DNA of 64,000 nucleotides from positions 1,944 through 65,943 of the forward strand of contig CAZCAV010000005.1 of the NCBI GenBank assembly GCA_964496795.1, read 5' to 3'. Position 1 is the stretch's first letter. The number at the start of each line of letters is the position of its first letter. A program made the translations under genes and the position numbers. Origin of the DNA: an uncultured Oscillospiraceae bacterium (lineage in GTDB: Bacteria > Bacillota > Clostridia > Christensenellales > CAG-138). Below are positions 1-64,000 of the stretch, one piece after another. The notes under the pieces were generated by a model, which made no database searches, was not told where the DNA came from, and worked only from the letters and a program-made list of their open reading frames with translations.

Positions 1-3000
1 GAAATTATGCGATCATCCCCTCCGGCTTCTCTGCCGCCAACTATACCTTCGCATACCAAAACGGCACGCTCACCGTTTCGCCTATCGCCGTCAGCAGCGT
101 GGACAATATCAGCATCAGCCTGCCGCAAAACAGCTTTCAGTATTCCGGCTCCGCTATTACGCCCGCCGTCACCGTGACGGAGGGCGGCGTTGCCATGAGC
201 GAGGATGACTATACCGTCAGCTACTCAGATAACACAAACGCCGGAACGGCTACGGCGACAGTCAGCTTTACACGCAATTTCTCCGGCTCGCTTTCCGGGA
301 CCTTTTCGATAACTCAGGCAAGCGGAACGCCCACAGCCACGCTGTCCAATTGGGTATACGGCGACACGGCTGCCGAGCCTGCGCTCAGCAACAATCCAAG
401 CGACGGAACCGTCGCATGGTATTATCGCGCCGCAGACGAGGAGCGGGATGACGCCATCGCCGTCCAGCCCACAGACGCCGGCAGCTATCTTGTATACGCC
501 GTCGTGGCGACCACCACAAATTATCAGGAGATCACTACCGAGGACGCTTCCTTCACCATTTCGCCGCGTCCTATTACCATCACCGCCGCCAGTACAAGCT
601 GGGTGTATGACGGCAGCGCCCACTCAGACGTCAGTTATATACAAACGGGCGACTTTGCCGGCTCGGACAGCTTTCGCAGTGTTTCCGTCACCGGAAGCAT
701 CACGGATTTCGGGACCGCGGCCAACGTCATCAGCTACATTCTGGCGTCTTCGACAAAAGATTCGAATTACAGTATAAACGCCGTGAATGGAACGCTCAGT
801 ATCACCAAACGGCCGCTTACCCTCCCCGCCAGCTACCATTGGCTTACCGCCAATCCCGGCACGGCCGCATGGGTAGCCGTATCGCGGGACAATCTCACCG
901 TCAGCTATGAGGTAAAGCTCTATCGCGTTGAGGCAAATAATCAAAAAAACCTCGTGGATACCCAGACTGTCTCAACGGGTACTCAGTATGATTTCTCCTC
1001 CGCGATCAAGGCCGATTGCGCAGAGCAAGGCGGCGCTTATTCCTATTGCTATACCATTCAAGCCCAGCCTGCCGGCGGTACAGCAGTGGAGAATTATGTC
1101 GCAAGCGCCGTGTCGGACGACAGCAGCGCTGTCAACACCGCATATATCAGCGTATCCGGCGGCACAGGCTTGAACGCCGCCACCATCGGCGGCAGCAGCG
1201 CCTGCTATTTGATCGCCGGCGAAACCGCCAGTCTTTCTGCCACCGTCAGCAGCGGATATACCTTCGACGAATGGAGCTGCAGCGACAGCGTCATTACACT
1301 TTCCGGCGCGTCCTCTGCCGCCGCGAGCCTCAGCCTTTCCTCCACGCTCGCCTCGCCGGCAGACGCAATTTCCGTCAGCGCCTCCGCGACCGACAGCGCG
1401 CCTGTCATCGCCGCATTTACCGCCGCCAACAGCACGGATCTTCAGTCTGTGACATTGAATCTGCAGGCTTCCGACGGCGTGGGCGTCACAGCCTGGGCTA
1501 TTACGCAAAGCGCTGCCGCTCCTGCGGCGGACGCCAGCGAATGGACGAGCCTGACAGAGCCCGCCGCCTCTCTGAATGAGACCCTGACCGTGACCGCAGC
1601 CGGCACATACTACGCCTATGTCAAGGACAGCGCCGGCAGCATCACCGGCAGCGACGGCTCCTTAAGCGTATACAGCGTGAGCTTTGCCGCAGGCAGCGGC
1701 GGCTCGGGCAGTATGGACAGTATACTCAAGGCGCAGAATACCTCCGTCTCTCTGCCCGCCAGCAGCTTTACCCAATCGGGCATGGCCTTCCTCAGCTGGA
1801 GCGGCAGCACAGGCCTGTATTCCGATCAGGGCTCCTATGCCGCAAACGCCAGCGACACGCTGACAGCTCAATGGACGAACGAAGAGTTCAGCTACACAGT
1901 CCAGTACTTCTATATGGGCACTGACGGCAGCTATGCCGCCACGCCGGACGACAGCGGCTCCTTTACCGCGCTGTACGATACGGAGGTAAGCAGCAGCTCC
2001 GCCCACATACAAAGCGTCCTTACCGGTTTTTCTCTTGACGAGAACAAGGCCGGATCGATCACCGTCTCACAAAACGGGTTGACGCTAAAGGTCTACTATA
2101 AGCGCAACAGCTATACCATCACATACAGCTACCGCATACCCGGAAACAGCGCCGACACCACCAGCACAAGCACCTTCCTTTTCGGCGCCGCCGTTACCGA
2201 AGCGGCAAAGCCTTCGCAGGCGGGCTATACCTTTGTCGGCTGGGTGTATGGGGAAGCGGGCACCGCGCCCAGCACCATGCCGGCAAGCAATATCAACGCC
2301 ACCGGCAGCTTTAACTCCAACTCCACCACCTATACCGTCGTCTGCTATACGCAGGGCTTGGACGGCATATATACGCTGGATCCCAGCCTCACCGATACGA
2401 AATACGCCTCCCACGCCGAATCGCTCAGCTTCAGCACGAGCGACGCCGTGGCGGTTTCCGGCTTTACCGCCGCAGGCGTCAGCGTCAGCTATGGCGTTGT
2501 GGGCGGAACCGCCGCAAGCACGAGCAGCAGCGCCAGCGGTACAGCTTCCGCCATCGACAGTCAGGGCCTGTATGTCAACTATTACTATACCCGCAACAGC
2601 TATACCCTCACGCTGAACGTCTTTCAGGGTTTAAGGGATGTGTCGGACAATCTGAAATATACCCATAGCTGGACCATTTTGTACGGTCAGGCGCTCACTG
2701 CGGACGACTATTCCACATATGAGCAGAGCACCTGGACGCACAGCGAGGGTTATGAGCTGGCAGACTACTCCGACTGGAGCACCGACTCCGCCCCAACGTC
2801 CATGCCGGCCGGAGACGTGGTGGTTACCCGAGACTTCGTGTCCACTACCGAATCCAGCTATTATGTCAAAATATACTATGAGAACGCAGCCGCCGGCACA
2901 TACACGCTGCAGACCACGCTCCTGTATTATGGCAACGTGGGCGCGCAGGTCACTGTGGGCGGCAGCGACAGTGACACCATAAACTATAACAGCTTTTCAG

Positions 3001-6000
3001 GTTACCTCCCTTATTTCAGCTACTATGTGTTCTCTGAAAGCAACACAAGCAACGTGCTGTCCGCCACTGTCTCCAACGTCAACAGCGGCGAGGATCCGGT
3101 GGTGCTTGAGGTATACTTTGACCGCAGCGTCGTCAGTGCTACCATCACATACTATCATAACGAATGCGACGGCACCGGCAATCATGCGATCGCCACGGTG
3201 ACAAAAACGGGCCGCTGGGGAACGACCTACGATATCGCCCCGCTCGCCTATTTTTATGGTGCAAGTCCCGCGGCAGAAAACTATTTTTCCGCCGGTTATC
3301 TGGCGTCCTATTCCGGCTATTACTATTACGAGGGTTGGCATTGGCCGAACAGCAAGCTGACCGTCGCAGGCGATCTAAGCAAAACGTATACGAGCACATT
3401 CGGGCAGAGCGTCTCCGGCGTAACCAATCAGAATTATGTGAATGTCTACTACACCAAGGCCGTGCCCGAGACGCAGTATTACCTCACGGTCAAATACCGT
3501 CCCCAAGCACTCAGCGCCTGGACGGGCACAGCAGACCTGCCTCTTACCGTCAGCGTGGAGGGTTACAGCAACCCTCTTGAAGTCCGAGTCGCGAACCACG
3601 CCTATGTGTTCGACGACAGCTATACGGCAGCTTCCAGCGGCGATTATACGGCTTACCCCGGCGCAGCCCTGCTAAACGGCGTGTGGTCAGTGGGCGCGCT
3701 GAAATCCGGCTTCACCGAGGTCGTCTTAAACAGCGTCAGCTACTACACGGACGGCACCTATCTCTATGTGCTCGACAGCAGCAACCAGTTCTTTATGGGC
3801 AACCGCGTCTCCTACACCGCAGGCGACGGCTCGCTCATCTATACCACTGTCAGCGCTTTCCTGTCGGATTATCAGTCAAACACGGCCTATGCCTCCGACG
3901 CCCGCCGCTCCGGCGCCTATGTCTATAACCGGGGTTACAGCGCCATCATGTACGATAACGGGACTCTGACGATCACCTTCGCTTACCATGAGGTGTACCG
4001 CATCGCCTACAATATGGGGGGAAACACCTGTTATGGCAGCTATTATGCCTACGGCACGTCCATCAGCGCCGTAGACTATACGGACGGCTCCTTCCCCGCA
4101 AAGACCGGCTATTCCATCGTATGGTACAGCGATTACAGCTTTGCCACTCAGGCGTCGTTCCCACTAACGATAACGGGCAATGCCACGCTGTACGGGCGCT
4201 ATGAAAAAAGCGTCGTAGCCGGAACCGACTATGTATACTATCAGCTTGCCGACCCAGCCGTGATAAATGGCGCGGATGTATACTATATCACCGAATCAAA
4301 CCGTGAAAACTCCGCCGTTTCCTCCGGTATGACCAGCTCCACCGACAGCAGCAACATCACAAGCTGGTTTTATAACGGTGCGCTCGTGATGAAGGTCATT
4401 CCCCACTCCACCCTGACTTTTACCGTGATTTCCCTGGCGACCTCAAGCTATGCGCAGGCCGGCTATCACTTTGACGATACCAACACCGGCAATACGCTTA
4501 TGGGCTACTGCGAAACCACAGCCCTGAATCTGCGCGCCTATTTTGCCCGCGACACCTATGCCCTCACGGTGGACCCCAACAATTCCGCCGTCAGCAACAC
4601 CACCGTCTATGAATGCCGCTTTGGGCAGACGGTCAGTATTGGCGCCCCCACACGCGACGGCTACACTTTTTCCGGTTGGGCCTGGCAAAAATGGGACGCG
4701 GCGGAAAATGACGGCGAAGGCGGTTATGTGACATGGGACGGCGGCCCGTCAGGCAGCGGTACGGTTTCCTTTACCATGCCCGGGATTATTCTGAAAGCAA
4801 CCGCCCAGTGGACCCCCGCTGAGTTTAATCTGACCATTACGCACTATTTCCTTACCGGCGGAGGGGCCTACGACGTCTCCGGTCTTGCTGCGCTTCAAGG
4901 CCTGACGGGCGCAGCGGGCGTCATAAGCTTCAACGGAAGCAGTGTACAGGGCACGCTCTATTCCTCAGGCGGCAGCATTGTTGGCGCTTCCTTTGAATCG
5001 GACGGGAAAATCCTATGGTTCTCAGCAAGCAGCGCCACTGTGGATCTGACAAATCTCATCGCCATTACCCAAACCGTCAGCTGTGCCTCCGAGGATGAGG
5101 ACAACGTCAGCGACAATACTATCAGCGGCTACAGTCAATACAGCTATGCCCTTACCCTCTATCAACCCGGAAATACCGTCGAGACTCTGGGCGCAGACGA
5201 TACCTACGCCTGCGTCTACGGTATGAGTCTCAGCTATTACTATACCCGCGGCAGCTTTACCGTCAGCGCCGCGTCCAAGGCCACCGACAACCTGTCTGCG
5301 AGCGCCTCCATTACCGGCTCTGGCAGCTATGTTTTCGGTTCCGCCGCCACGCTCTGTATTACCATCTCTCAGGGCTATACCTTCCTGGGATGGTACAAAG
5401 CGTCGGATGTGCTTGAAGACGGCAGTCTGAAATCTGATATCTCCGCTTATACCGCCCTTTCGGGCAGTCCGAGCTATACCTTCACCGTCATGAGCGCCGT
5501 GGATGCGGTAGCGGTCATACAGCCTCTGGCCGCGGCGGAACCGACCGTCTCCGTGAGCGCGTCGATCGCCGGAGACGCCTATACCCTGACCTATGGCTAC
5601 GCCGCCTCCGCGGCGAACACGCTTTCTGCGTCCGTGGCCCTTTCCGGCGACGCCGCCGCCCATACCGTGGTATCCGGTTATCAATGGCTGGAGGACGGCG
5701 TCAATATTTCCGGCGCGACCTCCTCCACGTTCCTCATTCCCACCGGAAAATCGGTGGGCTCTTATAGCTACACCTGCAAAATCACGCTGACCCGCAGCGA
5801 TAACGGCCGCTCTGCTGAGCAAACCTCCGAACCCTATATCGTCACGGTGCAGAAAGCAAATATGAGCGTCTCCGCGTCCGCTTATTCCGGCGTGTATGAC
5901 GGCGGCGGGCATACTGTCTCGATTACTGTCACCGCGCCCTCCGGTTCAAGCGACTGCACCGTCTATTATTCAAGCACGGAGCTGTCGGAAACCAACTACG

Positions 6001-9000
6001 CCTCCGCCGGCTCCACCGTTAATCCCGCCTACACGAACGTTCAGCTTGACGCAAGCGGCAGTCCGAAGGCCTATACGGTATATTATTATATCCACGATCT
6101 TACCGGCAACTATTCTGACGCGACGGGCAGCTCGACGGTGCTAATCACCCCCGCCACCCTCACCCTTACCACTGCCAGCGCCGCCTTTTCCAAGACCTAT
6201 GACGGCTCGTCAGCCGTCAGCGGGGATCTCAGCGACAGCAGTTCGGACCTGTACCGGCTTGCCCACTCGACCTGTTATACCATACACGGCCTGATGAGCG
6301 GTGACAGCGTCAGCAATTACCTTGTTTCATGCAGCGCGACCTTCAACAGCAGGAACGTATCCACCGCCAGCAGCGTTACCCTCAGCGGTCTGTCGCTTGT
6401 AAACTCCGACAATACCGCGCAGGCAAACTATATCTTTGCCTCCGACTATACGCTGCTCATCTCCGGCTATATTACTCCGCTGGCGCTCGACACGGTATGG
6501 TCCGAAACCCGGAGCTTTGTCTACGACGGGGAGGAGCACGCGCCCGGTATTGCGCTTGGCAGTCAAAGCCTGCCGGATACCGTGACCGTTTCCGTTACCG
6601 GCGCGCACGTCAACGAGGGCAGCTATACCGCGTATTCCGTAATTTCCACGGACGACGGCACAGAAAGCAGCAATTATACCATTACGGCGTCCTCCTGCAG
6701 CTATACCGTTACGGCACGGCCTGTTGCCGTCAGCCCCACGGAAAGCACCGTCGGCTATGACGGGCAAACGCACACGCTTTCCATATTCAGCTTCACAAAC
6801 GGATCGCTTGTCAGCGGCCACAGCTATACCGCCGCGGCAAACGGCTCCTATATCAACGCGGGAAGCTACACCATCACCGCCTGCGATCTGTTGATTACGG
6901 ATGCAAACGGCGTAGATGTGACAGATAACTATACGATTACCTACGGCAGCGCCGCTCTTATCATCACTAAGCGCGCCGTTACCTTCGACGGCGTTACCGC
7001 CAGCAACAAGTCCTATGACGGCACGGCCTCCGTAGACCTGATAACAGCGAACGCTGTGTTTGCGGGGATCGTCGAGGGAGATACCCTGACGCTTGTCGCA
7101 TCCGGAAGCTTTGACAACGCCAATGTGGGACAAAACAAAAAAGTCACGCTGTCCGGTCTTTCCCTTGGCGGCGCCAGCGCCGGCAATTACAGCTTGAATG
7201 TCGACGGCAGCCAGAAGGATACCAACGCCGCCATCACACAGGCGGCACTATCCTTCACGCCGTCCGATCTTACCGTGGTCTACGGCGAATCCGCAAGCTT
7301 TTCCGGTTCCTACTCCGGCTTTGCCGGCAGCGAGGATGTGACCCTGGCAAATCCGAACGGCAGCCCAAGCTATCTGATCCGTGCAGCCGGCAGCAGCGGC
7401 GCCTTTGCCGCCTATACCGCCGCCACGCCCGCCGGCGTTTACGATATCAAGGCCGATGTTGACAACGTATCCTTCGGCAATTACAGCGCAGACTGGAGCG
7501 GCATCAGCGGCAGGCTCACCGTCAGCGCGCGTCCGCTTTCCCTGACGGCGGCCGGCAGTCCTACGGTAACAAAGGTCTATGACGGAACCACCGCCGCAGC
7601 AAGCTGCGTCTCCGGCGACGATTACGTTCTCGGCGCCGTCGAAAGCGACAGCTCATCCGGCATCATCACAGGCGACAGCGTAAGCCTGACCTTCACCGCC
7701 GCCTCGTTCAACAGTAAAGACGTGTCAGTCGCCAATCAGGTGACGCTCACCGGTCTTGGGCTCAGCAACGCTAACTACACGCTTTCCATAAGCTCGCTGG
7801 ACATTCCCGCCGCCATCACTCAAAAGGCGCTCAGCATCAAGGCGGACAGCCAGGCCGTGGTCTACGGTTCCGCCGCCGCCTTTACGGCAAGCTACACAGG
7901 CTTTGCCGCCAATGAGAACGCAACCTTCCTGACCGGCAGCATAGCGTTCGCCTGCAGCTATGATCCTGAAGACGCGGCTCATCGCGGCGTGGGCGTGTAT
8001 CCGATCACCGTCTCCGGCCTCAGCTCAACAAACTATGCTATCAGCTTCGTTAACGGCGAAAATGCCGGCAAGATCACGGTGAGCAAGGCGGTCATTACGG
8101 TCACGGCAAATGATCAGTCGTTCACGCACGGTCAGAGCATCCCCGCCTATGAGAGCAGCTATACAACGGCCGGCTATAAGTATTCGGATGACAGCGCCGT
8201 GATTCCCCAAACGATAAGCTGTGCCTGCGCTGTTACAGCGGACTCTCCTGCGGGCACCTATCCAATTATTCCCGTCATAAGCGACCTGACCGCCGATAAT
8301 TACAGCTTTTCAGCGGTCAACGGTACCATGACCAAGGCGAAAAACATCGTTACCGTCAGCGGCGTCACAGTCAGCGGCAAGGTGTATGACGGTACCACCA
8401 AAGTTGACGGCAGCCAGATCGGCACAGGCAGCGTTGCGTATAGCTTTAGTGGAAACTCGCAGACAACGGCAGACGGCCAAAATGCCGGCGTCAGCGTTAC
8501 GGCCGTGTACGCGAGCGCCAACGTGGGCGCAAGCGTTGGCGTCACGCTCAACATAGAGCTAAACGCCTATCTCAAGGCAAGATATTACATCTTTGAGAAC
8601 GGCAGCCAGACCCAAACAGCCACAACCACCGCCCCGATCACGCAGCGGGTGCTGACTGTAAGCGCGGCAGATAAAACCGTCAGCTATGGCGGCGTCGCGC
8701 CCGCCTATACCGTAACCTATTCAAACTTTGCCCCGAATCAGAGCATCAGCTCCGGCTCGGACGTCACGGGGCCGGTCTCCTATACCTGCAGCTATACCTC
8801 TTCCAGCAGCGCAGGCAGCTATACCATCACCCCTTCCGGCCTCGCCAGCGGCGGCAATTACAGCTTCAACTATGTAAGCGGTACGCTCACGGTCACTCGA
8901 AGCGTCCTGACGGCTCCTGTACCGGTCTGGGACGGTGCTCAGCCCGGCTCAGTCACCTGGAACGCCGTGCCCGGCATAGGCAATGTCGCCCTGTCCGACT

Positions 9001-12000
9001 ATAAGCTGGAGCTGTACAAGGGAAGCACATTGGTCCATACGGTAAGCAGCACCGCCGATACCTCGTTTAATGCTGCAAGCGTCATCCGCACAAACGGCGC
9101 GGGCGCCTACACGGCCAAGGTCACAGCTCTGGCGTCCACGGAAAACAACACGGACTACAGCAATGCAGCCGACAGCGCCGCGGGCACGACAGCCGCGCTT
9201 TATGCGGCGAAGCTGACGTTTGTTTTCTCGTCCGACGAAACTACGCAGGCCGGAGATACGAGCAGCATCAGTATAAAAGGCGGAAGCAGCTATGTGGGCA
9301 TCGCGGGTGAAACCGGCATCGGACTGGCCGCCACCCTCTCGAACGCCACCGGCTACACCGTCTCCTCCTGCTCTGCGGGCAGCACCGCCGCCACAATTAC
9401 CGGCTCACTGAGCGATGCGAGCTATACCGGCGCCGCGGCGCTTTCCAGCAGCCTCGCCTCTGCGGACGATATCACCATCACCCTTACGCTGGCCGCACGT
9501 CCCGCTACGGCCGTATTGACGCTGGCCGTCGCCAATAATGGCGCCAAATTCTCCTACACCGCGGCGCAGGCTCCCGTTGTGACGGCAACGGTCTCCGTCG
9601 CGACCGGCGACAATATAGCTGTCGGGGACTATACCTATGCCTATGAATGGTCGCTGAGGACGTCCCCCTCCTCCGGTTTTGTCACCGATACGACACAAAC
9701 AGACAGCAGCTACGATTTCCCGACTGGTCAAAGGGCTTATTCAGCATATCAAGTCCAATGCAGGATCACCGCCACACGAACAGATAACGGCTTGAGCCGA
9801 ACCGTCGATACAAAAGCAACCGTTGTCATCAACAAGGCCGATCTGGCGCCCGTTCTGAGCCTGAGCGGCTGGACATACGGCGACAGCCGCGGCGTGCCTT
9901 CCGTCACCGGTAATCTGGGCAGTGGGGCTGTTACCTATTACTACGCCGGCTCCAACACCGACGAGGCCGCGTGGAATACCGCTATGCCCACCGATGCGGG
10001 AAGCTACTATGTCAAGATGAGCATTGCGACCTCTGACGATTATAACCAATACGTTATGCTTTCGCAAAGCGCCGTGCTCTTCACCATCAGTCCAAACACG
10101 CTTTCCGTACCCACCGGTCTGGCCTTTAGCGAGCCTACCGGCGTAGCCTCATGGACGGCTGTGGACGGAATCTCCGAGAATAACGGTTCAGAGTCCGCCT
10201 CCTCCGTGTCCGTGACCTATCAAGTCAAGCTGTATAAGGGTAGCACGCTTTATAAAACCTACGACGCCACCGCCGGTACGGAAATGGACATGTCCGCCGA
10301 TATCAGCGAGATTGGCAGCTACAGCTTCACCGTCACCGCATTGAGCAGCAATACCTCCAACTGCAAAAGCAGCGTTGAAAGCTCTCCCTGCAGCCTTACC
10401 AATACCAACGGAAACATTACGGCGGAAGGCTACACTGGCAACGCCTACTCAAAGGTGTATAACGGTGCAGCCATAGTCATGTCCGTCGTTGGCGTCAGCG
10501 GCGAGGTCGGCTATCAATGGTATAAGGACGGTAAAGTGATCAGCGGCGCCACCGCGTCCACGCTCTATGTCTATGACGTTTTAGACAGCGGGCTGTACTG
10601 CTGTGATATCACAAGCGGTTCCAATCAGGTTGGCCACTCGGTTTATCGAACCGTGGCCATCACAAAAAAGGCTCTTGAGATCACCGCCGATAACGGCGAG
10701 CAGATCTATAACGGCCAAGCGCTGAATAAAGAAAGCTACACCTGCACAAGCAACACCGGCTTGGCCGCCACGGATACGCTGTACAGTCTGACTTACACCG
10801 GCAGCCAGACAAACGTTGGCTCCAGCAGCAACATTCCGTCCGCCGCCGTGATCCATCGCGGCGCCGTTGACGCCACGGCCAACTATGCCATTACCTATCA
10901 GTCTGGCACGCTCACCGTAACAAACGCCGCGCTTACCGAAGTATCGGTTGTGCAGAGCGGCACGCTTACCTATACGGGCACGGCTCAGGCTGCCGCGGTC
11001 AGCGCAAGCGCCACCGCGGTCAATGCCCAGACCGTCAGCTTCCGCTATTGCGCCGACGAAGACGGAACGTATTCTTCCGCCGTCCCGTCGTTCATGTCCG
11101 CCGGCACGCACCGCATCTACTACCAGGTGTCTGCGCCGAACCACACGACCTGCGCAGGCTTCTTTGATATCGTCATTGGGAAGGCTCCTCTGACGGTCAC
11201 CGCAAATAATAAAACCATCACCTACGGCGACGCTCCGGCCAACAATGGCGTCAGCTACGATGGTTTTGTAAATGGCCAGACGGCGGCCGTTCTCACCGGT
11301 ACGCTCGCCTACTCCTACACTTATGCGCAAAACGACAGCGCAGGCAGCTATTCCATTACGCCAGGCGGGTATACAGAGGTCAATTATGCAATCAGCTATG
11401 CAAACGGAGCTCTGACCGTCCAAAAGGCCACGGTTGCCGAGCCGACGATACCGTCCAAGGTCTATACCGGAGGTACGCTTACCGCGGCCGTCAGCAATAC
11501 AGCCCGCTATAACGTGACCGCCAACGCCGGCGGTACATCGGCAGGCAGCTACAACGTCGTCCTGACCCTCACCGACAGTACGAATTACCGGTGGAGCAGC
11601 GTCAATACCGCGGCCGTAACGCTGAGCTTTACCATTACCCAAGCTGCGAACGTCTGGACGCAGACGCCCGCCATCAGCGGCTGGACCTACGGCGATAGCG
11701 CCAACGCACCCACGGCCGTATCCAAATTCGGCATCTGGTCCGTCAGCTACACGGGTACGGTAAATGACGGAACCGCCTACGATTCCAGCGCTGCGCCCTC
11801 GCAAGCCGGCAGCTATACGGCACATTTCAACGTCGTCCAAACGAGCGACTATACAGGCTTGACCGCTTCCTGCGCGTTCAGCATCGCGAAAAAGGCGCTT
11901 ACTGTCACCGCCAAAGACCACGTCATTACCTACGGCGACGCTCCGGCTAACAACGGCGTGGTATACGGCGGCTTTGCAGGCAGCGAAACCGCTTCCGACC

Positions 12001-15000
12001 TTGGCGGATCGCTTTCCTATTCTTACACATATACACGGTACGGCAATGTCGGCGAGTATCTCATTCCGTTGTCGGGGCTTTCGAGCAATAACTATACCAT
12101 CAGCTGCGTTGACGGCAAGCTCACCGTGAGTCAAAAGGCGATCACCGTCCGAGCGGAGGCAAAGTCCAAGGTGTACGGCACGAACGAGCCTGCGCTCACC
12201 TACACCGTCAACGCCGGCGGGCTGTTAAACGAAGATACGCTCTCCGGAAGCCTTACAAGAGATGTGGGAGAAAATGTAGGGCAGTATGCCATTGGCGTTG
12301 GAACGCTGAATAACGATAACTACGCCATCGACTACACGAGCGCATATCTCAGCATCACACCTGCCGCGCTCACTGGCGCCGTTCAGCAAAGCGGCACGCT
12401 CACCTATACAGGCGCCGCGTTGACAGCCTCCCTGAGCAGCACCGTTGCAGCGGTAAACAGTCAGACTATCCGCTACACCTACTGCAAAACCCAGGACGGA
12501 GAGTATCTGGCAAGCGTGCCGACCTTTGTCAGCGTAAACAGCTATACCGTCTACTATAAGGCCTCCGCGCCGAATCATGATGTTTTGTCCGGAAGCTTCA
12601 CCGTGACCATCCAGAAGGCCACGGTTACCGAGCCTGCCATTTCCGCAAAGGCTTATACCGGCGGTACGCTTACCGCCGACATAAGCAATGCAGCCCGCTA
12701 CACCGTGACCGCCAACGCCGGCGGCATCGAAAAGGGCACTTACGACGTTGTCCTCACCCTCGTCGACAGTAATAACTATCGGTGGAGCAGCGTTAATACC
12801 GCGGATGTAACACTGAGCTTCATCATCAGCGAAGCTGTCAACACCTGGACGCAAACGCCCGCTATCTCCGGCTGGACCTACGGCCAAAGCGCCAGCGCGC
12901 CCACAGCAGCATCTAAATTCGGCGTCTGGTCCGTCAGCTACACCGGCACTGAGAACGACGGCAGCCCCTACAACTCAGGCGATGCGCCCTCACAGGCAGG
13001 CAGCTATACGGCCCATTTTTCCGTTCCGGCCACGGCAAATTATCCGGCGCTGACGCAAAATGTGGATTTCACTGTTGCCAAGGCCCAGTTGACCGTCGCC
13101 GCCAACGACCATGCCGTCACCTACGGAGACGCTCCGGCCAATCACGGCGTCAGCTGCACAGGCTTGGTGAGCGGCGATACGCAGTCCAGCCTTGGCGGCG
13201 CGCTTTCCTATCAGTACACCTATCATCAGAACGATCCGGCAGGCAGCTACCTGATCACACCGTCGGGCCTTAATGAATTTAATTATGTCATCGCCTATGT
13301 AAACGGCACGCTCACCGTGACCAACGCCCGGCTTTCCAATATTTCCGTCGGACAAGGCGCTGCGCTTACATATACCGGAACAGCTCAGACGGCCGCCGTC
13401 AACGCGAGCGCTGCGTCTGTCAACAATCAGACGGTCAGCTTCAGCTATTGCGCTTCCGAAAACGGAGCTTATACTTCCGCTGTCCCTTCGTTTATGCCCG
13501 CGGGCAGGCACAGAATATATTATAAAGCGACTGCGCCAAATCACACGGACTCCACCGGCTACTTTGACATAACTATTCAAAGCGCCACTCTGACCATTAC
13601 CGCCAAAAACAAAACCATCGTCTATGGAGACGCTCCGGCCAATGATGGCGTAAGCTATTCCGGCTTTGTGAACAATGAAACCGCGGCCGTTCTCAGCGGA
13701 GCGCTCCGCTATGCTTACAGCTATACGCAGTATGACGACGCAGGCGAATATGCGATCAAGCCCTCCGGCTGTACAAGCAGCAATTACGCCATCCGCTATG
13801 TCGACGGCGCCCTCACCGTAAGCAAAAAGGCAATCACCGTCACCGCGGAAGCAAAGAGTAAGGAGTACGGCACTGCGGCAGATCCCAACCTGACTTATAC
13901 GGTCAGCGCAAACGGGCTGGTGAACAACGATACGCTGTCCGGAAGCCTTATGAGAGTCGCGGGCGAAGCCATAGCGGATTATGCCATTCTTCTGGGCACG
14001 CTGAATCATGCGAACTATACCATTACCTTTGTAGGCGCCCTGCTTAGCATCACAAAGGCCACCCTCACGGTTACCGCCGACAGCCAGACCATCACCTACG
14101 GCGAGGCTCCGACCGGCTTCAGCGTCAGCTATTCAGGCTTTGTGGATGGCGACGATGAAACAGCGCTTGGCGGCACGCTGACCTGCGACTGCCCCTACGC
14201 GCAATATGGCGCCTCCGGCAGCTACAACATCACGCCCGGCGGCTATGAGAGCAGCAAGTACACATTCCGATATGCAGCCGGAACGCTGACAGTACAAAAC
14301 GCTGCGCTTACAAACGTTTCGGCCGCTTCAGACAAGAGTCTTGTCTATAACGGCGCGATGCAGACGGCTGCGGTAACCGCCTCGGCCACTGCGGTAAACA
14401 ATCAGGCCGTCACATATACCTACTGCGCCACGCAAAGCGGCGCCTATTCCGCATCCGTTCCCGCCTTCAAGGACGCGGGCGAGCACAGGGTATACTACAT
14501 TGTCGCGGCGCCGAACCACGATGCCGTCAGCGGAAGCTTTGTTGTAACCATTTCAAAGGCCGCTTTGACCATCACCGCCAATGACCACGCCATTACCTAC
14601 GGCGACGCTCCGGCCAATAATAGCGTAACCTACGCCGGCTTCAAAGGCGCCGACTCGAGATTGAACCTTGGCGGCACGCTTTCCTATACCTACAATTACA
14701 AGCAGAACGACGCCGTGGGCGAATACAGGATAACGCCCTACGGCTATTCGGATACAAACTATACGATCAGCTATAAAGCGGGCACGCTGACAGTGCAGCC
14801 GGCACAGCTCAAGGACCTGCGGGTGACGCAAAGCGCCGCGCTGGTTTTCTCCGGCCTGCCGCAGATCGCCGCGGTGAGCGCAAGCGCGCAGTCCATAAAC
14901 AGTCAGCCTGTAAGCTTCGTTTATTCCACTTCGCAAAGCGGAGCCTATTCCGCCTCCGTTCCCGCCTTTACCGAAGCGGGCGAATACACGGTATACTACA

Positions 15001-15923
15001 AGGCCTCCGCGCCAAATCATGAGACCGTCGCCGGAAGCTTTACCATCGTCATTGGCGAAGCGGAGACAGCCGACACGAATGTGACTTCCATTGACGCGCT
15101 GATCAGCGAGTCCGAACTCGCCGGCGGCCTCGATGTCTGGCGTTTTCAGGGCGGGATCAGTTATGAAAACCTGGATCGTTTCAGAGAGCTCGATTACAGC
15201 GATGATTCCGATGACAGTGAGATCTGGTGCGCCGTTATGCACGGCAGCGGCTATGATGATGGCATTGAGCTTGTAATAGAGCAGATACAGAATCCCAATG
15301 AAACCGGACAAAACCGTCTGAAGCTGTACGGCGCGCCCTGTTCCTCTTATGCGAGCTACTCTCAGCAGCAGCTCGAGGGTCTGCTCGACGGGCTGGATCA
15401 GATCGCTGTCTTTGATATCTATCTGCAAAAAAGCGGCGTTAGAATCACAGAGTTCTCCGGTACATACTATGTGCTCATACTGTTGCCGAAGGAGATGCGC
15501 AGCGTTGAGGATTTCCAGATCGTCTATGAAAACAGCAACGGCAGCGTCGAGGTGTTCGAGACCCTGCGTGATGGAAACTACATCATGTTCTCAACAACCC
15601 ATTTCTCTGATTTTCAGATTCTTGGCCGCATGCCGTCTCAGATAAATCTCTGGCCGCTGATCATTCTTATGACGCTCATGCTGCTCATAGAGCTCTGCCT
15701 GTTTATCCGCATCAGGCGCAAACGGCAGGAAGAACGGTCTCAGGTCACCCTCAGAGCCTGCGCCCTGCCCGCGGCCTTGGCAGCCGTTCGCATCATTCCA
15801 AAATATGGCGTGCTCATTTGCATTATATTGGGCATCCTCGTGATCGCAGGGGGCGTGGTTCTGCTGTGCGCCGCACTTCGCGGCAAAACCGGGCGGCAAA
15901 AAACCGATCAGCGCGGCGCATAA
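1..15923 (+). CDS. Giant repetitive cell-surface (adhesin-like) protein, C-terminal >5,300 codons; 5' end lies outside the window
   Basis: ORF 99..15923 in the track. The same frame is open from nt 3. Nt 3-98 encode NYAIIPSGFSAANYTFAYQNGTLTVSP, the module-ending motif (NY.I.Y..GTLTV) that recurs more than ten times downstream, so the GTG at 99 is internal. Recurrent modules: K.YDGT (YDG-like), ITYGDAPAN..Y.GF (MBG-like), GYTF.GW (Listeria-Bacteroides/InlB-B-like) and Y.V.LYKG (FN3/Ig-like). Two hydrophobic helices at the extreme C-terminus. Confidence 0.85.
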   Translation, partial: NYAIIPSGFSAANYTFAYQNGTLTVSPIAVSSVDNISISLPQNSFQYSGSAITPAVTVTEGGVAMSEDDYTVSYSDNTNAGTATATVSFTRNFSGSLSGTFSITQASGTPTATLSNWVYGDTAAEPALSNNPSDGTVAWYYRAADEERDDAIAVQPTDAGSYLVYAVVATTTNYQEITTEDASFTISPRPITITAASTSWVYDGSAHSDVSYIQTGDFAGSDSFRSVSVTGSITDFGTAANVISYILASSTKDSNYSINAVNGTLSITKRPLTLPASYHWLTANPGTAAWVAVSRDNLTVSYEVKLYRVEANNQKNLVDTQTVSTGTQYDFSSAIKADCAEQGGAYSYCYTIQAQPAGGTAVENYVASAVSDDSSAVNTAYISVSGGTGLNAATIGGSSACYLIAGETASLSATVSSGYTFDEWSCSDSVITLSGASSAAASLSLSSTLASPADAISVSASATDSAPVIAAFTAANSTDLQSVTLNLQASDGVGVTAWAITQSAAAPAADASEWTSLTEPAASLNETLTVTAAGTYYAYVKDSAGSITGSDGSLSVYSVSFAAGSGGSGSMDSILKAQNTSVSLPASSFTQSGMAFLSWSGSTGLYSDQGSYAANASDTLTAQWTNEEFSYTVQYFYMGTDGSYAATPDDSGSFTALYDTEVSSSSAHIQSVLTGFSLDENKAGSITVSQNGLTLKVYYKRNSYTITYSYRIPGNSADTTSTSTFLFGAAVTEAAKPSQAGYTFVGWVYGEAGTAPSTMPASNINATGSFNSNSTTYTVVCYTQGLDGIYTLDPSLTDTKYASHAESLSFSTSDAVAVSGFTAAGVSVSYGVVGGTAASTSSSASGTASAIDSQGLYVNYYYTRNSYTLTLNVFQGLRDVSDNLKYTHSWTILYGQALTADDYSTYEQSTWTHSEGYELADYSDWSTDSAPTSMPAGDVVVTRDFVSTTESSYYVKIYYENAAAGTYTLQTTLLYYGNVGAQVTVGGSDSDTINYNSFSGYLPYFSYYVFSESNTSNVLSATVSNVNSGEDPVVLEVYFDRSVVSATITYYHNECDGTGNHAIATVTKTGRWGTTYDIAPLAYFYGASPAAENYFSAGYLASYSGYYYYEGWHWPNSKLTVAGDLSKTYTSTFGQSVSGVTNQNYVNVYYTKAVPETQYYLTVKYRPQALSAWTGTADLPLTVSVEGYSNPLEVRVANHAYVFDDSYTAASSGDYTAYPGAALLNGVWSVGALKSGFTEVVLNSVSYYTDGTYLYVLDSSNQFFMGNRVSYTAGDGSLIYTTVSAFLSDYQSNTAYASDARRSGAYVYNRGYSAIMYDNGTLTITFAYHEVYRIAYNMGGNTCYGSYYAYGTSISAVDYTDGSFPAKTGYSIVWYSDYSFATQASFPLTITGNATLYGRYEKSVVAGTDYVYYQLADPAVINGADVYYITESNRENSAVSSGMTSSTDSSNITSWFYNGALVMKVIPHSTLTFTVISLATSSYAQAGYHFDDTNTGNTLMGYCETTALNLRAYFARDTYALTVDPNNSAVSNTTVYECRFGQTVSIGAPTRDGYTFSGWAWQKWDAAENDGEGGYVTWDGGPSGSGTVSFTMPGIILKATAQWTPAEFNLTITHYFLTGGGAYDVSGLAALQGLTGAAGVISFNGSSVQGTLYSSGGSIVGASFESDGKILWFSASSATVDLTNLIAITQTVSCASEDEDNVSDNTISGYSQYSYALTLYQPGNTVETLGADDTYACVYGMSLSYYYTRGSFTVSAASKATDNLSASASITGSGSYVFGSAATLCITISQGYTFLGWYKASDVLEDGSLKSDISAYTALSGSPSYTFTVMSAVDAVAVIQPLAAAEPTVSVSASIAGDAYTLTYGYAASAANTLSASVALSGDAAAHTVVSGYQWLEDGVNISGATSSTFLIPTGKSVGSYSYTCKITLTRSDNGRSAEQTSEPYIVTVQKANMSVSASAYSGVYDGGGHTVSITVTAPSGSSDCTVYYSSTELSETNYASAGSTVNPAYTNVQLDASGSPKAYTVYYYIHDLTGNYSDATGSSTVLITPATLTLTTASAAFSKTYDGSSAVSGDLSDSSSDLYRLAHSTCYTIHGLMSGDSVSNYLVSCSATFNSRNVSTASSVTLSGLSLVNSDNTAQANYIFASDYTLLISGYITPLALDTVWSETRSFVYDGEEHAPGIALGSQSLPDTVTVSVTGAHVNEGSYTAYSVISTDDGTESSNYTITASSCSYTVTARPVAVSPTESTVGYDGQTHTLSIFSFTNGSLVSGHSYTAAANGSYINAGSYTITACDLLITDANGVDVTDNYTITYGSAALIITKRAVTFDGVTASNKSYDGTASVDLITANAVFAGIVEGDTLTLVASGSFDNANVGQNKKVTLSGLSLGGASAGNYSLNVDGSQKDTNAAITQAALSFTPSDLTVVYGESASFSGSYSGFAGSEDVTLANPNGSPSYLIRAAGSSGAFAAYTAATPAGVYDIKADVDNVSFGNYSADWSGISGRLTVSARPLSLTAAGSPTVTKVYDGTTAAASCVSGDDYVLGAVESDSSSGIITGDSVSLTFTAASFNSKDVSVANQVTLTGLGLSNANYTLSISSLDIPAAITQKALSIKADSQAVVYGSAAAFTASYTGFAANENATFLTGSIAFACSYDPEDAAHRGVGVYPITVSGLSSTNYAISFVNGENAGKITVSKAVITVTANDQSFTHGQSIPAYESSYTTAGYKYSDDSAVIPQTISCACAVTADSPAGTYPIIPVISDLTADNYSFSAVNGTMTKAKNIVTVSGVTVSGKVYDGTTKVDGSQIGTGSVAYSFSGNSQTTADGQNAGVSVTAVYASANVGASVGVTLNIELNAYLKARYYIFENGSQTQTATTTAPITQRVLTVSAADKTVSYGGVAPAYTVTYSNFAPNQSISSGSDVTGPVSYTCSYTSSSSAGSYTITPSGLASGGNYSFNYVSGTLTVTRSVLTAPVPVWDGAQPGSVTWNAVPGIGNVALSDYKLELYKGSTLVHTVSSTADTSFNAASVIRTNGAGAYTAKVTALASTENNTDYSNAADSAAGTTAALYAAKLTFVFSSDETTQAGDTSSISIKGGSSYVGIAGETGIGLAATLSNATGYTVSSCSAGSTAATITGSLSDASYTGAAALSSSLASADDITITLTLAARPATAVLTLAVANNGAKFSYTAAQAPVVTATVSVATGDNIAVGDYTYAYEWSLRTSPSSGFVTDTTQTDSSYDFPTGQRAYSAYQVQCRITATRTDNGLSRTVDTKATVVINKADLAPVLSLSGWTYGDSRGVPSVTGNLGSGAVTYYYAGSNTDEAAWNTAMPTDAGSYYVKMSIATSDDYNQYVMLSQSAVLFTISPNTLSVPTGLAFSEPTGVASWTAVDGISENNGSESASSVSVTYQVKLYKGSTLYKTYDATAGTEMDMSADISEIGSYSFTVTALSSNTSNCKSSVESSPCSLTNTNGNITAEGYTGNAYSKVYNGAAIVMSVVGVSGEVGYQWYKDGKVISGATASTLYVYDVLDSGLYCCDITSGSNQVGHSVYRTVAITKKALEITADNGEQIYNGQALNKESYTCTSNTGLAATDTLYSLTYTGSQTNVGSSSNIPSAAVIHRGAVDATANYAITYQSGTLTVTNAALTEVSVVQSGTLTYTGTAQAAAVSASATAVNAQTVSFRYCADEDGTYSSAVPSFMSAGTHRIYYQVSAPNHTTCAGFFDIVIGKAPLTVTANNKTITYGDAPANNGVSYDGFVNGQTAAVLTGTLAYSYTYAQNDSAGSYSITPGGYTEVNYAISYANGALTVQKATVAEPTIPSKVYTGGTLTAAVSNTARYNVTANAGGTSAGSYNVVLTLTDSTNYRWSSVNTAAVTLSFTITQAANVWTQTPAISGWTYGDSANAPTAVSKFGIWSVSYTGTVNDGTAYDSSAAPSQAGSYTAHFNVVQTSDYTGLTASCAFSIAKKALTVTAKDHVITYGDAPANNGVVYGGFAGSETASDLGGSLSYSYTYTRYGNVGEYLIPLSGLSSNNYTISCVDGKLTVSQKAITVRAEAKSKVYGTNEPALTYTVNAGGLLNEDTLSGSLTRDVGENVGQYAIGVGTLNNDNYAIDYTSAYLSITPAALTGAVQQSGTLTYTGAALTASLSSTVAAVNSQTIRYTYCKTQDGEYLASVPTFVSVNSYTVYYKASAPNHDVLSGSFTVTIQKATVTEPAISAKAYTGGTLTADISNAARYTVTANAGGIEKGTYDVVLTLVDSNNYRWSSVNTADVTLSFIISEAVNTWTQTPAISGWTYGQSASAPTAASKFGVWSVSYTGTENDGSPYNSGDAPSQAGSYTAHFSVPATANYPALTQNVDFTVAKAQLTVAANDHAVTYGDAPANHGVSCTGLVSGDTQSSLGGALSYQYTYHQNDPAGSYLITPSGLNEFNYVIAYVNGTLTVTNARLSNISVGQGAALTYTGTAQTAAVNASAASVNNQTVSFSYCASENGAYTSAVPSFMPAGRHRIYYKATAPNHTDSTGYFDITIQSATLTITAKNKTIVYGDAPANDGVSYSGFVNNETAAVLSGALRYAYSYTQYDDAGEYAIKPSGCTSSNYAIRYVDGALTVSKKAITVTAEAKSKEYGTAADPNLTYTVSANGLVNNDTLSGSLMRVAGEAIADYAILLGTLNHANYTITFVGALLSITKATLTVTADSQTITYGEAPTGFSVSYSGFVDGDDETALGGTLTCDCPYAQYGASGSYNITPGGYESSKYTFRYAAGTLTVQNAALTNVSAASDKSLVYNGAMQTAAVTASATAVNNQAVTYTYCATQSGAYSASVPAFKDAGEHRVYYIVAAPNHDAVSGSFVVTISKAALTITANDHAITYGDAPANNSVTYAGFKGADSRLNLGGTLSYTYNYKQNDAVGEYRITPYGYSDTNYTISYKAGTLTVQPAQLKDLRVTQSAALVFSGLPQIAAVSASAQSINSQPVSFVYSTSQSGAYSASVPAFTEAGEYTVYYKASAPNHETVAGSFTIVIGEAETADTNVTSIDALISESELAGGLDVWRFQGGISYENLDRFRELDYSDDSDDSEIWCAVMHGSGYDDGIELVIEQIQNPNETGQNRLKLYGAPCSSYASYSQQQLEGLLDGLDQIAVFDIYLQKSGVRITEFSGTYYVLILLPKEMRSVEDFQIVYENSNGSVEVFETLRDGNYIMFSTTHFSDFQILGRMPSQINLWPLIILMTLMLLIELCLFIRIRRKRQEERSQVTLRACALPAALAAVRIIPKYGVLICIILGILVIAGGVVLLCAALRGKTGRQKTDQRGA
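10920..15065 (+). repeat. In-frame higher-order tandem repeat array inside the giant CDS
   Basis: A module of the form ..A.L....Q.G.L.Y.G.AQ.AAV.ASA..VN.Q.V.F.Y... restarts at about nt 10920, 12357, 13320, 14295 and 14796. Spacings are 1437, 963, 975 and 501 nt, all multiples of 3. Each restart is followed by ITYGDAPAN-type MBG-like modules. Copies are clearly diverged at the nucleotide level. Confidence 0.8.
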
Positions 15924-15974
15924 AGCGCCTCGGACGTATTTACGGAGGGCTGGATCGCTTTTTCCGCACCCCTC

Positions 15975-16019
15975 AATGTAAAACAAGCGCACAGATTCGC
16001 CGTGAGGCTGTCTGTGCGC
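15975..16019 (-). terminator. Rho-independent terminator candidate downstream of rpoD
   Basis: Perfect 9-bp stem GCGCACAGA (15987-15995) / TCTGTGCGC (16011-16019) with a 15-nt loop. On the minus strand it is followed by TTGTTTTACATTG. Lies between the convergent giant CDS and rpoD. Confidence 0.6.
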
Positions 16020-16046
16020 TGTGCATTTGCGGTCATGGCAACCGGC

Positions 16047-17147
16047 TTATTCGAGAAAATCCTTAAGGCGTTTACTGCGGCTCGGATGGCGCAGCTTTCT
16101 GAGCGCCTTGGCCTCTATCTGCCGGATACGCTCGCGCGTAACGTTGAATTCCTTGCCCACTTCCTCAAGCGTGCGCGCCTTGCCGTCGTCAAGGCCGTAG
16201 CGCAGGCGCAATACCTTGGCTTCGCGCGGCGTCAGAGAATTGAGCACGTCCATAAGCTGTTCCTTGAGGAGCGTCACGGCCACGGCCTCCGCCGGCGCGG
16301 GCGCGTCGTCGTCCGGTATAAAATCGCCCAGATGCGAGTCGTCCTCTTCACCGATCGGCGTTTCCAACGACACCGGCTCCTGTGCAATTTTGATGATCTC
16401 GCGCACCTTTTCCTCGGAAATACCCATTTCGCGCGCGATCTCGTCCGGACGGGGATCGCGACCATATTCCTGCACAAGCTGACGATTGACGCGGATCAGT
16501 TTATTGATCGTCTCAACCATATGCACCGGAATACGGATGGTGCGCGCCTGATCGGCGATGGCGCGCGTAATGGCTTGACGTATCCACCAGGTCGCATAGG
16601 TCGAGAATTTATAGCCCTTGCGGTAATCAAACTTCTCCACGGCCTTGATCAAGCCCAGGTTCCCCTCCTGAATCAAATCCAGGAAAAGCATGCCGCGGCC
16701 GACATAGCGCTTGGCTATGGACACTACAAGACGCAGATTGGCCTCCGCCAGCTGCTGCTTGGCCTCCGGATCGCCCTCCGCCATACGCTGTGCGATCTCA
16801 ACCTCCTCAGTTGCGGTCAAAAGCGGCACCTTGCCAATCTCCTTGAGGTACATGCGCACAGGGTCGTCAATATTCACGCCCTCCGTGGTAGCCAGCACGG
16901 TCTCGATCTGTGCGATCTCTTCGTTGATATCCGCCGGCACTTCGATCTCTTCGACCACGTCGATATTCAGTTCCTCAATATGATCATAAATTTTCTCAAT
17001 CTGCTCCTGATCGAGTTCAAGCTCCTCGAGAGAATCCATGATCTCCTTGTAGGTCAGAACGCCTTTTGTCTTGCCCTTTTCCAGCAATTCATGGATCTTC
17101 TGGGCGCGGACGTCCTTGGACATGGCCTGCTGTGCCTTTTGTTCCAT
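16047..17147 (-). CDS. rpoD: RNA polymerase primary sigma factor (SigA/RpoD)
   Basis: 366 aa. Regions 1.2-4.2 are recognisable ([67 protein letters not shown]; C-terminal [30 protein letters not shown]). Sits downstream of dnaG. Confidence 0.97.
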
Positions 17148-17167
17148 ACTCCCCCGTTCCTTTCCTG

Positions 17168-18934
17168 TCAGCTCTTGCGCTGACGCGTCAGCTTCTGTAT
17201 CTCATTCAAAATATCCGCACGCGCGGCAGGCTCCATGCCTGCGTCGCTCAGGGAATTTGTAAGCTGCTGTATTCGTTCGTCCGTATCGCAGCGCCGTATC
17301 CTCCGCATGCAGTCCTGTGCGGCCTGGAGTGGATCCTGAAGCGCTGCGTCGTCTTTCATCACTGCCGACAGCATGCCCGCTTCTTCAGAATCCATGCCCG
17401 CCAGCGCCGCAGCGGCGTCCGGCTGACGACCCGCTTGATATTCCAGAATCAGCGTCTGAGCAAAGCGTTTGCAGGCCGGAACAGAAAACAGACTGTCCAG
17501 TTCCGGCTCCACTTCTTTGGCTGCCTGCTGAGACTGCAGTATGGCGCCAAGCAGCGCCTGCTCGGCGCGCACGCGCGGCGATTCCTGCTCGGGGCGGCGG
17601 CTGCGGCGGCTCCACGAAGGATCTTTAATGGCAGGCGTGTCCTGATCGGCAGGGCGGCTCGATGCGCCCTGTGTTTTCAGGGCCTCGGCGGTATATCCCG
17701 TTTTGCGTGCAAGCCGCTGATAATAGCGATCGCGTTCTATGGGCTGAAGTCCGGCAATAAAACGGCAGGCGGCCATGGCATATTGCTCACGCCCGTTCTC
17801 CGTGTCGAGCGCATAGCCCCGCGCCATGCTGTCAAGCTTAAAGGCATTGAGCGTCAGCGCGTCGTCCTTGAGCGCGTCAAAGGCCTCCTTGCCACGTCTG
17901 CGAATGAATTCGTCCGGATCGAGCCCGTCCGGAAAAGCGATGACCCGCACGGAAAGCCCCTCTGCAGATAGGATATCCAGTCCGCGGATAGTGGCATTCT
18001 GTCCGGCCGCATCGCCGTCATAGGCTATGTAGACCGTATCCACATAACGCTTGATCAAGCGCGCCTGCTGAACCGTCAGGGCCGTACCAAGACTGGCCAC
18101 GACATTTTGTACGCCGGCCTCGTACAGGCCGATTACATCCGTGTAGCCCTCCACCATGACAAGGTCTGTCAGGCGCTCCCCCTTCATCAGATGCAGGCCG
18201 TATAGGTTGTTGCGCTTATTGTAAAGCGGTGTGTCGCCTGTATTGATATATTTGGGTTTATCGTCGCCCAGCGTGCGCGCCCCGAAGCCGAGCACGCGGC
18301 CGTTTGTTCCGACGATGGGAAATATCAGGCGATTGCGGTAGGCGTCGTACACGCTGTTCTTCTGCGTATTGTGTACCAACAGACCTGCGTCAAGCAGCTC
18401 CTGCTGCGAAAAGCCCTCCCCTGTCAGCTTTGTTTTCAGCGCGTCCCAGGCGTTAGGCGCACAGCCAAGGCCAAAGCGCTTAACAGACTCGCCGGTGATA
18501 CCGCGTCCTGCCAAATATTCACGCGCCGCGCGCCCCTGCTCGGACAAGAGCGTTTCCATGTAAAAGCGCGCCGCCAGCTTCGCCGCCTCGTAGAGTCGCT
18601 CACGGTAGGCGCGCTGGCGCTGCACGGCAACGTCGTCCGTCTGCTCCGGCATCGCCATGCCTACGCGGTCTGCCAGCAGGCTGACCGCTTCCGGAAAGCT
18701 CAGGCGCTCCATATCCATCACAAACTGAATCACAGAGCCGCCGGCATGGCAGCCGAAGCAATAGAACAGCTGCTTGTCCGGAGAAACAGAAAAGGAAGCC
18801 GTTTTTTCGCCATGTAAGGGGCAAAGCCCCCATAGGCGCCGTCCCTTGGGCTTGAGCTCCATATACGAGGAGATCACGGACACGATATCGTTTTTTGCAA
18901 TCAGCTCCGACAGCCAGGTTTCCGGAAAAGCCAA
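17168..18934 (-). CDS. dnaG: DNA primase
   Basis: 588 aa. Zinc-finger [35 protein letters not shown] region VEGYTDVI...YDGDAAG. Classic dnaG-rpoD pairing. Confidence 0.97.
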
Positions 18935-18993
18935 ATACGCATCCTCCCCAAATGGTCTCTTGTTTATTCGACAGAATTCTCAAAACTCCTGCA

Positions 18994-20001
18994 TCAACCC
19001 CAGGATTTAGGCACGAACAGGCGTTCATAATCGCGCACGGCATAATTATCGGTCATGCAGGCAATATAATCCGAAACAACGCGGTCGCGTCCGTCAGGCT
19101 CGATATTCGCCTGAAAATCCTGCGGCAGTTCATCCACATGCTCCATGTAGTAGCGAAACAGCTCCTCCACTACATGCTTGGCTTTGCTTTCTTCGCCCTT
19201 GGCTACGGGGTTCTTATATACATGCTCGAACATAAAATCACGCAGCGTCTCGAACTGTTCACGCACCGGCGCAGACATGGCGATCGTATCCCTGCCTGCG
19301 CTTTCATGTACAACGTCCAGTATCATCGTATTGATGCGTTCGCCGTGGCTCTCGCCGAGCACGCGCGTACATGCCTCCGGCAGGTCGCTCTGTATCAGTA
19401 CGCCCGCCCGCAGCGCGTCGTCGATATCATGGTTGATATAGGCGATACGGTCTGCAAGGGAAACGACCTTTCCTTCGAGAGTGCAGGGCCGGCCGCTTCT
19501 CTTGTGGTTCAATATACCGTCGCGCACCTCACAGCAAAGGTTCAGTCCGGCTCCCTCGTTTTCAAGCTTTTCGACCATGCGCAAGCTTTGTATGTTGTGC
19601 TCGAAGCCTCCGCTCACCAGACCGTTCAGCACATCCTCGCCGGAATGTCCAAAGGGCGTATGCCCCAGGTCATGACCCATGGATATGGCCTCCGTCAGAT
19701 CCTCGTTGAGGCGAAGCGCGCGGGAGATCGTGCGTGCAATCTGCGAGACCTCAAGCGTATGCGTCAGTCTTGTGCGATAATGGTCGCCCTGCGGCGATAA
19801 AAACACCTGGGTCTTATGCTTGAGCCGCCGAAACGATTTACAGTGTATGATCCGGTCGCGGTCGCGAATAAACTCCGTGCGCAGCGTGCACGGAGTGATC
19901 GGCTTTTCGCGGCCGCGCGTATTCTTTGACAGCATGGCAAATTCGGAAAGCGTTGTTTCTTCCAGCCATTCGGCATATTGCCGCGGACAGTTGAATTCCA
20001 T
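18994..20001 (-). CDS. dgt: dGTP triphosphohydrolase-like HD-domain protein
   Basis: 335 aa. Motifs FIRDRDRIIHCKSFRRLKHKTQVF, RTRLTHTLEVSQIAR and HDLGHTPFGH. Immediately upstream of dnaG. Confidence 0.85.
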   Translation of the reverse strand: MEFNCPRQYAEWLEETTLSEFAMLSKNTRGREKPITPCTLRTEFIRDRDRIIHCKSFRRLKHKTQVFLSPQGDHYRTRLTHTLEVSQIARTISRALRLNEDLTEAISMGHDLGHTPFGHSGEDVLNGLVSGGFEHNIQSLRMVEKLENEGAGLNLCCEVRDGILNHKRSGRPCTLEGKVVSLADRIAYINHDIDDALRAGVLIQSDLPEACTRVLGESHGERINTMILDVVHESAGRDTIAMSAPVREQFETLRDFMFEHVYKNPVAKGEESKAKHVVEELFRYYMEHVDELPQDFQANIEPDGRDRVVSDYIACMTDNYAVRDYERLFVPKSWG

Positions 20002-20162
20002 ATATACATTCCTCCGTCACTTTCCATATACGCCGTAATCCATGAAATTCCTTTTTTTTCGCACAAAAGCAATACCGCCGTGATCACTGGGCGTCTCATG
20101 TACGTTTCACAGCGCAGGATCGGATTACACAGATTTTACGGTGTGACAGGGCGCAAGCGGTT

Positions 20163-20840
20163 TCAGATCTCCTGACGGCTGAAGCTGCGGCGCCGGAGGT
20201 ATTCGGTCAGTTCGCGCACATTGGATACGATACGTTCCGGTTTTACGGTCTCCAGTTCTTCACTCGTTCCATATCCGTAGGCGACCGCTACACAGGGTAT
20301 CCCTTCTTGGCGTGCGCCAAGCACATCGTGTTCTCTATCGCCTACCATGACGGCCTGCCGCCGCTTGGCGAGCATTCCCATGCGATCAAGCACCTCCTCG
20401 ATCACCGCGGCCTTGCCGGTTCGTTTTTCGTCCATGGTGCTTCCGACAATCTCATCGAAGTACGCGCTGATGTGAAAATACTCCAGGATCTGCCTTACAA
20501 AAGGCTCCGGCTTTGAGGAGGCCACGCCGAGATGAAAGCTGTCTTGGCTCAGTCTTTCCAGCATCTCTTCAATCCCAGGATACAGCCGGTTTTCATAAAT
20601 GCCGCGAGTGGAATACCGTTCCCTGTAATAGGCGAGCGCCTTATGTGCCGTCGGCAGATCGAAGCCGGCATAGCTCATAAACTGCTCGATGAGCGGCGGC
20701 CCGATAAAGACACGCAGCTTATTCAAGTCCGGCTCGGGCCGTCCCAGCTCCCGCAGCGCGTATTGTACGGATTTCATGATTCCCTCTCCGGACTCCGTCA
20801 GCGTGCCGTCCAGATCGAACAGAATTGTTTTCATAGTCAT
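20163..20840 (-). CDS. HAD-superfamily phosphatase (phosphoglycolate phosphatase/5'-nucleotidase-like)
   Basis: 225 aa. HAD motif I ILFDLDGTL and C-terminal MVGDREHDV. The start may be the second ATG at 20834. Confidence 0.8.
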   Translation of the reverse strand: MTMKTILFDLDGTLTESGEGIMKSVQYALRELGRPEPDLNKLRVFIGPPLIEQFMSYAGFDLPTAHKALAYYRERYSTRGIYENRLYPGIEEMLERLSQDSFHLGVASSKPEPFVRQILEYFHISAYFDEIVGSTMDEKRTGKAAVIEEVLDRMGMLAKRRQAVMVGDREHDVLGARQEGIPCVAVAYGYGTSEELETVKPERIVSNVRELTEYLRRRSFSRQEI

Positions 20841-20916
20841 TCATCCCTTCCTGCGCAGCTTTTGGCGAATATGCGTCTAGATCATTTCAGCGTCAGGCAC
20901 GAATATTCCCGCATGA

Positions 20917-20961
20917 TATAAAAACAGCACGCGCAGACCTGTAAGTTCGTCTACGCGTGCT
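20917..20961 (-). terminator. Rho-independent terminator after tRNA-Ala
   Basis: Minus-strand read: AGCACGCGTAGAC-loop-GTCTGCGCGTGCT (8 + 4 bp stem with one mismatch), followed by GTTTTTATATC. Confidence 0.7.
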
Positions 20962-20963
20962 TC

Positions 20964-21039
20964 TGGTGGAGCATAGGAGACTCGAACTCCTGACATCCAC
21001 ACTGCCAGTGTGGCACTCTACCAACTGAGCTAATGCCCC
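20964..21039 (-). tRNA. tRNA-Ala (anticodon GGC), CCA encoded
   Basis: Minus-strand 76-mer GGGGCATTAGCTCAGTTGGTAGAGTGCCACACTGGCAGTGTGGATGTCAGGAGTTCGAGTCTCCTATGCTCCACCA. The 7-bp acceptor stem carries the G3:U70 alanine identity pair. Anticodon stem CCACA/TGTGG, loop CTGGCAG. T-arm AGGAG-TTCGAGT-CTCCT. Confidence 0.95.
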
Positions 21040-21052
21040 AAGCGCGATTTTT

Positions 21053-21082
21053 ATTATAAAACATTTAACAGTGGTTTGTAAA
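21053..21082 (-). promoter_or_regulatory. Sigma-A-type promoter candidate for tRNA-Ala
   Basis: Minus strand TTTACA (21082-21077), 18-nt spacer, TATAAT (21058-21053). The -10 ends 13 nt before the mature tRNA 5' end. Confidence 0.5.
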
Positions 21083-21085
21083 GAG

Positions 21086-21496
21086 CTAATTTTCGATCTC
21101 TGCCGCAGGATCAGATAATATTTCGCGCATGACAGGCTGAAAGGAGTTCCGGCGCTTCAATCGGCGGTCGATGACGCGCAGCACCACAAACGAAAGCGCC
21201 CAGCCGCCAAGGCCGCAACACACTGCGGCGATCTCCGAAAAGCGGCTGCCTGCCCAAACGCCAAGCAGCAGCAGCGCCAAGGGAATCAGATAGGCGATCA
21301 TGCTCGCGCCCGCCACCTGCCTGCCGCCGAGTTCCACGGAAACGGTATCACCGATTTTTGCGCCCAGCGTGTTCGGCAGCGTCATCTCCATCTGCTGAGG
21401 CCCGGCAGAAAGGCAAGCGCCGCAATGCGCGCACATTTTACTGCGCGAAAAGTTCAACGTTGCCTCCTGGCCGCTGAGCGCGACCACCACGCCCAT
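21086..21496 (-). CDS. RseC/MucC-family small membrane protein
   Basis: ORF 21086..21526. The likely start is the internal MGVVVALSGQEATL, by analogy with family N-termini. Cys cluster CAHCGAC followed by two hydrophobic helices. The start is uncertain (21526 or 21496). Confidence 0.65.
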   Translation of the reverse strand: MGVVVALSGQEATLNFSRSKMCAHCGACLSAGPQQMEMTLPNTLGAKIGDTVSVELGGRQVAGASMIAYLIPLALLLLGVWAGSRFSEIAAVCCGLGGWALSFVVLRVIDRRLKRRNSFQPVMREILSDPAAEIEN

Positions 21497-21515
21497 ATGC
21501 GCCGCGGCTCCGCCT

Positions 21516-23315
21516 TCAGTCCGCATCGATACTCACGCAACGGATATGCAGCTCAGCCATCTGTTTATCGTCCACCATCTCCGGCGCGCCGGTCAGCGGG
21601 CAGGAAGCGTTCTGCACCTTGGGGAAAGCAATGACGTCGCGTATGCTGGCCGAACCGCAGATCAGCATGGCCAGCCGGTCGAGGCCATAGGCCAGTCCGC
21701 CGTGCGGCGGCGGGCCGAAGCGGAACGCGTCCAGCAGATAGCCAAAGCGGCGCTGCGCCTCCTCGTCCGTAAAGCCCAATGCGCGGAACATACGCTTTTG
21801 CAGCTCCTGCGAATGGATTCGGATGGAACCGCCGCCGATCTCGTTTCCGTTGAGCACGATATCATACGCCTTGGCGCGCACGCTGCCGGGATCAGACTCC
21901 AGACGGTCGAGATCCTCATCCATAGGACTGGTAAAGGGATGGTGCATCGCCATAAAGCGGTTCTCTTGCTCGCTCCACTCAAGAAGCGGAAACTCGGTGA
22001 CCCAGAGCAGATTAAACCGGTTCTCCGGAATCAGTTCCAGCTTTTCGGCCAGTTTGAGGCGCAGCGCGCCAAGCGAAGCATAGACGGTCTCATCCTTATC
22101 GGCGACCATAAACAAAATATCGCCGGTCTCCAGATTGGCGGCGTCCTTGATGGCCGTGATTTCGCCGTCAGTCAAAAATTTTGCGACGGGCGATTGCAGT
22201 CCCTCCGGTTTATCATTCATCCATGCAAGGCCCTTGGCGCGATAGGTCTTGACGAACTCACCCAGCGCGTCGATCTCCTTGCGTGAAAAGCGATTGCCAA
22301 AGCCCTTGGCGTTGATTGCGCGCACGCTACCGTCGTCCTCAATTGCTTTGGCAAATACCGAAAATCCGCAGCCGCGCACTGCGTTCGTCAGATCGATCAG
22401 CTCAAGGCCAAAGCGCGTATCCGGCTTATCGGAGCCAAAGCGATTCATAGCCTCCCTCCAGGTCAGTCGGGGAAGCGGAAGCTGAACGTCAAAATCCAGC
22501 GTTTCCTTGAACAGTCTCTTTAAAAAGCCCTCGTTGACCGCCATAACATCATCGGCTTCCACAAAACTCATCTCCAGATCGATCTGCGTGAAGTCGGGCT
22601 GGCGGTCGGCGCGCAAATCCTCGTCGCGGAAGCAGCGCGCGATCTGCATATAACGGTCATAGCCTGAAAGCATCAAAAGCTGCTTGAAAAGCTGCGGGCT
22701 CTGCGGCAGAGCATAGAATTTTCCCGCATGGATGCGGCTCGGCACCAGATAATCGCGCGCGCCCTCGGGCGTACTTTTGGTCAGCATCGGCGTTTCTATC
22801 TCCAGAAAGCCGTTTTCCGCAAAGTAATTCCGCGCACAAAAGGAAATCTGATGGCGCATCATCAGGTTTCGCTGCATACAGGGGCGTCTTAAGTCCAAAT
22901 AGCGGTATTTCAGGCGCACAAGCTCGCTGGCGCTGCAATTGTCGTCCACCTCGATCGGCGGCGTTTCGCTGACGCTGAGAATCTTAAACTCTCCGGCAAG
23001 CACTTCCAGTTCGCCGGTCTTCATCTGGGGATTGACCATGCTGCCGGTACGCAAAACAAGCTTTCCGCGCACGGCCAGCACATATTCCGAACGGATCGTG
23101 CAGGCACGGTCAAAATCGTCCTTGCTCAGCGTAGAGGAATCGAACACCACCTGCATAAGACCGCTGCGATCGCGCAGCTGTATAAATACCAACGCGCCAA
23201 GGTCGCGCCGGACGTTGACCCAGCCCATCAGCGTTACGGTCTCTTCTACCTGTTCCCTAGTGAAATCAGCGCAATATGCGGTGCGCTTCCAGCCGCTCAA
23301 CAGCTCTGCCATCAT
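21516..23315 (-). CDS. aspS: Aspartyl-tRNA synthetase
   Basis: 599 aa. OB-fold N-terminus [24 protein letters not shown]. Class II motifs [18 protein letters not shown] and [15 protein letters not shown]. Confidence 0.97.
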
Positions 23316-23322
23316 GCTTCTC

Positions 23323-24582
23323 CTATCGTAAACAATTCCGTATCGCTTCCGCGTTCAGTTCCGTTTCCGTCCGTTCGCCGTCCGCCATTCTCCGAACGTC
23401 GGCGGTTTTGCGCGCCAGTTCATCGTCGCCAAGCGTCAGAACATACTGAGCGGCCACCTTGTCGGCATATTTAAACTGCGCCTTCATGCTGCGGCCAACA
23501 TGATCGATCTCTACGCTGTGTCCAAGCCGGCGCAGCTCGTCCGCCAATAAAAATGCGCGCGCCTTGGCCGCTTCGCCGCAGGAAGCGATATACAGCTCAT
23601 AGCGTCTCGGCGCCTCGATCGAAATGCCGGACTGCTCCAGCAGCAAAAGCAGCCTTTCCATGCCCATACCAAAGCCCACGGCAGGCGTCTCAGGCCCGCC
23701 AAGCTGAGCGACCAGCCCATCGTAGCGGCCGCCGCCACAAACGGTGCCCTGCGCGCCAATGCGGTCGCTGACGATCTCGAACACCGTCTTGGTATAATAA
23801 TCCAGTCCGCGTACAAGCGAAGGCGTTACCTCGCAGCATATGTTCACAGCTTTCAAATAGGATTGCAGCGTTTCAAAATGGCTGCGGCAATCCTCGCAGA
23901 TATAATCCAGTATCGAGGGGGCTCCGCGCCTGAGCTCTGCACAGCGCTCCGTCTTGCAGTCGAGTATGCGCAGGGGATTCAGCTCGTAACGGGTTCGGCA
24001 GGTCTCGCAAAGCTCGTCATAGTGCTCCTTGAAGTAAGCGCGAAGCGCCTGCTGATAGGCAGGGCGGCACTTTGGGCAGCCGATGCTGTTGATCAGAACC
24101 CTGAGGTCAGTGCAGCCAAGCCGGGTCAGCAGCCGCACGGCCAGAGCGATACATTCTGCGTCAGCGCTCGGCTGGGCCGCGCCAAAGAACTCTACGCCAA
24201 ACTGATGATGCTCGCGCAGCCTGCCCGCCTGCGGTCTTTCATAGCGGAATACAGGAAAGTTGAGATAATACAGCTTGGTAGGCTGCGTTTCCGCATAGAG
24301 GTTGTTCTCGACGAGCAGACGTACAAAGCCGGCCGTACCCTCGGGCTTAAGCGTCATCGAGCGGCCGCCTTTGTCCAAAAAGCTGTACATTTCCTTCTGC
24401 ACAATATCGGTAGTATCGCCTACGCCGCGCAGGAACAGCTCCGTATGCTCAAAGGTTGGCGTCCGCGCCTCCTGAAAGCCAAATTCCCGGGCCATATCCC
24501 GCATGACGGATTCGATATACTGCCACTGATAGCTGCTCCCCGGCAAAACGTCCTTCGTGCCTTTCGGCGCCTGATATCCCAT
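23323..24582 (-). CDS. hisS: Histidyl-tRNA synthetase
   Basis: Start placed at MGYQAPKGTKDVLP (ATG 24582), with GAGGAGG 6 nt upstream. The 52 codons upstream in the track ORF overlie the T-box leader. Confidence 0.95.
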   Translation of the reverse strand: MGYQAPKGTKDVLPGSSYQWQYIESVMRDMAREFGFQEARTPTFEHTELFLRGVGDTTDIVQKEMYSFLDKGGRSMTLKPEGTAGFVRLLVENNLYAETQPTKLYYLNFPVFRYERPQAGRLREHHQFGVEFFGAAQPSADAECIALAVRLLTRLGCTDLRVLINSIGCPKCRPAYQQALRAYFKEHYDELCETCRTRYELNPLRILDCKTERCAELRRGAPSILDYICEDCRSHFETLQSYLKAVNICCEVTPSLVRGLDYYTKTVFEIVSDRIGAQGTVCGGGRYDGLVAQLGGPETPAVGFGMGMERLLLLLEQSGISIEAPRRYELYIASCGEAAKARAFLLADELRRLGHSVEIDHVGRSMKAQFKYADKVAAQYVLTLGDDELARKTADVRRMADGERTETELNAEAIRNCLR

Positions 24583-24589
24583 CGTATCC

Positions 24590-24817
24590 TCCTCGAATAA
24601 AAAGGGTTCCCTGTCCAAAAGGGACGGGAAACCCGTGGTGCCACCCTGATTGAGCCTAAGCTCCGCTCTGTCCCCGATAACGCAGGGTCTACGCGTCGCG
24701 GTACTGCCGCGCGGTTCACGGGCGTCCTTCCCCATCACTGCGTCCGCGCGGCTTGCAGCAATTGCCGCGCTCTCTTAAAGGACGCCTGTGATCGGTACTC
24801 TTCCGATCAGCACCTTT
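24590..24817 (-). promoter_or_regulatory. T-box leader (tRNA-sensing riboswitch) controlling hisS-aspS
   Basis: Minus strand carries the conserved T-box sequence AATCAGGGTGGCACCACGGG (24651-24632). It overlaps the 5' arm of an imperfect GC-rich terminator hairpin GGGTTTCCCGTCCC-TTTT-GGACAGGGAACCC plus TTTTTATT (24634-24596). Upstream AGAGTA and AAGAGAG motifs are typical of Stem I. Confidence 0.85.
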
Positions 24818-24823
24818 TCATAC

Positions 24824-24852
24824 ATTATAGCGGCGGCAAATGCGCCTGTCAA
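24824..24852 (-). promoter_or_regulatory. Consensus sigma-A promoter of the T-box/hisS-aspS unit
   Basis: Minus strand TTGACA (24852-24847), 17-nt spacer, TATAAT (24829-24824). The -35 overlaps the hemZ-like stop codon. Confidence 0.7.
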
Positions 24853-26294
24853 TCCAGAAACTGCCGGCGCTTTTGCTCGTTCAAAAGAGGAAGCTTCCGT
24901 ATATACGTCGGCACATCCTTGGGCGACGGTACGCGCTCGATACGGTTCTCACCTTCAAAAACACGCTTGGTCATAGCGCCCGCGCCATGCGAGAGTATGC
25001 CGATGCTCTCCTCCATCATGTCGATGTTGTAGCGGCAGATGCAGTCCGGCCTTGCGTAGCCCACGTTCTCCAGATTGCCGCTCATGTATTTCTGACGGTA
25101 CATATAATACGGCTGCATGTGCAGCCGCTCTGCCAGCTCTGCGCCAATAGCGGTCATGGCCCCGGCTTCGCGGGCTGTCGGCAGCGCGTATTCTTCCATG
25201 CAGTCCTTAAGCCGCGAGGAACGCTTTACGGCCAGCGCGTGAACGGTCAGATTGTCCGGCCCAAGGCGCTCGATCGCAAGGCAGCTGCGCTCCATATCCG
25301 ACGGCGTTTCGCCGGGCAGGCCCGCAATCAGATCCATATTGATCCGATCAAAGCCCAGCTCCCGTGCGAGAAAAAAAGCCTTGACGGTGTCCGCAGCGGT
25401 ATGCGAGCGCCCGACGCGAAGAAGCGTTTCATCATTCATGGATTGGGGATTGATGGATATGCGCCGAACTCCATGCGCTTTTAAAACACACAGCTTTTCC
25501 CGATCAATGGTATCCGGCCGGCCCGCCTCCACCGTCAGCTCGTCAAATGTGCCGTATACATGCCGCATATGCGACAAAAGTCTGTCAAGCTGACCGGCAT
25601 TGAGTATGGTCGGCGTTCCGCCGCCGACATAGGCCGCGCGTACGCGGTAGCCGCCGTCCCTTGTCAGCGCGCCGCCAAGGCGGATATCCTCGAACAGCGC
25701 GTCCAGATAAGCCTCGAGCTCCGCAGTCTGTCTGGGCACGACGGAGCCAAAGGAGCAATACAGGCAGCGCGTACGGCAAAACGGAATGCCCACATAGATA
25801 TCGATATCCCGCGGCTCGGCCGACAGGAGCACCTCTCTTTGGACGGCGCAAATACGCCGTGCCAGCGCCGTCTTTTCAGGCGTAACGCAGAATACGTTCA
25901 AAAAGCTGTCCGTCGCCGCCGTCTCGCCCTGCTCCGCCGACAGCTCGCGAAACAGCTTTGTCGGGCGAATACCGGTCAACGAGCCCCAAGGCGGCTGGAT
26001 CTCGGGATACAGACGACGCATCAGATGATATGCCGCCAGCTTGATATGACGCTTCTCCAGCTTCTTTTTCATAAGCGGCGAGCTCTCCGGTATCTCAAAG
26101 CGATCCGTATAGCGCTCGCTGCCGGCGGATGCACAGACGGTATACAGGCCGTCGCTTTCACTAAGCTGCACATTCACCGTCATTTCGTCGCCGGACGGCT
26201 CCGACAGAGAAACATCGGCAAAGCCGAGAAACAATCGGATCTCCTCGGCAATATCGTTTGCGTATTCCTTCCTGTTCGTAACAAGGGCTACCAT
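24849..26294 (-). CDS. hemZ: Radical-SAM HemN/HemZ-family protein (oxygen-independent coproporphyrinogen-III oxidase-like)
   Basis: 481 aa. CxxxCxxC motif GIPFCRTRCLYCSF. The long N-terminal extension before the radical-SAM core matches the HemZ-type proteins as I remember them. Confidence 0.7.
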   Translation of the reverse strand: MVALVTNRKEYANDIAEEIRLFLGFADVSLSEPSGDEMTVNVQLSESDGLYTVCASAGSERYTDRFEIPESSPLMKKKLEKRHIKLAAYHLMRRLYPEIQPPWGSLTGIRPTKLFRELSAEQGETAATDSFLNVFCVTPEKTALARRICAVQREVLLSAEPRDIDIYVGIPFCRTRCLYCSFGSVVPRQTAELEAYLDALFEDIRLGGALTRDGGYRVRAAYVGGGTPTILNAGQLDRLLSHMRHVYGTFDELTVEAGRPDTIDREKLCVLKAHGVRRISINPQSMNDETLLRVGRSHTAADTVKAFFLARELGFDRINMDLIAGLPGETPSDMERSCLAIERLGPDNLTVHALAVKRSSRLKDCMEEYALPTAREAGAMTAIGAELAERLHMQPYYMYRQKYMSGNLENVGYARPDCICRYNIDMMEESIGILSHGAGAMTKRVFEGENRIERVPSPKDVPTYIRKLPLLNEQKRRQFLD

Positions 26295-26932
26295 TGGGAT
26301 CGGCCGCCATAGGCGGTGAACGGATTATAATGGCGTTCGTGATCAAGCGTGGTTGCCTGACCGTGCCCGCAGTACACGGTATAGTCGCCCTCAAGCGGAT
26401 AGAGCTTATCCACGATCGAGTGATACAGCTCCGTATGCGAGCATCCGGGAAAATCCGTACGACCGGCGCTTTCAAAAAATAGCGTGTCTCCGCAAAATAT
26501 GATCCGCTGCTCCCTGAGAACGTAGCACACGCCGCCCGGCGAATGCCCGGGCGTATGCAGCACCAGAAAGTGCAGACCCGCGGCGTCAAGCTCGTCGCCG
26601 TCATGCAAAAGCACATCCGCGCTGACCTTGTTCACAGATAGGCCCATGAGCATGGACAGGCTTGCGCGATTGCTGGTAAGCGCTTCAGCATCCTCTTCAT
26701 GGATACACAGAAGCGCGTGTGCATGCTCCTTTAGCTGCGCCGCGCCGCCGGTATGATCGAAGTGGCCGTGCGTAATCAATATATGCGTGCAGGTCAATTG
26801 GTTCTTTTCCAAATATGCGATTACCGGAGCCGCCTCGCCCGGGTCAATCACCGCCACGTCCCTAGTATCGTCAGCGCCTGCGATATATGTATTCACGGCC
26901 AGGGAGCCACAAATCAGCCGTTCAAGCCGCAT
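26288..26932 (-). CDS. MBL-fold metallo-hydrolase (glyoxalase II-like)
   Basis: 214 aa. HxHxDH motif ILITHGHFDHTGG, later HTPGHSPG. Confidence 0.8.
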   Translation of the reverse strand: MRLERLICGSLAVNTYIAGADDTRDVAVIDPGEAAPVIAYLEKNQLTCTHILITHGHFDHTGGAAQLKEHAHALLCIHEEDAEALTSNRASLSMLMGLSVNKVSADVLLHDGDELDAAGLHFLVLHTPGHSPGGVCYVLREQRIIFCGDTLFFESAGRTDFPGCSHTELYHSIVDKLYPLEGDYTVYCGHGQATTLDHERHYNPFTAYGGRSQW

Positions 26933-27378
26933 TAAAACATCCTCCTGCTGTCGAGCAATATCGTATGCGGGCCGTCGTTTTCGACGACCACACGCATCAG
27001 CGCCTGAAAACGGCCCGTGGAAACTGGGACGCTGGCGGAGATGGCCTTGATCGCATACTCGTAGAGCGGAACGGCCTGTTCCGGCCGCGCCGCACGAATG
27101 TAGCTTGGCCGCCGGCCCTTTCGCGCATCGGCCAAGAGCGTAAACTGCGATACCAGCAGCACCGCGCCGCCTGCTTCCGCAACCGAAAGATTCGGCGTTT
27201 CATTTGCATCGTCAAACACACGAAGGCCGACGATCTTCTGACAAATATAATCGGCGTCCGCCTCGCAGTCGCCCGTCTCAATACCGAGAAACACGACAAG
27301 GCCCCTGTCTATCCGACCGACCGTCTCGCCGTCCACGGTAACAAACGCAGATAAAGCCCGCTGTACAACCGCCCGCAT
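26932..27378 (-). CDS. dtd: D-aminoacyl-tRNA deacylase
   Basis: 148 aa. MRAVVQRA...VSQFTL...GRRPS motifs. Directly downstream of relA, as in Bacillus. Confidence 0.95.
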   Translation of the reverse strand: MRAVVQRALSAFVTVDGETVGRIDRGLVVFLGIETGDCEADADYICQKIVGLRVFDDANETPNLSVAEAGGAVLLVSQFTLLADARKGRRPSYIRAARPEQAVPLYEYAIKAISASVPVSTGRFQALMRVVVENDGPHTILLDSRRMF

Positions 27379-27387
27379 GTCCGCTCC

Positions 27388-29559
27388 TTAATGATTCATG
27401 CGGTACACCTCGTGTACGCACTTCAGTTTTTTGAGATTGCGAATGATCACATTCAGCTGTTCCGTGTTTGTCACGGCAAAGGTCATCTCAACAATATAGC
27501 TGCCGGCCTGATCCGCGTGTCCGCTGATGCTCTGTATGCTGATGTTCAGTCCGGAGAGCTGCATGGATATTTCAGAGACGGTGCCGGGCAGATCGTCGGC
27601 GACGACCTGCACGGAAGCGTTGAAGGAGCTGCGCGTATTGATCGCCCAGGCCACTTCAATAATGCGGTCCATATCGGTCTGTAAATTGGATACGTTGCTG
27701 CAGTCGGCGCGGTGCACGGAAACGCCGCGGCCGCGCGTAATGTACCCTATGATCGGATCGCCGGGCAGCGGGTTGCAGCAGTTGCCAAAGCGGACCGCCA
27801 TGCCGGGATCGCCATGCACAATGATCCCGTTGACAGGTACGGAGCCCTTGCTCTCCTCGTGCGTCTCGCTGCGCTCAATCCGCGCGGCAAGCTGCTCCTG
27901 CTTCTCCGCCTTCTTATGCAGCTCCATAAGCTTATGGAGCACCTGGCCGGACGAAACGCCTCCAAAGCCAATGGCGGAATACAGATCGTCGAGGGACGAC
28001 ATGTTCAAACGTTTCAGGATCTCGTTATAGTACTCCGGTTTTAAAAGCGTTACAAGGGATTGGGTCTGACGCTTGGCGGTATCCTCGAGCATTTCCCGTC
28101 CGCGCTGAACGTTCTCCTCACGGTTCTCCTTTTTAAACCATTGACGTATCTTGTTGCGTGCGGATTGGGTCTTGACGATCTTCAGCCAGTCGCGGCTGGG
28201 GCCCTGCTGCGCGTTGGAGGTTATGATCTCCACAACGTCGTTGGTTTTGAGCTTGTAGTCCAGTCGAACGAGCGCGCCGTTCACCTTGGCACGCTGGCAG
28301 TGATGGCCGATGTTGGTATGAATTCGATAGGCAAAGTCCAACGGCGTCGAGCCCTTGGGTAAGTCGATGATCTCGCCGCGCGGCGTCAGGACAAAGACAT
28401 ATTCACCTAAGAAGTCCTTGAGAATATTGTCAACGAATTCCTTGCTGTCCTCCGTGGTATCCTTGGCCTCGACTATCTGCCTGAGCCAACTCGTTTTTTT
28501 ATCCAGAAGGCTCTGTACCGTCCGGCCCTCCTTGTACATCCAATGCGCGGCAATGCCGTATTCCGCCGTCCTGTGCATCTCCGCCGTACGGATCTGAACC
28601 TCAAAGGGGATGCCGTTATCCGCCAAAAGTGTCGTGTGCAGCGAACGGTACATGTTTGGCTTCGGAGTCGCAATATAATCCTTGAAGCGGCCCGGCAACG
28701 GCTTCCAGCCGGCATGCAGCACGCCGAGAGCCGCATAGCAGTCGTTGATGGAATTAACGATCACCCGAATGGCGATCAGGTCATAAACCTCGCTGATACC
28801 GGAATTCTGACGCTGCATTTTGCGATAGACGCTATACAGATGCTTGGGGCGGCCGCTGATGCTCGCCTCGATACCGGCCTCTTTCATGGATTCGCTGATC
28901 TTGAGCATGGCGTCGTTGAGCACCTCGGCTCTCTCCGCCTGCTGCTGCTCAAACTGCCGCTTGATGTCGGCGTATTCGGCGGGCATCAGATACATGAAGG
29001 ACAGATCCTCCATTTCGCCCTTGAGTGCGCCCATGCCAAAGCGATGCGCCAAAGGCGCGTATACCTCAAGCGTTTCTTTAGCCTTTCTGGCACGCTTCAG
29101 CGGCGTGCAGTAGGCGATGGTCCGCATATTGTGCAGACGGTCGGCAAGCTTGATGATCACGACGCGCACATCCGCCGCAATCGCCAAAAACAGCTTGCGC
29201 AGATTCTCGGCCTGCTCCTGTTTTTTGGTAATATAGGTCTGCTTTCCTGAAATGGTCAGCTTGGTTACGCCATCGACCAGCTTGGCCACCTCTGGGCCGA
29301 ATTCCTTCTCGATATCCTGAATGGTGACGTTGTCGCCATCCTCCACCACATCATGCAGCATGGCGGCAACAACGCTCTCGGCGTCCATGCCCATATCCAT
29401 GACGATCTTTGCAACCGCCTCGGGGTGAATATAATATGGCTCGCCGGATTCGCGCAGCTGACCCGCGTGAACGCGCTTGGCAAATTCCATCGCCCGTTCA
29501 AACATTTGTGTCTGCTCCGGCGTATACTGCTCAGAAAATCGCTCCAGCAGCTTATCCAT
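27388..29559 (-). CDS. relA: Bifunctional (p)ppGpp synthetase/hydrolase RelA/SpoT homologue
   Basis: HD domain (HPEAVA...LHDVVED), synthetase domain (YRSLHTTL), plus TGS and ACT regions. Start placed at MDKLLERF (ATG 29559) with GGAGG 8 nt upstream. Confidence 0.95.
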   Translation of the reverse strand: MDKLLERFSEQYTPEQTQMFERAMEFAKRVHAGQLRESGEPYYIHPEAVAKIVMDMGMDAESVVAAMLHDVVEDGDNVTIQDIEKEFGPEVAKLVDGVTKLTISGKQTYITKKQEQAENLRKLFLAIAADVRVVIIKLADRLHNMRTIAYCTPLKRARKAKETLEVYAPLAHRFGMGALKGEMEDLSFMYLMPAEYADIKRQFEQQQAERAEVLNDAMLKISESMKEAGIEASISGRPKHLYSVYRKMQRQNSGISEVYDLIAIRVIVNSINDCYAALGVLHAGWKPLPGRFKDYIATPKPNMYRSLHTTLLADNGIPFEVQIRTAEMHRTAEYGIAAHWMYKEGRTVQSLLDKKTSWLRQIVEAKDTTEDSKEFVDNILKDFLGEYVFVLTPRGEIIDLPKGSTPLDFAYRIHTNIGHHCQRAKVNGALVRLDYKLKTNDVVEIITSNAQQGPSRDWLKIVKTQSARNKIRQWFKKENREENVQRGREMLEDTAKRQTQSLVTLLKPEYYNEILKRLNMSSLDDLYSAIGFGGVSSGQVLHKLMELHKKAEKQEQLAARIERSETHEESKGSVPVNGIIVHGDPGMAVRFGNCCNPLPGDPIIGYITRGRGVSVHRADCSNVSNLQTDMDRIIEVAWAINTRSSFNASVQVVADDLPGTVSEISMQLSGLNISIQSISGHADQAGSYIVEMTFAVTNTEQLNVIIRNLKKLKCVHEVYRMNH

Positions 29560-29585
29560 ACTCTCACCTCCTTCAGTAACGGTAT

Positions 29586-29615
29586 GAAAAAGAATCAACG
29601 GCGTCCCGTTGATTC
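29586..29615 (-). terminator. Rho-independent terminator after apt
   Basis: Minus strand GAATCAACGG-GACG-CCGTTGATTC (perfect 10-bp stem), followed by TTTTTCAT. Confidence 0.75.
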
Positions 29616-29631
29616 AAATGGCCCCCTAAAA

Positions 29632-30147
29632 TCAAAACACCATGACAGACTGTACGTCGTAGCCCTTCAGAAGCGCGCGGCCGTCAAACTCAGACGCCAG
29701 CTCTATGGCAAAACGCACGCCGACCACGTTGCCGCCAGCCTGCTCGACCAACTTGATCGTGGCCAGCGAGGTGCCGCCGGTGGCCAGCAGATCGTCGACA
29801 AATACGACGTTCTGTCCAGGCTGAATCGCATCCTCGTGGATCTCCAGAACATCCGTTCCGTATTCAAGCCCGTATTCATACCGAAGCGTTTTGCAGGGCA
29901 GCTTGCCCGGCTTTCTCGCCACAATGAAGCCGGCATGCAGCGCGTAAGCAAGGGCGGAGCCGATCACAAAGCCGCGCGCCTCCGGCCCGATCACCAGATC
30001 CACCCGGCGGTCGCGCAGCGATTCCGCGATCGTATCAATCAAAGCGCAATAACCGTCGGCGTCCTTTATCAGCGTGGTGATGTCGCGGAACATAACGCCC
30101 TGTATCGGAAAATCCGGTATGCTGCGAATCTTTTCTTTTAAATCCAT
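29632..30147 (-). CDS. apt: Adenine phosphoribosyltransferase
   Basis: 171 aa. IPDFPIQGVMFRDIT and the PRPP motif VVFVDDLLATGGT. Confidence 0.95.
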   Translation of the reverse strand: MDLKEKIRSIPDFPIQGVMFRDITTLIKDADGYCALIDTIAESLRDRRVDLVIGPEARGFVIGSALAYALHAGFIVARKPGKLPCKTLRYEYGLEYGTDVLEIHEDAIQPGQNVVFVDDLLATGGTSLATIKLVEQAGGNVVGVRFAIELASEFDGRALLKGYDVQSVMVF

Positions 30148-32165
30148 GAAGAATCCTCCCGTTCGTCTTTTGATTGTAAACGCCGGTACAGCCGGCTGTC
30201 CGTCAGAGCACGCTTCTGTACGCCAGGCGACAGAGTGACGAGCGCTTCATGGCAGCTGAAGAAGCCAAGCTCCAAAAATACCAGCAACGCGCAAAGCGCC
30301 GGCCGGTCAAAGCGCGCTAAAAGCTCCTCAACACGGCATCCGCCGGTCCCGACGCATTTGCGAAGCTGCAGATACATGCGGCGCATGGAATCGCCGTCAA
30401 AGCGGGCCGCTCCGCCGTCAGAAGCGTATGGAAAATCCAAATTCTCCATACAAAAGCTATTATACAAAACATTCATGAAAAAATCATCAAAAAGTTTTTG
30501 GCTGGTCTCTGCCGCAGTCAGGACCAGCTCCACGCTCTCCATGCCACGGTAAGTATGAATGCTCGGACGAACCAGTATGCTCAGGCTGTCGTCCGCGTTC
30601 GTTTTGAATTCCTCCAGGCGCTCGCCAAAGCCAAAGCCAACCAGTCGCAGGGAGGCGCTGCCATCGCCTGCGCGCGCGCTGATATGGCTTCCGTCATGTC
30701 CAATGCCTCTCAGCTCCGAAAGCCGTACACCGTCGATACGATAGACCGGCTCCGGATTTCCCTCGCCAAACGGTGCAAGGCATTTTAGCTCCGCGACAGC
30801 GGAAAGCGTCAGCTCCGACAGGCAAAGCCTCTCGTCATAATCCTTCGCCAATACAAAATCGGAGGCGTCGTAGTGCAAACGCAGGAACTCCCGAAAATCG
30901 GCTGAAAACGTCTCAAAGGCCTCGCGCGCCATCGTTATGCCCGCCGCGCCCTTATGCCCGCCAAAACGCATAAAGTGCTTGCTGCAGGCGCTCAGGGCGG
31001 CGTACAGGTCAATCCTGCCGGCGCTCCTCCCCGAGCCGCTAAGTATTCCGTCTCCGGCGTCGGAAAACAGTATAACCGGACAATGATGCCGCTCGCTCAT
31101 ACGGGAGGCCACAATGCCTATCACGCCCACGTTCCAGCCCGTGGAGCTGAGCAGTATGGCGCGTCTGACGCCTTCGTCTTCAAGCGAAAGCATCCCTTCC
31201 GCCTCGGCGTAGATCTCCGCTTCTATCGACCGCCGCTTGGCATTGACGCCGTCAAGCTCGGCAGCCAACGTCTCCGCAGCATGTCGATCCTCCGTCGTCA
31301 GCAGGGAAACGCCTCGCATCGCGTCGCCAAGCCGACCGGCGGCGTTCAGACGCGGTGCCAGCAGAAAAGCCAGTGTGGAAGCGTCCACGGCGTTATCTCC
31401 GTTGCCAGCAGCGTGCAGAAGCGCGTTAAGACCCAGATTGTCCTCTATCCAGGGGATCCCGCGCGCCACCACCGCGCGGTTGTCTCCGGTGAGCGGCACC
31501 ACGTCCGCGACTGTGGCCACAGCGGCCAGCGGCAGCCAGCGGCTCAGTCTTGTATCGCCGCACAGCGCCCGCGCAAGCCGAAGCGCCACGCCCGCGCCGC
31601 ACGCGCCGTCCTCCGGTACCACAACGGCTGAGCAATCCGGAAGCCGCTCGGGTCTGCTGTGATGATCCGTGACGATCACATCCATGCCAAGCGAAGTGCA
31701 AAGCGCGACCTCCTCCAAGGCCGATATGCCGTTGTCCACCGTTACGATCAGATTGACGCCACGCGCATGGAGCTTGCGGACGGCCTCTTCATGAAGGCCG
31801 TAGCCCTCGCTGTGGCGGGACGGGATATAAGCCTGCACCCGCTCCGAATAAACGGAAAAGCAGTCCAGCAATATGGCTGTGGCGCATACGCCATCCGCAT
31901 CATAGTCGCCATAGACGCAGATGTTCTCGTCCTCCGTAAACGCCTTCCGCAGCCGTTCGAGCGCGGCGCGCATGTTGGGCATGGCAAAGGGATCGCTCAG
32001 TTCCAGCTCCTCCGGATGGAGAAACCGCTCCGCATCCGAAGCCTCGGTCAGTCCGCGCCGGATCAGCGCCCGTGCGGTCAACGGCTGAATGCTCAGCGCG
32101 CCGCACAGCGTTTCGACGGTCGTCGGATCATATTCTCCCGAATAGGCGCAGTGGAACCCGTTCAT
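30138..32165 (-). CDS. recJ: Single-stranded-DNA-specific exonuclease RecJ
   Basis: DHH motifs VYGDYDADGVCAT, VTVDNG and VIVTDHH. Start placed at MNGFHCAY (ATG 32165-32163), which forms an ATGA overlap with the scfB stop. Confidence 0.9.
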   Translation of the reverse strand: MNGFHCAYSGEYDPTTVETLCGALSIQPLTARALIRRGLTEASDAERFLHPEELELSDPFAMPNMRAALERLRKAFTEDENICVYGDYDADGVCATAILLDCFSVYSERVQAYIPSRHSEGYGLHEEAVRKLHARGVNLIVTVDNGISALEEVALCTSLGMDVIVTDHHSRPERLPDCSAVVVPEDGACGAGVALRLARALCGDTRLSRWLPLAAVATVADVVPLTGDNRAVVARGIPWIEDNLGLNALLHAAGNGDNAVDASTLAFLLAPRLNAAGRLGDAMRGVSLLTTEDRHAAETLAAELDGVNAKRRSIEAEIYAEAEGMLSLEDEGVRRAILLSSTGWNVGVIGIVASRMSERHHCPVILFSDAGDGILSGSGRSAGRIDLYAALSACSKHFMRFGGHKGAAGITMAREAFETFSADFREFLRLHYDASDFVLAKDYDERLCLSELTLSAVAELKCLAPFGEGNPEPVYRIDGVRLSELRGIGHDGSHISARAGDGSASLRLVGFGFGERLEEFKTNADDSLSILVRPSIHTYRGMESVELVLTAAETSQKLFDDFFMNVLYNSFCMENLDFPYASDGGAARFDGDSMRRMYLQLRKCVGTGGCRVEELLARFDRPALCALLVFLELGFFSCHEALVTLSPGVQKRALTDSRLYRRLQSKDEREDSSWI

Positions 32166-33493
32166 GGCTCCTGCTCTTTTAGGCGGACGCCAATGGCGCA
32201 CTCAATACGTTTTTTCATCAGCGCGCAGCTCATCTCATGCGGCTCCATCAGCCCGCCGCCGTACAGGCAGGCGTTCGCCATGCAGCCTCCGCCGCAATAG
32301 TACTTGGCCCAACAGCGTTTGCAGCGCTCCTTCGTGAGCACGCTGCACTGTGCAAAGAGGTCGCGCTTGGCTCCATCCAGCTCAGGCTGCGACACATGCC
32401 CCAGTTTCCACGCGGTCATGCCTACGAACTGATGGCAGGGGTAAATATCGCCCTCGGGCGTAACGGCCGCGTACTCGCAGCCGGCGCCGCAGCCGCGCAC
32501 GCGTTTGCGCAGGCAGGGCCCGCCCTCCAAGTCAATCATGAAATGGAAAAAGTTGTACCAGCTATCCTTGCTTTGGCGCGCCACGATATACTGCGCGGCC
32601 AGACGATCGTATTCCTCCATGATTCGCGGCAGATGGGCGGGAAGAATCGCGTAGGGGCTGTCGTCCGGAAGCACGACCGGCTCGATGGATATCTGGTTAA
32701 AGCCCGCCGCAGTCAGCGCGTGCACATCCTCTGAAAAATCCAGATTATTGCGCGTGAAGGTGCCGCGCACATAGTACTCCCGATCGCCGCGCCCCGCGAT
32801 CAGCTTTTGCGCGTTGCGCAATATCAGATCGTAAGAGCCCTTGCCGTTGACGGTCGGTCTTAAGGCGTCGTGAATTTCCCTGCGGCCGTCCAGGCTGACG
32901 ACCACATTGAACATTTCCGCGTTGATAAAGGCGATCGCATCGTCGTCGAGGGCCACGCAGTTGGTAGTCATGGTAAAATGGATCTCTTTGCCATGCTTTT
33001 TTTCAAGCTGGCGGCCGTAGCGTACGATCTCCTTGCACACCGGCAAATTCATCAGTGGCTCGCCGCCAAAGAGATCGACCTCCAAATGCTTTCTGTCCCC
33101 GCAGTGCGCTATCAGAAAATCAAGCGACGCGCGTGCGATATCCGCGCTCATGAGCATACGCTCGCCATGAAAATCGCCGGTGGATGCAAAGCAGTATTTG
33201 CACCGAAGATTGCAATCGTGCGCTACATGCAGACACAGGGACTTGATCACGCGCTCGCTCTGCTCGTCCGTTAAGATCGGCGCAGGGGAATCGAAGGCGC
33301 CCTCCTTTGAAAGCGTACTGAATTCTTCTAATATCTCGGCGGCATCCGCTTTTAAAACGCCGCATTCATACGGATCTTCGCCGCGCTCCAACGCCTTGGC
33401 TACACGAAAGGCAGACTCGTCCAGTCGATGTATTGCGCCGCTTTCAATGTCTATCACATAGTATTCATCCTGAAAAGCTAAAGCGTGTATCAA
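32162..33493 (-). CDS. scfB: Radical-SAM/SPASM thioether-forming maturase of SCIFF (ScfB)
   Basis: Radical-SAM motif HDCNLRCKYCF and C-terminal SPASM Cys clusters (CGAGCEY..., CKRCWAKYYCGGGC). Directly downstream of the SCIFF precursor. The track ORF begins at TTG 33517. TTG 33493 has the better Shine-Dalgarno (AGAGGAA 6 nt upstream). The start is uncertain. Confidence 0.85.
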   Translation of the reverse strand: MIHALAFQDEYYVIDIESGAIHRLDESAFRVAKALERGEDPYECGVLKADAAEILEEFSTLSKEGAFDSPAPILTDEQSERVIKSLCLHVAHDCNLRCKYCFASTGDFHGERMLMSADIARASLDFLIAHCGDRKHLEVDLFGGEPLMNLPVCKEIVRYGRQLEKKHGKEIHFTMTTNCVALDDDAIAFINAEMFNVVVSLDGRREIHDALRPTVNGKGSYDLILRNAQKLIAGRGDREYYVRGTFTRNNLDFSEDVHALTAAGFNQISIEPVVLPDDSPYAILPAHLPRIMEEYDRLAAQYIVARQSKDSWYNFFHFMIDLEGGPCLRKRVRGCGAGCEYAAVTPEGDIYPCHQFVGMTAWKLGHVSQPELDGAKRDLFAQCSVLTKERCKRCWAKYYCGGGCMANACLYGGGLMEPHEMSCALMKKRIECAIGVRLKEQEP

Positions 33494-33515
33494 AATACGT
33501 TCCTCTTTCACAGAC

Positions 33516-33541
33516 AAAGGAAGGCCTTGTGGCCTTCCTTT
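33516..33541 (-). terminator. Intercistronic hairpin (attenuator/terminator candidate) between scfA and scfB
   Basis: Perfect 11-bp stem AAAGGAAGGCC / GGCCTTCCTTT with a 4-nt loop, 20 nt after the scfA stop. The U tail is weak. Confidence 0.55.
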
Positions 33542-33560
33542 TAAGTCAGCTCAGCGTAAG

Positions 33561-33704
33561 TTATTTGTCCTGCTTGCCGCACTTCTGGTTGGCAACGGTG
33601 CAGGAGGTCTTGCAGGCGGACTGGCAGCTCGCCTGGCATTCGCCGCATCCCGTATTTCTGCCGGTTTTCAGGCAGGGCTTCTGTATGGTCTTCATGTGTT
33701 TCAT
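33561..33704 (-). CDS. scfA: SCIFF (six-cysteines-in-forty-five) ranthipeptide precursor
   Basis: Not in the ORF track (47 aa). Minus-strand translation MKHMKTIQKPCLKTGRNTGCGECQASCQSACKTSCTVANQKCGKQDK. GGAGGA lies 7 nt upstream of the ATG. The GCGECQ.SCQSACKTSCTVANQ.C core matches the SCIFF family as I remember it. Confidence 0.9.
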   Translation of the reverse strand: MKHMKTIQKPCLKTGRNTGCGECQASCQSACKTSCTVANQKCGKQDK

Positions 33705-33736
33705 TTGCCGTTCCTCCATAATGTCTGTACGATATC

Positions 33737-33765
33737 AGTATACACGCTTACGGCTCAGAGCGCAA
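33737..33765 (-). promoter_or_regulatory. Sigma-A-type promoter candidate for scfA
   Basis: Minus strand TTGCGC (33765-33760), 17-nt spacer, TATACT (33742-33737). Overlaps the last codons and stop of ackA. Confidence 0.4.
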
Positions 33766-34957
33766 GCTCCGCCGTATCATGTGCGATGGTCATCTCCTCG
33801 TCGGTCGGGATCACAAACACCTTGACCCGGCTCTCCGGTCTGGAAATGACGACCTCCTGACCGCGCGGGCAGCTTTCGTTGTATTCATAATCCGGTACGA
33901 TGCCCAAAAACTCCAGATCGCGCATGACCTCCGCGCGTACATGCCGGTCGTTCTCGCCCACGCCGGCCGTAAACACCAGCGCGTCCAACCCGCCGAGCGC
34001 CGCCGCATAGGAGCCGATATACTGCTTGACCTTGTAGATGAACATATCCAGCGCCAGCGCTGCGCGTGCGTTCCCCTCCGCGGCGGCGGTTTCCAGATCG
34101 CGGAAATCGCTGGATATGCCGGAGATGCCCAGCATGCCGCTCTTCTTGTTCATATAGGTATCCATTTCACGCGGCGTCATGCCGGTACGCTCCATAAGGA
34201 AGGGCAGTATCGCCGGATCGACGCAGCCGCAGCGCGTTCCCATCGGCACGCCCTCGAGCGGCGTAAGGCCCATAGAGGTGTCGACGCATTTTCCGTCCCT
34301 GACGGCGCTGAGGCTGGAACCATTGCCAAGATGCGCCGTAACGATGCGCGTTCCCTCCGCCTTTCCGCCAAGCAGCGCCACAGCACGGCCCGCCACATAG
34401 CGGTGCGAGGTGCCGTGAAAGCCGTAGCGGCGCACACGGTACTTTTCGTAGGTCTCATAAGGCAGCGCATACATGAAAGCCTTGGGCTCCATGCTCTGGC
34501 CCCAGGCCGTATCGAACACGGCGACCATCGGCACGCCGGGCATAGCGGTCATGCAGCCGCGAATGCCCATGAGATTGGCGGGATTATGCAGCGGCCCGAG
34601 CGGAATGCACTCCTCGATGGCCTCGAGAACCTCGTTGTTGATGAGCGCCGGCGCTGAAAAACGCTCGCCGCCATGCAGCACGCGGTGACCGACGGCCTTG
34701 ATCGAGCTCATATCGGGCAGTATGCCGACGTCCTTGTCCACCAGAATATCCAGCACCAGACGAATGGCGTCCTCATGATTCTTCATGGGCGATTCACGCT
34801 TGATTTCCTGGCCGCCGGTAGGCTTGTAGCCAATAAACGATCCCTCGATGCCTATGCGCTCGCAATTACCCTTGGCAAGCACCGATTCGCTGTCGATATC
34901 AATGAGCTGATACTTCAGGGAGGAACTGCCGGCGTTGATGACCAAAATATACGTCAT
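33755..34957 (-). CDS. ackA: Acetate kinase
   Basis: 400 aa. MTYILVINAGSSSLKYQL start, HRVLHGG, GFHGTSH. Confidence 0.97.
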   Translation of the reverse strand: MTYILVINAGSSSLKYQLIDIDSESVLAKGNCERIGIEGSFIGYKPTGGQEIKRESPMKNHEDAIRLVLDILVDKDVGILPDMSSIKAVGHRVLHGGERFSAPALINNEVLEAIEECIPLGPLHNPANLMGIRGCMTAMPGVPMVAVFDTAWGQSMEPKAFMYALPYETYEKYRVRRYGFHGTSHRYVAGRAVALLGGKAEGTRIVTAHLGNGSSLSAVRDGKCVDTSMGLTPLEGVPMGTRCGCVDPAILPFLMERTGMTPREMDTYMNKKSGMLGISGISSDFRDLETAAAEGNARAALALDMFIYKVKQYIGSYAAALGGLDALVFTAGVGENDRHVRAEVMRDLEFLGIVPDYEYNESCPRGQEVVISRPESRVKVFVIPTDEEMTIAHDTAELAL

Positions 34958-34969
34958 GATTCGTTCTCC

Positions 34970-35968
34970 TTACAGATTTTGCGCCTGAACGGCGGTGATA
35001 GCTACCACAGAGACGACATCCTCGATGCTGCATCCGCGGGAAAGATCGTTAATGGGATATTTGAAGCCCTGGCAAATGGGCCCGACGGCCTCCGCGCCCG
35101 CAAGCCGCTGCACAAGCTTGTAACCGATGTTCCCCGCCTGAAGATCGGGAAAAATCAGCACGTTCGCCTTTCCTGCTACGGCGCTGCCGGGCGATTTGAG
35201 CCTGGCAACCTTTTCCACCAACGCGGCGTCCGCCTGCAGTTCACCGTCTGCGGCCAGCTCAGGCGCCTGCTCGTGCACAAGTCTTGTCGCCTCCGCCACC
35301 TTATCCACGAGTTCATGCTTGGCACTGCCCTTTGTGGAGAAGGACAGCATAGCCACGCGCGGTTCAAGGCCGCAGAGAGCCTTTCCAGTGGCCGCCGAGG
35401 AAATGGCAATGGCCGCTAGCTGCTCCGCCGTTGGATTCGGATTGACCGCGCAGTCGCCGAATATCAGCACGCCATCGTCGCCGTAAGCCTTGTTTGGGAC
35501 CTCCATGATGAAACAGCTTGACACAACAGAAATGCCTTTCGCCATCTTGATGATCTGAAGCCCGGGCCGCAGCGTATCTCCGGTAGTGCAGACAGCGCCC
35601 GCCACCATGCCGTCCGCGCGGCCCTCGCGGATCATCATGGCCGCAAAAAACAGGGGATTCTTCATGGTTGCGGCTGCCTTTTCAGGCGTGACGCCCTTTT
35701 CCCTGCGCAGCTCATAAAACAGCGATGTATACCTTTCCAGATCCGGATCGCTGTCCGGATCGACAATGCCAACCCCGGCGAGTGAAACGGAAAATTTTTC
35801 CGCAACCTCACGGATCGCCTCCGGCTTTCCAAGCAGCGTTACGTCCGCGAGTCCCTCCGCTATGATGCGGGCCGCAGCCTGTACCGTACGCTCCTCCGTA
35901 CCCTCCGGAAGCAGAATATGCTTTTTGTCTGATTTTGCCTTTGCCTTGATTTGATCCATTAATGACAT
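34970..35968 (-). CDS. pta: Phosphate acetyltransferase
   Basis: Start placed at MSLMDQIKAKAK (ATG 35968) with GGGAGG upstream. The HILLPEGTEERT motif follows. The 48 upstream codons in the track ORF have no Pta similarity. Confidence 0.93.
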   Translation of the reverse strand: MSLMDQIKAKAKSDKKHILLPEGTEERTVQAAARIIAEGLADVTLLGKPEAIREVAEKFSVSLAGVGIVDPDSDPDLERYTSLFYELRREKGVTPEKAAATMKNPLFFAAMMIREGRADGMVAGAVCTTGDTLRPGLQIIKMAKGISVVSSCFIMEVPNKAYGDDGVLIFGDCAVNPNPTAEQLAAIAISSAATGKALCGLEPRVAMLSFSTKGSAKHELVDKVAEATRLVHEQAPELAADGELQADAALVEKVARLKSPGSAVAGKANVLIFPDLQAGNIGYKLVQRLAGAEAVGPICQGFKYPINDLSRGCSIEDVVSVVAITAVQAQNL

Positions 35969-35989
35969 GAGATAACGCCTCCCAGTAAA

Positions 35990-36022
35990 TTTCTTGTGGA
36001 TTATACCATAATCCACAAGAAA
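35990..36022. promoter_or_regulatory. 33-bp perfect palindrome (candidate operator) in the pta / tmcAL divergent promoter region
   Basis: TTTCTTGTGGATTAT-ACC-ATAATCCACAAGAAA: 15-bp perfect arms with a 3-bp centre. It overlaps the minus-strand TGGTATAAT (36008-36000) and lies just upstream of the plus-strand TGGTATACT (36024-36032). Confidence 0.6.
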
Positions 36023-36059
36023 ATGGTATACTCGTTTCAGGAAAGTATCGGAGAAGTTT

Positions 36060-37265
36060 ATGCGCGTCGTAGGCATTATCGCGGAATACAATCCGCTGCA
36101 TAATGGGCACATGTATCATCTTGAGCAGGCCAAAGCGCTTTCGGGCGCAGAGTACTGCGTCGTGGTCATGTCCGGTAACTTTGTGCAGCGCGGCGAGACG
36201 GCCTGCACAGATAAGTTTACGCGCGCAGAGTGGGCCCTGCGGGTGGGAGCCGACCTTGTGCTGGAGCTGCCGAGCGTATTCGCCCTCTCCAATGCTGAAC
36301 GCTTCGCGCTTGGCGGCGTAAGGACGCTCCGCGGCACAGGCGTTGTGACCGATCTTGCCTTTGGCTGCGAGACCGGCGACGTAACGATACTCTATCAGTT
36401 GGCCGATATCATTTCCAGCGAGCCGCCGCTGTTTCGCGAGGCGCTGAGGCAGCGTCTGTCCGAGGGCAAATCCTATCCGCGCGCACGCTTTGAAGCCTTG
36501 GCCGATTACGGGGTGCCGGATCATCTTCTGGAGGCCATTCTGCAGCCAAACAATATTCTCGCCATAGAATACCTGCGTGCGCTCTCGGCCGGCGGCGCCG
36601 ACGACATCCGGCCGCTGCCAGTGACGCGCATCGGTACGGATTACCATTCGGACGAGATCCACGGCGCATACGCAAGCGCCTCCGCTATCCGCAAGGCTCT
36701 TAAGGAAGGCCGCCGCGAGGCGCTGGATACCATGCCCTCCTTTATCGGCGGGCCGCTGATGTTTGACGAGCAGTGCGTCATACCGGAATCCGCCGTCGGC
36801 GACATGACCCTCTATGCCCTGAGAAAACTGAATCCGGACGCGCTGCGCGCCATTCCGGATGTGAGCGAGGGCTTTGAAAACGTCATTGCGCGCGCCGCAC
36901 GCAGCGTATCCTCGCTGCCGGAATTCTTCGAAGCCGTCAAGAGCAAGCGCTATACTCTCGCGCGCTGCAAGCGCATTGCGGCAAGCGCGCTCCTGGGCAT
37001 CACGCTCGATCAGGTGCACGCCACGATCAAAAGTCCGGAGGGCTGCTATCTGCGTGTTTTGGGCTTTCAGAAAAAAGCGCGCCCGCTGCTGTCGCAGATT
37101 GCCAAATGCGCGCGCGGCGCATGGATACTTCGCAACAGCGACATACAGGACGCGCCGCTCATCGTACAAAAGAATCTGGAGACCGATATGCTCAGCACCG
37201 ATATCCTTGCCTACGCCGTCAAGCGGGACATGCGCCGCGATCTCAGCGGCCCGGTAATCCTATAA
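36060..37265 (+). CDS. tmcAL: tRNA(Met) cytidine acetate ligase (YlbM/TmcAL family nucleotidyltransferase)
   Basis: 401 aa. N-terminus MRVVGIIAEYNPLHNGHMYHLEQAK is typical of YlbM/TmcAL. Confidence 0.85.
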   Translation: MRVVGIIAEYNPLHNGHMYHLEQAKALSGAEYCVVVMSGNFVQRGETACTDKFTRAEWALRVGADLVLELPSVFALSNAERFALGGVRTLRGTGVVTDLAFGCETGDVTILYQLADIISSEPPLFREALRQRLSEGKSYPRARFEALADYGVPDHLLEAILQPNNILAIEYLRALSAGGADDIRPLPVTRIGTDYHSDEIHGAYASASAIRKALKEGRREALDTMPSFIGGPLMFDEQCVIPESAVGDMTLYALRKLNPDALRAIPDVSEGFENVIARAARSVSSLPEFFEAVKSKRYTLARCKRIAASALLGITLDQVHATIKSPEGCYLRVLGFQKKARPLLSQIAKCARGAWILRNSDIQDAPLIVQKNLETDMLSTDILAYAVKRDMRRDLSGPVIL

Positions 37266-38082
37266 GGGAGCGCCAGGCGCTCTTTCTGCCGAGCGCGGCC
37301 CGTATCTGCGGCAGCGCCTCCTCCGCCGCACGGCGCCCCTCCTGAATGGAACGATCCACCATATCCATCTGAAAATGTCCCTTCACATAGTCTCTCACCA
37401 TGGGCGTGATCATAATATCCGCACGCTCCTGCTGGCGCATCGCTATCTGCCACTGCATAATGCTGATGGTGCGGTTCATGAGCTGATAGGCGCTCATGCT
37501 CTCGGCGTCCTCGGCCTCGCCCCGATAGCCTACGTCAACGCCAACCACCACGTCGAGACCGCGCGTCCTCAGTTCGTCGACCGGCACGCGATCCAGTACG
37601 CCTCCGTCGATATACAGCTTGCCGTTGAGGCGCGCCGGCTGAAAGAATGCGGGCATCGACATGCTGGCGCGCACCGACTCATGAATTTTTCCCGTATCCA
37701 AGGTCTCAAGCCGGCCGCTGGCAGCGTCGACCGCCATACAGACGAATGGGATCTTCGTTTCGGAAAAATCCTTGTTGTGCGTAAATATCTGTATGAGCTC
37801 CTGAAGGCGATTGCCGCGCAGGAGTCCGCCGTTAAATGGGTTCCCCAAATCCATATAGCTCTTTAGGTTGATCGTATTGAGGTACTTCTGCAGCATATAC
37901 ATATCGCTGCCGACTGCATATATACCGCCGATGATGGCGCCCATACTGCAGCCGGCGATCATATCGATGGATATCCCGTTTTCCTCAAGAACCTGCAATA
38001 CGCCGATATGTGCAAAACCTTTCGTGCTGCCCGCGCCAAGCGCGAGCCCAAGCGTTCTCCGTTTCAAAATCGCCCTCCGCAT
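37243..38082 (-). CDS. Patatin-like phospholipase (YlbK-like)
   Basis: 279 aa. GLALGAGSTKGFAHIGV oxyanion motif, GCSMGA nucleophile elbow, and a later D[GA] motif (IDGGVLD). Confidence 0.85.
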   Translation of the reverse strand: MRRAILKRRTLGLALGAGSTKGFAHIGVLQVLEENGISIDMIAGCSMGAIIGGIYAVGSDMYMLQKYLNTINLKSYMDLGNPFNGGLLRGNRLQELIQIFTHNKDFSETKIPFVCMAVDAASGRLETLDTGKIHESVRASMSMPAFFQPARLNGKLYIDGGVLDRVPVDELRTRGLDVVVGVDVGYRGEAEDAESMSAYQLMNRTISIMQWQIAMRQQERADIMITPMVRDYVKGHFQMDMVDRSIQEGRRAAEEALPQIRAALGRKSAWRSLIGLPGR

Positions 38083-38135
38083 ATCTGATCAAGCTGTTAA
38101 TACAATGAATTATACCACGAATCGAGGTTATGTGC

Positions 38136-39149
38136 ATGAAACGCACCTATTGGCTTTTGTACGGCATGCTTTGTATACTGCTGCTCATATTTTCAGACGC
38201 AGCCGTTGCCGCGGGCAAAAGCGCCGTATCGCTCTGTCTGACGCGGGTGTTTCCGGCGCTTTTCCCATTCTATGTCGCCAGCACGCTGTTTTCGTCCGGC
38301 GGGCTGTACCGCCGCGTACAGGAGCGCTGCCCGCGGCTCATGATGCCGCTGTGCTTCCTGCTGGGCTCGATCTCCGGCTATCCCGTCGGCGCCAGACTCT
38401 GTTCGCTGACCGGAAAAAGCGAATGGGCCGTGTACTGCAATCTTTCCAATCCGGCGTTTTTACTCGGCGTGGTGTGCATCGGTATGCTGAACGACAAAAG
38501 CTTTCTGCCCGCGCTCATGCTGGCTCATTATGGAGCGGCGCTTTTAGCTTTGATCGCGGAAAGCCTTCTGCATAGAAACGATGCGCCCGCCGGCGTATCC
38601 GCCGCGGCTCCCGCTCCCGTCAGCTTTACCAAAGCTGTCGGCGACGGTATGAACGCCATGCTCTCGGTCGGCGGCTGCATACTCTTTTTCTCGGTCTGCG
38701 CGGCCATCATCAAGTTGCTTTTCAGCTTGGAGGGCCGTCTCCCGGGCGCGCTCATAACGGGTCTTCTGGAAATGACGGCGGGCTGCGAGGCTGTCGCGGC
38801 CCTGTCTCTGCCCATGCGGCTGAAGACTGCGCTCATCGCGGCCATTATCAGCTTTGGCGGGCTGAGCGTCGGCATGCAAACGCTCAGTGCGGCCGAGGAC
38901 GTCTGTGCGCCGGCGTATCTCGCGGGGAAGGCATTCCAGAGCGGGCTGGCTTTTCTGATCGCTTATGCCGTCACGCCCTGGTTTTATCATGAAACGGGCG
39001 CCGTGCTCGCGGCAAATATGGAAAGCCTGTTTGAGAACGCATCGGTGCTCGCCGCAACGCTCCTATCGGCAAGCGCGGCGCTAACCTTCGTCTATCTTCT
39101 GGCCCTTGTTTTAAAAACGGCCCGCCGCCGTGCTGGCGCGGGCCGATAA
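38136..39149 (+). CDS. ylbJ: Sporulation integral membrane protein YlbJ-like (nucleoside-transporter/gate-domain fold)
   Basis: About 337 aa, polytopic membrane protein. Sits in a ylb-type neighbourhood (tmcAL, patatin, coaD, rsmD). The second ATG (38136) has GAGG 8 nt upstream; the track ORF starts at 38130. Confidence 0.65.
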   Translation: MKRTYWLLYGMLCILLLIFSDAAVAAGKSAVSLCLTRVFPALFPFYVASTLFSSGGLYRRVQERCPRLMMPLCFLLGSISGYPVGARLCSLTGKSEWAVYCNLSNPAFLLGVVCIGMLNDKSFLPALMLAHYGAALLALIAESLLHRNDAPAGVSAAAPAPVSFTKAVGDGMNAMLSVGGCILFFSVCAAIIKLLFSLEGRLPGALITGLLEMTAGCEAVAALSLPMRLKTALIAAIISFGGLSVGMQTLSAAEDVCAPAYLAGKAFQSGLAFLIAYAVTPWFYHETGAVLAANMESLFENASVLAATLLSASAALTFVYLLALVLKTARRRAGAGR

Positions 39150-39153
39150 CCGT

Positions 39154-40245
39154 TTAGTAATCCTCATCATCGTCGTCATCGTCGTCTTCAATGAACTCAA
39201 TCAGGCGGCGGCGCTTCTTGGGCGCCTTGGCCGGCTTTTCAGACTTTTCCGGCTTCTCGTCCTCCCATTCATCATCGTCTTCAAATTCATCGTCATCATC
39301 GTCCTCTGCTTCCAGCAGACGCTTGAACAGGCCCTTTTTCTTTGGCTTGGGCTCGTCCTCATCGTCGTGAGATGAGCGTTTGCGCGGAGCGGGCTCGTCG
39401 TCATAGTCGTCATGATCGTCGCGGCGGACGGCCGGACGCTCAAACTGCCGCGTGGCGCTGGGATCCTGTTCCACTGCGTAACGATCCTGAACGGCAGCCC
39501 TCTGGCGCGGCGGTTGGGCATAGGCGGCCTGCTGCTGGGGTTGGGCGTAGGCGGCCTGCTGCGGCGGCTGGGCATAGGCGGCCTGCTGCTGTGGCGCATA
39601 GGCGATCTGCTGCTGCGGCGCATACTGCGGCTGCTCATAGGTTTGCGCCGGCGCCTGCTGCACCTGCGGCTGCTCGTATGCCTGCGGCTGCTGAACGCTC
39701 GGCGCCGGCTCGGGCGTCACGCCCAGCTCGCGGCGGTTATTCTCGATCATGCTGTGATAATCGGCCAGATAACGCTGCAGGTCGCTCATAATATCGTCTG
39801 CATATTTGCGCGCGCCATTATAAATGGCGTTGGCGTTATCCTCCGCCTCCGCGCTGACCTTGCTTGCGCGCGCAAATGCCTCCTTATATACCTCCGCCTC
39901 GTTCACGCGTGCCTCAAACTCCACCTGCGCCTGCTGCGTCAGGTTCTCCGCCGTGGACTGTGCCTGCTGCAATACCGTATCGGCCTCGTGATTCGCCTGA
40001 TCGACGATCTCCTCGGCCGTATCTTTTGCGTCGCGGATAGTGTTTTCCGCTTCGGAAATAATGCCCGTCGCGCGGCGGATATCCTCTGGGATCACAACCT
40101 TTAGATCCTCCAGCATATCCAGAAGCCGATCGACCTCTACGACGCGCTTGTTAGCGTCGCCAAATTTAGGTTTGGGACTTTCCTCCAGCTCCTGCCGGAT
40201 CCGATTGATGATACTGAAGATTTTCATTGTTTGCGCGTTGCTCAT
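39154..40245 (-). CDS. Uncharacterised protein: N-terminal coiled-coil, Q/A/Y/P octad repeats, poly-acidic tail
   Basis: 363 aa. Its ATG overlaps the coaD stop by 4 nt. Heptad-like N-terminal half. The middle carries QQAAYAQP-type repeats. The C-terminus carries long D/E runs ending DDDDDDDEDY. Confidence 0.7.
   Translation of the reverse strand: MSNAQTMKIFSIINRIRQELEESPKPKFGDANKRVVEVDRLLDMLEDLKVVIPEDIRRATGIISEAENTIRDAKDTAEEIVDQANHEADTVLQQAQSTAENLTQQAQVEFEARVNEAEVYKEAFARASKVSAEAEDNANAIYNGARKYADDIMSDLQRYLADYHSMIENNRRELGVTPEPAPSVQQPQAYEQPQVQQAPAQTYEQPQYAPQQQIAYAPQQQAAYAQPPQQAAYAQPQQQAAYAQPPRQRAAVQDRYAVEQDPSATRQFERPAVRRDDHDDYDDEPAPRKRSSHDDEDEPKPKKKGLFKRLLEAEDDDDDEFEDDDEWEDEKPEKSEKPAKAPKKRRRLIEFIEDDDDDDDEDY
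39511..39690 (-). repeat. Imperfect 24/27-nt tandem repeats encoding the Q/A/Y/P-rich segment
   Basis: Plus-strand units of the type GGCATAGGCGGCCTGCTGCTG(N3-6) repeat about five times, in frame. Confidence 0.7.
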
Positions 40246-40733
40246 GGGTTTGCCAACCTTTCTGCAATAGTGCTCTGAATACTCTCGGGAACCAGTCCGG
40301 TAATGTTGCCCTTCATCACGGCAATTTCGCGCACGGCGCTTGAGCTCAAAAACGAATGCTCAGGACTGGCCATAAAATAAACCGTTTGTATATCTCGGTT
40401 CAGATGGCGGTTTACAGCGTCCATCTGAAACTCGTATTCAAAATCTGTGATCGCCCTGAGGCCGCGGATAATATATTTTGCGCCAATGGACGATGCAAAA
40501 TCGACCAACAGGCCGTCAAAGCTTGTGACGCGCACATTGTGCAGCTTCTCCGCGTGAAGAACGCATTCTATCAGCTGCAGGCGCTCGGCGACGGAGAACA
40601 CGGGGGATTTGGCGACGTTGTTCAGTACGCCGACATACACGGTGTCAAACAGGGAAGCCGCGTGGGTAAGCACGTCGTTGTGTCCCGTCGTAAAGGGGTC
40701 AAAGCTGCCGGGATATACGCCGATATGGTTCAT
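40242..40733 (-). CDS. coaD: Phosphopantetheine adenylyltransferase
   Basis: Start placed at MNHIGVYPGSFDPFTTGHNDV (ATG 40733), which overlaps the rsmD stop by 4 nt. Contains the T/HxGH motif. Confidence 0.95.
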   Translation of the reverse strand: MNHIGVYPGSFDPFTTGHNDVLTHAASLFDTVYVGVLNNVAKSPVFSVAERLQLIECVLHAEKLHNVRVTSFDGLLVDFASSIGAKYIIRGLRAITDFEYEFQMDAVNRHLNRDIQTVYFMASPEHSFLSSSAVREIAVMKGNITGLVPESIQSTIAERLANP

Positions 40734-41311
40734 AGCGCCTCCAATATCATAATTCCGACATCCTTGTAACAGCGTTGATCGCACACCCTGCAATACGACG
40801 CGCCGATCGCCGGCGGAAGCTTGCGGTCGTGTTCGATAACGACGCGTCCGTCCGTACGCATAAGCTTCCACCTGTACAGCAGCTCTGCCGCAGCCGCAGC
40901 GGTTCCGTCCGCGTAGGGCGCATCCAGAAACGCAAGGTCAAAGGCCGCTTCCTCCTGCTTGAGCCGCTTGAGCGCCGCCTCATAATCCAGGCAAAGCACC
41001 TGTATACGTTCGCTCAGGCCAAGCGACGCCGCATTGGATCGAATCAGCGAAGCGCAGGCGCGGTCATGATCGTTGCATACGACAGAACGCGCTCCGCGGG
41101 AGGCCGCTTCAAGGCCCAAATTGCCCGAGCCGGAGAACAGATCCAGTACGTCGCTGTCCGGAATCCGGAATTGCAGTATCCCAAACAGAGATTCCTTGAC
41201 CCGATCAAGCGTCGGGCGCGTGTTTAGGCCCTTTGGGGCTTCAAAACGCCGTCCCCTGGCGCTGCCGGCGATAATGCGCAAATCCACCTCCGCGGAATGC
41301 CCGCAATTCAA
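40730..41311 (-). CDS. rsmD: 16S rRNA (guanine966-N2)-methyltransferase
   Basis: RIIAGSARGRRF..P....RPT.DRVKESLF and DLFSGSG SAM motifs. The true start may be the TTG at 41281 (GGAGG upstream) rather than TTG 41311. Confidence 0.9.
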   Translation of the reverse strand: MNCGHSAEVDLRIIAGSARGRRFEAPKGLNTRPTLDRVKESLFGILQFRIPDSDVLDLFSGSGNLGLEAASRGARSVVCNDHDRACASLIRSNAASLGLSERIQVLCLDYEAALKRLKQEEAAFDLAFLDAPYADGTAAAAAELLYRWKLMRTDGRVVIEHDRKLPPAIGASYCRVCDQRCYKDVGIMILEAL

Positions 41312-41387
41312 TAGAATATTCTAACATAATCGCAAATCGGATACAAGTCTGTCTTATCAAGTCGCTTTCCGTCGCCCTAAAAACGGA

Positions 41388-42581
41388 TCATCCGCTCGTG
41401 CGAATCGGGCCGATGCCAGCCTGCATGAATACGTCGTAGGGATTGATATAGCGGCCCTCCGGCGTGATAATGCTTAGGTGCAGATGGTTGGCGACGCTGT
41501 TTCCGGTGCTGCCCACCAGACCGATCGGTTGCCCCTGCGTCACCTCTTCGCCTTCATAGACCAGATCGCTCTGCTTCACCATGTGGTAATAGTGATACTC
41601 GTACCCGCTCGGATCGCGAATGATCACATAATAACCCGGAATCTTTGAAAAACCAATGTAGAGCACGACGCCATCGGTTACGGACAGTATGGGCGTTCCT
41701 CGGTTGGCACGGATGTCGGTGCCGGTGTGAAGCCGCGTGCTGCTGGAGCGCGGCGCATACCAGCCGTTCTTGATCGTACAGCCCGGCAGCGGATGCGCAA
41801 GCGTTGAAAGATATTCCTCGCTGAGCGCCGGCGTTTCATAGTCCGTCCGTTCGCCTTCATCCGTATAGACCGTATACAGATAGGCCAGTGTGAATTTGCC
41901 GGTCAGGAGCTGCTCGCGCGTCCCCTCGGAGAACATGCGGTCGTTGTCGGAAAACGCGCAGGTAAAGCCCGCGCTTCCATCCTGAAGCGACAGCCCGACG
42001 TCCATGCTTCCCGCCAGGCGGGCCGCAGTATCCGAGCCATAAGCCCTGTACAGCGCCGCCGCCTCGCGCCAGCCAAGCGCGCTGCGCTCCCGAAGCGTGG
42101 AGATCAGCGGTATATTGGAAGAACGCAGATCTCGGCAGACGATGCGCATGCAGGCGCCGTAATACTCGTCAAAGCAAGCGTTCAGGGCGCTTGCCAGACG
42201 ATCAAAAACTTCCCGCTGCGCGGCGATGCGATCATAGGTACTGAGGTTGAGCGCGGACAACTCGTCCGACAGTGGAAGCAGGGCGTTTGTAAACATGGAT
42301 TCCGCCAGGCGCTCAAGCGCTTCCTGTGTGTTGGCCACAGATACATCCGCTCCATCCTCGTCCGGCGGAGACGACAGCGTTCCATCCAGATAGCGCAGCA
42401 AACGCGCTGTTTCAGACGCGCTTCTGCCAAGCGTATCGGAAACCTTTGGGGTTCCTGAAGCGTCGGGCGGCGGCTCGCAGTCCTCCGCCTCCTCCGCATA
42501 TGAAACCGTCGATGCCGCCAGAAGCAGCATCGACAATGCCAAATAGCTTAATCTGTTTAGTCTGCCAAAGCGGCGGCTCAT
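41388..42581 (-). CDS. Secreted M23-family peptidoglycan endopeptidase
   Basis: 397 aa with an N-terminal signal-like segment. The C-terminal M23 motifs HTGTD (HxxxD) and NHLHLSI (HxH) are intact. Confidence 0.85.
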   Translation of the reverse strand: MSRRFGRLNRLSYLALSMLLLAASTVSYAEEAEDCEPPPDASGTPKVSDTLGRSASETARLLRYLDGTLSSPPDEDGADVSVANTQEALERLAESMFTNALLPLSDELSALNLSTYDRIAAQREVFDRLASALNACFDEYYGACMRIVCRDLRSSNIPLISTLRERSALGWREAAALYRAYGSDTAARLAGSMDVGLSLQDGSAGFTCAFSDNDRMFSEGTREQLLTGKFTLAYLYTVYTDEGERTDYETPALSEEYLSTLAHPLPGCTIKNGWYAPRSSSTRLHTGTDIRANRGTPILSVTDGVVLYIGFSKIPGYYVIIRDPSGYEYHYYHMVKQSDLVYEGEEVTQGQPIGLVGSTGNSVANHLHLSIITPEGRYINPYDVFMQAGIGPIRTSG

Positions 42582-43642
42582 CCAACGGTTACCGGCTCGC
42601 CCGGAATCACCACGGTGCCTCCGGAATCACCGCCGGCGTCGGTGGCGCCAGCGTCGTCGGTGGCGCCCGTGTCGTCCGTATCGTCTCCGTCGCCCATATC
42701 CGGCTTGCGCGGCTCCATATACTTGTAGGCCAGCTCGTGCGCCACATCCTCGATGCGCCAGTTGTCGGTCCAAAGCTCATCGCTGGCCTTGAGCTTGACG
42801 TCCTTGGAAGCGGGGAGGATCAATTGGGCGCGAATCGCCGCCGTATCCTTGTCATCCGCGCTTCCGTCGCGTATTTCGCAGGTCGTTCCATAGCCGATAT
42901 TATAGAACATCCACCGTGAATCCGGAACGGTCAGGCGTATGCAGGCATGCGAGGCCTTGGTACCCAGGTCGTCATAGGAATCCCGTATCAGGGAGTTGAG
43001 ATCTCCTTTGGTTTTATACAGTACGGAATGGAAATAGGTGCGGCTGTGGATCAGCGTCAGATATTGCGCCGCTTCCAGATTGACAAACTGCCAGAAGCGT
43101 TCCTTGGCCGCTTCAATCTGCCAGATCCCGCTGGTCGTTTCATGGCCATATTCCTTGTTTGGATTTCCGGAAGAGCAAAGCATATAGCGCACGGGCTGTT
43201 CATAATCCGGCTTTCCCAGCTTCGTGCCGTCGTCGATGCGCATGTAGACCAATACAACCTGCCACTGCTTGTCAACAATGATGTAATATGTCTTGGGATC
43301 GGGATAGCCGCTTTTCAGCAGCTCGCGGGCCTTGGCGTTCATATCGTTCGTACTGCCGACCAGCTCCTCATAGCTCATATTCACCGTGGGAGCATATACG
43401 GAAAACGGCATGGGCGTATCCGACGGCTCCGGCGTGGGCGTCGGCGTGGGCATGGCGCCCGCCTCGGCAATCTCCTGCTCGGCAAGACCGATATTGATAA
43501 TCTGAGGCTCCGGCGTAGGCGTCGGCGAGGCGGACACCGCGGCCTCATCCGTCGTTGAAGGGCTGCTGCAGGCGGACAGCAGCAAGGCAAGAACCAGAGC
43601 CGACAGCAAAAGCGGCTTAAGAAGATGCCTGAACCGTTTCAT
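42578..43642 (-). CDS. L,D-transpeptidase (YkuD-domain) lipoprotein
   Basis: Start placed at MKRFRHLL (ATG 43642; AAGGAAAGGA upstream). Lipobox LLSAC. TPTPTPEP linkers. Catalytic SHACIRL motif. Confidence 0.85.
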   Translation of the reverse strand: MKRFRHLLKPLLLSALVLALLLSACSSPSTTDEAAVSASPTPTPEPQIINIGLAEQEIAEAGAMPTPTPTPEPSDTPMPFSVYAPTVNMSYEELVGSTNDMNAKARELLKSGYPDPKTYYIIVDKQWQVVLVYMRIDDGTKLGKPDYEQPVRYMLCSSGNPNKEYGHETTSGIWQIEAAKERFWQFVNLEAAQYLTLIHSRTYFHSVLYKTKGDLNSLIRDSYDDLGTKASHACIRLTVPDSRWMFYNIGYGTTCEIRDGSADDKDTAAIRAQLILPASKDVKLKASDELWTDNWRIEDVAHELAYKYMEPRKPDMGDGDDTDDTGATDDAGATDAGGDSGGTVVIPGEPVTVG

Positions 43643-43740
43643 ACAAATCCTTTCCTTTGCGTTCAACACGCTGAATGAAAAATACAACCGCCGGTATTGT
43701 AACACATTCAAGGCGAAAAATTTATAATATTATCGAAAAT

Positions 43741-44493
43741 TCACATTTTATCCATGCACTGTCCGGCGAGGTTCAGGCAACCGAGGGCGCGGGAGCCGTA
43801 TTCCAGCGAGCAGGAAAGATACGCGGGCAGACAGTCCATCAGTTCTTGACGAACCGACGGGCTTAAGCGTACGCGATCCATCTCGTCGTCTTCAAGCAGA
43901 AGCATACGGCGCATCGCTTCGAGCGCCGTTTTTGAAATGTCCTGTCCACCGCCGCATCCGGCGCAGACCGCCCCGCCGCGCGGAGAAAACCGCACGATCG
44001 CGTCGGAGCGGATATCGCGCCCGCACTGCGCGCAGCTTGTGATGGTGGGCCGGTAACCACAGGCGCTCAAATAACGGATCAGGTAGCAGCATATCAGGTC
44101 GCGGGGGTCCGCCTGACCATAGGCCATAAAGGACAGCGTGTGATATAAAAGCGAAAACAGCGCCTCGTTCGGCTGGTTCTCCTGCACCGCGTCATGTGCA
44201 AGTTGCAGCGCCGCCGATGCGGCGGAAAACCGTTCGTAATCCTCCCTGATCGGATAAAAGCTTTCAAGCAGTTCGCATTGGTTGACAGTATACTTATCGC
44301 GGCTTAAGAAAAGCTCGTAGCGGCCATAGGCAAAGGGCTGCGAGGCCGTGAGAAGCGCGCTGGTCGATTTCTGGCAGCCTCTGGATTTGGCGTCCATGCG
44401 TCCCTGCCCGGATGTAAATATGCTGATAATGCGGTCGCTTTCGCGATAATTCACATAGCGCGTGACGATCCCGCAGACCGTAAGAAGCGGCAT
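43741..44493 (-). CDS. recO: DNA repair protein RecO
   Basis: Start placed at MPLLTVCGIVTRYVNYRESDRI (ATG 44493). C-terminal zinc motif CAQCG...CAGCG. Confidence 0.9.
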   Translation of the reverse strand: MPLLTVCGIVTRYVNYRESDRIISIFTSGQGRMDAKSRGCQKSTSALLTASQPFAYGRYELFLSRDKYTVNQCELLESFYPIREDYERFSAASAALQLAHDAVQENQPNEALFSLLYHTLSFMAYGQADPRDLICCYLIRYLSACGYRPTITSCAQCGRDIRSDAIVRFSPRGGAVCAGCGGGQDISKTALEAMRRMLLLEDDEMDRVRLSPSVRQELMDCLPAYLSCSLEYGSRALGCLNLAGQCMDKM

Positions 44494-44501
44494 AGCGTCG
44501 T

Positions 44502-44621
44502 TTAACCGTCCGTTCTCTTTCCGTCTGTGCTGCGCCGGAGAGCGGCATACAGCAGATATTCTCCGATGCGGCCTGTGTCCCGGAATTTTTCCCAAGTCTG
44601 CTCGCCTTCAAAATGTTCCAT
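44502..44621 (-). CDS. yqzL: YqzL-family small protein (39 aa)
   Basis: Not in the ORF track. MEHFEGEQTWEKFRDTGRIGEYLLYAALRRSTDGKRTDG, with GGAGG 8 nt upstream. The W..F..TG.I..YLLY pattern and the position between era and recO match YqzL as I remember it. Confidence 0.7.
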   Translation of the reverse strand: MEHFEGEQTWEKFRDTGRIGEYLLYAALRRSTDGKRTDG

Positions 44622-44682
44622 AGCTCCGCCTCCTCTACCGGCTTAGTATGCACAATTTCTAGCGCGCGGCGACTGTCAATTT

Positions 44683-45573
44683 TTAATCATAACCAAGCTC
44701 GCGCAGCACGGAAGCGCGGTTGCGCCAATCCTCCGCGACCTTGATCCAGAGCTGGAGATTGACCGGCATGTCCAAAAACCATTCCATATCTGTTCTCGCC
44801 AGAGATCCGATCCTTTTGAGCATGCTGCCGCCCTTGCCGATAATGATCGACTTATGCGATTCTCTTTCACAGTAGATAGTCGCGTAGACGTCCATCAGAT
44901 CGCGGTCGGGGCGCTTTTCCATCTTGTCGATGCTTACGCCGATGCCGTGCGGCACCTCCTCGCGCAAAAGCTGAAGGGCCTTCTCGCGTATCAGCTCTCC
45001 ACAGACGACGCGCTCCGGCTGATCGGTGACCATGTCCTCCGGAAAATACTGCGGGCCTTCCACGAGATAGGCACAGATCAGTTCTTCAAGCTGAGAAAGC
45101 TGCTCGCCGGTCTTTGCAGAAAGCCTGAGAACATGCGCAAACTGTCCGCTGTCGTTCAGCCGCCGTTCCATTTCCTCCGCGCGTTTTTCCTGAGCGACGT
45201 CACATTTATTGATCAATGCCATCACGGGCGTTTTTAGGCGTGCCAAACGCGCCATGATCGCCTCGTCGTTGCCGCCCAGGCCAACCATGGCGTCCGTCAT
45301 GTACAGTACGATCTCCACCTCGCTGAGCGCGTCCAGCGCCGTCTGCCGCATGTATTCTCCAAGCCGGTTTCTCGGCTGCATGATGCCCGGCGTATCCAGA
45401 AAAATGATCTGGTACTCCGCCCTGGTCAATACGCCGGTGATCTTGTTGCGCGTCGTCTGGGCCCTATCGGTAACAATAGCGATCTTCTGGCCGATCATGG
45501 CGTTTAAAAGCGTGGATTTCCCGACGTTCGGGCAGCCGACAATGGGTACGAAGCCGGAACGATACCCGCTCAT
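44683..45573 (-). CDS. era: GTPase Era
   Basis: Start placed at MSGYRSGFVPIVGCPNVGKSTLLN (ATG 45573, 4-nt overlap with the cdd stop). G1-G4 motifs and a C-terminal KH domain. Confidence 0.96.
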   Translation of the reverse strand: MSGYRSGFVPIVGCPNVGKSTLLNAMIGQKIAIVTDRAQTTRNKITGVLTRAEYQIIFLDTPGIMQPRNRLGEYMRQTALDALSEVEIVLYMTDAMVGLGGNDEAIMARLARLKTPVMALINKCDVAQEKRAEEMERRLNDSGQFAHVLRLSAKTGEQLSQLEELICAYLVEGPQYFPEDMVTDQPERVVCGELIREKALQLLREEVPHGIGVSIDKMEKRPDRDLMDVYATIYCERESHKSIIIGKGGSMLKRIGSLARTDMEWFLDMPVNLQLWIKVAEDWRNRASVLRELGYD

Positions 45574-45983
45574 AGCAGGTCCTCCGGGCCAAAGCTGTAC
45601 GGCAGCAGCTCTTCCAGCGTCAGTTCCACGCATTCGTGCGCTCCATTTCCGCAGAGCACCGGCATGTCGCTATGGCAAAACTCGCTCAGTGCCTGACGGC
45701 AAACGCCGCAGGGATAGGCGGGATTTTTTCCGGCGCAGGCGACAGCGATGCCGTCAAATTCCCGTTCTCCGGCATACACGGCCTGAAACAGTGCGTTCCT
45801 CTCGGCGCATATGGTCGGCGTAAAAGCTGCGTTTTCTATGTTGCAGCCGCAATAATAGCGTCCGTTTGATGCGCGAAGGCACGCGCCTACGGTAAAATGC
45901 GAATAGGGCGCATAGGCGCGCGTCATAGCCTCATAGGCCATTTCCAGCATACGGCGGCGTTCGTCGGGCTTCAGCGGATTCAT
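45570..45983 (-). CDS. cdd: Cytidine deaminase
   Basis: 137 aa. CAERNA and PCGVCRQ zinc motifs. Confidence 0.93.
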   Translation of the reverse strand: MNPLKPDERRRMLEMAYEAMTRAYAPYSHFTVGACLRASNGRYYCGCNIENAAFTPTICAERNALFQAVYAGEREFDGIAVACAGKNPAYPCGVCRQALSEFCHSDMPVLCGNGAHECVELTLEELLPYSFGPEDLL

Positions 45984-46420
45984 CGTTCCACCCCCATCAG
46001 TTTTAGAATTTGCTCCTGTTTTTCCATCATTAGCCGTTCGCTTTCTGCGTCCATATGATCATAGCCACACAGGTGCAGCGCGCCATGCACTGCCAGAAAA
46101 CACAGCTCGCGGCCAAGAGAATGGCCATAGGCCGCAGCCTGCTCGGCTGCGCGCGGATAGCAGATCGCAATATCGCCAAGATATCCGTCGGGCGGCGCCA
46201 TCAACGCGTCGCCCTCCCATGCGGGAAAGCTCAGCACGTCAGTCACCGCATCCATATGACGAAAATCGCGGTTCATCCGCTGGATCTCGTTCCCGTTCAC
46301 GATCTGCAGGCAGACGCCGCCAACGCGCCGCTCGCTTGTCAGCGCCGCGGTCACCGCCGCCTCTATGGCGGCGTCAAGTCCCTCTGAAGGCTCCTGAACG
46401 CTCCAAATCGTTTCGATCAT
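45980..46420 (-). CDS. ybeY: rRNA maturation endoribonuclease YbeY
   Basis: 146 aa. HGALHLCGYDH zinc motif. Confidence 0.93.
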   Translation of the reverse strand: MIETIWSVQEPSEGLDAAIEAAVTAALTSERRVGGVCLQIVNGNEIQRMNRDFRHMDAVTDVLSFPAWEGDALMAPPDGYLGDIAICYPRAAEQAAAYGHSLGRELCFLAVHGALHLCGYDHMDAESERLMMEKQEQILKLMGVER

Positions 46421-48624
46421 GTCATTTCCGCATCCGGATAGCGGATGCGCTCATGCAAAAGGCCGTTGAAGGTAACAAGGAAGCTCTTTTCAATGCGCGC
46501 CAGCTCGCCGAAGGTCAGCGGACAGTTGGCGAGCTGACCATCCTCTATCTTTCCCTGAATCACCTTGTCCACCATATTGGCAATGTCCTCGCGCGAGGGA
46601 TCCTGCAGGGAGCGTACGGCGGCCTCGCAGCTATCGGCCAGCATAACGACGGCGCTTTCCCTGGTGCTCGGCGTCCCGCCGGGATAGCGGAAGCCGCGTT
46701 CTGAAACCGTCTCCCCTTCTGCCGCCTGTTTTTTTGCCCTATAGTAAAAATAAGCGGCCAAAGTGGTTCCGTGGTGCTCGGATACAATTTTGCGAATTTC
46801 TGAGGGCATGCGATACTTTGAAAGCAGCGCTTCGGCGTCTCGGACATGCGCGATGATAAAACCGGCGCTTTCGTCGGGAGGAAGCGTGTCGTGTATATTG
46901 CGGTCGGACTGATTTTCCTTAAAATACATTGGCCGGCGCAGCTTTCCCACGTCGTGATACATGGCGCCCGTCCGCGCCAGAAGCGCGTTGGCGCCGATCG
47001 CCTCCGCGGCGCCCTCCGCCAGCGAGGCTGTCATCATGCTGTGATGATAAGTGCCCGGCGCCGCCGTCATCATCTTTTTGAGCAGCGGATGATTCGCATT
47101 TGCCAGCTCATGCAGGCGCGCGGGCGTCACGATATCAAACAGGTTTTCCCACATGCTGAGCATACCAACACAGAACACGGATAATATCAGCGCCGTAGCC
47201 AGCGTCAGGCCGGCATAGACGACGATGCTGTTCCAGGAAACGCCGATCATGGCGGAGCCCATGGCGATCACCCATGCGCCGGCAACGCCTCCGGCAGCAC
47301 CGGCGCCAATCAATGCGCCGCGCTTTTGGCTGCGCGAGGCAATCATAATGGTCACCTGTCCTGTCACCAGCATTGAAGACAGCGCCAGAAAGGAATCCGC
47401 CGAAAGCATGGACGAGCCGCTTCCGCCGGCCAGCACGGAAAAGGACAGCGCCGTAACGATATTGACCAGCGTGGCCGCTGAAGGTGAAAGCAGCAGCGTA
47501 CAAAGCAGCACCGCAAAAATCGACGGCATGATGCGTGGATCCAGCAAATAGCAGAGCCATTGGATCGCCAATGAAATGAGCAGCAATAAAAACAATATCA
47601 GCATCCGCTTGCCGGAGGTGAAGATCTCCGGCTCAAACAAACGCAGTCCGGCAAAGAACAGCGCGTACATGCAAAGCAGATATGCCACGACGCCCACGTC
47701 GAACAAACGGTTGGTATTGGCGCCCTTGACCAGATCCAGCGAGGTCAGCACATCCATCTGCTCCTGCGTAACCACGGCGCCCTGCTCCACAATGACGGAG
47801 CCGCGTGCATAATAGACGGTTTCCACTGCGGCTGCCGCCTCTTCGCGCACGCGCGTCGTTGCTACCGTATCCTCAACGTTAGTCGGCAGCAAATAGGCCT
47901 CGAACAGCATCTCCCCGAGGTTCTTAAGCCTTACGGGCAGCGTTGTGATCTGCAATTCCTTATTGATCTCCGCCCGCACCGTTTCCAGCTCGGCGGACGA
48001 AACGCCCGCGCGCAGCTTGATCTGCAGCTTGGACATGACCAGCTCTTCAAGCAAGGACAGATCCTCCACTTCGGCGTCCAGCAGCGCATAGCCCTCCGCC
48101 GTATCCGTCACCGCCACGGGAAGCTTAAGCGTCAGCGCCAGCAGCTCGTTTTCGGAAAGCACCTCCTGCCAGCTTCGCGTATCCTCCAGGGCAATCACAC
48201 TGCCGTCGGCCGCCGTCTCTGCAGGCGCGCTTGCGGCACGGATATCCTGCGCCGTGCTTCTTAGGCTTGCCAGCGCGGTAAAAAAGCTCTGCGCGTTGGA
48301 TATCAGCGTATCCGCAAGAGAGCTGTCTATCGTATAAACCGGCGCGGCATTCTTGCGGGCGGCGTCCTTGAGCGCTTCCGTCTGAGCCGGATTCTCCACC
48401 ATGCGCGGCGCGGTAATCGTCTGTGCGCTCACGCTGCCCACGGCCACCTCGTAACGCTTGGGCGTCAGGGCGGTAATCGTGGTGACGCAATTGAACGCAA
48501 ATACGGCCAGCACGAGTATCAGGCTGATCGGGCGCAGCTTTTTGCTTTTCTTTTTACTGGATCTTTTCTTTATTGCGGCCTCCACGCGTTCCCTCCTTGC
48601 TTCCAGGCTTTTCAAAGCTGTCAT
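46417..48624 (-). CDS. pgpH: 7TM-HD membrane phosphohydrolase (PgpH/YqfF-type, c-di-AMP phosphodiesterase family)
   Basis: 735 aa. Extracellular N-domain, 7 TM segments, C-terminal HD domain (HHSMM...YHDVGK). The start is uncertain because it overlaps the phoH 3' end by 71 nt. Confidence 0.88.
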   Translation of the reverse strand: MTALKSLEARRERVEAAIKKRSSKKKSKKLRPISLILVLAVFAFNCVTTITALTPKRYEVAVGSVSAQTITAPRMVENPAQTEALKDAARKNAAPVYTIDSSLADTLISNAQSFFTALASLRSTAQDIRAASAPAETAADGSVIALEDTRSWQEVLSENELLALTLKLPVAVTDTAEGYALLDAEVEDLSLLEELVMSKLQIKLRAGVSSAELETVRAEINKELQITTLPVRLKNLGEMLFEAYLLPTNVEDTVATTRVREEAAAAVETVYYARGSVIVEQGAVVTQEQMDVLTSLDLVKGANTNRLFDVGVVAYLLCMYALFFAGLRLFEPEIFTSGKRMLILFLLLLISLAIQWLCYLLDPRIMPSIFAVLLCTLLLSPSAATLVNIVTALSFSVLAGGSGSSMLSADSFLALSSMLVTGQVTIMIASRSQKRGALIGAGAAGGVAGAWVIAMGSAMIGVSWNSIVVYAGLTLATALILSVFCVGMLSMWENLFDIVTPARLHELANANHPLLKKMMTAAPGTYHHSMMTASLAEGAAEAIGANALLARTGAMYHDVGKLRRPMYFKENQSDRNIHDTLPPDESAGFIIAHVRDAEALLSKYRMPSEIRKIVSEHHGTTLAAYFYYRAKKQAAEGETVSERGFRYPGGTPSTRESAVVMLADSCEAAVRSLQDPSREDIANMVDKVIQGKIEDGQLANCPLTFGELARIEKSFLVTFNGLLHERIRYPDAEMT

Positions 48625-49567
48625 AGGCGCTGATGATCCTTTGTACCAGTTCGTGTCGCACGACGTCCTTGTGCGTCAGGCGAATGATCGAAATGCCCTC
48701 CACGCCTGCCAGAACATCGATAGCGCGCACCAGACCGCTTGTCCGTTCGCTGGGCAGGTCGATCTGCGTGATATCACCCGTTACCACAACGCGCGAGCCT
48801 TCTCCAAAACGCGTCAGGAACATTTTCATCTGCTCGTTCGAGCAGTTCTGCGCTTCGTCGAGTATGATGTAGGCGTTATTGATCGTTCTTCCGCGCATAT
48901 AGGCCAGAGGCGCCACCTCGATGGCGCCGCGCTCGCTCAGCGCACGGTAGGTCTCAACGCCCAGAAACTCCTGCAGCGCATCGTAGAGGGGCCGTAGATA
49001 GGGATCGACCTTCGTTTGCAGATCGCCCGGCAGGAAGCCAAGCTTCTCGCCCGCCTCCACGGCCGGCCGTGTCAAAACGATCCGCTCCACCTCTTTATTC
49101 TTATAGGCCAGCACCGCCATGGCGACGGCCAGATAGGTCTTTCCCGTGCCGGCAGGGCCCACGCCGAATACCAGATCATATTTGCGCAGCGCCTGCACAT
49201 AGCGCTTCTGGCCAAGGGTTTTGCACTTGATCTGCCGTCCGCGGTTGGTCAGGGCGATCACGTCGCCCATGATCTCGGGTATCAGGTCGGCGTTCCCCTC
49301 CTTGGCAAGATCGATAGCATAGCGCAGGCGTCCACGATTGAGCGCCTCTCCGCGGCGCTGCATATCCAGCATTTTGGAGAGCACCGCCTCGCAGAGCGCC
49401 ACGCTCTCCTGTTCGCCCTCGATGCGAACGCCATCCGGCTGAGCGAATACATGCGTGCCCGTTTCCTCTTCGATAACGCAAAGATTTTCATCGAATACGC
49501 CAAATAATCCGGAAAGCTCGTCCATACACGCAATCGGCAATACCGTCGTCGCCGGATTCGTTTGCAT
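48554..49567 (-). CDS. phoH: PhoH-family ATPase
   Basis: 337 aa. Walker A GPAGTGKTYLAVA and ILDEAQN. Confidence 0.93.
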   Translation of the reverse strand: MQTNPATTVLPIACMDELSGLFGVFDENLCVIEEETGTHVFAQPDGVRIEGEQESVALCEAVLSKMLDMQRRGEALNRGRLRYAIDLAKEGNADLIPEIMGDVIALTNRGRQIKCKTLGQKRYVQALRKYDLVFGVGPAGTGKTYLAVAMAVLAYKNKEVERIVLTRPAVEAGEKLGFLPGDLQTKVDPYLRPLYDALQEFLGVETYRALSERGAIEVAPLAYMRGRTINNAYIILDEAQNCSNEQMKMFLTRFGEGSRVVVTGDITQIDLPSERTSGLVRAIDVLAGVEGISIIRLTHKDVVRHELVQRIISAYDSFEKPGSKEGTRGGRNKEKIQ

Positions 49568-50736
49568 CAGTTCTCAATCTCCTTTGTCATTCCAATACTT
49601 TCCTCGGTCACTATCGCGCATGTGGCGATGACAACGCCGTCAAGCGCCATCCAGCTTCCGGTCTTTTGCACGATTGCCGCATCGGAGGGTATCCGCAAAA
49701 GCGCACCCTTCTCCGCCTCCACCAACGCGATCTCTGCCGCCTCCGCCTCCGTCAGCAGGCAGTCGCGCAGGGTCATTTCCTCATAGCTGCCTTCGCAAAC
49801 GCTCACCGGCAAAAGCGGCAGCCGCAGCAGCCTTTCCGCGCAGTTCGCAATTTCAAAATCTGCAAAGGGCGCGGCGCTTTCAAACAGCGTCAGACCGCAG
49901 ACCGCAATGCGGCGATATTCGGCGAGTGCGCCGGTGGGCCCGCGTTCGGTGGTCAAAAGCGGCTGCGCAAACTCTGAAAAATAGTATACGCTTGCTTTTA
50001 CAAGCCCGCGCGCATGCACCAAAAGCGGTTGGGGTACATCCTGTAATGCCACTGTGCCCGCGATCAGCACATCGCCCGCGCGCACCGCGTCCCCCTTCGA
50101 AAACTGCTCAGCTCCCTCCAGCGCGCGCATGTCCGTTATCACGCCGTCTTTGACCGCCACAACGTCGCATGGCAGCGTCGGGTCCAGCGCCAGAATCTCA
50201 TAATCCGCTTCCACAACGCTGACACGGAGGCATACGCCGTCCAGGTCAAGGCCGATCCAGGCGATCCGTTCGTCATAGGAAGCGATCGCGTCCGCCAACG
50301 CTTCAAAATCGCCGTCCGGCAGGGCCGCGCCCCATTTGACGCCGTTTTCAGCAAGCGCGCGCCGAACGGTGTTCTCCGACACGCGCTCGTTGCCCTCCAC
50401 GCGGATCAGCCACAGTCTTGTGGATGCGGCCAACACCAGAGCAAGGCCCGTAAGGCAGCCGATCCAGAGCATGCGCCGGCGCATGAGCCGCATCAGTACA
50501 AACGAGGCTCCGTCTCGTCCCACGATATGCACATGGCAATGGAGCCTTCCGGCATGCCGCCGTATCCTGCGAAAATCTCTTGCGCGCATGGACAGCCTGA
50601 GCTCGTCCGAAGCTATGCGCGTAATGCGCCAAAGCGCCATGCCATCGCCGCGCAGCGCATTCAGGAGCCGCTCCGCATTTTTTCCCTTGACATGGATTAT
50701 AACACATGCCTTTCCTAAATTCCACATTCCTTGCAA
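49567..50736 (-). CDS. yqfD: Sporulation protein YqfD
   Basis: 389 aa. The N-terminal ...HVKGKNAERLLNAL... segment resembles YqfD. Follows yqfC and precedes phoH, as in Bacillus. Confidence 0.85.
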   Translation of the reverse strand: MQGMWNLGKACVIIHVKGKNAERLLNALRGDGMALWRITRIASDELRLSMRARDFRRIRRHAGRLHCHVHIVGRDGASFVLMRLMRRRMLWIGCLTGLALVLAASTRLWLIRVEGNERVSENTVRRALAENGVKWGAALPDGDFEALADAIASYDERIAWIGLDLDGVCLRVSVVEADYEILALDPTLPCDVVAVKDGVITDMRALEGAEQFSKGDAVRAGDVLIAGTVALQDVPQPLLVHARGLVKASVYYFSEFAQPLLTTERGPTGALAEYRRIAVCGLTLFESAAPFADFEIANCAERLLRLPLLPVSVCEGSYEEMTLRDCLLTEAEAAEIALVEAEKGALLRIPSDAAIVQKTGSWMALDGVVIATCAIVTEESIGMTKEIEN

Positions 50737-51002
50737 TCCCCATACGACCAGCCGTTGATTCTGCCTCTGAGGCTGGCACGCTCCGACGAAAACTCAAACA
50801 GCTCCATTCCGCTTCCCCAAATCGTTACGATACCGTCCTCTGTTAAAAATCGCGCCTCGTCGCCGGTATAGCCAAGCACGCCCCTGTGATTTTCCAGCAG
50901 CAGCTCACTGCGGCCGTACATGGTGAGCTTTGGCAGGCTCAAATCAATTTCCGGCGGCAGCGACAGGGCGGAAACCAGTTTGTTGATCAGCTTTTTCTGC
51001 AT
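50715..51002 (-). CDS. yqfC: Sporulation protein YqfC
   Basis: 95 aa. LPKLTMYGRSELLLENHRGVLGY motif. Confidence 0.85.
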   Translation of the reverse strand: MQKKLINKLVSALSLPPEIDLSLPKLTMYGRSELLLENHRGVLGYTGDEARFLTEDGIVTIWGSGMELFEFSSERASLRGRINGWSYGDCKECGI

Positions 51003-51117
51003 CTCGACACTCCCCGGATAATCTATGTCGGCTCCAACGCAAATTATGAGGCCGGATAAAAAGTGGGCAAGCTGTCCAGATTAGACAGGCAGACAAACAA
51101 TTGGACGGAGGGGTTCT

Positions 51118-51891
51118 ATGGCGATCAACAAAGTGGAAATCTGCGGTGTGGATACGACCAAATTACCCATGCTCTCAGCACAGGATATGCGCAAGCTGCT
51201 GTTGCTTGTGAAATCCGGCGACGAGCGGGCGCGCGAGGAGTTTATTCGCAGTAACCTCAGGCTTGTGCTGTCGATCGTGCAGCGCTTCGGCAACAGAAAC
51301 GAGCAGATGGACGATCTGTTTCAGGTGGGCTACATCGGTCTTATCAAGGCGATCGATAATTTCGACCTAAGGCACGAGGTGCGCTTTTCCACCTATGCGG
51401 TGCCGATGATTGTCGGCGAGATCCGACGTCATCTGAGAGACAATAACTCCATCCGCGTCAGCCGCTCCTTGCGCGATACGGCATATAAAGCGCTTCAGGC
51501 GCGCAACCGCATCGCCGAAAGCAACAACCGCGAGCCAAGCCTGACGGAGATCGCCCATGAGATCGGCCTGCGTGAAAAGGACGTCGTGTTCGCGCTCGAC
51601 GCCATTCAGGAGCCCATTTCCCTGTTTGAACCCATATTCCGCGACGACGGCGACGCCATATTTATCATCGATCAGCTTGGCGACGCGCGAACGGCCGACA
51701 GCGTCTGGCTCGACAGCATTGCGCTCAACGACGGTCTCGCGCACCTGACGGAGCGCGAGACCCGCATTCTGAAGCTTCGTTTCTTTATCGGCAAAACTCA
51801 AATGGAGGTCAGCCGTGAGATCGGCATTTCGCAGGCGCAGGTATCCCGTCTGGAAAAAAGCGCCCTGCGTCAACTGCAGAAATATGTATGA
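51118..51891 (+). CDS. sigG: Forespore RNA polymerase sigma factor SigG
   Basis: 257 aa. NKVEICGVDTTKLP...NLRLVLSIVQRF...FSTYAVPMIVGEIRRHLRDNNSIRVSRSLRD closely parallels B. subtilis SigG. No spoIIAA/AB lies upstream. Confidence 0.92.
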   Translation: MAINKVEICGVDTTKLPMLSAQDMRKLLLLVKSGDERAREEFIRSNLRLVLSIVQRFGNRNEQMDDLFQVGYIGLIKAIDNFDLRHEVRFSTYAVPMIVGEIRRHLRDNNSIRVSRSLRDTAYKALQARNRIAESNNREPSLTEIAHEIGLREKDVVFALDAIQEPISLFEPIFRDDGDAIFIIDQLGDARTADSVWLDSIALNDGLAHLTERETRILKLRFFIGKTQMEVSREIGISQAQVSRLEKSALRQLQKYV

Positions 51892-51894
51892 TCC

Positions 51895-52611
51895 CTATAT
51901 GGACATACGCAGCATTTCGCGCTGCAGGCGCTTGATGATACGCTTCTCGAGCCGACTGATATAGCTTTGGGAGATCCCAAGTATATCGGCCACCTGTTTC
52001 TGCGTAAGTTCACGCTGGTTGTTCAGGCCGAATCTCAGCTCAACGATCTGCTTTTCACGCGGCGTCAGGCGCACGAGCGCCTCACGGAGAAGCTCTCTGT
52101 CCACCTCGTCCTCCATCTCGCGGCTGATGATGTCGTTTTCAGTCCCGAGTATATCGGAAAGCAGCAGTTCATTGCCGTCCCAGTCGACGTTCAGCGGCTC
52201 GTCGAACGACACCTCCAGCTTTAATCGGCTCGTACGTCTCAGGTGCATCAGTATCTCGTTCTCGATGCAGCGCGAGGCGTAGGTAGCCAGCTTGATACGC
52301 TTGCCTGCGTCAAAGGTGTTCACGGCCTTGATCAGGCCGATTGTGCCGATCGATATCAGATCCTCCGTGCCAACGCCCGTATTTTCGAATTTTCGCGCGA
52401 TATAGACCACAAGCCGCAGATTGTGTTCGATCAGCGCGTCCACCGCCTCTTTATCCTTCTGCATCAGTCTTTCTATCCAGTGCGCCTCCTCCTCCGCGCA
52501 AAACGGCGTCGGCAGAGTCTCCCCCGAATGAATATACAGGAGCTCCTTCCTGCCCGTCAGGAGCAGTCTCCGCCACAGCCTCCCAAGCAGCGTCCTGAGT
52601 TTCGTTATCAA
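51895..52611 (-). CDS. sigE: Mother-cell sigma factor SigE (pro-sigma-E)
   Basis: 238 aa. The pro-sequence [16 protein letters not shown]...[12 protein letters not shown] aligns with B. subtilis pro-Sig[17 protein letters not shown]...[23 protein letters not shown] start with AAAGGAGG 8 nt upstream. Confidence 0.93.
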
Positions 52612-53392
52612 TCAGCATCCTCCTTTCCGATTGCCAGATATTCGCTCCAATCACCGCTTCCTCAGCGCCAAGTGCGCCCTCGGATTCGGCAATATACGCA
52701 TCGATCTCCGTCCATTCGTTCAGCTTGACGCAGATGCGCCGCGGCCGAAAGGCGTTCAGCCAACCGTCTTTGCCCATGGCTGCATAAGGCACAGGCCGCC
52801 CGCCGATCGGTCTTGGCAAAAGCCCCGGCCTGAAAACCACGACCGGCAGCCCGCTGACCGGCTCCGTCAGCAGGTTGCCGCTGTCTACAAGCGCCCAAAC
52901 GCAGAGCATTCGATCGCTCAGCTCCACGCGTAAGCGCACATGGCGCACGCGATGACGATAGGCGCCTATCAGCGTCCGTACCAGCCTGGGCAGTGCGGCG
53001 CAGAGCGCCGCCGCAAGCAGCATGACGCGCAGGGGAACCGTGCCCATCAGCGCGCCGCCGCTTATCTGGCAGCCCAGCAGCAGCGTCAGCGAGAGCATCA
53101 GGCCTCCCATTAAAAACGCTGAAAGATACAGCGCCAGCAGACACTTCCAGTAGCTTCGCCGACCGCAGATCAGGACTGCGGCCATCGCGGCTCCAAACAT
53201 GAGCTTGGCGGGCGCCGCGTACAATATAGGAGCGACGGTCAACGATAGAAGCGCATAGCCTGCTCCGGCCGCCGCCACCGGCAGCGCCACATAGCTTCTG
53301 AGCCTTTTCCCGACAATTGCCGCAGCCAGCCTCAGCGTCAGCAGGTTCATCAGCATATTATCCATCAGGAAGAGCTCCACAGATATTGTCAT
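52451..53392 (-). CDS. spoIIGA: Sigma-E processing aspartic protease SpoIIGA
   Basis: 313 aa. Five N-terminal TM segments and the ALVDSGN catalytic motif. The last 53 codons overlap sigE out of frame. Confidence 0.85.
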
Positions 53393-55668
53393 GCGATCTT
53401 TATCACCATCACGGTCATGTCGTCGTCGCGATTCCTTTCGCCGGCAGCAGTCAATATGGATTCGGCAGCATCCTGCGCTCGTGTCTGTCCGGAAAGCGCG
53501 CGCGTAATCGTATCCTTGGTCGCCTCGCCCAGCGCATCGAGCGCTCCGTCGGAAAACAGAATCACCGCGTCGTTTCTTCTCAGCTTGACGGAGGAGATCG
53601 CCGGCACCGCTTCCTCTACAATGCCCGCCGGCAGCGCCTCGGAACAGATCGTGTGCAGCCTTGAGCCGCGATACACGAAGGTTGGCGGCGCACCGTATTT
53701 GATAAACTCCGCGCCGCCGCTTCTTAAGTCCAGAAATACGGCGTCCAGCGTCGCGTACATGTCCGCGCTTCGCTCGAGCAGCAGCTTGTTCACGCTTTCT
53801 AGCGCGATATCGCGCGAAAAACCCGCGCCATAGAGATCGAACAAAAAGCGCAGCGCGACCTCGCTCTCATTTTTCGCCGTCTCGCCAGCGCCCATACCGT
53901 CGCTAAGGGCATACAGCACGCGGCCGCATTCGAGCCGTCTTTCTCCCGTGCTGTCGCCGCTGACGCCGCTGCGGCTGATCGGCAGCGTCGCCGTCCCCAT
54001 GCTGGCCTCAAAGGCCGCCGCTTCTTCCAAAATGAAAGTACATTGACGGCCGTCAAGGACCGTATTCAATATGCGCACGCGCCTTCTAATGATACGGCCG
54101 ATCGCTTCGCACAGCGCCTCCGCCTGCTCTATGGCTGCAGCCGGCAGACGGATATGCAGCATAAGCTTGCCGTGCGGAAAGGAGGCGTCCACGCCAAGCA
54201 CGCGATACCCGTGCCGGTCGAGTCCGCGTGAAAGAAGCTGTTCCAGCTCCTCGTCCAACCATCGATCCTCCTCCACACGTCTGCACAGCTCCTCAAGCAC
54301 CTCGCTTACGCCGGTCAATTGCCGATTGACAAAGGCGTACTGCTGATTGCTTTGCCTCTTCATAGCCCGCTGAACAAGATACTGGTTCTGAGCCTGCCAG
54401 GCTGCCGCGGCAAGCTGCTGCATATGTTTGCAGGAGGGATCGAAGGGCCGGCGGATACGCAGACGCTCGCCGCGCTCATGCGCGCCCAGAAGCGCTACAA
54501 TGGATTTTCCGGCGCTCTGCTTGTCTCTCCAGCACAGTTTTCTAAGCGAGCAATCCGTGCATACGCCGCTGGCCGCCTGCGCCGTCCATTGCATCAGCGC
54601 GTCGCTCGGCTCCCTTTCCAGCTCTTCAGCGCGAAACAGGTTGGCCATCTCCCGGCAGAGACGCGCCGTATTTTGTACTTCGGCGGCCATATTCAATCTC
54701 AGTCGCCGCATGGCTTTCTGAGCAAATCGCTCGCGGTTCTTTTCATCATCCAAATACGCGCAAAGCTGCAGCATCCCCGAGCGTGGAACGACCAGAAATA
54801 CCGCGCCCGCTAACGCCAGATTCAAAAGATTGATCGTATGCGACGCTGTAAACACATAGGTACCGACCACCAGGCTCCCGCCGATAAAGCCGCCAAGCAC
54901 GCCCAGCGTGTCAAAGCGACGCAGCATGGCTCCCGCCAGCGAGCAGGCCGCAATGCCTCCTACAAACGCCAGTGTGAAATTGCCGCCGGCAGTCAGCACG
55001 GCCGCAAGAGCGACCGACATGGCGACGCCGCCAACGCCGCGGGCAAGAGCCGTAACCATGGCGTACAGCAGCAGGAGCACCACCGGCAGGGAGAAGCCGA
55101 AGGCCTGGACGTCCGAAACGCTCAGGAGAATCACGCCAAAGAACGCGCTGATGCTGATCTGCTCTCCATCGCTGAGCACATGTCGCTTTGCGAGCGTGCC
55201 AAGCGTTTTCAGCGCATTGTGCATGATCAAGGCGGAGATCACCGCAGCGCACAGGGCGATGAGCCCGCGCAAAAGCTGTTGCAGGCCGTTTGAAAAAAAC
55301 ACGGGCAGCAGTGAAACCTCTGCGATAAACAGCAGCAGCAGCCGGTCGAAGCGTTCCATGCGCGCTCGCCAGCGCGACCACAGAAGATGCAGCAGATAAT
55401 ACAGCATGCACACCGCCGCCGCCGGAAAATTCAGCGGTCTTTGCAGCAGCAGGCATCCAAGAAGCGTCCCGAGCAGCGCGCAATGTATGTTCAAGCCCGA
55501 CATGGAAACAGCCGCCAGATAGGCCGCCGCAAAGGGCGCCACCGTGTCGAGCAGACAGACGCGTCCGCACAGGGCGCCGCCAAGCAGGCTCAACAGACCT
55601 GTCCAGACGGCTCTCCTGCCGATCCGGCCGCAGACGCCCCTTCTCCTTTGCTGCGCTTCGCCCTCCAT
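53389..55668 (-). CDS. spoIIE: Stage II sporulation protein E (SpoIIE, PP2C phosphatase with polytopic N-domain)
   Basis: Start placed at MEGEAQQRRRG (ATG 55668; GGAGGG 6 nt upstream). About ten TM segments. C-terminal PP2C domain (GVSGDS..., SDGMG..., DDMTVMVIKI). The stop overlaps the spoIIGA ATG (ATGA). Confidence 0.88.
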   Translation of the reverse strand: MEGEAQQRRRGVCGRIGRRAVWTGLLSLLGGALCGRVCLLDTVAPFAAAYLAAVSMSGLNIHCALLGTLLGCLLLQRPLNFPAAAVCMLYYLLHLLWSRWRARMERFDRLLLLFIAEVSLLPVFFSNGLQQLLRGLIALCAAVISALIMHNALKTLGTLAKRHVLSDGEQISISAFFGVILLSVSDVQAFGFSLPVVLLLLYAMVTALARGVGGVAMSVALAAVLTAGGNFTLAFVGGIAACSLAGAMLRRFDTLGVLGGFIGGSLVVGTYVFTASHTINLLNLALAGAVFLVVPRSGMLQLCAYLDDEKNRERFAQKAMRRLRLNMAAEVQNTARLCREMANLFRAEELEREPSDALMQWTAQAASGVCTDCSLRKLCWRDKQSAGKSIVALLGAHERGERLRIRRPFDPSCKHMQQLAAAAWQAQNQYLVQRAMKRQSNQQYAFVNRQLTGVSEVLEELCRRVEEDRWLDEELEQLLSRGLDRHGYRVLGVDASFPHGKLMLHIRLPAAAIEQAEALCEAIGRIIRRRVRILNTVLDGRQCTFILEEAAAFEASMGTATLPISRSGVSGDSTGERRLECGRVLYALSDGMGAGETAKNESEVALRFLFDLYGAGFSRDIALESVNKLLLERSADMYATLDAVFLDLRSGGAEFIKYGAPPTFVYRGSRLHTICSEALPAGIVEEAVPAISSVKLRRNDAVILFSDGALDALGEATKDTITRALSGQTRAQDAAESILTAAGERNRDDDMTVMVIKIA

Positions 55669-55851
55669 CCTTTGCCCTCCGGATACACAGTATACCGGCG
55701 TTACAGCGCGAAATTCTGCGCACAGCGTGACGGTATATATGCTTTCGTCCGCTCCTCTTTGACAATTTGCGGTCGAAGTCGACCGCATTCCTGTATAATT
55801 TCCTTCTGAACGGAATATCTTTTGGCGCAATCCGCCTGTCTCTTACACAGC

Positions 55852-55880
55852 TTGCGCGAATTTTCAGCACATGCTATAAT
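55852..55880 (+). promoter_or_regulatory. Sigma-A-type promoter candidate for dapL
   Basis: TTGCGC (55852-55857), 17-nt spacer, TATAAT (55875-55880), 25 nt before the dapL ATG. Confidence 0.45.
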
Positions 55881-55905
55881 GAATGGATTTTTCAGGAGGT
55901 GCTGC

Positions 55906-57132
55906 ATGTTCAAGGCTAACGGGTATTACAGTCTCCTTGCCGGCAATTATCTCTTTTCGGAAGTGGCAAAGCGCACCGCCGCTTTTCAGACGGCTCATCC
56001 GGACGCTAAGCTGATTCGCATGGGCATTGGTGACGTCACGCGTCCGCTCGTTCCCGCGGTCATTTCCGCCATGCACCGCGCCGTCGACGATATGGCGCAT
56101 GAGGAGACCTTCCATGGCTACGGGCCCGATTTTGGATACGATTTTCTGCGCGACGCGATTCTTAGCCGCGACTACACAGCCCGCGGCGTGGATCTGGATC
56201 GCGACGAGATCTTCGTTTCAGACGGCGCAAAATGCGACGTCGGCAATATTCAGGAGCTGTTCTCCGACGACTGCGTGGTAGCCGTCATGGATCCGGTATA
56301 TCCCGTTTATGTGGATACCAACGTCATGTCCGGACGCGCAGGACGCTACCTGCCAGATAAGGGCGCCTATGAAAAGATCCTATATATGCCCTGTACCGCC
56401 GCAAATGGCTTCGTGCCGGAGCCGCCTGCGAAACGTGCGGACGTATTGTATCTTTGTTATCCGAACAATCCAACCGGCATGACGCTCTCAAAGGAACAGT
56501 TGGCGCGCTTTGTAAACTACGCGCGTCAAAACGGGGCCCTGATACTCTACGATTCCGCCTACGAGGCATATATTACCGAAAGCGGCGTGCCGCACAGCAT
56601 CTACGAGGTGGAGGGTGCAAAGGAATGCGCCATAGAGTTTCGCTCCATGTCCAAAACAGCGGGCTTTACAGGCGTACGCTGCTCCTACACGGTCGTTCCG
56701 CATGAGCTGTGCATGCCAGACAGTCTGGGCAACCGCGTTTCACTCAACAGCATGTGGGCGCGGCGGCTTGCCACAAAGCTTAACGGCGTTTCCTACATCA
56801 CGCAGCGCGGCGCGGAGGCGGCCTGCTCCGTCGAGGGACAGGATCAGATCATGGCCGTAGTCGCCGATTATATGGAAAACGCGCGCATCATCCGCGAGGG
56901 TCTCAACGCCGCGGGCTTTACCGTCTATGGCGGCGTAAACGCCCCTTATATCTGGTTTAAAACGCCAAACGGCGATTCATGGGCCTTCTTTGACGAGCTG
57001 TTGGAGCATTACCACATCATCGGAACGCCCGGCGCCGGTTTCGGCGCGGCGGGCGAAGGCTATCTGCGCATGACGGCCTTTGCCACACGGGAAAACACGC
57101 TGTGCGCTATGGAGCGCATTCTTAGAGGCTGA
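55906..57132 (+). CDS. dapL: LL-diaminopimelate aminotransferase
   Basis: Start placed at MFKANGYYSLLAGNYLFSEV (AGGAGG 6 nt upstream). ...IRMGIGDVTRPL...YGPDFGY...SMSKTAGFTG are typical of DapL. Confidence 0.92.
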   Translation: MFKANGYYSLLAGNYLFSEVAKRTAAFQTAHPDAKLIRMGIGDVTRPLVPAVISAMHRAVDDMAHEETFHGYGPDFGYDFLRDAILSRDYTARGVDLDRDEIFVSDGAKCDVGNIQELFSDDCVVAVMDPVYPVYVDTNVMSGRAGRYLPDKGAYEKILYMPCTAANGFVPEPPAKRADVLYLCYPNNPTGMTLSKEQLARFVNYARQNGALILYDSAYEAYITESGVPHSIYEVEGAKECAIEFRSMSKTAGFTGVRCSYTVVPHELCMPDSLGNRVSLNSMWARRLATKLNGVSYITQRGAEAACSVEGQDQIMAVVADYMENARIIREGLNAAGFTVYGGVNAPYIWFKTPNGDSWAFFDELLEHYHIIGTPGAGFGAAGEGYLRMTAFATRENTLCAMERILRG

Positions 57133-57133
57133 T

Positions 57134-57796
57134 ATGACAAAGATCATAGCGTTCGAAGGGATCGACGGAACGGGAAAAAGCGTGCAGATGGAGCGGCTGA
57201 AGGAGCGCCTGACGGGCTCCGGCCGCAGGGTTCTGTCGCTTTCCTTTCCAATATACAGCTCGTTCTTTGGAAACGAGGTGGGCCGCCTGCTCTCGGGCCG
57301 CGACGGAACGCGCGCAGATGAGGTGGACGGCCGCAGCATGGCCCTCTGGTTTGCGCTGGACCGATTTGAAGCCTTCCGTGATTTTGATTATTCCACCGCC
57401 GACGTGCTGCTGATCAACCGCTATGTACTCAGCAACGCCGTCTATCAAAGCATCCGCGACTGCGACCTTAAAGAGCCGGATCTTCTGGACTTTGTGCAAA
57501 CGCTGGAGTATGATCATTTCGGTATTCCACGGCCCGACGCGCAGGTCATACTCGACATGTCCACCACGGATGCAGCGCAAAACGTGGACAAAAAGGGCTT
57601 TCGCGACTATGTAGGCGATGCGCGGGACGTATATGAAGCCATTCCTTCCATTCAAGAGCGCGCACGTTTGAAGTATCGGGAATACGCGAAGCGTTTGGAC
57701 GGCGTATTTTTGGTACGCTGCATGGAGGGCAGCCGTCTCAAGTCCATCGACGAAATTGCAGACGACGTAACCGCTGCACTAAACGACATTTTGTAG
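57134..57796 (+). CDS. Thymidylate-kinase-family protein (atypical paralogue)
   Basis: Start placed at MTKIIAFEGIDGTGKS (P-loop), 1 nt after the dapL stop. Type-I-like LSFP...G..L segment. NRY stands where the family has DRY/DRH. Confidence 0.75.
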   Translation: MTKIIAFEGIDGTGKSVQMERLKERLTGSGRRVLSLSFPIYSSFFGNEVGRLLSGRDGTRADEVDGRSMALWFALDRFEAFRDFDYSTADVLLINRYVLSNAVYQSIRDCDLKEPDLLDFVQTLEYDHFGIPRPDAQVILDMSTTDAAQNVDKKGFRDYVGDARDVYEAIPSIQERARLKYREYAKRLDGVFLVRCMEGSRLKSIDEIADDVTAALNDIL

Positions 57797-57810
57797 GAGG
57801 TAATATACAG

Positions 57811-58872
57811 ATGAGAAAAATCGGTATCCTAACCGGCGGCGGCGACTGCCCCGGCCTGAACGCGGTCATCCGCGGCGTTGTGGAAGAATGCGCGGCCAGC
57901 GGCATCGAGGTCTACGGCTTTTCCGCCGGTTGGCGTGGCGTGCTCAGCGGCGAGGGCCGCTGGCTCTCGCTGAAGGATGTGGAGGGCCTGCAGACCAAGG
58001 GCGGCACCATATTGGAAAGCTCGCGCACCAACGTAATGAAAGAGGAAAACGGCCCCGAAAAAGTGCGCACCACCCTGCAGGGCCTGCAGCTTGAGGGCCT
58101 TGTCGCCATCGGCGGCGACGATACGCTGGGCGTGGCCAACAAGCTCCAGAAAATGGGCATGAACATGATCGGCGTGCCAAAGACCATTGATAACGATCTC
58201 TCCTGTACCGACTATACCTTCGGCTTCGACACGGCTTCCAATATCGCCATGGACTGCATAGACAAGCTGCACACGACGGCCGCCTCGCACGCGCGCTGCA
58301 TCGTCGTCGAGTGCATGGGCCGGCACACCGGCTGGATCGCCATACAGGCCGGCCTGGCCGCCGACGCGCACCTGATCCTGATACCGGAATTTCCCAAGAC
58401 CTTCGACCAGATCATGCAGGTCGTGCGCGGACGCTATATTCGCGGCGAGCGTCACACGATTATTGCGTTGGCGGAAGGCTTTGAGCTTGGCGGCGAGCCC
58501 GAGCAGGATCTAGGCTTCGACGCCTTTGGCAACAAGCTGTTTCTTGAAAAAGAGCTGGCCAAGACGCTGGCCACCCGCATCGAAAAAGCCATGCGCGAGG
58601 ATATGACGTTGGACGATAAGCGCAAGTATTTCGAATGCCGTTCTGTCATACTGGGACACATTCAGCGCGGCGGTTCCCCCTCCTGCTTCGACCGTGTTCT
58701 TGGCACCCGCCTCGGATTCAAGGCGGGCGAGTTGGTCGTCGCCGGCGATTACGGCAACATGGTTGCGCTGCAGGGCACCAAAATAGTCAAGGCCGATCTG
58801 GACAAGGCCGTTACGGAGCGTAAAGAGGTCGATTACGATCTCTATCATTCCGCAGAGCTGCTGTTCAAATAA
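57811..58872 (+). CDS. 6-phosphofructokinase (sequence signature of the PPi-dependent type)
   Basis: 353 aa. GILTGGGDCPGLNAVIRG, GGDDT, PKTIDND, MGRHTGWIA. Confidence 0.92.
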   Translation: MRKIGILTGGGDCPGLNAVIRGVVEECAASGIEVYGFSAGWRGVLSGEGRWLSLKDVEGLQTKGGTILESSRTNVMKEENGPEKVRTTLQGLQLEGLVAIGGDDTLGVANKLQKMGMNMIGVPKTIDNDLSCTDYTFGFDTASNIAMDCIDKLHTTAASHARCIVVECMGRHTGWIAIQAGLAADAHLILIPEFPKTFDQIMQVVRGRYIRGERHTIIALAEGFELGGEPEQDLGFDAFGNKLFLEKELAKTLATRIEKAMREDMTLDDKRKYFECRSVILGHIQRGGSPSCFDRVLGTRLGFKAGELVVAGDYGNMVALQGTKIVKADLDKAVTERKEVDYDLYHSAELLFK

Positions 58873-58909
58873 GCTTATGCGGCCGGTCTTAAGGCTGAAC
58901 CGGACATAC

Positions 58910-58951
58910 GATGATAATCAAGGGCCGCGGCAATTTGCTTTGCCGCGGCCC
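58910..58951 (-). terminator. Hairpin, possible terminator for the AraC-family gene
   Basis: Perfect 12-bp stem GGGCCGCGGCAA / TTGCCGCGGCCC (58922-58951) with a 6-nt loop. The minus-strand tail CTTGATTATCATCG is only moderately U-rich. Confidence 0.4.
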
Positions 58952-58972
58952 GTGTCTGCCAGGAAATCTTTC

Positions 58973-59018
58973 GGCAGGCGTTATGTGCCGCAGACGGCGC
59001 CTGCCTTCGTTCCGTTTT
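58973..59018 (+). terminator. Rho-independent terminator candidate after pfk
   Basis: Perfect 8-bp stem GGCAGGCG (58973-58980) / CGCCTGCC (58998-59005), followed by TTCGTTCCGTTTT. Confidence 0.6.
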
Positions 59019-59032
59019 GAGCGTCCTAACGG

Positions 59033-59899
59033 CTATTTCTTAATGATCGGCAGCCATATCTCACAGCGATAGTCTGGCGACTTTGGATCTCCCTCGGGAT
59101 AGACCTCTATATCCGCCGCAGGCGCATATTCGTAGTCAGAGGAAGGCAGCCACTCGGATATGATGCGCTGCTGCATTTCCTGTATGGCGTCCGGCATAGA
59201 TCCCACGGCTTCAAACACCGCGTAGGTCGCCTGCGGCATTATGTATTCCTCCATCCCCTCCGGTACGGGTGCGTCTGTGGCTGCTGCAATGAAATAGCCG
59301 GAATACTCGCCTCCGTCGCAGGTGGATATACCAAGTACGCCTTGAGGCGAATTCCCCTGCATCAGCGCGCACAGCTTTTTCATGCCGTTCTCCGCCATAA
59401 CTCTGTCCCAGAATAACGGAACCTTCTCGAAGCAATCCTCCATCGTCATCGACTCCCTGGTCGCATATCCCACGATACGAAAGGATTCCTTGTTCACGAT
59501 TCTAAATTCCATAGCCTTTTCTCCCTTGACCGACAGTGTAAAGGTGATGCGGGGAAACGCCGTCAGATGAACGCCTTTCTGCTTTGCGCCTGAGGGCGAA
59601 ACGCCGTGTACGCTTTGAAATGCGCGATTGAAGGCCGTAGGCGAATCGTAGCCGTATTTGAGCGCCACATCAAGCACCTTAGCTCCATGCTCCATTAAAT
59701 CAAACGCCGCCGCCGTCATCCTGCGCCTGCGGATATATTCGCTCACCGTAACACCCGTAACAAAAGCGAACATCCTGAGAAAATGGAATTCGGAGCAAGC
59801 CGCGATCCGCGCGGCTTTCGACGTTTCTATGCGGCCCGCAAGATTGCTTTCCATATAATCGATCGCCCTGTTCATGCCTTCGATCCATTCCATGTGCAT
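59033..59899 (-). CDS. AraC-family transcriptional regulator with GyrI-like effector-binding domain
   Basis: 288 aa. N-terminal AraC HTH pair (...SEFHFLRMFAFVTGVTVSEYIRRRR...SPTAFNRAFQ). The C-terminal half is GyrI/SOUL-like. Confidence 0.85.
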   Translation of the reverse strand: MHMEWIEGMNRAIDYMESNLAGRIETSKAARIAACSEFHFLRMFAFVTGVTVSEYIRRRRMTAAAFDLMEHGAKVLDVALKYGYDSPTAFNRAFQSVHGVSPSGAKQKGVHLTAFPRITFTLSVKGEKAMEFRIVNKESFRIVGYATRESMTMEDCFEKVPLFWDRVMAENGMKKLCALMQGNSPQGVLGISTCDGGEYSGYFIAAATDAPVPEGMEEYIMPQATYAVFEAVGSMPDAIQEMQQRIISEWLPSSDYEYAPAADIEVYPEGDPKSPDYRCEIWLPIIKK

Positions 59900-59982
59900 T
59901 GCTCACCTTCCGAAGCGATTATAGCGCAGAATACTCCGAAACGCCTCTCCGCATCTATACGAGTTTTGCGAGATTCCTGCTC

Positions 59983-60873
59983 TTATTCGCCGCGCAGCCG
60001 GCGCACGCGATCCGCCACCGCCCGTCCGGTGGGCGTGGTGGCCAGCCCGCCCTTGGCCGTTTCGCGGTATTCCGGCCGGATATCACAGCCGACGGCATAC
60101 ATGGCGGCGACAACCTCGTCGAAGGGGATCAGGCTCGTAATGCCGGAAAGCGCCATGTCGGCGCAGAGCATAGCGTTGACCGCGCCCAGCGCGTTTCGCT
60201 TGATACAGGGGCATTCCACAAGCCCGGCCACGGGATCGCATATCAGTCCCATAACGTTTTTGATCGTCATGGCGGCAGCGTCAAGCGCCTGCACGGGCGC
60301 GCCGCCGCTGATCTCCACCAGCGCTGCCGCCGCCATGGCCGCGCCAACGCCGGTCTCCGCCTGGCAACCGCCGCCCGCGCCGGAGATCGTTGCATTCTTG
60401 GCAAACAGCAGTCCTACGGCTCCCGCCGTAAACAGGCCGCGTACAAGCTGCTCGTCCGACCAGTTTCTTTGATGCGCGCTCTCGATCAAAACGCCGGGCA
60501 ATATGCCGGAGGCGCCTGCTGTCGGCGCCGCTACAATGCGGCCCATAGAGGCGTTCACTTCTACGACCGCCATGGCGCTTGCCGCGGCCCGGCAGGCAAT
60601 GGTGCCGGAAAACGGATCAAATTTTGAATATTTATACAGCATCTCCGCCTCGCCGCCGGTCAGGCCGCTGACGGAGGCGTTGTGGCAGCGCAAGCCTTCT
60701 GCCACAGCGTCGCGCATCACGTTCAGGTTTTCGTGCATTTCGGCCAATATATCCTCGCGTGAGCGTTCGGAAAGCTTGACTTCGCGTTCGACCATGGCTT
60801 CCCAGATAGCGATACCGTTTTTCTGGCAATGGCTGCGCAGAGACTCTCCGTTTTGAAACGCCTGTGTCAGCAT
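59983..60873 (-). CDS. sdaAA: L-serine dehydratase, iron-sulfur type, alpha subunit
   Basis: 296 aa. ...AAPTAGASGILPG...GGCQAE.G.A motifs. Follows sdaAB. Confidence 0.93.
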   Translation of the reverse strand: MLTQAFQNGESLRSHCQKNGIAIWEAMVEREVKLSERSREDILAEMHENLNVMRDAVAEGLRCHNASVSGLTGGEAEMLYKYSKFDPFSGTIACRAAASAMAVVEVNASMGRIVAAPTAGASGILPGVLIESAHQRNWSDEQLVRGLFTAGAVGLLFAKNATISGAGGGCQAETGVGAAMAAAALVEISGGAPVQALDAAAMTIKNVMGLICDPVAGLVECPCIKRNALGAVNAMLCADMALSGITSLIPFDEVVAAMYAVGCDIRPEYRETAKGGLATTPTGRAVADRVRRLRGE

Positions 60874-60885
60874 GACGCTCCTCCT

Positions 60886-61548
60886 TTACACAGCGAACAG
60901 CTTGGTCACGCCTTTGCAGCTGCTTTCCAGCTGCTCAAGCATTTCAGGCGTGATCGTCTGATCGGTTTCGATCGTCATATACGCGTCCTCTCCCTTGCCA
61001 TGGCGAAACACGCGCATAAACGCAATATTGACGTCAAGACACGCCAATACGGCGGATACCTCGGCAATGACGCCCGGCTTATCGTCATGCTGAATCACCA
61101 GCGTAGGATACTCTCCGGAAAGCTCCACGTTCAGGCCGTTGATCTCCACAATGCGGATGGAGCCCCCGCCGATAGACTGGCCGACGACTTCGGTCGTCCG
61201 GCCGTGCGAGCCGGTGATCACGATGCGCGCCGTATTGGGATGGCGAACAGGTTCTTCCGAATAGGCTACGCTGATGGGTATGCAAAGCTTGCGCGCGATC
61301 TGATAAGCGTCCTTGATACGCGCGTCGTCCGGCTGCATCCCGAGAACGCCCGCGATCAACGCCTTATCCGTACCATGGCCTTTGCCGGTCTCTGCAAAGG
61401 AACCATAGAGCGTAAAGGCGGCTTCCGCCACATCCATTCCCGCAATATGCCGCGCAACATGCGCCATGCGCACCGCGCCCGCCGTGTGCGAGCTGGAAGG
61501 GCCGCTCATGCGCGGGCCCACGATATCGAATACGGAATAGCCTTCCAT
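60886..61548 (-). CDS. sdaAB: L-serine dehydratase, iron-sulfur type, beta subunit
   Basis: Start placed at MEGYSVFDIVGPRMSGPSSSHTAG (ATG 61548; AAGGGGGA upstream). Has a C-terminal ACT-like domain. The 79 upstream codons of the track ORF overlie the SRP RNA. Confidence 0.9.
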   Translation of the reverse strand: MEGYSVFDIVGPRMSGPSSSHTAGAVRMAHVARHIAGMDVAEAAFTLYGSFAETGKGHGTDKALIAGVLGMQPDDARIKDAYQIARKLCIPISVAYSEEPVRHPNTARIVITGSHGRTTEVVGQSIGGGSIRIVEINGLNVELSGEYPTLVIQHDDKPGVIAEVSAVLACLDVNIAFMRVFRHGKGEDAYMTIETDQTITPEMLEQLESSCKGVTKLFAV

Positions 61549-61621
61549 GCTTATCCCCCTTGTATATGAAATAACCGACGCAAACAGGACGTTCGCGCCG
61601 GCATATTCTTTTGTGCGGAAT

Positions 61622-61897
61622 ACAATGCCGCGCACCCGCTTCTTGACCAAACGCCTCCGGGCGATGCTCCGGCAGGCGGCTCCCTTCAGGTTACCCCGCG
61701 GCACACCGGTCCATCCGTTTAATGCTGCTTCCGTCAGGACCTGACATGGTTCGCGGCGGCCGGTTGCACGGGACCCGACTCTCAACGCTCCTTACCGGTA
61801 TCCGGCCCCACAGGCGGCGGCCTCAAAGCGGGAATTCAGCCCTGCTGTAGCGGATTGCAGGTACAGGGCACCGCTAGCTCCCCGCTTAGCGCGGCTT
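61622..61897 (-). ncRNA. ffs: Signal recognition particle RNA (large, Bacillus-type, with Alu domain)
   Basis: The minus strand carries ...GCTAAGCGGGGAGCTAGCGGTGCCCTGTACCTGCAATCCGCT.CAGCAGGGC.GAAT.CCC (Alu domain, near-identical to my memory of B. subtilis scRNA). It also carries the universal domain-IV motif CATGTCAGGTCCTGACGGAAGCAGCATTAA (about 61724-61750). Terminal helix GCCGCGC (61895-61889) / GCGCGGC (61633-61627). TATAAT at 61907-61902. The ends are approximate. Confidence 0.9.
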
Positions 61898-61902
61898 CTA
61901 TA

Positions 61903-62826
61903 TTATATCATCGTTTTCCGAATATGCAACTTGGAAATTGCATACTCCGCAGCGGCGCGCACAGGCTCCCGCGGATCGTCGGCCAGCGCTTCTATCCGCG
62001 GCAATAAATCCGCGCGTCCTTCGTTAGCGGCCATGACCGCCGCATGCGCCACAAGGCGTCCGCCGGATTTCTGGTTGCGTCCGACGATGGCGAGTGCGCC
62101 GCTTATATCGTTTTTCAGCAAGCGCTCATATGTAAAAGCATCCGGCAAAGCGTCTGTCGCACCGATTCCCTCGTTATAGGGGCAGGCGTACTGGCAGCGC
62201 TCACAGCCCAGCATTTGATTCATCCGCTCCATGACGTATACCGGCATGGTTTCCTTTCCCATGTACGCGCGCAGACAGTAACGAAAATCAAAGCCATTAT
62301 TTGTGATAGCGCCAGCAGGACATGCGGCCGCGCACGCGCCGCAATCCTCACACGCCCCTAACGGCGGCCGGTCATCGTAGGCAGGACGCTCCATGCAGGC
62401 GATCAGCGTTTGCACGGCAAAGCGCGTGCCGTATGGTATGATCGCCGTCAGACCGTTCTTTAAAGCAACGCCCGTTCCGCTTCTGAGCAGCAGCTCGCGC
62501 AGCGGCACATAGACGCGCTCAGCGCGCAGGCCGTTTTCAGACAGGCGCTCCAACAGGTCCCCGGACGCATGGTAGGCGGCGTTTGACGGCGCATAGTAGC
62601 TGCAGAGCGGCAGGCTGGCAGAGTAAGGCGTATATGGCCAGATCAACGTCAAAATCGCATTGGCCCATGGATAATCGCACGGCAGGTCATAGCTTAGGCT
62701 CCGGCCGCCGGTATGCAAAGCGCCGTGCAAAAGCCGGCGCTCATAGTACATAAATTTGTCCGGCCGGAGGATGCGGCATTCTAAAAAGCCGCATGTCAGC
62801 GCCAGGCTTTTGACGTCCTCGTTCAA
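61903..62826 (-). CDS. queG: Epoxyqueuosine reductase QueG-like (double 4Fe-4S plus HEAT repeat)
   Basis: 307 aa. CEDCGACAAACPAGAI and GCERCQYACPYN ferredoxin motifs. C-terminal HEAT-like LADDPREPVRAAAEYAI. TTG start overlapping the V-ATPase D stop. Confidence 0.7.
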   Translation of the reverse strand: MNEDVKSLALTCGFLECRILRPDKFMYYERRLLHGALHTGGRSLSYDLPCDYPWANAILTLIWPYTPYSASLPLCSYYAPSNAAYHASGDLLERLSENGLRAERVYVPLRELLLRSGTGVALKNGLTAIIPYGTRFAVQTLIACMERPAYDDRPPLGACEDCGACAAACPAGAITNNGFDFRYCLRAYMGKETMPVYVMERMNQMLGCERCQYACPYNEGIGATDALPDAFTYERLLKNDISGALAIVGRNQKSGGRLVAHAAVMAANEGRADLLPRIEALADDPREPVRAAAEYAISKLHIRKTMI

Positions 62827-63449
62827 TGCTGCTGTATCATTTCCTTGGTCTTCATAAGCCGCGTCGTGCTGCTGCGGTCGTTTTCATCCAGCTTCATCTG
62901 GATCTGGCGGATCGTTTCCGTAAACTGCGGGATCATGACATACTCGAGCGCGTTAACGCGCCGGCGTGTTTTTTCGATCTCATCCGCCAGCCGAGAACAG
63001 GTTTTTTCGACCTCGGCAAGCTCCAAAAGCTTCGGCAGCACTTCGGAAAGCTGCTGAACCGCCACGTCCAGATCGGCGCTCGTGGACATAAACCCATAGG
63101 GATAGGCAAAGCCCTCCGCCACATCGATCGATAGCTCGGGCACATGAATGGACAGTACGTTCTGCGTGCGCGCGTTCACATCAGCCGCCCGTGCGGGCAC
63201 CATCAGCGCTTCCTCTATCTCCGCTTCGCTCATGACCGCACGCGCCAGTACAAAGGCGCGCATGGCTGAGGAAAGCAGCTTTTCCGTTTCCTCACGCAGC
63301 TCACGGTTGCGGCGGGCGTAGAGTATAAAGCGCCGCACAAGCTCGTCGCGCTTATCCTTCATCATCTTGTGCCCGCGAATGGCGACCAACCGGCGTTTTT
63401 TGAGGTTGCTCAGCTCCATGCGGGTCGGCTTGACCTGTATCGCCGCCAC
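62823..63449 (-). CDS. atpD: V-type ATP synthase subunit D
   Basis: 208 aa. ...VKPTRMELSNLKKRL... is typical of the family. GTG start with AAGGAGG 8 nt upstream. Confidence 0.92.
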   Translation of the reverse strand: MAAIQVKPTRMELSNLKKRRLVAIRGHKMMKDKRDELVRRFILYARRNRELREETEKLLSSAMRAFVLARAVMSEAEIEEALMVPARAADVNARTQNVLSIHVPELSIDVAEGFAYPYGFMSTSADLDVAVQQLSEVLPKLLELAEVEKTCSRLADEIEKTRRRVNALEYVMIPQFTETIRQIQMKLDENDRSSTTRLMKTKEMIQQH

Positions 63450-63452
63450 GGC

Positions 63453-64000
63453 TTAAGCCTCCTTGTTGGGATAATACTTCTCGATATATTCGTCGCGAAT
63501 ACGTTTGAGCTCGGACTTTGGCAGAATGCCAAGCAGCTTCCAGCCAAGGTCAAGAGTCTCCTCGATGCTGCGGTTCGTATAGTAGCCCTGCGAGACATAC
63601 TCCGCTTCAAAAGCGTCGGCAAACTTAGCGTAAAGCTTGTCCGCGTCTGAAAGCGCCGCGTCGCCCAGTATCACCGCCAGCTCCTTGGCGTCCTTTCCAC
63701 GCGAATATGCGGAAAAAAGCTGGTTCATGGTGTCGGCATGATCCTCACGGGTCTTGCCCTTGCCAATGCCCTTATCCTTCAAACGCGAGAGCGAAGGCAG
63801 AACGTTAATGGGCGGCGTGATGCCCTTGCGGTGCAATTCGCGCGACAATATGATCTGGCCCTCAGTGATATAGCCCGTCAGATCAGGAATCGGGTGCGTA
63901 ACATCGTCCTCCGGCATGGACAGTATCGGGATCATCGTAATGGAGCCCGCATTATCGCGGATACGGCCGGCGCGCTCATACATGGTGGCCAAATCGGTAT
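63453..64000 (-). CDS. atpB: V-type ATP synthase subunit B (C-terminal part; 5' end outside window)
   Basis: The frame is open to the right edge (..[44 protein letters not shown]..). The TTG at 63992 is not the real start. Confidence 0.92.

Follow-up and report, generated by a model that had tools for sequence, protein, structure and literature searches.

Ranthipeptides, the radical non-α thioether peptides, carry a cysteine sulfur joined to the β- or γ-carbon of an acceptor residue, and SCIFF ranks among the best-conserved systems of ribosomally made, post-translationally modified peptides in Clostridia. To our knowledge, the mature structure and the role of SCIFF are unsettled, and only one thioether has been demonstrated. 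The closest described systems are CteA/CteB (thermocellin) of Clostridium thermocellum (PDB 5WGG and 5WHY) and Tte1186a/Tte1186 of Caldanaerobacter subterraneus, which likewise belongs to the SCIFF/ScfB family. The leader of CteA (residues 1–18) binds the RRE of the maturase CteB as an added β-strand, and the open iron site of auxiliary cluster I can take up a cysteine of the peptide as a ligand (PMC6231123, PMC8326336). The SCIFF product contains one S-Cγ thioether, running from Cys32 to Thr37 or from Cys32 to Thr34 (PMC8326336, PMC8172795). In Tte1186a, the donor cysteine (Cys31/32) coordinates the iron of auxiliary cluster I ahead of C-S bond formation, and when selenocysteine occupies the donor position (Sec31) it binds this iron in the Michaelis complex and leads to a Se-C bond (PMC10177961).

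We analyzed a 64-kb window, by which we mean the whole stretch of DNA under study (GC content 57.6%), around a short reading frame on its minus strand. This frame, scfA, occupies positions 33561..33704 including the stop codon; it runs from an ATG at 33704-33702 to a TAA at 33563-33561 and comprises 47 codons plus the stop. A Shine-Dalgarno sequence, GGAGGA, lies 7 nt 5' of the ATG (33712..33717, minus strand), and GGAGG is kept upstream of scfA in related loci. Both elements had been proposed in an earlier, sequence-only reading of this DNA and are recovered by direct reading. The translation, MKHMKTIQKPCLKTGRNTGCGECQASCQSACKTSCTVANQKCGKQDK, contains 7 cysteines in total. It scored 66.3 bits against the SCIFF model TIGR03973 (curated cut-off 50) and 70.4 bits against PF13165 (gathering score 27), with E-values of 1.7e-18 and 1.1e-19, so that the proposed SCIFF identity holds with both models. 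The peptide has the approximately 45-residue layout of the family, with an MKHxKT N-terminus and a C-terminal six-cysteine core of the form CxxCxxxCxxxCxxxCx6C, and its core pattern is identical to that of 76 related loci. The core extends from Cys20 to Cys42 (CGECQASCQSACKTSCTVANQKC; 33579..33647, minus strand) and includes Cys31, Thr33 and Thr36, which correspond to Cys32, Thr34 and Thr37 of CteA. These three residues and the six core cysteines are unchanged in 32/32 species-level loci while synonymous codons vary, Ala30 being encoded by GCC, GCA, GCG or GCT and Thr33 by ACC, ACG, ACT or ACA. Invariant amino acids combined with synonymous variation indicate that scfA is translated and under purifying selection.

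The same gene is present in public data. A collection of 15 billion proteins already contains the exact 47-residue product as a called gene, which makes the earlier description of scfA as unannotated doubtful, and peptides from its 90% cluster carry the NCBI name 'six-cysteine ranthipeptide SCIFF'. A locus 100% identical to the scfA region was found in the independent SRA assembly SRR8925725, on a 4.9-kb contig (L081) that encodes proteins identical to those of the window. The window itself holds only one SCIFF-like motif. Two plus-strand reading frames that overlap the site (33433-33825 and 33696-33860) are mechanical and unsupported, and the match of the minus strand to the family models together with its codon conservation decides against them. 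A database match of 3239 residues (P0138) was discarded as a low-complexity artefact from which the SCIFF motif is absent.

The maturase gene, scfB, begins 67 nt 3' of scfA on the same strand and encodes 443 residues from a TTG start (32162..33493, minus strand). The Shine-Dalgarno sequence AAGAGGA (33501..33507, minus strand) lies 7 nt before this TTG and 8 nt past the hairpin described below. The TTG at 33493 is most likely the true start, and not the mechanical ORF start at 33517, because the ScfB model begins there and the identical SRR8925725 contig carries a 443-residue call. ScfB scored 574.5 bits against TIGR03974 (cut-off 425), in line with the sequence-only identification of the radical-SAM/SPASM neighbor as ScfB; its score against NF040492, the 'not_ScfB' orphan exception model, was 470 bits and thus below the cut-off of 855. 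Residues 1–440 align with the solved maturase CteB (PDB 5WGG, E = 7e-138), and the Pfam Radical_SAM and SPASM domains both match. Among 71 aligned ScfB sequences, the radical-SAM CX3CX2C motif (C94/C98/C101) is invariant, and so are eight C-terminal cysteines (C327, C335, C353, C391, C394, C400, C404 and C423). By sequence alignment only, residues 1–85 form an N-terminal RRE that corresponds to CteB residues 6–98. The freyrasin system PapA/PapB is similar in that a radical-SAM/SPASM maturase with an RRE installs cysteine thioethers, but freyrasin has six Cys-X3-Asp S-Cβ links whereas CxxxD repeats are absent from the window peptide. A PapB-type assignment was rejected for this reason and because the NF047865 score, 267.1 bits, falls below the cut-off of 340.

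Compared with CteA, the window peptide belongs to the same length class and has the same MKHxKT start, the six-cysteine core, the donor cysteine and both threonine acceptors, and the radical-SAM and SPASM cysteines of CteB are conserved in the window ScfB. The two peptides differ in the length of the leader (19 residues in the window, 20 in CteA), in residue 11 (Cys in the window, Thr in CteA), in the end of the leader (NTG versus KGG) and in the core (CQASCQ and TVANQK versus CQTSCQ and TVGNQS). Unlike CteB, the window ScfB has clade-specific residues that include Cys153 and Cys179. The donor Cys31 of Tte1186a is also conserved in the window; Tte1186a, for which a leader cysteine has not been reported, is biochemically characterized, whereas the window locus is known from its sequence. 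Nearer in sequence are the entries named 'six-cysteine ranthipeptide SCIFF' from Christensenella sp., Firmicutes HGW-9 and Clostridiales MAGs, which share the 90% cluster of the window peptide, its 47-residue layout, Cys11 and the pta-ackA-scfA-scfB-recJ-apt-relA synteny. However, these peptides are only 72–83% identical to that of the window and their ScfB proteins at most 67%. Because the best ScfB match among GTDB species representatives is also 67%, none of these representatives is close to the window organism.

The sequence-only reading had described the seventh cysteine as an extra feature of this copy and had raised the question of whether it is lineage-specific. Its position in the leader (Cys11, codon TGC, 33672..33674, minus strand) and the total of seven stand, but it is not special to this copy. 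We extracted the SCIFF gene from 75 of 80 related loci and found Cys11 in all 31 loci whose ScfB is 50–67% identical to that of the window; they belong to Christensenella, Christensenellaceae, 'Oscillospiraceae', and Bacillota and Clostridia MAGs. Outside this clade, it occurred in none of the 44 sampled loci (Lachnospiraceae, Peptoniphilus, Sporanaerobacter and others), where residue 11 is mostly Thr, Asn or Ser. The Cys11 loci form one clade in a neighbor-joining ScfB tree, and within the ScfB clade of the window the residue is present in 32/32 species-level loci, as invariant as the core cysteines and lineage-specific. The neighbors of Cys11 vary among these 32 loci: position 9 is K/Q/R/S/G, position 12 I/M/L/V, position 13 K/N/R and position 14 A/T/S. 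On these counts, the seventh cysteine is a trait of the clade and not a peculiarity of the window copy. We searched the literature for reports of a seventh or additional cysteine in SCIFF and found none.

Two wider samples place this trait within the family. Among the nearest homologue clusters (the best 120 of 2,315 matches), 102 have Cys11, which always lies 11 residues from Met1 although the leader may be 17, 18, 19 or 20 residues long. The other 18 clusters have T, V, S, G, N, A, R or E at this position, and only one of them has another leader cysteine (Cys14). Because Cys11 can be lost from the same type of leader without a compensating cysteine, it is dispensable. In a diversity sample of cluster representatives at 50% identity (1,205 matches, with 125 of the top 150 parsed), 28 peptides have Cys11, 80 have no leader cysteine, and about 17 have a leader cysteine at position 10, 13, 14, 15, 16 or 17, position 14 being recurrent. 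Examples of leader Cys14 in lineages without Cys11 are FKCNSS, FGCSAN and LKCSVSGG. The presence of leader cysteines at positions 13–17 in lineages that do not have Cys11 suggests repeated independent gains. Judged from these samples, leader cysteines are common across the SCIFF family, and one large branch is characterized by Cys11. Two database proteins, P0136 (108 residues) and P0252 (92 residues), contain two tandem SCIFF modules, each with leader and core, in a single ORF, and in P0252 serine replaces two core cysteines in each module.

We also searched the ScfB alignment for positions that accompany Cys11. Fifteen positions are clade-specific, and only one of them falls in the RRE (residue 5, F versus Y). 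Cys153 is present in 77% and Cys179 in 81% of the Cys11 clade and in 0/40 sequences outside it. Both lie in the radical-SAM barrel, where C179 replaces the Gly of the TTNG motif. No obligatory ScfB partner that co-varies with Cys11 was found in this alignment, in which any signal is confounded by phylogeny.

What Cys11 does is the weakest part of our interpretation. Cys11 sits in the part of the leader that would be expected to contact the RRE, in place of the Thr, Ser or Asn of other SCIFF peptides, and it most likely helps in recognition of the leader, has a structural role or is a spare thiol, and does not define a change of chemistry. We favor such a role because Cys11 keeps a fixed N-terminal register, is followed by a conserved hydrophobic residue 12, and is lost without compensation in some lineages. 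Its invariance, however, exceeds what a merely tolerated leader residue would need, and this invariance throughout the clade, together with the repeated gains of leader cysteines, leaves room for an active role. As an active seventh thiol, Cys11 could be a second thioether donor or a ligand of auxiliary cluster I or another metal, and the topology of the clade's product would then differ from that of thermocellin-type SCIFFs. The 32/32 conservation, equal to that of the core cysteines, fits such a role, as does the occurrence of leader cysteines at positions 10–17 in other SCIFF lineages, at least one being present in approximately 45 of the 125 parsed representatives. The crystal structure of CteB is compatible with it as well, because a non-donor cysteine of the peptide, Cys21, ligates Aux I there, indicating that non-donor thiols can reach the cluster (PMC6231123, PMC8326336). 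In addition, no protease or exporter gene is present in the scfA-scfB operon, and the SCIFF 'leader' may therefore stay on the peptide. Against this, the register of Cys11 is tied to the N-terminus and not to the core, 18 of the 120 nearest clusters have lost it uncompensated, and no conserved acceptor stands at the positions that the known donor-acceptor spacings would predict (K/N/R at residue 13, K/A/Q at residue 16). An active Cys11 would also have to work without an obligatory ScfB partner, Cys153 and Cys179 being found in only part of the clade. We therefore consider an active seventh thiol unlikely. Rather improbable, too, is the broader proposal that the seven-cysteine SCIFFs form a functionally distinct subclass in which the extra thiol is chemically engaged, through a second thioether or as an Aux I or metal ligand, and the leader is left uncleaved. 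If that were true, SCIFF would not be a secreted signal but would act inside the cell as an intact metallo- or redox peptide whose gene is expressed together with recJ, apt and relA. Our preferred reading of Cys11 is still that of a recognition or structural residue or a spare thiol.

The DNA upstream of scfA contains a conserved promoter-like pair. In the window, a -35-like box, TTGCGC (33760..33765, minus strand), lies within the last codons of ackA, and a -10 box, TATACT, preceded by GTG, lies at 33737..33742 on the same strand. When 95 nt upstream of scfA were compared, the arrangement CTTGCGC(T)-17 nt-GTG-TATAAT/TATACT was found in 32/32 clade-A loci, with GTGTATAAT or GTGTATACT at a constant distance from the scfA ATG in every one of them and with diverged flanks. 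The pair persists in clade-A loci in which ackA is not upstream of scfA. A generic promoter and terminator scan detected neither this promoter nor the hairpin at the locus; it missed the promoter because the -35 box matches only 3/6 positions, and the hairpin because the T-run is missing. From its conservation, we infer that the -35/-10 pair is scfA's own promoter.

The intergenic region between scfA and scfB holds a hairpin whose stem has 11 perfect base pairs and whose loop has 4 nt (33516..33541, minus strand); it reads AAAGGAAGGCC-ACAA-GGCCTTCCTTT from 33541 to 33516. The sequence-only reading had correctly described a perfect hairpin here; the distance from the scfA stop to the stem, which it gave as 20 nt, is 19 nt. 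The hairpin has a minimum free energy of -24.2 kcal/mol (z = -3.6 versus dinucleotide shuffles). Of 76 loci, 92% have a strong simple hairpin 3' of the scfA stop, whereas 16% of 110-nt windows drawn at random from these loci contain one (Mann-Whitney p = 5e-29). The sequences of the stems vary from clade to clade, and within the close clade relatives have an A:T pair where the window has G:C. In many relatives, a T-run is added 3' of the stem; in the window, no U-run follows the hairpin, which makes terminator activity uncertain, and a scan of the whole window with Rfam gave no match at the scfA locus. The scfB start lies only 22 nt beyond the hairpin, too close for a promoter to fit between them, so that scfB is probably expressed by read-through. 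The hairpin may act as a partial terminator or as a stabilizer of the mRNA 3' end.

These features also bear on the extent and reality of the scfA gene. An in-frame ATG at 33719 gives the longest ORF of this frame, a 52-residue product beginning MEERQMKHMK..., and some database entries of relatives have similar MEE... extensions (for example, P0028 and P0030). This start is very improbable: the ATG overlaps the Shine-Dalgarno sequence (ATGGAGGA) and lacks a ribosome-binding site that would serve it, the SCIFF models start at MKH and not at MEERQ, and the collection of 15 billion proteins contains the 47-residue form but not the 52-residue one. That scfA is a chance or decayed, unexpressed ORF, for which nothing but its small size speaks, is effectively refuted by model E-values of around 1e-18, by residues that stay invariant in 32 species-level loci while their codons vary synonymously, by the conserved promoter, Shine-Dalgarno sequence and hairpin, and by the intact cognate maturase gene downstream.

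The surrounding genes all lie on the minus strand: pta (34970-36112) and ackA (33755-34957) upstream of scfA, and recJ (30138-32165; 453.9 bits against TIGR00644), an apt-like phosphoribosyltransferase gene (29632-30147) and relA/spoT (27388-29598) downstream of scfB. The ATG of recJ overlaps the scfB stop in an ATGA at 32162-32165, which places the two genes in the same operon and couples scfB translationally to recJ; recJ in turn overlaps the apt-like gene by 10 nt (30138-30147). A peptide-modification gene, scfB, thus sits inside a housekeeping operon, with relA/spoT next after recJ-apt. The full order pta-ackA-scfA-scfB-recJ-apt-relA is kept in the 21 closest loci, and the order scfA-scfB-recJ-apt-relA is kept in a wider set of loci; most Lachnospiraceae have an insertion in it.

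We hold with high confidence that the locus is a bona fide scfA-scfB pair in a conserved housekeeping neighborhood of an uncultured clostridial lineage (Christensenellales/Oscillospiraceae-related), with a mechanism expected to be like that of CteA/CteB. By analogy with CteA/CteB and Tte1186a/Tte1186, scfA would be transcribed from its own promoter at the ackA end, and the hairpin would stop or stabilize most transcripts so that precursor mRNA exceeds maturase mRNA, with read-through past the hairpin allowing expression of scfB-recJ-apt. The N-terminal RRE of ScfB would then bind the leader (MKHMKT...) as an added β-strand, and Cys31 would coordinate auxiliary cluster I through its thiolate at the open iron site. 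A 5'-deoxyadenosyl radical would take a hydrogen from the Cγ of Thr33 or Thr36, after which the thioether between the cysteine sulfur and the threonine Cγ would form. Because the donor and acceptor residues of CteA are conserved here, the same chemistry is the default expectation, and a mature thioether in the scfA product is predicted from homology to CteA and Tte1186a.

Elsewhere in the window, Rfam matches comprise a T-box leader (24617-24819, minus strand; 96.7 bits versus a gathering score of 93). A bacterial large SRP RNA (61628-61894, minus strand; 190 bits) and one tRNA gene (20967-21039, minus strand) are also present. A 453-residue ORF with a TTG start (35808-37169, minus strand) overlaps pta, has no Pfam match and is antisense to a HIGH_NTase1 (TmcAL-like) gene at 36060-37265 on the plus strand; it is probably spurious.

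The physiological role of SCIFF had been called unknown in the sequence-only reading. This is nearly right, with one exception: according to two reviews, a knockout study (Chen 2020) connects SCIFF with the expression of quorum-sensing and sporulation genes (PMC8326336, PMC8102284). The locus described here is a correctly identified member of a known and widely annotated family in a new organism, and it is not a new kind of system. The details that it adds are a leader cysteine fixed in a large branch of Christensenellales-like and related MAGs, a conserved promoter and a conserved downstream hairpin for scfA, and the translational coupling of scfB to recJ-apt-relA. The organism is uncultured, and the question of what SCIFF does is therefore not directly answerable from these features; Cys11, the promoter and hairpin, and the coupling of scfB do provide cheap, testable handles for SCIFF biology.
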